From NCBI GenBank assembly GCA_031255075.1, contig JAIRTF010000182.1, positions 1 to 24,592 on the forward strand: DNA of 24,592 nt, in the 5' to 3' direction. Below the pieces are notes generated by a model that was not told the DNA's origin, ran no database searches, and saw only the letters and a program-made list of their open reading frames with translations. Made by a program: the position numbers and the translations under genes. Shown here one piece after another: positions 1 to 24,592 of the stretch. This stretch comes from Bifidobacteriaceae bacterium (GTDB lineage Bacteria > Actinomycetota > Actinomycetes > Actinomycetales > WQXJ01). Each line of letters begins with the position of its first letter. Within the stretch, counting starts at the first letter, position 1.

Positions 1-878
1 TAGGTGTACCAAGCCCCGGACTTGCGAACCAAGCCCTGATCCACACCCAGGTCAATCAGGCCACCCTCACGGGAAATGCCCTGGCCGTAGAGAATGTCAA
101 ACTCAGCCTGTTTGAACGGCGCCGCCACCTTGTTCTTGACCACCTTGACACGGGTCCGGTTACCGACCGGTTCAGTCCCCTCCTTGAGGGTCTCAATCCG
201 CCGCACATCCAACCGAACCGAAGCGTAGAACTTCAGCGCCTTGCCGCCGGTGGTGGTCTCCGGTGAACCGAAGAACACGCCAACCTTTTCCCGCAACTGG
301 TTGATGAACACAGCCGTGGTGCCAGAGACCGCCAAAGCGCCGGTCATTTTGCGCATCGCTTGGGACATCAGCCGGGCTTGGAGACCCACATGGGAATCCC
401 CCATCTCGCCTTCAATCTCCGCCCGGGGCACCAGGGCAGCCACCGAGTCAATCACCACGATGTCCAAAGCCCCAGAGCGCACCAGCATGTCAGCGATCTC
501 CAAGGCCTGCTCACCGGTGTCCGGCTGGGAAACCAGCAGATCATCAGTGTTGACACCAAGTCTGCGGGCATAGTCCGGGTCCAGGGCATGTTCCGCATCG
601 ATGAACGCCGCCACACCGCCGCCCTTCTGGGCGTTGGCCACCGCATGCAACGCGACCGTGGTCTTGCCGGACGCCTCCGGGCCGTAGATCTCAACGATCC
701 GGCCGCGTGGCAGTCCGCCAATCCCTAGCGCCACGTCCAACGCGATTGAGCCAGTCGGGATCACCTCTACAGCAGCGTGGGTTTGGTCACCCAGCCGCAT
801 GATTGATCCCTTGCCATATTGGCGGTCTATCTGCGCCAACGCGCTGGCCAGAGCGCTGGCCTTGTCCATCTGCGCCAT
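1..878 (-). CDS. recA: Recombinase RecA (3' end runs off the window)
   Basis: Manual minus-strand translation from ATG 878 (AAGGAG upstream): [30 protein letters not shown]...[20 protein letters not shown] (Walker A)...IDAEHALDP...[34 protein letters not shown]...[34 protein letters not shown]. Absent from the ORF track because its stop lies outside the window. Confidence 0.99.
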
Positions 879-996
879 CTGTTGCTCCTTACTTCGGCTG
901 AGCCCGCGTCTGCGGGACCTATTCAGGCTAGCCCCGACCTCTGTCACCGTAAGGCGCAACTCGCTTGCCCTGGGGAAAACCGCCAGGCGGAGGCTG

Positions 997-1680
997 TCAG
1001 ATGGAGCCGTCGGAGCGCCGTGCCTGGGTCCGCACCATGACCTCCAACAGGTAGGCCTGGTCAGCCGATTCAGCCTGGTGGATGCCATCTTGGGCCAAGT
1101 CTTGCGCCACAATCGCGCCAACAGCGTGGGCGGCGGCGCTAACCGCCAAGGTTCCGGCTTCATAAATCTGGTCGCGCACATCAAACGCCGTGCGGCTGGC
1201 AAGCGCTACGCGGGCAGTCATCCGCGCCACCCAGTCCATTTCGAAGCCGCAGGCCGGATGGGCCGCCAAGGCCAGTAGCGATTGAGCTGAAGCCAGTGCG
1301 GCTTCCAGGGAATCAACGCGCCGGCGCAGAGCCGTGCAGGCCTTCTCTGCCGCCATCGATTCGGCGTCGGCTGCGGCGGCTGCGGCTGTCAAAACCCGGT
1401 CGAAGACATTTCTGGCTTCCTCTAACCGGCCTTGATCGGCCAAATCGCCAATGTTTATGGCTACTTGATCGGCATGCTCTCCCCAAGCCTGGGCGCGCCC
1501 GGCCGATAACTGAACTGCTTCTAACAAACTGCTTGCTTCGCCCGCACCTAGCTCAGCTGCGGGTGGTGCATAGCACGCGAGTAAGGCCTCTTGAGCCCGC
1601 GCGAGCCGCCAATCGATGGATTGTTCAAGGCGGTCGCGCAACTCGTTGTGTGGTGAGTCGTCCAACTCCTCCGGGGTCAT
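997..1680 (-). CDS. Hypothetical Ala-rich, probably all-helical protein (227 aa)
   Basis: C-terminal part of the 313-aa ORF. GAGGAG lies 9 nt before ATG 1680 ([20 protein letters not shown]...). The longer ORF would overlap tRNA-Gly. No recognised motif. Confidence 0.7.
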
Positions 1681-1923
1681 ATGGTTTTTCTCCTCTAGTG
1701 GTTTCAGCTTGTGGCTTACGTAGAGGCCAACTCGCGTCTTTGGCGGATTATTCCCGCGGCCGAATGTTTTCTTGAAGACTTTTTCTGGCGGCCTGTTCTG
1801 GGAGCGCAGCCCCACCCGGCGCCCAGCCCAGTGGAGCCTTCTGTCACGGCCTATGGGAGCCGCGGCGCGGCATCGAGCACCGAGGCAGGTAAGATGCATT
1901 AGCCCGCTCCGCTGGACGGGCGC

Positions 1924-1994
1924 GCGGGCGTAGCTCAATGGTAGAGTCCTAGCCTTCCAAGCTAGCTACGCGGGTTCGATTCCCGTCGCCCGCT
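1924..1994 (+). tRNA. tRNA-Gly(TCC)
   Basis: Acceptor stem GCGGGCG/CGCCCGC, D arm TAGCTCAATGGTAGAG, anticodon stem CTAGC/GCTAG with loop CT-TCC-AA, T loop GGTTCGATTCC. CCA not encoded. Confidence 0.97.
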
Positions 1995-2054
1995 CTGGCG
2001 CACGATGCCGCTCGGGCCGTAACCAAAGCCCGCGGCGTTCGCTTGGGCCATCCA

Positions 2055-2128
2055 CGGGATGTGGCGCAGTTTGGTAGCGCACCTGCTTTGGGAGCAGGGG
2101 GCCCCGGGTTCAAATCCCGGCATCCCGA
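2055..2128 (+). tRNA. tRNA-Pro(TGG)
   Basis: Acceptor stem CGGGATG/CATCCCG, D arm TGGCGCAGTTTGGTAGCGC, anticodon stem CCTGC/GCAGG with loop TT-TGG-GA, T loop GGTTCAAATCC. Confidence 0.97.
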
Positions 2129-2359
2129 CAGATTCGACGGTGAAGTCCCTGGTCAGGGCGGCTGCCCCCTAGCGAAGGAGGTGCCGGGATTTGAGCAAGT
2201 CATCAAATAGTCATCACTATGGGTCCATGAAGGGGTGCCCCTGACGGGGCTCCTCCGGCCGGTGGCAGGGGTTTGCGGTCAACTGAGGGTACCGCGCGGC
2301 AACACCCCGATGCGCCCAGTGGGCTCACCCCGCCTACATAGCGTGGGTACGCTGGGTTC

Positions 2360-2638
2360 ATGACAACGCTCAACGTGAAAATGCGGGACTCAGACAAGGC
2401 CATCATCCAAGAGGCCGCCCGCAACGCGGGCATTACCGCGTCCGCGCTGATGGTCAACGCCTCGCTGCAAGCCATCCGCCAAGGCTCGCTCACCGTGGAA
2501 CTCGGCGTGGCGCCATCGGCCGCGCTGCGGAATGCGCTGGACTCACCCCGCAGCAGTGACGCATCCTTCGACACTGGAACGCCCGAGGAAGCGGCTGCCA
2601 TGGGTGACTACCTGAACCGGCTCGTCAATGCGGATTGA
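2360..2638 (+). CDS. Ribbon-helix-helix-like protein (antitoxin/DUF1778/CopG-like), 92 aa
   Basis: N-terminus MTTLNVKMRDSDKAIIQEAARNAGITASALM has the alternating beta-strand then helix-helix pattern of RHH proteins. Overlaps the next ORF by 11 nt. Confidence 0.6.
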   Translation: MTTLNVKMRDSDKAIIQEAARNAGITASALMVNASLQAIRQGSLTVELGVAPSAALRNALDSPRSSDASFDTGTPEEAAAMGDYLNRLVNAD

Positions 2639-2795
2639 CTACGCCAAAGCGGTCGAGGAGGCGCTGGCCAAGCTCCGCCCTGCCCAACGCCGGCCCGACT
2701 GGCTGACCCCAATCTGGCAACGCCTTGGCGCGCGGTGGAAGGAGCTTAGAACCCCCCCAGTTCCGCCTGCGGGAGTTGGCCTGCATTACATGTGA
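2628..2795 (+). CDS. Small hypothetical protein (55 aa), possible degenerate RelE/ParE-like toxin
   Basis: Manual translation MRIDYAKAVEEALAKLRPAQRRPDWLTPIWQRLGARWKELRTPPVPPAGVGLHYM. The start overlaps the RHH gene; the TGA overlaps the GTG of the next ORF (GTGA). Below the ORF-track cutoff. Confidence 0.4.
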   Translation: MRIDYAKAVEEALAKLRPAQRRPDWLTPIWQRLGARWKELRTPPVPPAGVGLHYM

Positions 2796-3004
2796 TCTTG
2801 GTCACAGCTTTCGCGCTGGGCCTACTTTCACGCTGGTCTGCCAAATGCCTCGGCGCGGCTGTGACCAGGCAATATGTGGCTCATTTGGCCTCCGGTGCGC
2901 CCGCCGATGGCTCTTCTGCTGGCCGGCCTGCTGGCCGGCGACACCCGGCCGCCGCCGCATACTTGATAGCACGGCGTACACCCCAAGCGGTCATCGCTGC
3001 ATAG
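2792..3004 (+). CDS. Small hypothetical protein (70 aa), hydrophobic N-terminus
   Basis: GTG start coupled to the previous stop (GTGA). No recognised motif. Confidence 0.3.
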   Translation: MILVTAFALGLLSRWSAKCLGAAVTRQYVAHLASGAPADGSSAGRPAGRRHPAAAAYLIARRTPQAVIAA

Positions 3005-3175
3005 GTAATTCAAACGCTAAGGAGTCTCGAGACCCAGAAGGCGGGCGCAGTCGCTCGCGGGAATCATGTTGGACGCGCGTCGATTCATCGGGCCGGTGAT
3101 GACGCCGCCCCAACTCTGGGCGCGTCACCACATGGCAGGAGAGTCTTAGGAGCATTGGTTGAGGGTTTGACTTAG

Positions 3176-5149
3176 ATGTATATGAAGCGCAATGTCGCTG
3201 TGGCGACGCTCATGTTTGGGTTGGCGGCTGTCATGACTGGCTTGGTTTGCGAGCTGGCCGACAGGCAGTTTCCCTTGTGGTTGGGGGCCTCGCGAGGCGT
3301 TAGCCTCGACTTTGAGCACGCTTCCGTCGATGGGCCCCAAGCCCTGAACGAGCTCGCGGCGGCTAGTCGGGACTTCGACCTTGGCTTGGTGCGCGTGGCA
3401 CCTGAGCTCGATGGCGACAAGCCGGGCGACGTGCTGGTGGCGCTCGAAGAACCTACCCAGCTGCCGCCGACGATACCTAGGTTCGGACGCCAGTCCGAGG
3501 CGCGTTCTGCGGACACATCCTATTTGGAGGATTCCCCGCCAGACGGCCGCTACCTAATCCTGGGCTCTGGGGCGGACGTTGGTGGGTTCACCGACTGGCT
3601 GGAGGATCGCGGCATCGCCCAAACGTGGTCGGAACTGTCACCGATGAACACCGTGCGAACCGTCGTTACCCAGCCGGCGTTCCGGGCGGCCTTGACCGCC
3701 ATCGCGCTCCTCATGGTGGTCGCTTCGTTGGGCTGGTACTGCTCGCGTGCGCGAGGCCGCGCGCTGCGTGTGCTGGGCGGCGCGCCCGCGCTGCGCGTCC
3801 ACTTTGAGGACGTCTCACTCCTGGCATGGGCCACCGCTGGGGGCGGCGTGGTGGCTGTGGTGATGGCCGCCGGCGTGGTGACGCTCACCCAAGGTCCGGG
3901 GTTCGTGCTGCCTTACCTGCGCATCCTGGCGCCTTTGGCGGCGTTGCTCCTGCTCGCAGCCCTTGTGGTGGCATGCGCGGCATCGCTCATTGCGCGCCCT
4001 CGTCCGGATCTGGTGGGCCGCCGCATACCAGCCACCCTGCCCCTTGGCAGGCCTGCCGCCGTGGTAATGGTGGCCGCGCTGGCAGTGACACTATTCTCGG
4101 TGGCGCCCAGTTGGTCGACCTTACAGGCGCAGCGCGACACAGCCCGCACCCTCGGCCAATGGGAACTGCTGTCCGAGCAGACCGCGCTCGTGTTCGGGCC
4201 CAACGTATCCGAGACCGACTTCGACGATATGAAGCCATCCATCAGGGCTCTGACGCTAGACGCGCAACTCGACGGAGTGGCGGCGCTGTCGATGCTGCAG
4301 TCGGCAGAGTATCTCGACAGAAACGAAATCAACCACGACGGCTTCGACGGGGTCGCCGTCGTCAACCCTTTGTGGCTCGGAATGATCGGGCTGGACCCAG
4401 CGGATCCTGACAGCGGCTTGCGGGTCGTTGACCGCGCGGAGATGCCTGGTCCACTGTCTGATTCGTTGGCCGCTGACTTGGAAGTGTGGATGGACCAGGC
4501 CCCGGCTGGCGCGGGCCTCCCCGAAGGCATGCGTCTGCTGGCCCCCACCGGCGACCAGGCGTTGCCGATGATCGAGATGGGATCAGGCGGCACGGTCGCG
4601 TTTGTGTCCCATCCTCTGCTGGTCGTTGTCGAGGATCTCGACGTGTTCACCTCGGGCTTCTTGATCTCGACCGCTTCGAGCGCCAACTTGACTGTGGTGG
4701 GGCTTGAGCGGACGCGCGAGCTGATCAGGGCGGCGGGGATCAGCGGCATCGTCCGGCCCGAACGATTGGCGGAAGGAGGCGTCATGGCGGCGCGCTACAG
4801 CGCTGCGTTCGCATGGGTGCAAGGCGCAGCCTTGGTGGCCCTTATTGCCGGCCTCGTTGCGGCGCAGATCGTCAACGCCCGCGTGGTGGCCACCCGCAAC
4901 GCGCGCCGCGACTACCCGATGAGGCTCGACGGCGCGTCATGGTTACGTATCCGAGCCCGGCGCCTCGCAGCGGAAACCACCGTCTGCGGCCTGGTGGCGC
5001 TGGCCGCCGCCGCGGTCGCGTTCCGCCGGGATCAGCCGGGCTTTCTCATCGTCCTGGCGGTGGCAGCCGCCGCAGCGCTGGCCGGCGCCGCGGCGCATCT
5101 AGCCGCTTCCGAAAATGCCTTCAAAGCGGTCAGCCGCCGCGAACTCTAG
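3176..5149 (+). CDS. Large integral membrane protein, bacteriocin-associated (lactococcin 972/DUF1430-like) ABC permease type
   Basis: 657 aa: N-terminal hydrophobic segment, extracytoplasmic domain, about 4 TM helices, second soluble domain, 3-4 C-terminal TM helices. Immediately upstream of a short ABC ATPase. The family call rests on architecture and context only. Confidence 0.6.
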   Translation: MYMKRNVAVATLMFGLAAVMTGLVCELADRQFPLWLGASRGVSLDFEHASVDGPQALNELAAASRDFDLGLVRVAPELDGDKPGDVLVALEEPTQLPPTIPRFGRQSEARSADTSYLEDSPPDGRYLILGSGADVGGFTDWLEDRGIAQTWSELSPMNTVRTVVTQPAFRAALTAIALLMVVASLGWYCSRARGRALRVLGGAPALRVHFEDVSLLAWATAGGGVVAVVMAAGVVTLTQGPGFVLPYLRILAPLAALLLLAALVVACAASLIARPRPDLVGRRIPATLPLGRPAAVVMVAALAVTLFSVAPSWSTLQAQRDTARTLGQWELLSEQTALVFGPNVSETDFDDMKPSIRALTLDAQLDGVAALSMLQSAEYLDRNEINHDGFDGVAVVNPLWLGMIGLDPADPDSGLRVVDRAEMPGPLSDSLAADLEVWMDQAPAGAGLPEGMRLLAPTGDQALPMIEMGSGGTVAFVSHPLLVVVEDLDVFTSGFLISTASSANLTVVGLERTRELIRAAGISGIVRPERLAEGGVMAARYSAAFAWVQGAALVALIAGLVAAQIVNARVVATRNARRDYPMRLDGASWLRIRARRLAAETTVCGLVALAAAAVAFRRDQPGFLIVLAVAAAAALAGAAAHLAASENAFKAVSRREL

Positions 5150-5168
5150 ATACGAGGAGGACACGCAA

Positions 5169-5810
5169 ATGCGCGTCGACTGCAATGACTTGTCCGTCAC
5201 AATCGACGGCCGAACGATCTTCGGGGGCGTCACTGTCTCCTGCCCGCCCGGCACGCTGACGGCGCTCGCGGGACCGAGCGGCAGCGGGAAGACCACCCTT
5301 CTGCAGACGTTGGGGCTGCTCGTCCATCCCGGCGCCGGCGATTTGCTCATCGAAGGCGTGCGAGCCAACGATTGGACCAGTCGTAGGCGCCGCGGGTTCT
5401 GGCGTCAGCACGCAGGGTTCCTCCTCCAAGACAGCGGGATCATTGAAGACGAATCTGTGGAGTTCAACGTCACTTTGTCGGTCGGGCTTATGGGCCGACG
5501 CGCGGGCGGCAACCTAGGAAAGGCCCAAGCGGCCCTGCGCTCTGTCGGGATCGGGGAGCGCCAGCGCGAGTTGGCCTCCCACCTCAGCGGAGGAGAGAAG
5601 CAGCGGCTCGGAGTCGCCCGCGCCATCTATAAGAACGCCGCAGTCTTGTTCGCGGACGAGCCCACCGCCTCCCTCGACCCTGCCAACCAAGGCAATGTCA
5701 TTGAGCTGTTGCGCGGTCGCGCCGAGGCGGGCGGCACAGTCATCGTGGCGACCCACGACATAGACCTCATCAGCACTGCAGACGCGGTCGTCACCCTCCC
5801 CGCCAGATAG
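5169..5810 (+). CDS. ABC transporter ATP-binding protein (LolD/MacB-like; lactococcin-972-group exporter type)
   Basis: GAGGAGG RBS before ATG 5169. Walker A GPSGSGKTT, signature LSGGEKQR, Walker B FADEPTASLD, H-loop ATHD. Confidence 0.93.
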   Translation: MRVDCNDLSVTIDGRTIFGGVTVSCPPGTLTALAGPSGSGKTTLLQTLGLLVHPGAGDLLIEGVRANDWTSRRRRGFWRQHAGFLLQDSGIIEDESVEFNVTLSVGLMGRRAGGNLGKAQAALRSVGIGERQRELASHLSGGEKQRLGVARAIYKNAAVLFADEPTASLDPANQGNVIELLRGRAEAGGTVIVATHDIDLISTADAVVTLPAR

Positions 5811-6031
5811 GCGATCCGCCCGGACCCCGCAGTCCTCTCCCCCACCGCCAGGGCGACACCAGCACACCGGGACGGCAGCGAGTTCGAACTGCTAGCGGGC
5901 GTATTGGCGACCCCTGCCTGGCTTGTTCCACCAAATGGGACGAACCTTGCCTGGGCGGCGGCGCCGCAGACGAAGGCGGAATGGGCGGGTAGCGCGAAGG
6001 GATGCCGGGGTGCTCCGGGTAGGACCTCAAT

Positions 6032-6053
6032 TGCGGAAATGCGTAGTTCCGCA
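6032..6053. promoter_or_regulatory. Inverted repeat TGCGGAA-N8-TTCCGCA, candidate operator of the RHH gene
   Basis: Perfect 7-bp inverted repeat ending 4 nt before ATG 6058. Confidence 0.45.
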
Positions 6054-6057
6054 TGTC

Positions 6058-6342
6058 ATGAGAACTGTGACTCATGTTGTGCCAGTGCGTGGCGAGACAA
6101 CCCGACTTACCGTTGACCTGCCAGATGGCGACTACCAGATGCTCCAGCTGGTGGCAGCATCTTCTGGAAAGGGCGTAACCATCTCATCGCTAGTGCGCCA
6201 GATGGTTCATGACTACCTCGAAAAGGCGCAAGATGAGGCCGACCTCGCGCTCGTGGCAGAGCGACGCCAAGACCTTAGACCGCTGATACCCGGAGCCCAA
6301 GCCCGTGCTCGGTTCGCCGCCGCCCGCCGGGCGAAGGTATGA
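6058..6342 (+). CDS. Ribbon-helix-helix/CopG-like antitoxin-type protein (94 aa from ATG 6058; start uncertain)
   Basis: TTRLTVDLPDGDYQMLQLVAASSGKGVTISSLVRQMVHDYLE is RHH-like. The acidic DEADLALVAERR tail resembles RelE-partner antitoxins. The stop overlaps an ATG (ATGA). Confidence 0.65.
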   Translation: MRTVTHVVPVRGETTRLTVDLPDGDYQMLQLVAASSGKGVTISSLVRQMVHDYLEKAQDEADLALVAERRQDLRPLIPGAQARARFAAARRAKV

Positions 6343-6413
6343 CTGATCACCGCGCTTTCAGGCGTGAAGTTGGCCACCCTAATGGAGCCAAAGGGGAAGC
6401 TGACAGCGGATGA
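6339..6413 (+). pseudogene. 24-aa ORF coupled to the RHH gene; possible truncated toxin remnant
   Basis: ATGA overlap with the RHH stop. Translation MTDHRAFRREVGHPNGAKGEADSG, far too short for a RelE-type toxin. Confidence 0.25.
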
Positions 6414-6419
6414 CTGGAG

Positions 6420-6450
6420 TTGACTTCGGGTAGACGGACCTGCCTATTAT
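6420..6450 (+). promoter_or_regulatory. Candidate housekeeping-sigma promoter TTGACT-N19-TATTAT
   Basis: Near-consensus -35 (6420-6425) and -10 (6445-6450) separated by 19 nt, about 47 nt upstream of ATG 6498. Confidence 0.5.
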
Positions 6451-6497
6451 GGCGGCACCTCCCCCTGAACCTACCGTTCAGCGGTTGAGAGGTGCGC

Positions 6498-7355
6498 ATG
6501 GCCAGCAGGCGAGCGGTCCGCATTGGATTGGCGGTGCTGTTGACGCTAGAGATCGCACTGCTGGCAAGCGGGCGGCTGGCTCCGCGGGCCGGTCTGGCGG
6601 CGATTATCGCCACTGAGGCTACAGCTGTGGGGATGATTGCACTGATCATGATCCCAGCGGTGCGAGAGATAGTTCGGTTGACCAGGTCCGGCGAGCGTCT
6701 GACCGAAGCAACAAGGAAGTCACTAGCCGGACGCATGCCAAAGCCGCTGGTAAGGCTGGCAACCAGCGAACTGGGGATTTGGGCAGCGCTGATTCGTGTT
6801 CTCCGTCGGTCACCCGCGGTCCCGGCAGAGAGCACGCGGCTTGCCTATGCGACGGACCTCAAACCGGTCGTGGCGGTCTGCTTCGTCTTGGGCCTGGTTG
6901 AGATCGCGGTGACAGCCTTCGTGGTGCCTTGGATAATGCTGCGGATCGTTCTGCTGGTGGCTGGGGCATACGCGCTGGTCTGGGTTGCGGGATTCCTGGC
7001 CGCCGCCACGGTATATCCGCACTACGTTGCGCCCGGGGTTCTGATCTTGCGGTTTGCGCACCTCCACCAGGTGACAGTGCCATTGAGCGCCATCGGCACG
7101 GTCCGAATTGGGCTGAAGGCCGCGCCGTCCCGGCAGACGCTGTCGGTCGAAAACCAGATCCTGACATTGGCCGTCATGGGTTCGACCAACGTACAAGTCG
7201 ATCTGGCCGCGCCTGGAATCGAGGTCGCCGGCGCGCCAGTCAGCACCATACGGTTCGCCTGTGACGATCCAGCCACAGCAGCGGCCGCGCTTAGTGCGGT
7301 CGCGGAGCGCGGTGACCCTAAGAGCCGCAGCGGAGACTTAGGCGCGTCAAAGTGA
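6498..7355 (+). CDS. Actinobacterial membrane protein with C-terminal soluble (bPH-like) domain
   Basis: GAGAGG RBS before ATG 6498. About 4 hydrophobic helices, then YPHYVAPGVLILRFAHLHQVTVPLSAIGTVR, a pattern I recall from uncharacterised actinobacterial membrane proteins. Confidence 0.75.
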   Translation: MASRRAVRIGLAVLLTLEIALLASGRLAPRAGLAAIIATEATAVGMIALIMIPAVREIVRLTRSGERLTEATRKSLAGRMPKPLVRLATSELGIWAALIRVLRRSPAVPAESTRLAYATDLKPVVAVCFVLGLVEIAVTAFVVPWIMLRIVLLVAGAYALVWVAGFLAAATVYPHYVAPGVLILRFAHLHQVTVPLSAIGTVRIGLKAAPSRQTLSVENQILTLAVMGSTNVQVDLAAPGIEVAGAPVSTIRFACDDPATAAAALSAVAERGDPKSRSGDLGASK

Positions 7356-7400
7356 CAAGTTAATGGCGGCGGCCCACAAAACTGTCAGTCGGTCGGGGGA

Positions 7401-7491
7401 TCGGCTTGGGTGGTCGGCTTGGGTGGCGGGCTTGGGTGGCGGGCTTGGGTGGCCGGCCTGGGTGGTCGGCTTGGGTGGCTGGCTTGGGGGG
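7401..7491 (+). repeat. Intergenic tandem repeat, 7 x 13 bp, consensus YNGGCTTGGGTGG
   Basis: Units: TCGGCTTGGGTGG x2, CGGGCTTGGGTGG x2, CCGGCCTGGGTGG, TCGGCTTGGGTGG, CTGGCTTGGGGGG. Confidence 0.95.
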
Positions 7492-7672
7492 CTGGGTTCG
7501 ATTCGCGCTGGGTGGGCGTATTGGAACGCTCGGGGCTGGGCCATACCGGCCTTAGGGGTTGGGTCTTACGGGGGCCTGTGGTGGGGCCGGGCGGCCGATA
7601 GTGTGGGAGGCAAATCCGAATCGCGCTGGGGGCTCCCATGCGCAGACCGCCCCCCACAAAGGAGTAGGGACA

Positions 7673-8500
7673 ATGCCTGAAGATTTTGGTGCCTTTGACC
7701 GAGAGTTCACCTTCAACAGCTTTGACGGGACCGAGTTGTTCGCTCGAGTGACCACGCCGACCAAACCCCGAGCACTGGTCTTGATAGTGCACGGGCTGTG
7801 CGAACACCAGGGCCGCTACGACTATCTGGCCGCCCGCCTGGTGGCGCAGCAGTACGGGGTGTTCCGGTTTGACCACCGCGGCCACGGACGGTCCGCCGGG
7901 GAGCGCATCTACTACAACGACTTCAATGAGATTGTCGATGACGTGAACGCCGCCTTCGAAAAGGCGCAGGCTGAGGTGCCCGGCTTGCCAACGTTCGTGA
8001 TTGGCCATTCGATGGGCGGCTACGCGGCCACCTTGTTCGCCACCAAGTATCCGGACAAAGCCACCGGCATTATCCTGTCTGGCGCTCTGACCAGGTACAA
8101 CAACCCGCTGATGGGTCCGTTCCCAATGCCGGGAGACCCACACGACCGCTTCCCCAACGCACTGGGTGACGGCATCTGCTCCGACCCGAGCACCGCCACC
8201 AACTATGAACTGGACCCGCTGGTTGGCAAAGACATCTCAGTGGGGCTGTGCAACTCCTTCGAAGGCGGCTTGGCCTATCTCAAGGCCGAAGCGGCCAGGT
8301 TCACCGCCCCAGCGTTGATCATGCACGGCGCGGCAGATGGCCTGGTGGCGGAAGCCGATTCACGCGAGTTGTACGGAGAGATCGGCTCGGCAGACAAATC
8401 GTTGCGAATCTACGCCGGGCTGATGCATGAGATTTTCAACGAGTACCGCAAAGATGAGGTCATAGCGGACCTCCTGTTGTGGATCTCCCAGCACCTATGA
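7673..8500 (+). CDS. Alpha/beta hydrolase, lysophospholipase/monoacylglycerol lipase (PldB-like)
   Basis: AAGGAG upstream of ATG 7673. LIVHGLCEHQGRY, FDHRGHGRS, nucleophile elbow GHSMGG, HGAADGLV, HEIFNE. Confidence 0.92.
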   Translation: MPEDFGAFDREFTFNSFDGTELFARVTTPTKPRALVLIVHGLCEHQGRYDYLAARLVAQQYGVFRFDHRGHGRSAGERIYYNDFNEIVDDVNAAFEKAQAEVPGLPTFVIGHSMGGYAATLFATKYPDKATGIILSGALTRYNNPLMGPFPMPGDPHDRFPNALGDGICSDPSTATNYELDPLVGKDISVGLCNSFEGGLAYLKAEAARFTAPALIMHGAADGLVAEADSRELYGEIGSADKSLRIYAGLMHEIFNEYRKDEVIADLLLWISQHL

Positions 8501-8572
8501 CCGGCCGCTGACGGCCTCGACCCAAGGTAGAACGGCCCCAGAATCTAGCCCCACAGATTGAGACCTGAACGA

Positions 8573-9421
8573 ATGATGACCGAAACGAACCACGTCAAAG
8601 TTGCTGTGTGCCAAATGGAGCCATTGTTCGGCAACCTGGCCGTCAACACTCGCAACACAGTCGATGCCATTGGCCGGGCCGCCAGCGAAGGGGCAGACAT
8701 CTTGGTGCTGCCAGAGCTGTGCTCCACCGGCTACATGTTTGCCTCCCGCCAGGAGGCGTTCGCCCTGGCGGAAGAGGCCGGCACTGGCCCAGCTACCAGC
8801 GCCTGGTTGAACGCCGCCCAAGAGACTTCCACCATTGTGGTGGGCGGCTTTGCCGAACGGGCCGGCGATCTGCTGTACAACTCAGCTTTCATGGCGTTGC
8901 CCTCCGGGCAGTGGGCGTTGTACCGCAAGGCGCACCTGTGGGATGAAGAAGCCCTCTACTTTGAGCCCGGCAATTTGGGCTTCCCGGTGGTGGCCACCCA
9001 ATTGGGCCGGATTGGCATGTTGATCTGCTACGACGGCTGGTTCCCGGAGGCCTACCGGTCTTTGGCGGATGCCGGCGCGGATCTGGTCTGCGTCCCGACC
9101 AACTGGGTGCCATTGGAAGGCCATCCCCGCGATACCCAAGCTATGGCGGTCACGTTGACGCAGGCCGCCGCCCATGTCAACGGCATGGTGGTGGCAGCGG
9201 CTGACCGTTGCGGCGTGGAACGCGGCCAGGGGTTCATTGGCCAATCGGTGATTGTTTCCCACACCGGGGTGATCGCAGCCGGGCCGGCAGCCCGTGACCG
9301 GCCAGATTTCCTGACGGCCAGCGTCAGCTTGGCAGATGCCCGGCGGTCCCGCACTTGGGGCAAGTTCAACCATCCGCTGCGTGACCGCCGGTTCGACTCA
9401 TATGGCCGGAGAGCCTCCTGA
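8573..9421 (+). CDS. Nitrilase/carbon-nitrogen hydrolase family amidase
   Basis: Glu-Lys-Cys triad motifs LVLPELCSTGY, YRKAHLW, LICYDGWFPE. Start is ATG 8573 or 8576, or TTG 8558. Confidence 0.93.
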   Translation: MMTETNHVKVAVCQMEPLFGNLAVNTRNTVDAIGRAASEGADILVLPELCSTGYMFASRQEAFALAEEAGTGPATSAWLNAAQETSTIVVGGFAERAGDLLYNSAFMALPSGQWALYRKAHLWDEEALYFEPGNLGFPVVATQLGRIGMLICYDGWFPEAYRSLADAGADLVCVPTNWVPLEGHPRDTQAMAVTLTQAAAHVNGMVVAAADRCGVERGQGFIGQSVIVSHTGVIAAGPAARDRPDFLTASVSLADARRSRTWGKFNHPLRDRRFDSYGRRAS

Positions 9422-9423
9422 AC

Positions 9424-10644
9424 ATGCCCAGTCAGCCCAATCCGGGCACCCAAGCTGGCCCAGGGTCCGCCTTGCCGCAGCCCGCCACTGACCAGGGAAA
9501 CGATCAGCCAGACGCCAGCCCGGCGGCCGCCGCCGAATCAGCCCCCAGCCCTACCGGCACCGCCCCAACAGAGTTGATCGACCTGGCTGCCGCGTTGGTT
9601 CAGATCGACACGGCCGGCGGCCACGAAGATGACGCCCTGGAACTCTTGATCCCGCTCCTGGAGGCGGCCGGCCTGGAGGTGCGGCTACTCCCCTGGCAGC
9701 CAGGTCGCTCCAACCTGGTAGCCACCTGGCAAGGCGGCAGCGATCTGGTGCTATGTGGACACCTTGACACGGTTCCCCACCCCAGCGGCCAAACCGGCGC
9801 GCCGCCGCTGGGCCAAATCAAAGACGGCCGGTTGTACGGGCGCGGTGCGGCGGATATGAAGGGCGCCGTGGCGGCCATGGTCAGTGCGGCCTGCGCCGCC
9901 GCCCAGGGCGGAGCACCACCTTTCACACTGGCCCTGACCTCAGCGGAGGAAACCGGCTGCGAAGGCGCCAAAGCCCTGGCCGGCACCGGTACGCTCCCCG
10001 CCGACCCAATCCTGATAGTCGGCGAAGCCACCGCCAACCGAGTCACCCTGGGTCACAAAGGCGCCACCTGGTTGCGGGTCAACGCCACCGGGCAAGCCGC
10101 CCACGCCTCAGCGCCGGAGCTGGGACGCAACGCTATCAACTTGCTGATGCGCGGCATCGGCACCCTGGAAGAGGTACCGGCGTCAAACCATCTCCAACTT
10201 GGCCGTTCCACGTTTTCGGTGGGCACCATTGCCGGCGGTCGGCAGGTTAACTTGGTGCCGGACCAGGCCACCATGGACGTGGACATCCGCACCGTCCAGG
10301 TGGACGATGCCGCTCGCTACGCCGCCGCAGTTGAGCAGACAGTTGGCGACGGTTCGGTCAGCACGGTGTTGGAATTGCCCAGCGTTTGGACAGAGCCCAG
10401 TTCGGCTCTCAGCCGCGAGGTGTTCCGGATTGTCAACGCCAAGACTGGTGCGCCCGCCGCGCCGTTGGCCGCGGCCTTCTTCACCGACGCGTCTGTCTTG
10501 GCGGACCGCCACCAACCGCGGGTCTACATTCTGGGGCCGGGCCAGCCGGCGGCGCCGCACACCGCCGGTGAATCGTGTTCCATCCAGGCAATTGCCCAGG
10601 CCCAAGACTTGTACCTCAGTCTGATTCTGCACCTGGACCGTTGA
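9424..10644 (+). CDS. M20 family metallo-amidohydrolase (ArgE/DapE-like)
   Basis: CGHLDTVP, YGRGAADMKG, AEETG, VGEAT, GQAAHAS, FFTDAS, PHTAGE. Pro/Ala-rich N-terminal extension of about 48 aa. Confidence 0.92.
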   Translation: MPSQPNPGTQAGPGSALPQPATDQGNDQPDASPAAAAESAPSPTGTAPTELIDLAAALVQIDTAGGHEDDALELLIPLLEAAGLEVRLLPWQPGRSNLVATWQGGSDLVLCGHLDTVPHPSGQTGAPPLGQIKDGRLYGRGAADMKGAVAAMVSAACAAAQGGAPPFTLALTSAEETGCEGAKALAGTGTLPADPILIVGEATANRVTLGHKGATWLRVNATGQAAHASAPELGRNAINLLMRGIGTLEEVPASNHLQLGRSTFSVGTIAGGRQVNLVPDQATMDVDIRTVQVDDAARYAAAVEQTVGDGSVSTVLELPSVWTEPSSALSREVFRIVNAKTGAPAAPLAAAFFTDASVLADRHQPRVYILGPGQPAAPHTAGESCSIQAIAQAQDLYLSLILHLDR

Positions 10645-11392
10645 TCCGCGCGCCGGAGCGCGCGTTCAGAAGCGAGATCAGCTCCGCTGTTGAGGTCTGT
10701 TCAGTTGGCACATCCAGCACTTTGGAACCGTGAACAAACATGACAATCCGGTCACAGATGTCCACCACATGTTGAATGTTGTGGGAAATGAAAATGCATG
10801 AGATGCCCCGCTCTTTCAAGCCCGCCACCAAGCTGAGGACCCGGTCCACAGCCACCACACCCAGCGCGTTGGTCGGTTCATCCAGGATGACCACTTTGGC
10901 GTTGAAGTAGATGGCCCGGGAAATGGCAATGCCTTGACGTTCACCGCCGGAGCAGAACCGCGCCGCCTGGTCCACGTCCACTCTGAGCCGCAGTTCTTCC
11001 AGCATCTTCTTCGATTCGGCGCGCATCGCCGAATCATCCAGCACCTTCCAGAACGCCACCCGCCGGCGCAACTCCTTGCCCAGGAACAGATTCCTGGCCA
11101 CAGTCACATCATCAGCCAGAGCCTGTTCCTGGTAGACGGTCTCAATGCCCAGGGCGCGGGCCTGTTTCGGGGAGCGCAGCACCCGTTGGACGCCATCAAT
11201 CTCAATGGTGCCGGCGTCTGGCACCTCAAACCCGGACAGGATCTTGATCAGTGTGGATTTGCCGGCACCGTTGTCTCCGATCAATCCCAAGATTTCGCCT
11301 TTGGCCACGTCCAGGTCAACTCCTTGGAGGGCCCGGACCGATCCGAACGATTTGACAATCCCCTGGGCGCGCAGGGCCATGACCTGGTCCAT
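10616..11392 (-). CDS. Sugar ABC transporter ATP-binding protein (single-domain, CUT2 type)
   Basis: GDNGAGKST, VYQEQALAD, CSGGERQ, ILDEPTNALG, ISHN. Coupled to the permease stop (ATGA). Confidence 0.95.
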   Translation of the reverse strand: MDQVMALRAQGIVKSFGSVRALQGVDLDVAKGEILGLIGDNGAGKSTLIKILSGFEVPDAGTIEIDGVQRVLRSPKQARALGIETVYQEQALADDVTVARNLFLGKELRRRVAFWKVLDDSAMRAESKKMLEELRLRVDVDQAARFCSGGERQGIAISRAIYFNAKVVILDEPTNALGVVAVDRVLSLVAGLKERGISCIFISHNIQHVVDICDRIVMFVHGSKVLDVPTEQTSTAELISLLNARSGARINGPGAESD

Positions 11393-12462
11393 CAGCCGGC
11401 CCTGCTAGCTCTGGAGTTGAACTTGTGGAAAGCGAATGCGGTCACAATGATGGCCACCGCAGTCAAAACGTTGGTCCAGTATTCAACTACGCCCATCATG
11501 ACCAAGCCAATGGCAATCACCCGCAGAGTGAGCCCGCCTAGCAGGGGGCCCAGCACGTCACCGCGGCCGCCGGTCAGAGCTACCCCGCCAACGATGGCGC
11601 CGGCCAGCGCCGTCAACATGACCGAATCTCCCGATTGGGGCACCGCTTGATGCGAGTGGGCCACTTGGATCACCCCGGCTATGCCGCACAGCACCCCGGA
11701 CAACGTGAAAGCGAAGATCCGCACCCGGTTGGTTGGAACACCCATCATGCGGGCGGCTTTGGCGTTTGAACCCACGGCTTGCAGCCAGCCGCCGATGGCC
11801 GTCTTGTGGCGTACAAAAATCAACACCAAGACGATCCCCACCAGCCATAACACTTGCACCGGCAGGCCGCCTAGGCGCCCGGCGATGGCCGTGAAGTAGG
11901 CTTCGGAGCCGTCTTGGGGGTAGACCGAGATGGTGCCCCCACCCAACGCCACCAACATCAACCCGCGAAAAGCCCACATGGTGCCCAACGTGACAATGAA
12001 TGAGGTCACCCCGGTGCCCACCACCAGCAAACCGTTGACCAGGCCCATCACCGCGCCGCCGGCCACCGCGCCCAGAATGCACCAACCCAGCGGCAGGCCG
12101 TTCTTGAACAGCGCCCCCAGGATCACGCTGGCCACCACATACATGGACCCAACCGACAGGTCCATCTCTCCGACCAGCAGCACAAACCCCATAGCAATGG
12201 TGATCAGCAGAATCTCCGGACCGAAGGTAGCCAGCACATTCAAGGAGGCCGGCTTCAGCAGCAGACCTTTGGTGGTGATGGTGAACAGCACCGTAACCGC
12301 CAACAACAGCAGAGCGGCGATGGCGGTGTTGGACCCAGCCAAGCCCCGCAGCCGGTCCACCCAAGACTTAGGCGCACGCTTGGCGGCCGCCTGCCGGCTG
12401 GCCGCCGCCGGCTCCGGGCCAGGCGTGGAGGCCTGGTCTGGGGCTGGCGGCTGGTGATTCAA
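11392..12462 (-). CDS. Sugar ABC transporter permease (RbsC-like)
   Basis: GEMDLSVGS, NGLLVVGTGVTSFIVTLG, AVGSNAKAARMMGV, GGVALTGGRG. TTG start at 12462 with GGAGG RBS, overlapping the PfkB stop. Confidence 0.95.
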   Translation of the reverse strand: MNHQPPAPDQASTPGPEPAAASRQAAAKRAPKSWVDRLRGLAGSNTAIAALLLLAVTVLFTITTKGLLLKPASLNVLATFGPEILLITIAMGFVLLVGEMDLSVGSMYVVASVILGALFKNGLPLGWCILGAVAGGAVMGLVNGLLVVGTGVTSFIVTLGTMWAFRGLMLVALGGGTISVYPQDGSEAYFTAIAGRLGGLPVQVLWLVGIVLVLIFVRHKTAIGGWLQAVGSNAKAARMMGVPTNRVRIFAFTLSGVLCGIAGVIQVAHSHQAVPQSGDSVMLTALAGAIVGGVALTGGRGDVLGPLLGGLTLRVIAIGLVMMGVVEYWTNVLTAVAIIVTAFAFHKFNSRASRAG

Positions 12463-13499
12463 CTGACGTCCTCCGCTTGGGCTTCCAGACCAGCAGCCAC
12501 CTCTTCGATAGCGGACCGGGTCGGCAAAGGCGCACCAGCCGGGCGGGAGATAGCCAAACCGGCGGCCGCCGCCGCAAAAGCGGCCCGGTGAACCATGGAA
12601 CCTTCGGCAGCCAACCAAGCCCCGCCGAACAGATCACCGGCACCGGTGGTGTCCCGCGGAGAAACTGCCGGCGCCGGCACGTGGGCCACTCCGCTGTCCG
12701 CTGATGAACCGACGTAGACGCCATCGGCGCCGTTCTTCAACACCACCGAGGCGCTGCCCAGGTCCAACAACCGGCGCACCAACTGCGCTGGCGGTGCTTG
12801 GCCAACCATCAAAGCGGCATCGCGCGCGTTGGGCATCAAGGCGTGAACAAACCGGGCAGCGGCCACCAGTTCCCGCAGGTCGCAGCTGGGAGGCTCAGCT
12901 GAGGGTTTCCAATTCGGGTCCAGCAGCACAGTCATGCCGCGCTCCACAGCCATCTGCTCTATCAGGGCCGCAGCCGGAGCCTTGGCCAAATCCGGGTGAG
13001 CAAACTGCCACAACCAGGAATAGATGTAAACCGATGAACCATCAGGCACGGCGGCCAGCTGGGCCGCAAAATCAGCCAGTTCGCGGCGCCAAGCCTCCGG
13101 GTAGGTGGCCACCATGGTGGATCCCTGGGACACGTCATCTGCTACCGAAACGCAGACCATGTGATCGCCTTGATAGCGGTGAACCAAAGAGGTGCCGTGG
13201 CCCAGGGCGCGCAGGCTGGTCAGGGTGAATTCGCCGAACAGGTCATCCCCTACCCAATCGAGGTACTCCACCGGGCGGCCCAAACTGTGGGCCATGGCAC
13301 CGGTGTAGGCGCCCGCGCCGGGGCGGACCTCTTGAGAGTAGGTCGGCAACAGTGATCCCGCCGATAGCTGCTCACCCGGCGCCGGGAAGACCACCACATC
13401 TGGGTGCAGAAAGGCGTTGAAGATGTAAACCGGCCGGCTGGAGGGATAATCCGCCGGGCAGGCAGGCCCACGCCCTTGAGCGGCGCCGCCGCCAGTCAC
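12459..13499 (-). CDS. PfkB/ribokinase-family carbohydrate kinase (divergent)
   Basis: WVGDDLFGEF, VVLKNGADG, DTTGAGDLF anion-hole signature. GTG 13499 overlaps the ARH stop (GTGA). Confidence 0.88.
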   Translation of the reverse strand: MTGGGAAQGRGPACPADYPSSRPVYIFNAFLHPDVVVFPAPGEQLSAGSLLPTYSQEVRPGAGAYTGAMAHSLGRPVEYLDWVGDDLFGEFTLTSLRALGHGTSLVHRYQGDHMVCVSVADDVSQGSTMVATYPEAWRRELADFAAQLAAVPDGSSVYIYSWLWQFAHPDLAKAPAAALIEQMAVERGMTVLLDPNWKPSAEPPSCDLRELVAAARFVHALMPNARDAALMVGQAPPAQLVRRLLDLGSASVVLKNGADGVYVGSSADSGVAHVPAPAVSPRDTTGAGDLFGGAWLAAEGSMVHRAAFAAAAAGLAISRPAGAPLPTRSAIEEVAAGLEAQAEDVS

Positions 13500-14608
13500 A
13501 AGCCCGGCTCCGGCGCACAATCCGCGGCGGTGGCCTCTGGCCCGTCCCCGCCGGCGCGGTCAGCTGCGGCGGCAGCGGCCCGCCGGCCGATCTGCCGAAT
13601 GTCAAGGCCGTTGACCCGTTCCAGGGTGGCCACCATGTCCGCGTCGAGCGCGTCAATGCCGCCCATGGTTCCGGCGATAGCCCCGGCGATAGCCGCCACT
13701 GTGTCCGAATCGCCACCCAGGTTCACAATCACCCGGATCAACTCCATCGGATCATCGGGAATGACGGCCACCGCGCCCACGGCCATCGGCACCGCTTCGG
13801 TGATCGGCAACCCTGGGCCGATCAACGCGTTCAACCAGCCGATGCGCTCCTCCCGGCTGCCCTTGGCGGCGGCCACGTCCAATGCCAAAGCCAACCGCGA
13901 AGCCATATCCGGGGCCGGCACTTCGAAAGCCTCAGCTAGACCGATGCGGCGGCCCAGACGCGCGGCATCGACCGAGGCTTCAAGGACCTCACCCAAGTTG
14001 CCGCCGGCGGCCGCCACCGCCACCGAGCCGGCCACCGCAGCGGCCCCGGAAAAGGCCACATCAGTGTTGTGAGTCGGGATGCAAATTGAGCAAGCCGCGC
14101 GGACGGCGGCGTTCAGATCGCCGGGATTGGCCCAACCGGCAGGGGCCACTTTCATGGCCGCACCATTGGTGATGCGCAAATCATTGGACATCGGCTGGGG
14201 GGCGCCGGCTTGTTGGGGGACCACCCCCTCCCGCAGAGCGGAAATCGCCCTACGGGAGGAGGGGCCTGCAAATCTGGAGAACACTTCCGTGTCAACGGCC
14301 CAGTCCAAAAGGACCCGCGCTGCGACGTCTGCGCCAAGGTTACCCCCCCTTTGGAGCAGCGTTTCAAGCAACGCAATTGTTAGGAGGCCGTCGTCAGTAA
14401 GCTGCCCTGGCTCACGTCCTTCAGCGAACGTTCCCCGGCCGGGAGCTACCAACCCTTCCACCCGTCCATAGCGATCCCGTATCTCGCGAGCGGTGAGCAT
14501 CTCGGTGGCCGCACCCATGGCATCGCCAAGAAGTGAGGCCGCCAGACCGCCAGATATGAGGTCCGCCGTTCGGTCAGGTGAATCCAGATTCACATCTTCA
14601 ATCCTCAT
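13496..14608 (-). CDS. ADP-ribosylglycohydrolase family protein (DraG/YegU-like)
   Basis: LLGDAMGAATE, TDDG, TNGAAMKVAP, PTHN, GGDSDTVAAIAGAIAG. Start is ATG 14608 or TTG 14629. Confidence 0.93.
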   Translation of the reverse strand: MRIEDVNLDSPDRTADLISGGLAASLLGDAMGAATEMLTAREIRDRYGRVEGLVAPGRGTFAEGREPGQLTDDGLLTIALLETLLQRGGNLGADVAARVLLDWAVDTEVFSRFAGPSSRRAISALREGVVPQQAGAPQPMSNDLRITNGAAMKVAPAGWANPGDLNAAVRAACSICIPTHNTDVAFSGAAAVAGSVAVAAAGGNLGEVLEASVDAARLGRRIGLAEAFEVPAPDMASRLALALDVAAAKGSREERIGWLNALIGPGLPITEAVPMAVGAVAVIPDDPMELIRVIVNLGGDSDTVAAIAGAIAGTMGGIDALDADMVATLERVNGLDIRQIGRRAAAAAADRAGGDGPEATAADCAPEPGL

Positions 14609-14632
14609 TTCGTTGTTTCCAACCCTCAAACG

Positions 14633-15628
14633 TTATCGGAGTTCCGCCGGAACGGTCTCGGTGATGTTGCCCTTTTCAACTATCACCAAAGGCACCGCTG
14701 TGACCGGCGGTTTTGAACCGTTCTTGATCATGTCCACCACTGATTGGACTGCGAAGAATGACGAGTCTTTGAGCTCCAAATTGACGCCCGCCGGCATGTA
14801 GCCGCCCATCAAGCCGTTGGAGGATGCCGGGGAGACAACCTGCCCAAACAGTGGCGGTTTGCCTGGTTCCAGACCACCTTGGGTCATGGCCGTGTTGGCC
14901 GCCCCGATGGCTATAGCTCCGGAGGTCGCCAGCGCCGCCACGTCCGGGTGGGACGTCAAGTAAGACAAGATGGTCGATGCCGCAGCCGTCGGGTCGGAGC
15001 CCACGTCCAGTACCACTACTTCCACAGTGATGCCGTTTTGGGCGGCGACTTCCTTGTACCGGGCGACGGCGTCCGTGATGTAGGTGCCGTCTGGCGCTTC
15101 AGCGGGCCAGACCACAGTGGAACCGTCTTGGAGGTATCCCAGGGAGACTTCGGCCAGTTTGCCGCCGACGTCTGCCCAGTCGGTGGTGGCTTGGCCCATC
15201 TTGGCCAAGTATTCGGATTCGATTTCTGGAACGCCCAGCAGCGCGTAGACCACCACACCTTGGTCGATGGCTTTCTTGATGGCGGCGTTGGCGGTGGTCG
15301 CATCGAAGAACGGGGCAATGATGGCATTGGCGCCGCGGGCGATTTCTTCTTCGATCATGCGGGCTTGGGCGGCGAAGTCGCCTTCGGCGTAGCGGTCCAC
15401 GAATTCGGCGCCCAGCCGTTCGGCTTCTTCAGCCATTCGGGCGGCCCGGTAGCTCCAGATGACATCAGTCGAAGACGATTCGCCAATGAATGCGATCTTG
15501 ATGGAGTCACCTGGGCCGGAGCCGCCGTTGTTGTTGTCTCCTGATTCGGCGCAGCCGGCCAGGCCGGCTATGGCCAGCGCGGCTGCCGCTGTCAGGGCCG
15601 CTACCTTTCGGTTTCGGTTGTGTCGCAT
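14633..15628 (-). CDS. Sugar ABC transporter substrate-binding lipoprotein (Peripla_BP_4/RbsB-like)
   Basis: Basic N-terminus, hydrophobic stretch and lipobox LAGC. IEEEIARGANAII and IKKAIDQGVVV fit the type I periplasmic-binding fold. Confidence 0.9.
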   Translation of the reverse strand: MRHNRNRKVAALTAAAALAIAGLAGCAESGDNNNGGSGPGDSIKIAFIGESSSTDVIWSYRAARMAEEAERLGAEFVDRYAEGDFAAQARMIEEEIARGANAIIAPFFDATTANAAIKKAIDQGVVVYALLGVPEIESEYLAKMGQATTDWADVGGKLAEVSLGYLQDGSTVVWPAEAPDGTYITDAVARYKEVAAQNGITVEVVVLDVGSDPTAAASTILSYLTSHPDVAALATSGAIAIGAANTAMTQGGLEPGKPPLFGQVVSPASSNGLMGGYMPAGVNLELKDSSFFAVQSVVDMIKNGSKPPVTAVPLVIVEKGNITETVPAELR

Positions 15629-15681
15629 GTGGTACCTCTTGTGTTCTGTGCGGCCGGCGCCTGTCCCGCGCCGGCAGTTGG

Positions 15682-16527
15682 TCAGGTGAAAGTTGACTGC
15701 AGGTGAAGGGCCACGGAGTAGCCTTCGGCGCAGATCCAGTAGGTGGCGTATTCAATTGCTTGATCGTCTTTGCCGTAGGCCGTGCGTTCGCGGATCAACA
15801 CTGGGCAGCCCGCCGGGCGTCCCAACAGCGCGCCTTGGGCTGTGGTCAACAGCCCGGCCCTGATCTCCTCATGGGCCCAGCTAGGTGCAGCGCCGCGCTC
15901 AGTCAGGTAGGTGTACAACGATGGCGCCGCCTCCAGTTGGCCTGTCTCTAGCGTTATGGCCGGTGACAGGTAATGCTCAAACAGGACCGATGGCGTGCCG
16001 TCCACCTCGAACACCCGCATCAGGTGGACCGCCGGTTCGCTGGCTGCCAGGCCAAGAGCTTGGACCGCCGCCGGTGGCGGTTCAACCAGTTTTGGTGTGC
16101 CGATCACCTTGACACCGACTTGGTGGCCGCGTTCACGCAGTTCGCTGCCCAGACCAATCATTCTGGTGGCGGCCAGGATCTCTTGCCCGCGGACAACTGA
16201 TCCCCGGCCTTGGTGTCGCCTGATCAGCCCAGCTTGTTCAAGTTCTTTCAGTGCCCGGCGGACCGGCGTCTGGGACATGCCGTATTCGCGTTGCAGGTCG
16301 GCTTCGGATGGCAGCCACTCCCCGACTGCGAATTCGCCGGAACGGATCCGTCGCAGCAGATCGGAACGCAGGGCCGAATACAGCGGACCGCCGGTGTTGG
16401 CAATGACGGCTCGGCCTGCGGCGGCGGAGTTCGCTGTGGTCTGGGCGCTGGCCCGGCTGTTGCCGCGAACGCCACGGACGGGCCGGATTGATACTGCTTT
16501 GCCAGCCACAACTCTTGCTGGAACCAC
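15682..16527 (-). CDS. GntR family regulator, HutC/UTRA subfamily
   Basis: wHTH PLYSALRSDLLRRIRSGEFAVGEWLPSEADLQREYGMSQTPVRRALKELEQAGLIRRHQGRGSVV plus a UTRA-type C-terminus. GTG 16527 has AAGGAGG; a leaderless ATG 16614 is the alternative. Confidence 0.92.
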   Translation of the reverse strand: MVPARVVAGKAVSIRPVRGVRGNSRASAQTTANSAAAGRAVIANTGGPLYSALRSDLLRRIRSGEFAVGEWLPSEADLQREYGMSQTPVRRALKELEQAGLIRRHQGRGSVVRGQEILAATRMIGLGSELRERGHQVGVKVIGTPKLVEPPPAAVQALGLAASEPAVHLMRVFEVDGTPSVLFEHYLSPAITLETGQLEAAPSLYTYLTERGAAPSWAHEEIRAGLLTTAQGALLGRPAGCPVLIRERTAYGKDDQAIEYATYWICAEGYSVALHLQSTFT

Positions 16528-16613
16528 CCAGGACCTCCTTCGATTTGCCTGCGGCACCGCTGCCGCATCCGCACTTGGACCTGAGGTTCGCCACGCTGCC
16601 GAACCACCTTCCA

Positions 16614-16631
16614 TACTTAGTACACTAAGTA
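16614..16631. promoter_or_regulatory. Palindrome TACTTAG-TACA-CTAAGTA, candidate GntR operator
   Basis: AT-rich perfect 7-bp inverted repeat in GC-rich DNA, directly upstream of the GntR gene, with TTGACG on the minus strand at 16645-16640. Confidence 0.6.
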
Positions 16632-16745
16632 CCCTGGCCCGTCAAGACCGGCCCGGCCGGCCAGGGATGCGAGGCTCTGCCAGCGGTGGCAGTTAGCCGC
16701 GAAGGCACCGGGAATTGGGCGGTTTCCGGTGGCTCTTTCCGGGGT

Positions 16746-16774
16746 GGAATAGACAGCTGGCTGAGGCTGTTGAA
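16746..16774 (+). promoter_or_regulatory. ECF-sigma-type promoter GGAAT-N18-GTTGAA (copy 1)
   Basis: GGAAT 16746-16750, 18-nt spacer, GTTGAA 16769-16774. The same arrangement recurs upstream of the second paralog. Confidence 0.65.
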
Positions 16775-16892
16775 TCCGAGCACGTCCTGGGAAACCAGGC
16801 TGGGAACGTTTGGTGGCGAATGCCGCGACGGGCAAGGCAGGCGTTCCTAGGCAGACCCGCGCGGCTAGCTACAAGGAGATGAGCTTCTCAAG

Positions 16893-17582
16893 ATGGAAAA
16901 CATACCCAACACGGTGGTCATGGTGACCGAGCAACCCCGGCGCCGGCGCTTCGCCGGCGTGATTGGTTGTATTGCGCTTGGCGCGGCCTTGGTGGCTGGT
17001 ACCACCCTGGCAGCCTTTACTGACCGCGAATCGGCCCGCTTTGGCGATGACAAAGGCATCAGGACCGCCAACCACAACATCCAGATCCGCCAGACGCCGG
17101 CGAATCCGTCGGATACAACGGCTCCCTGGTTCGACACCGATGCCGACAACTACGGCGAAGACCCTGACAAAGCCTCGGCGCTGGTGCTGGACCTGACCGG
17201 CGGCCCGTTGCTTCCCGGCGATACGACACATCGGTACAAGGCAGCGTTCCAGGTTCGCAACGCGCCAGGCTCCCAGGACACCGACCTCAAGATCCACTTC
17301 GAAAACGCGGTGGCCGCAGGCCAGCCAGGCTATGTTGACGGCGACCTGGCCAAGTGGTTGACGATCAGCGCTTTCTGGACGCCAGATACGTACTGGTTCG
17401 ACCGCACATCCTCCTTCCAGAGCTTCGACAGCTTCGCCGAAGCCGAAACCGTTGGCGTGAAGGTAAAGGCCGGCACGGTTTACAGAGTCGAGGTCTACGT
17501 CTCCCTGGATGCGGCGGCTGACTCTTCGGTGGCCAACCGAGAGATAGCTCTCAAGGCGGTGGTTACAGGCCAAGCGGTCTGA
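16893..17582 (+). CDS. SipW-dependent signal peptide protein, TasA/CalY-like fibre subunit 1 (229 aa)
   Basis: RRRR, hydrophobic helix, then AGTTLA|AFTDRES (B. subtilis TasA: GGTWA|AFND). LLPGD motif (TasA: LKPGD). No LPXTG or TM anchor. Two genes upstream of a SipW-type peptidase. Confidence 0.8.
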   Translation: MENIPNTVVMVTEQPRRRRFAGVIGCIALGAALVAGTTLAAFTDRESARFGDDKGIRTANHNIQIRQTPANPSDTTAPWFDTDADNYGEDPDKASALVLDLTGGPLLPGDTTHRYKAAFQVRNAPGSQDTDLKIHFENAVAAGQPGYVDGDLAKWLTISAFWTPDTYWFDRTSSFQSFDSFAEAETVGVKVKAGTVYRVEVYVSLDAAADSSVANREIALKAVVTGQAV

Positions 17583-17597
17583 ACCGAACCCGCAATA

Positions 17598-17637
17598 GGC
17601 GGTGTGGTGGCCGGCCCGGTCCGGTAGCCACACCGCC
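17598..17637 (+). terminator. GC-rich stem-loop after subunit 1
   Basis: GGCGGTGTGG / CCACACCGCC 10-bp perfect arms, followed by GCTTT. Confidence 0.65.
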
Positions 17638-17701
17638 GCTTTGCATATACCCGCAGGTCAAAGCCGTTCTGCGAACAGATTTGATGGATTTCGCTGAAAC
17701 G

Positions 17702-17730
17702 GGAATAGCTGGATATCCCCAGCCGTTGAA
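17702..17730 (+). promoter_or_regulatory. ECF-sigma-type promoter GGAAT-N18-GTTGAA (copy 2)
   Basis: GGAAT 17702-17706, 18-nt spacer, GTTGAA 17725-17730. 123 nt to the ATG, versus 124 nt for copy 1. Confidence 0.65.
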
Positions 17731-17847
17731 CCTGGTTGACGTACCAGCAAACCAAACCGGAAGTGTTCGGATGTGAATGCCGTGAAGGGCGGCCCGGACG
17801 CAGTTCGGAAAGCCGGTACGGCCCAACAAAGGAGACAGAACCCTCAC

Positions 17848-18537
17848 ATGGAAAACAATCCCCAAACCGTCGTCATGGTGGCCGAACAGCCCAGGCGGCG
17901 GCGTCTAGCCGGAATGATCGGCTGCATATCGCTGGGCGCGGCCCTGCTGGCCGGCACCACCATGGCAGCCTTCACCGACCGGGAATCAGCTCGTTTCGGC
18001 GACGACAACAATGGCATCAAGACCGCCTCCCACAACATCCAAATCCGTCCCGAACAGGTCGGCAACGCTTCGGACGCGTGGCAGGACACGGAGAATGACA
18101 ACGCCGGCGAGACAGAGGCCAACAAGGCGCCGATCAACCTGGTGCTGACCGGCGGCCCGATGCTGCCAGGCGACGAGACCTCCGCCTACAAGGCCAAGTT
18201 CGAGGTTCGGGTTGCCCTTGAATCGGGGGATTCCAAGCTGACCTTGAAACTCGAAGACCTGCTGGCCAGCACCGCTGACGCCATCGGCACCGGCGACCTG
18301 GCCGACTGGCTGAAGGTCGATGTCACTTGGAACTCAACCAAGGGCAAAACTGGCACCACAACGGGCAAAACCTTCAAGACCTTGAGCGGGACCAATTCGG
18401 TAGTCCTGACTGACCGTGCAGTCCCCGGAGAGGTCTTCACCGTCGGCTTCACCATCTACTTGGACGGCGCAGCGGATTCTTCAGTTGCCAACCGGGCGCT
18501 TGACCTGAAAGCGGTCGTCACCGGCGAGGCGATCTGA
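17848..18537 (+). CDS. SipW-dependent signal peptide protein, TasA/CalY-like fibre subunit 2 (229 aa)
   Basis: AAGGAG upstream of ATG 17848. AGTTMA|AFTDRESARFG, PMLPGD. Clear paralog of 16893-17582. Confidence 0.8.
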   Translation: MENNPQTVVMVAEQPRRRRLAGMIGCISLGAALLAGTTMAAFTDRESARFGDDNNGIKTASHNIQIRPEQVGNASDAWQDTENDNAGETEANKAPINLVLTGGPMLPGDETSAYKAKFEVRVALESGDSKLTLKLEDLLASTADAIGTGDLADWLKVDVTWNSTKGKTGTTTGKTFKTLSGTNSVVLTDRAVPGEVFTVGFTIYLDGAADSSVANRALDLKAVVTGEAI

Positions 18538-18543
18538 GCCAGA

Positions 18544-18586
18544 CCCGCGCCAGCCGGAGGCCTTGGGCCAAACCGGCTGGCGCGGG
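18544..18586 (+). terminator. 14-bp perfect stem-loop between subunit 2 and the signal peptidase
   Basis: CCCGCGCCAGCCGG (18544-18557) / CCGGCTGGCGCGGG (18573-18586). No U-tract follows. Confidence 0.6.
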
Positions 18587-18640
18587 CCACCGGCCCGCAG
18601 ATCAAACAGCAAGCAACAAAACCAAACTAGGAAACAGCAA

Positions 18641-19228
18641 ATGAAAACCCTCAGAATCTTCCAACACATCGGATTGACCATCCTCTCGGTGGTGGGAGTC
18701 ATCACCGTGCTGGCCACCGCCTTCTGCCTGGCCTCTGGCATCCGGCCGGTGATCGTAGCCTCCGGGTCAATGGCACCTTCCATCCCCACCGGCGCCGTGG
18801 TGTTCCACAAGACCGCCCCAGCTTCAGACCTGAAAGTGGGCGACGTGGTGACCGTGCCCCGGCCGGGCTTGGAAGGGGTGGTGACTCACCGCATCACTTC
18901 GATTGAGCCGGCTGAAAACGGCCAATACACCATGACCATGAAGGGCGATGCCAACAAGTCGCCAGACCCCCAGCCCTATGTGGTGGACAAAGCCGACAAG
19001 ATGTCTTTCAGCGTGCCGCACCTGGGCACGGTCCTGTCATGGATGCGGACCCATCCGATCCAAACCGCGGTGGCTCTGCTGGCGTTGCTGGTGTTCAGCC
19101 TCTGGCCGGCCGCCCGCTTCACAGTGCACCTGCCTGACGGCCGAGTGCTGCGCAACCTCTCCCGCCGCGAGGCTGAAGCCCACTGCGCGGCAATCACCAA
19201 CACCAACCCCCAACCATCCGCCAGCTGA
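18641..19228 (+). CDS. sipW: Signal peptidase I, SipW/archaeal-ER type (Ser-His dyad)
   Basis: N-terminal TM, VASGSMAPSIP (catalytic Ser), VGDVV, VTHRI (His in place of Lys), MKGDANKSPD, C-terminal TM. Confidence 0.9.
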   Translation: MKTLRIFQHIGLTILSVVGVITVLATAFCLASGIRPVIVASGSMAPSIPTGAVVFHKTAPASDLKVGDVVTVPRPGLEGVVTHRITSIEPAENGQYTMTMKGDANKSPDPQPYVVDKADKMSFSVPHLGTVLSWMRTHPIQTAVALLALLVFSLWPAARFTVHLPDGRVLRNLSRREAEAHCAAITNTNPQPSAS

Positions 19229-19254
19229 GCGGCACACCCTAGGAGGCAAAACCG

Positions 19255-20886
19255 ATGAACGCCACGCTACGCCAGGAGCGGCGGATCACCGCGATCGCGG
19301 TGGCCATCGCCGTGGCGTTCGCCTGCCTCCTGACGCCACACCTGGTCCGGAACACCATGGCGGCCTTCCTGGATAACGAATCGGGGCGGTTCGGGCCGAT
19401 GCAGTTCGAAATCCCAGAACCCTCGCCGATGATCGCCACCAAGCGGAACAGCTACCTGGGAGCCACGTTTGTGGCCCTGTCAGACACCGGCCATGCTGCT
19501 TACGTGTGGGGCTACCGCGGCACCGGAATGAGCGGCACCGGCCAGGAGACCGTAGACGCGACATCGGCCGTGTCCGTTGTGAAGCTGGAAGGCGACCGCA
19601 AGATGGTCACCATCACCGGTGGCACTACCATGGCCACCGCCCCAGACACTATGGGCGCCATTGGCGTTCTGGCTTCCGATGGAACGGTCTGGACCTGGGG
19701 CAATGCCGCCACACCGGCCCGCTTGGGGCGCGCCATAGTAAATGGCGACAACTCCAAACCCAAACAGGTCATCTTCCCCGACCTAGGCGGCGCCAAAGTG
19801 ATTGACCTACAGTCCGGCGCCAAGGTGTTTGTGGCTCTGACTGACACCGGTGATGTTTACACCTGGGGTCACTACTTCGACGATAACTCCTCGACCCCTG
19901 GCAAGGCAGAGGGCGACTTGGGGCAGGGCCCGAAGGCGGAAAGCAGCCGGCCTCGCAAGATCCTGACCGGCATCCACTCCATTGGCACGGGCGTCCAGAA
20001 TTCCTGGGCCATCGCCAGCGACAAATGGTCAGTTCTGATCTACGCGGAAGGCATGGATTCGAAGGCCGCACCCCAAGAGTTCCCCGGCAAGGATGGTGCC
20101 ACTGTGCTCTTCTGGGGTCGCGACCACACCCACTTTGGATCAGCCTCAGGTGATCCGGCGCTGAAAGACCAAATCCATCCCTCGCCGGTGCCTGTGGCCA
20201 AGACAGCCGGGCTGAACAAGCTGCTGCAGGATGGCACCAAGGCCGGAGATGACAACACCAGTTTGGGCAAAGCGCTTGGCTCAACAGAGGACAAGGGCAC
20301 CTTCCGCCAGCTTGGCGGCATCTCCTACGGTTCCTACGCTCTGCTGAAGGATGGTTCGGTCTACGCCTGGGGGAACCCCACGTACGGCGGTTCGGGCGGC
20401 GCGGCAACAGTCGATCGGCCGGGAGATACCCCAATGAAGGTCTCCCTGCCAGATCCGACCAACGGATACCAGCAAGCCACAATCAAACAGGTCGTTTCAG
20501 TCCGCAAGCTGGTCTTTATGCTGGACACAACCGGCACCGTGTGGATGTACGGCTACCTCTACAGGGCCGAGCGGGAGCTTTTCCCCAAGGCTGATGGGAC
20601 AACGCCCGCGGCCAGCAGTAACACAGCCATCGGAAACCCCATCAGAATTGCGGGCGCCCCCGGCACCGGTTGGGCAGCCGGAGAGATCACTGGACTTGGC
20701 TCACCTGGCGAAATGACACTGATGGTGACCCATGCGGACGGCTCAGTCTGGTTGGCCGGCGGCGGCAACGCGAGGACCCCCACGAACACAAGGGCGCTGG
20801 TCCGCAACCACTGGAAGGACAACACTGTCCCGACCACCGCCGCGGTGCCGATCACCAAGACGGACCTTTCCAGCCTGCCGAAATAG
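19255..20886 (+). CDS. Secreted RCC1/BLIP-II-like beta-propeller protein with SipW-type signal peptide (543 aa)
   Basis: AGGAGG RBS. RNTMA|AFLDNESGRFG. Repeats: VALSDTGHAAYVWG, VLASDGTVWTWG, VALTDTGDVYTWG, ALLKDGSVYAWG, MLDTTGTVWMYG, THADGSVWLAG. No cell-wall anchor. Confidence 0.8.
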   Translation: MNATLRQERRITAIAVAIAVAFACLLTPHLVRNTMAAFLDNESGRFGPMQFEIPEPSPMIATKRNSYLGATFVALSDTGHAAYVWGYRGTGMSGTGQETVDATSAVSVVKLEGDRKMVTITGGTTMATAPDTMGAIGVLASDGTVWTWGNAATPARLGRAIVNGDNSKPKQVIFPDLGGAKVIDLQSGAKVFVALTDTGDVYTWGHYFDDNSSTPGKAEGDLGQGPKAESSRPRKILTGIHSIGTGVQNSWAIASDKWSVLIYAEGMDSKAAPQEFPGKDGATVLFWGRDHTHFGSASGDPALKDQIHPSPVPVAKTAGLNKLLQDGTKAGDDNTSLGKALGSTEDKGTFRQLGGISYGSYALLKDGSVYAWGNPTYGGSGGAATVDRPGDTPMKVSLPDPTNGYQQATIKQVVSVRKLVFMLDTTGTVWMYGYLYRAERELFPKADGTTPAASSNTAIGNPIRIAGAPGTGWAAGEITGLGSPGEMTLMVTHADGSVWLAGGGNARTPTNTRALVRNHWKDNTVPTTAAVPITKTDLSSLPK

Positions 20887-20912
20887 GTCGCTCGAGCGTG
20901 TGATCACTCAAG

Positions 20913-20950
20913 GCACCCCGAAACCGCAGCTGACTACGGGTTCGGGGTGC
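20913..20950 (+). terminator. Stem-loop ending the SipW cluster
   Basis: GCACCCCGAA / TTCGGGGTGC 10-bp arms, 26 nt after the stop codon. Confidence 0.6.
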
Positions 20951-21268
20951 GCGGCATCGGCCACCGAGACATGGCACCGGGCCACCAGGGAGGGCCTGCG
21001 CCGCCCCTGTGAGCGGCGCGAAGTGGCGGCGCACCAACAGCCAGAGTCCAAGGGCTAACACTTGAAGCGGCTTTCGGGCTAACGTCTAGGGGTCGGATAA
21101 TCTGCCCGCCCGCAACCAGCGCCGCGCGATTCCCGGCGCGGTGGCCCACCCCCAGGGGCGAAAAGGCGGAGCCAAAGCGCTGAACCGACGCGGCCCAAGG
21201 TGGCCGCGAGCGACATCCGGCAAGTCCTGGTAAATCCCGTGCCGCTCCCGAGCGGCAAACGAGCATGA

Positions 21269-22636
<1,368 letters not shown>

Positions 22637-22649
22637 CCAGGACAACCCA

Positions 22650-22799
22650 GCGGTGGTGCCTGGCCTGGTGGCTGGGCACCGCCGCGGCAACCACTTCAGC
22701 CGGTGGCTAAACCAACCCAATTAGGGATCGATTTGGCTTTAGATTTGGTTGTTAAGGGCGGCGCGGGTGGTGGCTTTGACAGCCGCCGCCACCACCCGC
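22650..22799. terminator. Two stem-loops between convergent gdhA and deacetylase genes
   Basis: GCGGTGGTGCC/GGCACCGCCGC (22650-22685, one G-U pair) and GCGGGTGGTGGC/GCCACCACCCGC (22763-22799). Confidence 0.6.
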
Positions 22800-22805
22800 C
22801 CCCTT

Positions 22806-23705
22806 TCAGTTCTTGGTGGCCCGCGGCCCGTTGAAGACAGCCCGGCCAGTTTCAAGTGGGGCGGCCCACAGTTGCGGCACCGTCACCAAGGTGTATCCCC
22901 GTTCCTTCAACCCGGCCACAATTCCGGGCAATGCGGCAATGTCTTCAGAAACTGTGTCATGCATCAAGATGATGGATCCGGGCCGCGAATCATTCAGCAC
23001 ATGGTCCGTCACCTTGGCTCCGTCATGGGTGGCCCAATCCATGGTGTCCACATCCCACAACACAAATGTCATGCCGGTGCAGGCGGCCAAGACGGCGTCA
23101 TCCCAAGCGCCATATGGCGGCCTGACCAACGGCGAATCCACACCAGAAGCGTCCTTGATGGCATTGCGGGTGCGGTTGGCGTCCTCACAGGCGGCCTGCG
23201 GGCCGGCCTTGACCATGTCACCGTGGCGCCAGGAGTGGCCGCCTACGGCGTGGCCCTCCGCCACAGACCGGGCCAGCAACTCCGGCCGCGCCGCCACCGA
23301 TTGGCCCAGGTCGAAGAACGTCACGTGGACATTCAAAGCCTTGAGCTGGTCGAGGAGCGCCGAACGGTAGGTGGAGGGGCCGTCATCAAACGTCAGGGCG
23401 ACGCACGGCACCGCCGAACAATCGACACCCACAACGTTGGCTCCCGGCACCCCACCGGATGGCATATGCCCCTCCGGTGGTAGCGGCGGCGGGGTTGGCT
23501 CTGGCGGCGGGTCTTTTTGGACGGGGACAGCCGGGGTCACAACCACTGGCGGCGGCACAGTTGGGTCCGGGTCAGCCGTGGTGGCTCCGCTGGGCAGCAG
23601 CCAAGCAAACGCCAACAATCCACAGACCACGATTGAGACGAACAAGACCACTGGTCCATGCCACTTTGCCCGCGGTGGCTGACCTTCCTCCATCACTCCA
23701 AACAC
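22806..23705 (-). CDS. Membrane-anchored polysaccharide deacetylase (CE4/NodB, PgdA-like)
   Basis: N-terminal TM, Pro-rich linker, CE4 motifs TFDDGP, HSWRH, RPPYG, WDVDTMDW, ILMHD. Start is GTG 23705 or ATG 23693. Confidence 0.93.
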   Translation of the reverse strand: MFGVMEEGQPPRAKWHGPVVLFVSIVVCGLLAFAWLLPSGATTADPDPTVPPPVVVTPAVPVQKDPPPEPTPPPLPPEGHMPSGGVPGANVVGVDCSAVPCVALTFDDGPSTYRSALLDQLKALNVHVTFFDLGQSVAARPELLARSVAEGHAVGGHSWRHGDMVKAGPQAACEDANRTRNAIKDASGVDSPLVRPPYGAWDDAVLAACTGMTFVLWDVDTMDWATHDGAKVTDHVLNDSRPGSIILMHDTVSEDIAALPGIVAGLKERGYTLVTVPQLWAAPLETGRAVFNGPRATKN

Positions 23706-23914
23706 CTTCCTCAGTCCCCGTTTAACCAGACTATTGTCTCGGATCCACGACGGGTTCTGGCTCTCCGAGCGGGCGTTTCTCAGCTAGCGACAACCTTTAC
23801 GTTTCTTGAAGCAGCCTTGGGCTGTGACCTAAGCTTACCTGGCGGTCCGGACCGGGCCCGGTTCAGCCCACGTGTGGCGCTGACACCACCGAATAGTCAA
23901 CCTAGAAGGCCATG

Positions 23915-24592
23915 ATGTCCAAGATTTACTCCGACGCTTCGCAGATCACCGGCAACACCCCGTTGGTGCGCATCAACCGTCTCACCAAGTCCCTAGCGCC
24001 AGATGCCCAAGTGCTGGCCAAGCTGGAGTTTTACAACCCGGCCGGTTCCGTCAAAGACCGCATTGGGGTGGCGATTGTCGATGCCGCCGAACAGTCTGGC
24101 CAGCTAAAGCCCGGTGGCACCATTGTTGAGGGCACCAGTGGCAACACCGGTATAGCCCTGGCTTTTGTGGGCGCCGCCCGGGGTTATCACGTGGTGCTGA
24201 CAATGCCGGAATCGATGTCCAAGGAGCGCCGGGCGCTGCTGCGGGCCTTTGGCGCTGAACTGGTCCTGACCCCCGCTTCTGAAGGCATGAAAGGCGCCGT
24301 CGAAGCAGCCGAAAAGATTGCCGCCGAACGGCCGGGCGCCATTTTGGCGCGGCAATTCGCCAACCAGGCCAACCCGGAGATTCACCGCCGCACCACCGCT
24401 GAGGAAATCTGGGCAGACACTGACGGCACCGTGGACGTAGTGGTTGGCGGCGTGGGCACCGGTGGCACCATCACCGGAGTTGGCCAGGCCATCAAGGACC
24501 GCAAGCCATCCCTCAAGGTGATAGCCGTGGAACCGGATGAATCGCCGTTGCTGTCCGGTGGGGCAGCCGGCCCGCACAAGATTCAAGGCATT
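23915..24592 (+). CDS. cysK: Cysteine synthase A (3' end runs off the window)
   Basis: Manual translation [23 protein letters not shown]...[16 protein letters not shown] (PLP lysine)...[12 protein letters not shown]...[10 protein letters not shown]...HKIQG. Confidence 0.97.

Follow-up and report, generated by a model that had tools for sequence, protein, structure and literature searches.

An RCC1-like propeller protein with a TasA-type N-terminal strand: a probable donor-only end piece of an actinobacterial fibre

TasA-type fibres provide Bacillus biofilms with their main protein scaffold, and the superfamily to which they belong spans bacteria and archaea. To our knowledge, the components found at the ends of such fibres are known experimentally only for TapA. 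In the stretch of DNA analyzed here (the window; 24,592 nucleotides of contig JAIRTF010000182.1, from a Bifidobacteriaceae bacterium), genes for TasA-like fibre subunits are followed by one encoding an RCC1-like propeller protein, P0001, whose predicted mature N-terminus closely resembles that of the subunits. Why should a propeller begin in the same way as a fibre subunit, and what might it be doing in a fibre locus?

The locus comprises four consecutive genes on the + strand (16893-20886), encoding two subunits, a SipW-type peptidase and the propeller protein. Subunit 1 (P0036, 16893-17582, + strand, 229 aa) matches TIGR04088 (cognate_SipW), the NCBIfam model of the SipW-dependent type of signal peptide, with 24.2 bits against a cut-off of 19. 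Subunit 2 (P0037, 17848-18537, + strand, 229 aa) scores 20.3 bits against the same model, and the GTG start listed for it at 17773 is probably too far upstream. The two subunits are 51-52% identical. In subunit 1 the predicted cleavage site follows A40; the donor strand, predicted to be AFTDRESARFGDD, occupies residues 41-53 (17013-17051, + strand). The third gene (18563-19228, + strand) encodes a signal peptidase I of the SipW (archaeal/ER) type, with a TIGR02228 match of 80.3 bits (cut-off 51.85; E 1.4e-22); its true start is likely to be the ATG at 18641. The SGSM, THR and GDAN motifs can be read from its translation, and the Bacillus SipW model matches it with E 9e-14, under that model's cut-off. 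Judged by these motifs and matches, the gene lying between the subunits and the propeller encodes an intact SipW-type signal peptidase. The P0001 gene begins only 26 nt beyond it, as an ORF at 19255-20886 (+ strand) with a stop-free translation of 543 aa. The genes at 16893-20886 probably form a TasA-type fibre cassette.

What is the nature of the subunits? An AF2 model of subunit 1, calculated with a 90-sequence alignment, has a pLDDT of 85.3. The PDB entry that matches best is 8AUR, TasA in its fibre form (Foldseek E 8e-4), with which VIA-align superimposes 135 residues at an rmsd of 3.0 and Z = 8.9, which is 1.6 Z above the next row. Among the further structural matches are the archaeal bundling pilus protein AbpA, the Pyrodictium cannulae and the chaperone-usher pilins, all of them donor-strand filaments. 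The Pfam family for TasA and camelysin (PF12389) did not match the subunits, and the kinship with TasA is therefore at the level of fold and motif; nor did the subunit profile match any sequence in the PDB. On this modelling the subunits are TasA-fibre-like jelly rolls, with an N-terminal donor strand that begins A-F-T-D.

P0001 is divided into four parts, all on the + strand. The signal peptide covers residues 1-36 (19255-19362), with a helix at residues 4-25 in the model. It is followed by the predicted donor strand AFLDNESGRFG at residues 37-47 (19363-19395), which has an aromatic residue at +2 and aspartate at +4, and then by a proline-rich flexible linker at residues 48-66 (19396-19452), where pLDDT remains below 50 up to residue 63. 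The remainder, residues 67-543 and the stop codon (19453-20886), is a seven-bladed RCC1-like beta-propeller with insertions between the blades, identified by Pfam, AF2 and Foldseek. The preliminary description had placed RCC1-like blades from about residue 70, following a proline-rich linker, in good agreement with an AF2 model (pTM 0.82) whose beta strands run from residue 71 to 537. Two Pfam families exceed their cut-offs, RCC1_2 (PF13540) with 45.4 bits (cut-off 22) and RCC1 (PF00415) with 30.6 bits (cut-off 21.7), while WD40_RLD (PF25390) gives 93.8 bits (E 1.7e-26), under its cut-off of 150. Foldseek relates the model to RCC1, UVR8 and the RLDs of HERC proteins with E values of 7e-18 to 1e-16 and target-normalized TM scores up to 0.76. 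The body of P0001 as modelled is thus a closed seven-bladed RCC1 fold that lacks an acceptor groove. Folding of the N-terminal peptide into its own propeller, which would have spoken against strand donation, is not seen in the model, where residues 22-63 have pLDDT < 50 and the peptide is unpacked from the propeller. Neither a membrane signal nor a wall-sorting signal is found in P0001 itself, and the TapA/YqxM family models of NCBIfam and Pfam do not match it.

The likeness between the N-termini of P0001 and the subunits, where AFLDNESGRFG corresponds to AFTDRESARFG, had been noted in the preliminary description and proves to be well founded. Residues 34-47 of P0001 (TMAAFLDNESGRFG) are identical to subunit 1 (TLAAFTDRESARFG) at 10 of 14 positions, and to subunit 2 (TMAAFTDRESARFG) at 11 of 14. 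On a genome-wide comparison of the motif, which covered 11,452 six-frame ORFs with a length of 80 aa or more from a genome that is 72% complete, the pairing of P0001 with the subunits was the top non-self match over 14 residues; the runner-up ORF reached 9 of 14. Different codons are used at five to six of the identical strand residues, so that the likeness has been kept at the level of the protein. A recent gene conversion or copying of the DNA as the source of the likeness is rejected on the same ground.

The relationship is confined to the N-terminus. BLASTP aligns P0001 with subunit 1 over residues 7-47 only (E 0.002), and profile-profile comparison with hhalign, using ten propeller orthologues (alignment A1) and ninety subunit homologues (A3), finds 32 N-terminal columns in common between the two families (probability 86.6%, E 4.5e-6). 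No subunit likeness was found in P0001 past the first ~45 residues, and the LPGD core and KAVVTG strand of the subunits have no counterpart there, as the preliminary description had stated. Neither P0001 nor any of nine orthologues matched TIGR04088, a model of 34 positions with a cut-off of 19 bits, at E values up to 1. An HMM of the strand alone, built from 90 diverse subunits, gave E 0.55 for P0001, which is at chance level (0.43 for Obg, with HflX similar); the generic motif by itself is therefore not significant. The significance of the strand rests instead on its likeness to the subunits of its own locus, on its position immediately after the signal peptide and on its conservation in the orthologues.

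Cleavage of P0001 would be expected within T-M-A|A-F, at about A36|A37, to give a mature protein starting A-F-L-D. This placement rests on analogy to two known cases: AbpA, whose signal peptidase I site has been mapped at AMA|TL (PMC9245690), and mature TasA, which starts at residue 28, just before F29. In the orthologue alignment T34 (position -3) is nearly invariant, and D40 (+4) is invariant across 10 orthologues. An aromatic residue occupies +2 in eight of nine orthologues, the other (P0005) having its aromatic at +1 in that alignment, and every readable propeller start in the loci of named genomes has the aromatic at +2 and aspartate at +4. These positions correspond to F29 and D31 of TasA (PMC9674648). 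The same pair is described as a hallmark of the donor strands of AbpX, structurally critical for donor-strand complementation, in a recent preprint (bioRxiv 10.64898/2026.01.04.697558). The linker that follows varies between orthologues in both length and sequence.

The strand also changes together with that of the subunits. The pattern common to the subunit and propeller strands is D-x-E-S-x-R-F-G in the window and D-x-E-Y in the nearest relatives, and in a clade of Cellulomonas and Leifsonia the glutamate is absent from both. Pairings of propeller and subunit strands from the same locus score better than permuted ones, with 250 of 40,320 permutations reaching the observed sum, a figure that is indicative only, the loci being related.

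The association of the genes is widely conserved. Nine orthologues of P0001, with 29-46% identity, were found. The order subunit, SipW, propeller occurs in four loci (L001, L002, L003 and L022), the order subunits, propeller, subunit, SipW in L005 and in L006 (Cellulomonas biazotea), and in L023 the propeller gene precedes three subunit genes and SipW. A scan of named genomes, with organisms named as in the record titles, placed propeller orthologues in MAGs labelled Bifidobacteriaceae and Propionibacteriaceae, the isolate codes of which may derive from termite-gut metagenomes, as well as in Georgenia alba, Cellulosimicrobium cellulans, several Cellulomonas, Isoptericola, Lysinibacter, several Leifsonia and one Streptomyces sp., seven named genera in total. 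Of the 28 best loci, 27 were shown by HMM searches to have subunit genes next to that of the propeller, and SipW wherever the contig reaches far enough; the sole exception is a locus at a contig edge. In the window's own family, strong subunit matches occur in five other genomes, and it is in precisely these that a full-length orthologue of the propeller is also present.

The association also holds when the subunit is taken as the starting point. RCC1 genes that begin in the same way are found on three of five subunit-centred contigs; the remaining two are shorter than 4 kb. The preliminary description had anticipated interchangeable tips, with different domains fused to the same leader in homologous loci. 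This expectation was not borne out: subunits apart, no protein other than an RCC1 propeller carries the leader in either the subunit-centred contigs or the RCC1-centred loci. Distant homologues of the subunit amount to 272 representatives at E <= 0.001 among 1.84 billion proteins. A word-based homologue search with subunit 1 returned the two copies in the window only, and the subunit profile had no match in a 400-genome sample of the class in which seven candidates per genome were scored, a result that shows rarity at most. The conclusion that emerges is that the propeller is a constant third component of the actinobacterial cassette across the clade sampled.

The closest parallel is provided by Bacillus subtilis, where the N-terminal strand of each TasA subunit (residues 28-38, F29 being a key residue) goes into the next subunit, and where TapA, which is processed by SipW and has a homologous N-terminus together with a complete Ig-like fold, is present only at the filament end and initiates TasA assembly (PMC9674648, PMC10151520). 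TapA (YqxM, encoded by the operon tapA-sipW-tasA) resembles P0001 in being a minor secreted protein encoded beside SipW, in having a segment homologous to the subunit donor strand directly after its signal peptide, and in possessing a complete fold of its own that is unable to accept a strand, as modelled for P0001. The bodies of the two proteins are quite different, that of TapA being a V-set Ig-like beta-sandwich, whereas that of P0001 is a seven-bladed RCC1 propeller, and no sequence homology between them was found past the leader and strand. Moreover, the host of P0001 is an actinobacterium whose subunits are too diverged to match PF12389. By analogy, P0001 most likely works like TapA while standing outside the TapA family.

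We therefore favour a reading in which P0001 is a minor, donor-only component of the TapA type, occupying the groove left open at one end of the fibre and serving as nucleator, as distal binding head, or as both, and we judge this to be reasonably likely. Following export, the signal peptide would be cut at about A36|A37, and this cleavage would expose AFLDNESGRFG, a near copy of the N-terminal donor strand of the subunits. The exposed strand could then slot into the open groove in the beta-sandwich of a subunit, in the way that the N-terminus of TapA does with TasA, a step to which structure prediction lends weak support. A closed propeller without a groove would confine P0001 to the groove end of the fibre, with one copy per fibre. 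Once the first groove was filled, the strand of that subunit would be free to capture the next one, which would make P0001 a nucleator, and the chain would grow from this freed strand. The propeller, on its linker of ~19 residues, would be left exposed as a binding head for a presumed ligand. In related operons with multiple subunits, the opposite end of the fibre is probably held by an LAxTG-anchored mini-subunit that lacks a donor strand.

Insertion of the strand into a subunit was examined by complex prediction, as the preliminary description had proposed, using residues 41-229 of the subunit and residues 37-75 of P0001. The median ipSAE was 0.32 (runs of 0.32, 0.32 and 0.71) compared with 0.07 for the best of three controls, although on calibration this falls in the weak zone of scores at or below 0.60, where false passes outnumber true ones for any guess that was not already likely. 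Contacts agreed between runs to at least 86%, and the pLDDT of the partner was at least 48. In the calibration, 58 of 80 solved complexes and 2 of 110 mismatched pairs attained the mark; at scores of 0.60 or less, only 7 of the 80 solved complexes and both mismatches did so. The pass may simply reflect a resemblance to solved TasA-type fibres. The prediction shifts the odds of strand insertion slightly, not decisively. The idea that P0001 can donate a strand and cannot accept one is thus upheld as regards its homologous strand and a propeller model without a groove, and receives weak backing from the predicted complex.

If P0001 occupies one end of the fibre, is this end the tip or the base? 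In the multi-subunit relatives the propeller gene is directly preceded, on its upstream side, by one for a mini-subunit of ~200 aa. The AF-x-D start is absent from this protein, which begins with an ordinary signal peptide; in hhalign (probability 91%, E 9e-7) the body corresponds to the core of the subunit, beginning at the PG motif and ending with the last strand. The C-terminus consists of LAxTG, a hydrophobic stretch (TM) and an arginine-rich tail (RRR). LAxTG is the motif of the class E sortases of Actinobacteria. From these features the mini-subunit looks like an acceptor-only base anchored to the wall, and, given such a base and donor strands directed from the propeller to the anchor, the propeller would lie at the distal tip in these relatives, as the preliminary description had predicted.

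The window operon contains no anchor gene. Nor was a homologue of the LAxTG mini-subunit found in the 72%-complete genome, where only the sorting-signal-like C-termini of two giant proteins were matched. The fibre encoded in the window may be an unanchored matrix fibre like that of TasA, with the propeller protein acting mainly as starter, or alternatively it may be held by the propeller itself. The earlier suggestion that P0001 caps one fibre end gains from the gene linkage, from the precedent of TapA and from the probable distal placement in the LAxTG relatives. A broader proposal is that these loci specify a type of pilus in several families of Actinomycetota, based on TasA-like donor-strand exchange and SipW processing. 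Its three fixed parts would be an LAxTG acceptor-only base, which the clade of the window would have lost, a shaft made from between one and five types of subunit, and an RCC1 donor-only tip serving as a receptor-binding adhesin. We put this forward tentatively, as a possibility that we would not yet back.

The observations might be explained in other ways. The propeller could simply be a second cargo of SipW, with T-x-A|A-F-x-D-x-E acting as a determinant of recognition or processing by the peptidase, and the mature propeller being set free as a lectin, a binder or an enzyme-like factor. The portion of the motif that is conserved does surround the cleavage site, the propeller gene is linked as tightly to SipW as to the subunits (the gap of 26 nt mentioned above), and the L005 contig encodes another RCC1 protein, without the AF-x-D start, next to a second peptidase, which is S24/S26-like; the weakness of the complex prediction points the same way. 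Yet signal peptidase I usually reads positions -3 and -1, and not as far as +11, which is where the own-locus likeness (ES.RFG) extends, kept at the protein level. An acceptor-only anchor encoded beside the propeller gene in the relatives needs a cap at the other end of the fibre, and in TapA the same likeness works as a donor strand, in the one system tested (PMC10151520). We regard release as free SipW cargo as unlikely.

A different possibility is that the strand is indeed used, and that P0001 serves as a transient assembly chaperone or as a holdfast close to the cell, the strand keeping subunits competent for assembly while the propeller binds an envelope polymer and marks the base of the fibre. 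TapA itself has been called an anchoring and assembly protein and a 'specific chaperone' (PMC9674648, PMC10151520), the operon of the window's clade has no other anchor, and in Pfam bacterial RCC1 proteins are frequently fused to wall-binding SLH domains. Against this, P0001 is devoid of a membrane or wall-sorting signal, and in relatives with the LAxTG anchor the geometry sends a donor-only protein to the far end. We consider such a role improbable. A donor-only end piece of the TapA kind remains the reading that we prefer.

Comparison with other filaments is instructive. In the archaeal bundling pili, the accessory protein AbpB has been proposed, like P0001 here, to provide the first complementing strand and to display an adhesin distally (PMC9245690). 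Tip proteins are predicted for the AbpX and Tafi loci, with predicted folds that differ by lineage (bioRxiv 10.64898/2026.01.04.697558), whereas the RCC1 head is constant in the actinobacterial clade sampled. The AbpB, AbpX and Tafi systems are archaeal or belong to Bacillota or Chloroflexota, and no RCC1 propeller tip is mentioned for them in the parts of these two reports available to us.

Filaments of other kinds share elements of the scheme. The chaperone-usher pilins are, as noted above, structural matches of subunit 1. In chaperone-usher pili the ends of the filament are set by subunits having one half of the donor-strand exchange, at the tip by FimH or PapG and at termination by PapH or FimI. 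The polarity of P0001 is reversed with respect to FimH, which accepts a strand and donates none, and the chaperone-usher systems, with an usher and a periplasmic chaperone that are absent here, are evolutionarily unrelated. As to the head, BLIP-II of Streptomyces is an extracellular seven-bladed propeller of RCC1 type that acts as a binding module, and the SLH-linked RCC1 proteins of Paenibacillus and Bacillus likewise use extracellular RCC1-type propellers as binding modules, as does P0001 on our reading. We know of no TasA-type donor strand or linkage to SipW in BLIP-II or the SLH-RCC1 proteins, and a search of the literature available to us found no paper naming both SipW and RCC1.

TapA already exemplifies the principle of a dedicated end piece, and such pieces have been predicted at other loci of the TasA superfamily. 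If correct, the broader pilus proposal would provide a Gram-positive counterpart of the chaperone-usher pili, distinct from the pili polymerized by sortases and so far undescribed. A conserved, propeller-headed, putative strand donor occurring in several actinobacterial families, including the culturable Cellulomonas, Leifsonia and Georgenia, offers a testable model for the initiation of fibres, their orientation and their binding targets. The reading of P0001 presented here would also give one of the numerous secreted RCC1-like propellers of bacteria its first assigned function.

The SipW-type peptidase encoded in the window carries a conserved stretch beyond its second hydrophobic segment (19130-19228), with the sequence W-P-A-x-R-F-T-V-H-x-x-D-G-x-V-L-x-N-L-[ST]-R-R-E-A. 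This C-terminal tail is common to the peptidases of the related loci L001 and L002, and partly to that of L041. In the gene for the second TasA-like subunit the longest open reading frame opens at GTG 17773. The homologous start lies beyond the segment 17773-17847, at ATG 17848 (MENNPQ), and gives a protein of 229 aa, as in subunit 1.

The genome from which the window derives also contains another TasA-like cluster, distinct from the fibre cassette (locus L007; contig C64, 387-2611). Its tandem array comprises ORFs at 488-1222 and 1444-2088, together with a cut ORF at 3-491. The tandem proteins are about 200-240 aa in length, with leaders ending in GGTTFAYWSD and GGATMALWSK, and one of them matches the SipW-dependent signal peptide model TIGR04088 at 27.9 bits. 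With a length of only 2.6 kb, the contig shows neither a peptidase gene nor an accessory gene beside the cluster.

Tandem copies are seen in some MAGs of Propionibacteriaceae. In Md513_bin123 the entire cassette of subunit, SipW and propeller is present as two tandem copies (L050:5551-10637), differing slightly in their strands (ARVAGN/GKMAIA versus ARLAGN/GRVAIA). Elsewhere it is the propeller gene that occurs as a tandem pair (L004:6001-8764, L048:4860-8482 and L049:6830-9752). Both genes of the pair carry the strand motif in L004 and L049, as VFVDIEAAYFE and VFVDIESGSFD, while in L048 it was read for the second gene only.

Upstream of the fibre operon of the multi-subunit locus L005, in the region 174-3321, a second S24/S26-like peptidase gene overlaps that of a 634-aa RCC1 protein. 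The latter has an ordinary signal peptide and lacks the AF-x-D start, and its gene is followed by one whose 231-aa product bears the sorting signal LALTG.

In multi-subunit relatives the propeller gene always has a gene for a truncated subunit-like protein immediately upstream. This protein, of about 200 aa, is encoded in L040 (8934-9536) and L005 (5420-6004), and by the ORFs that end just 5′ of the RCC1 gene in L053, L058, L060, L061, L063, L064, L068, L069 and L071. It has an ordinary signal peptide without the AF-x-D strand, and terminates in a sorting signal comprising LAxTG, a hydrophobic stretch and RRR. The truncated protein is a candidate for a wall anchor that would act solely as a strand acceptor.
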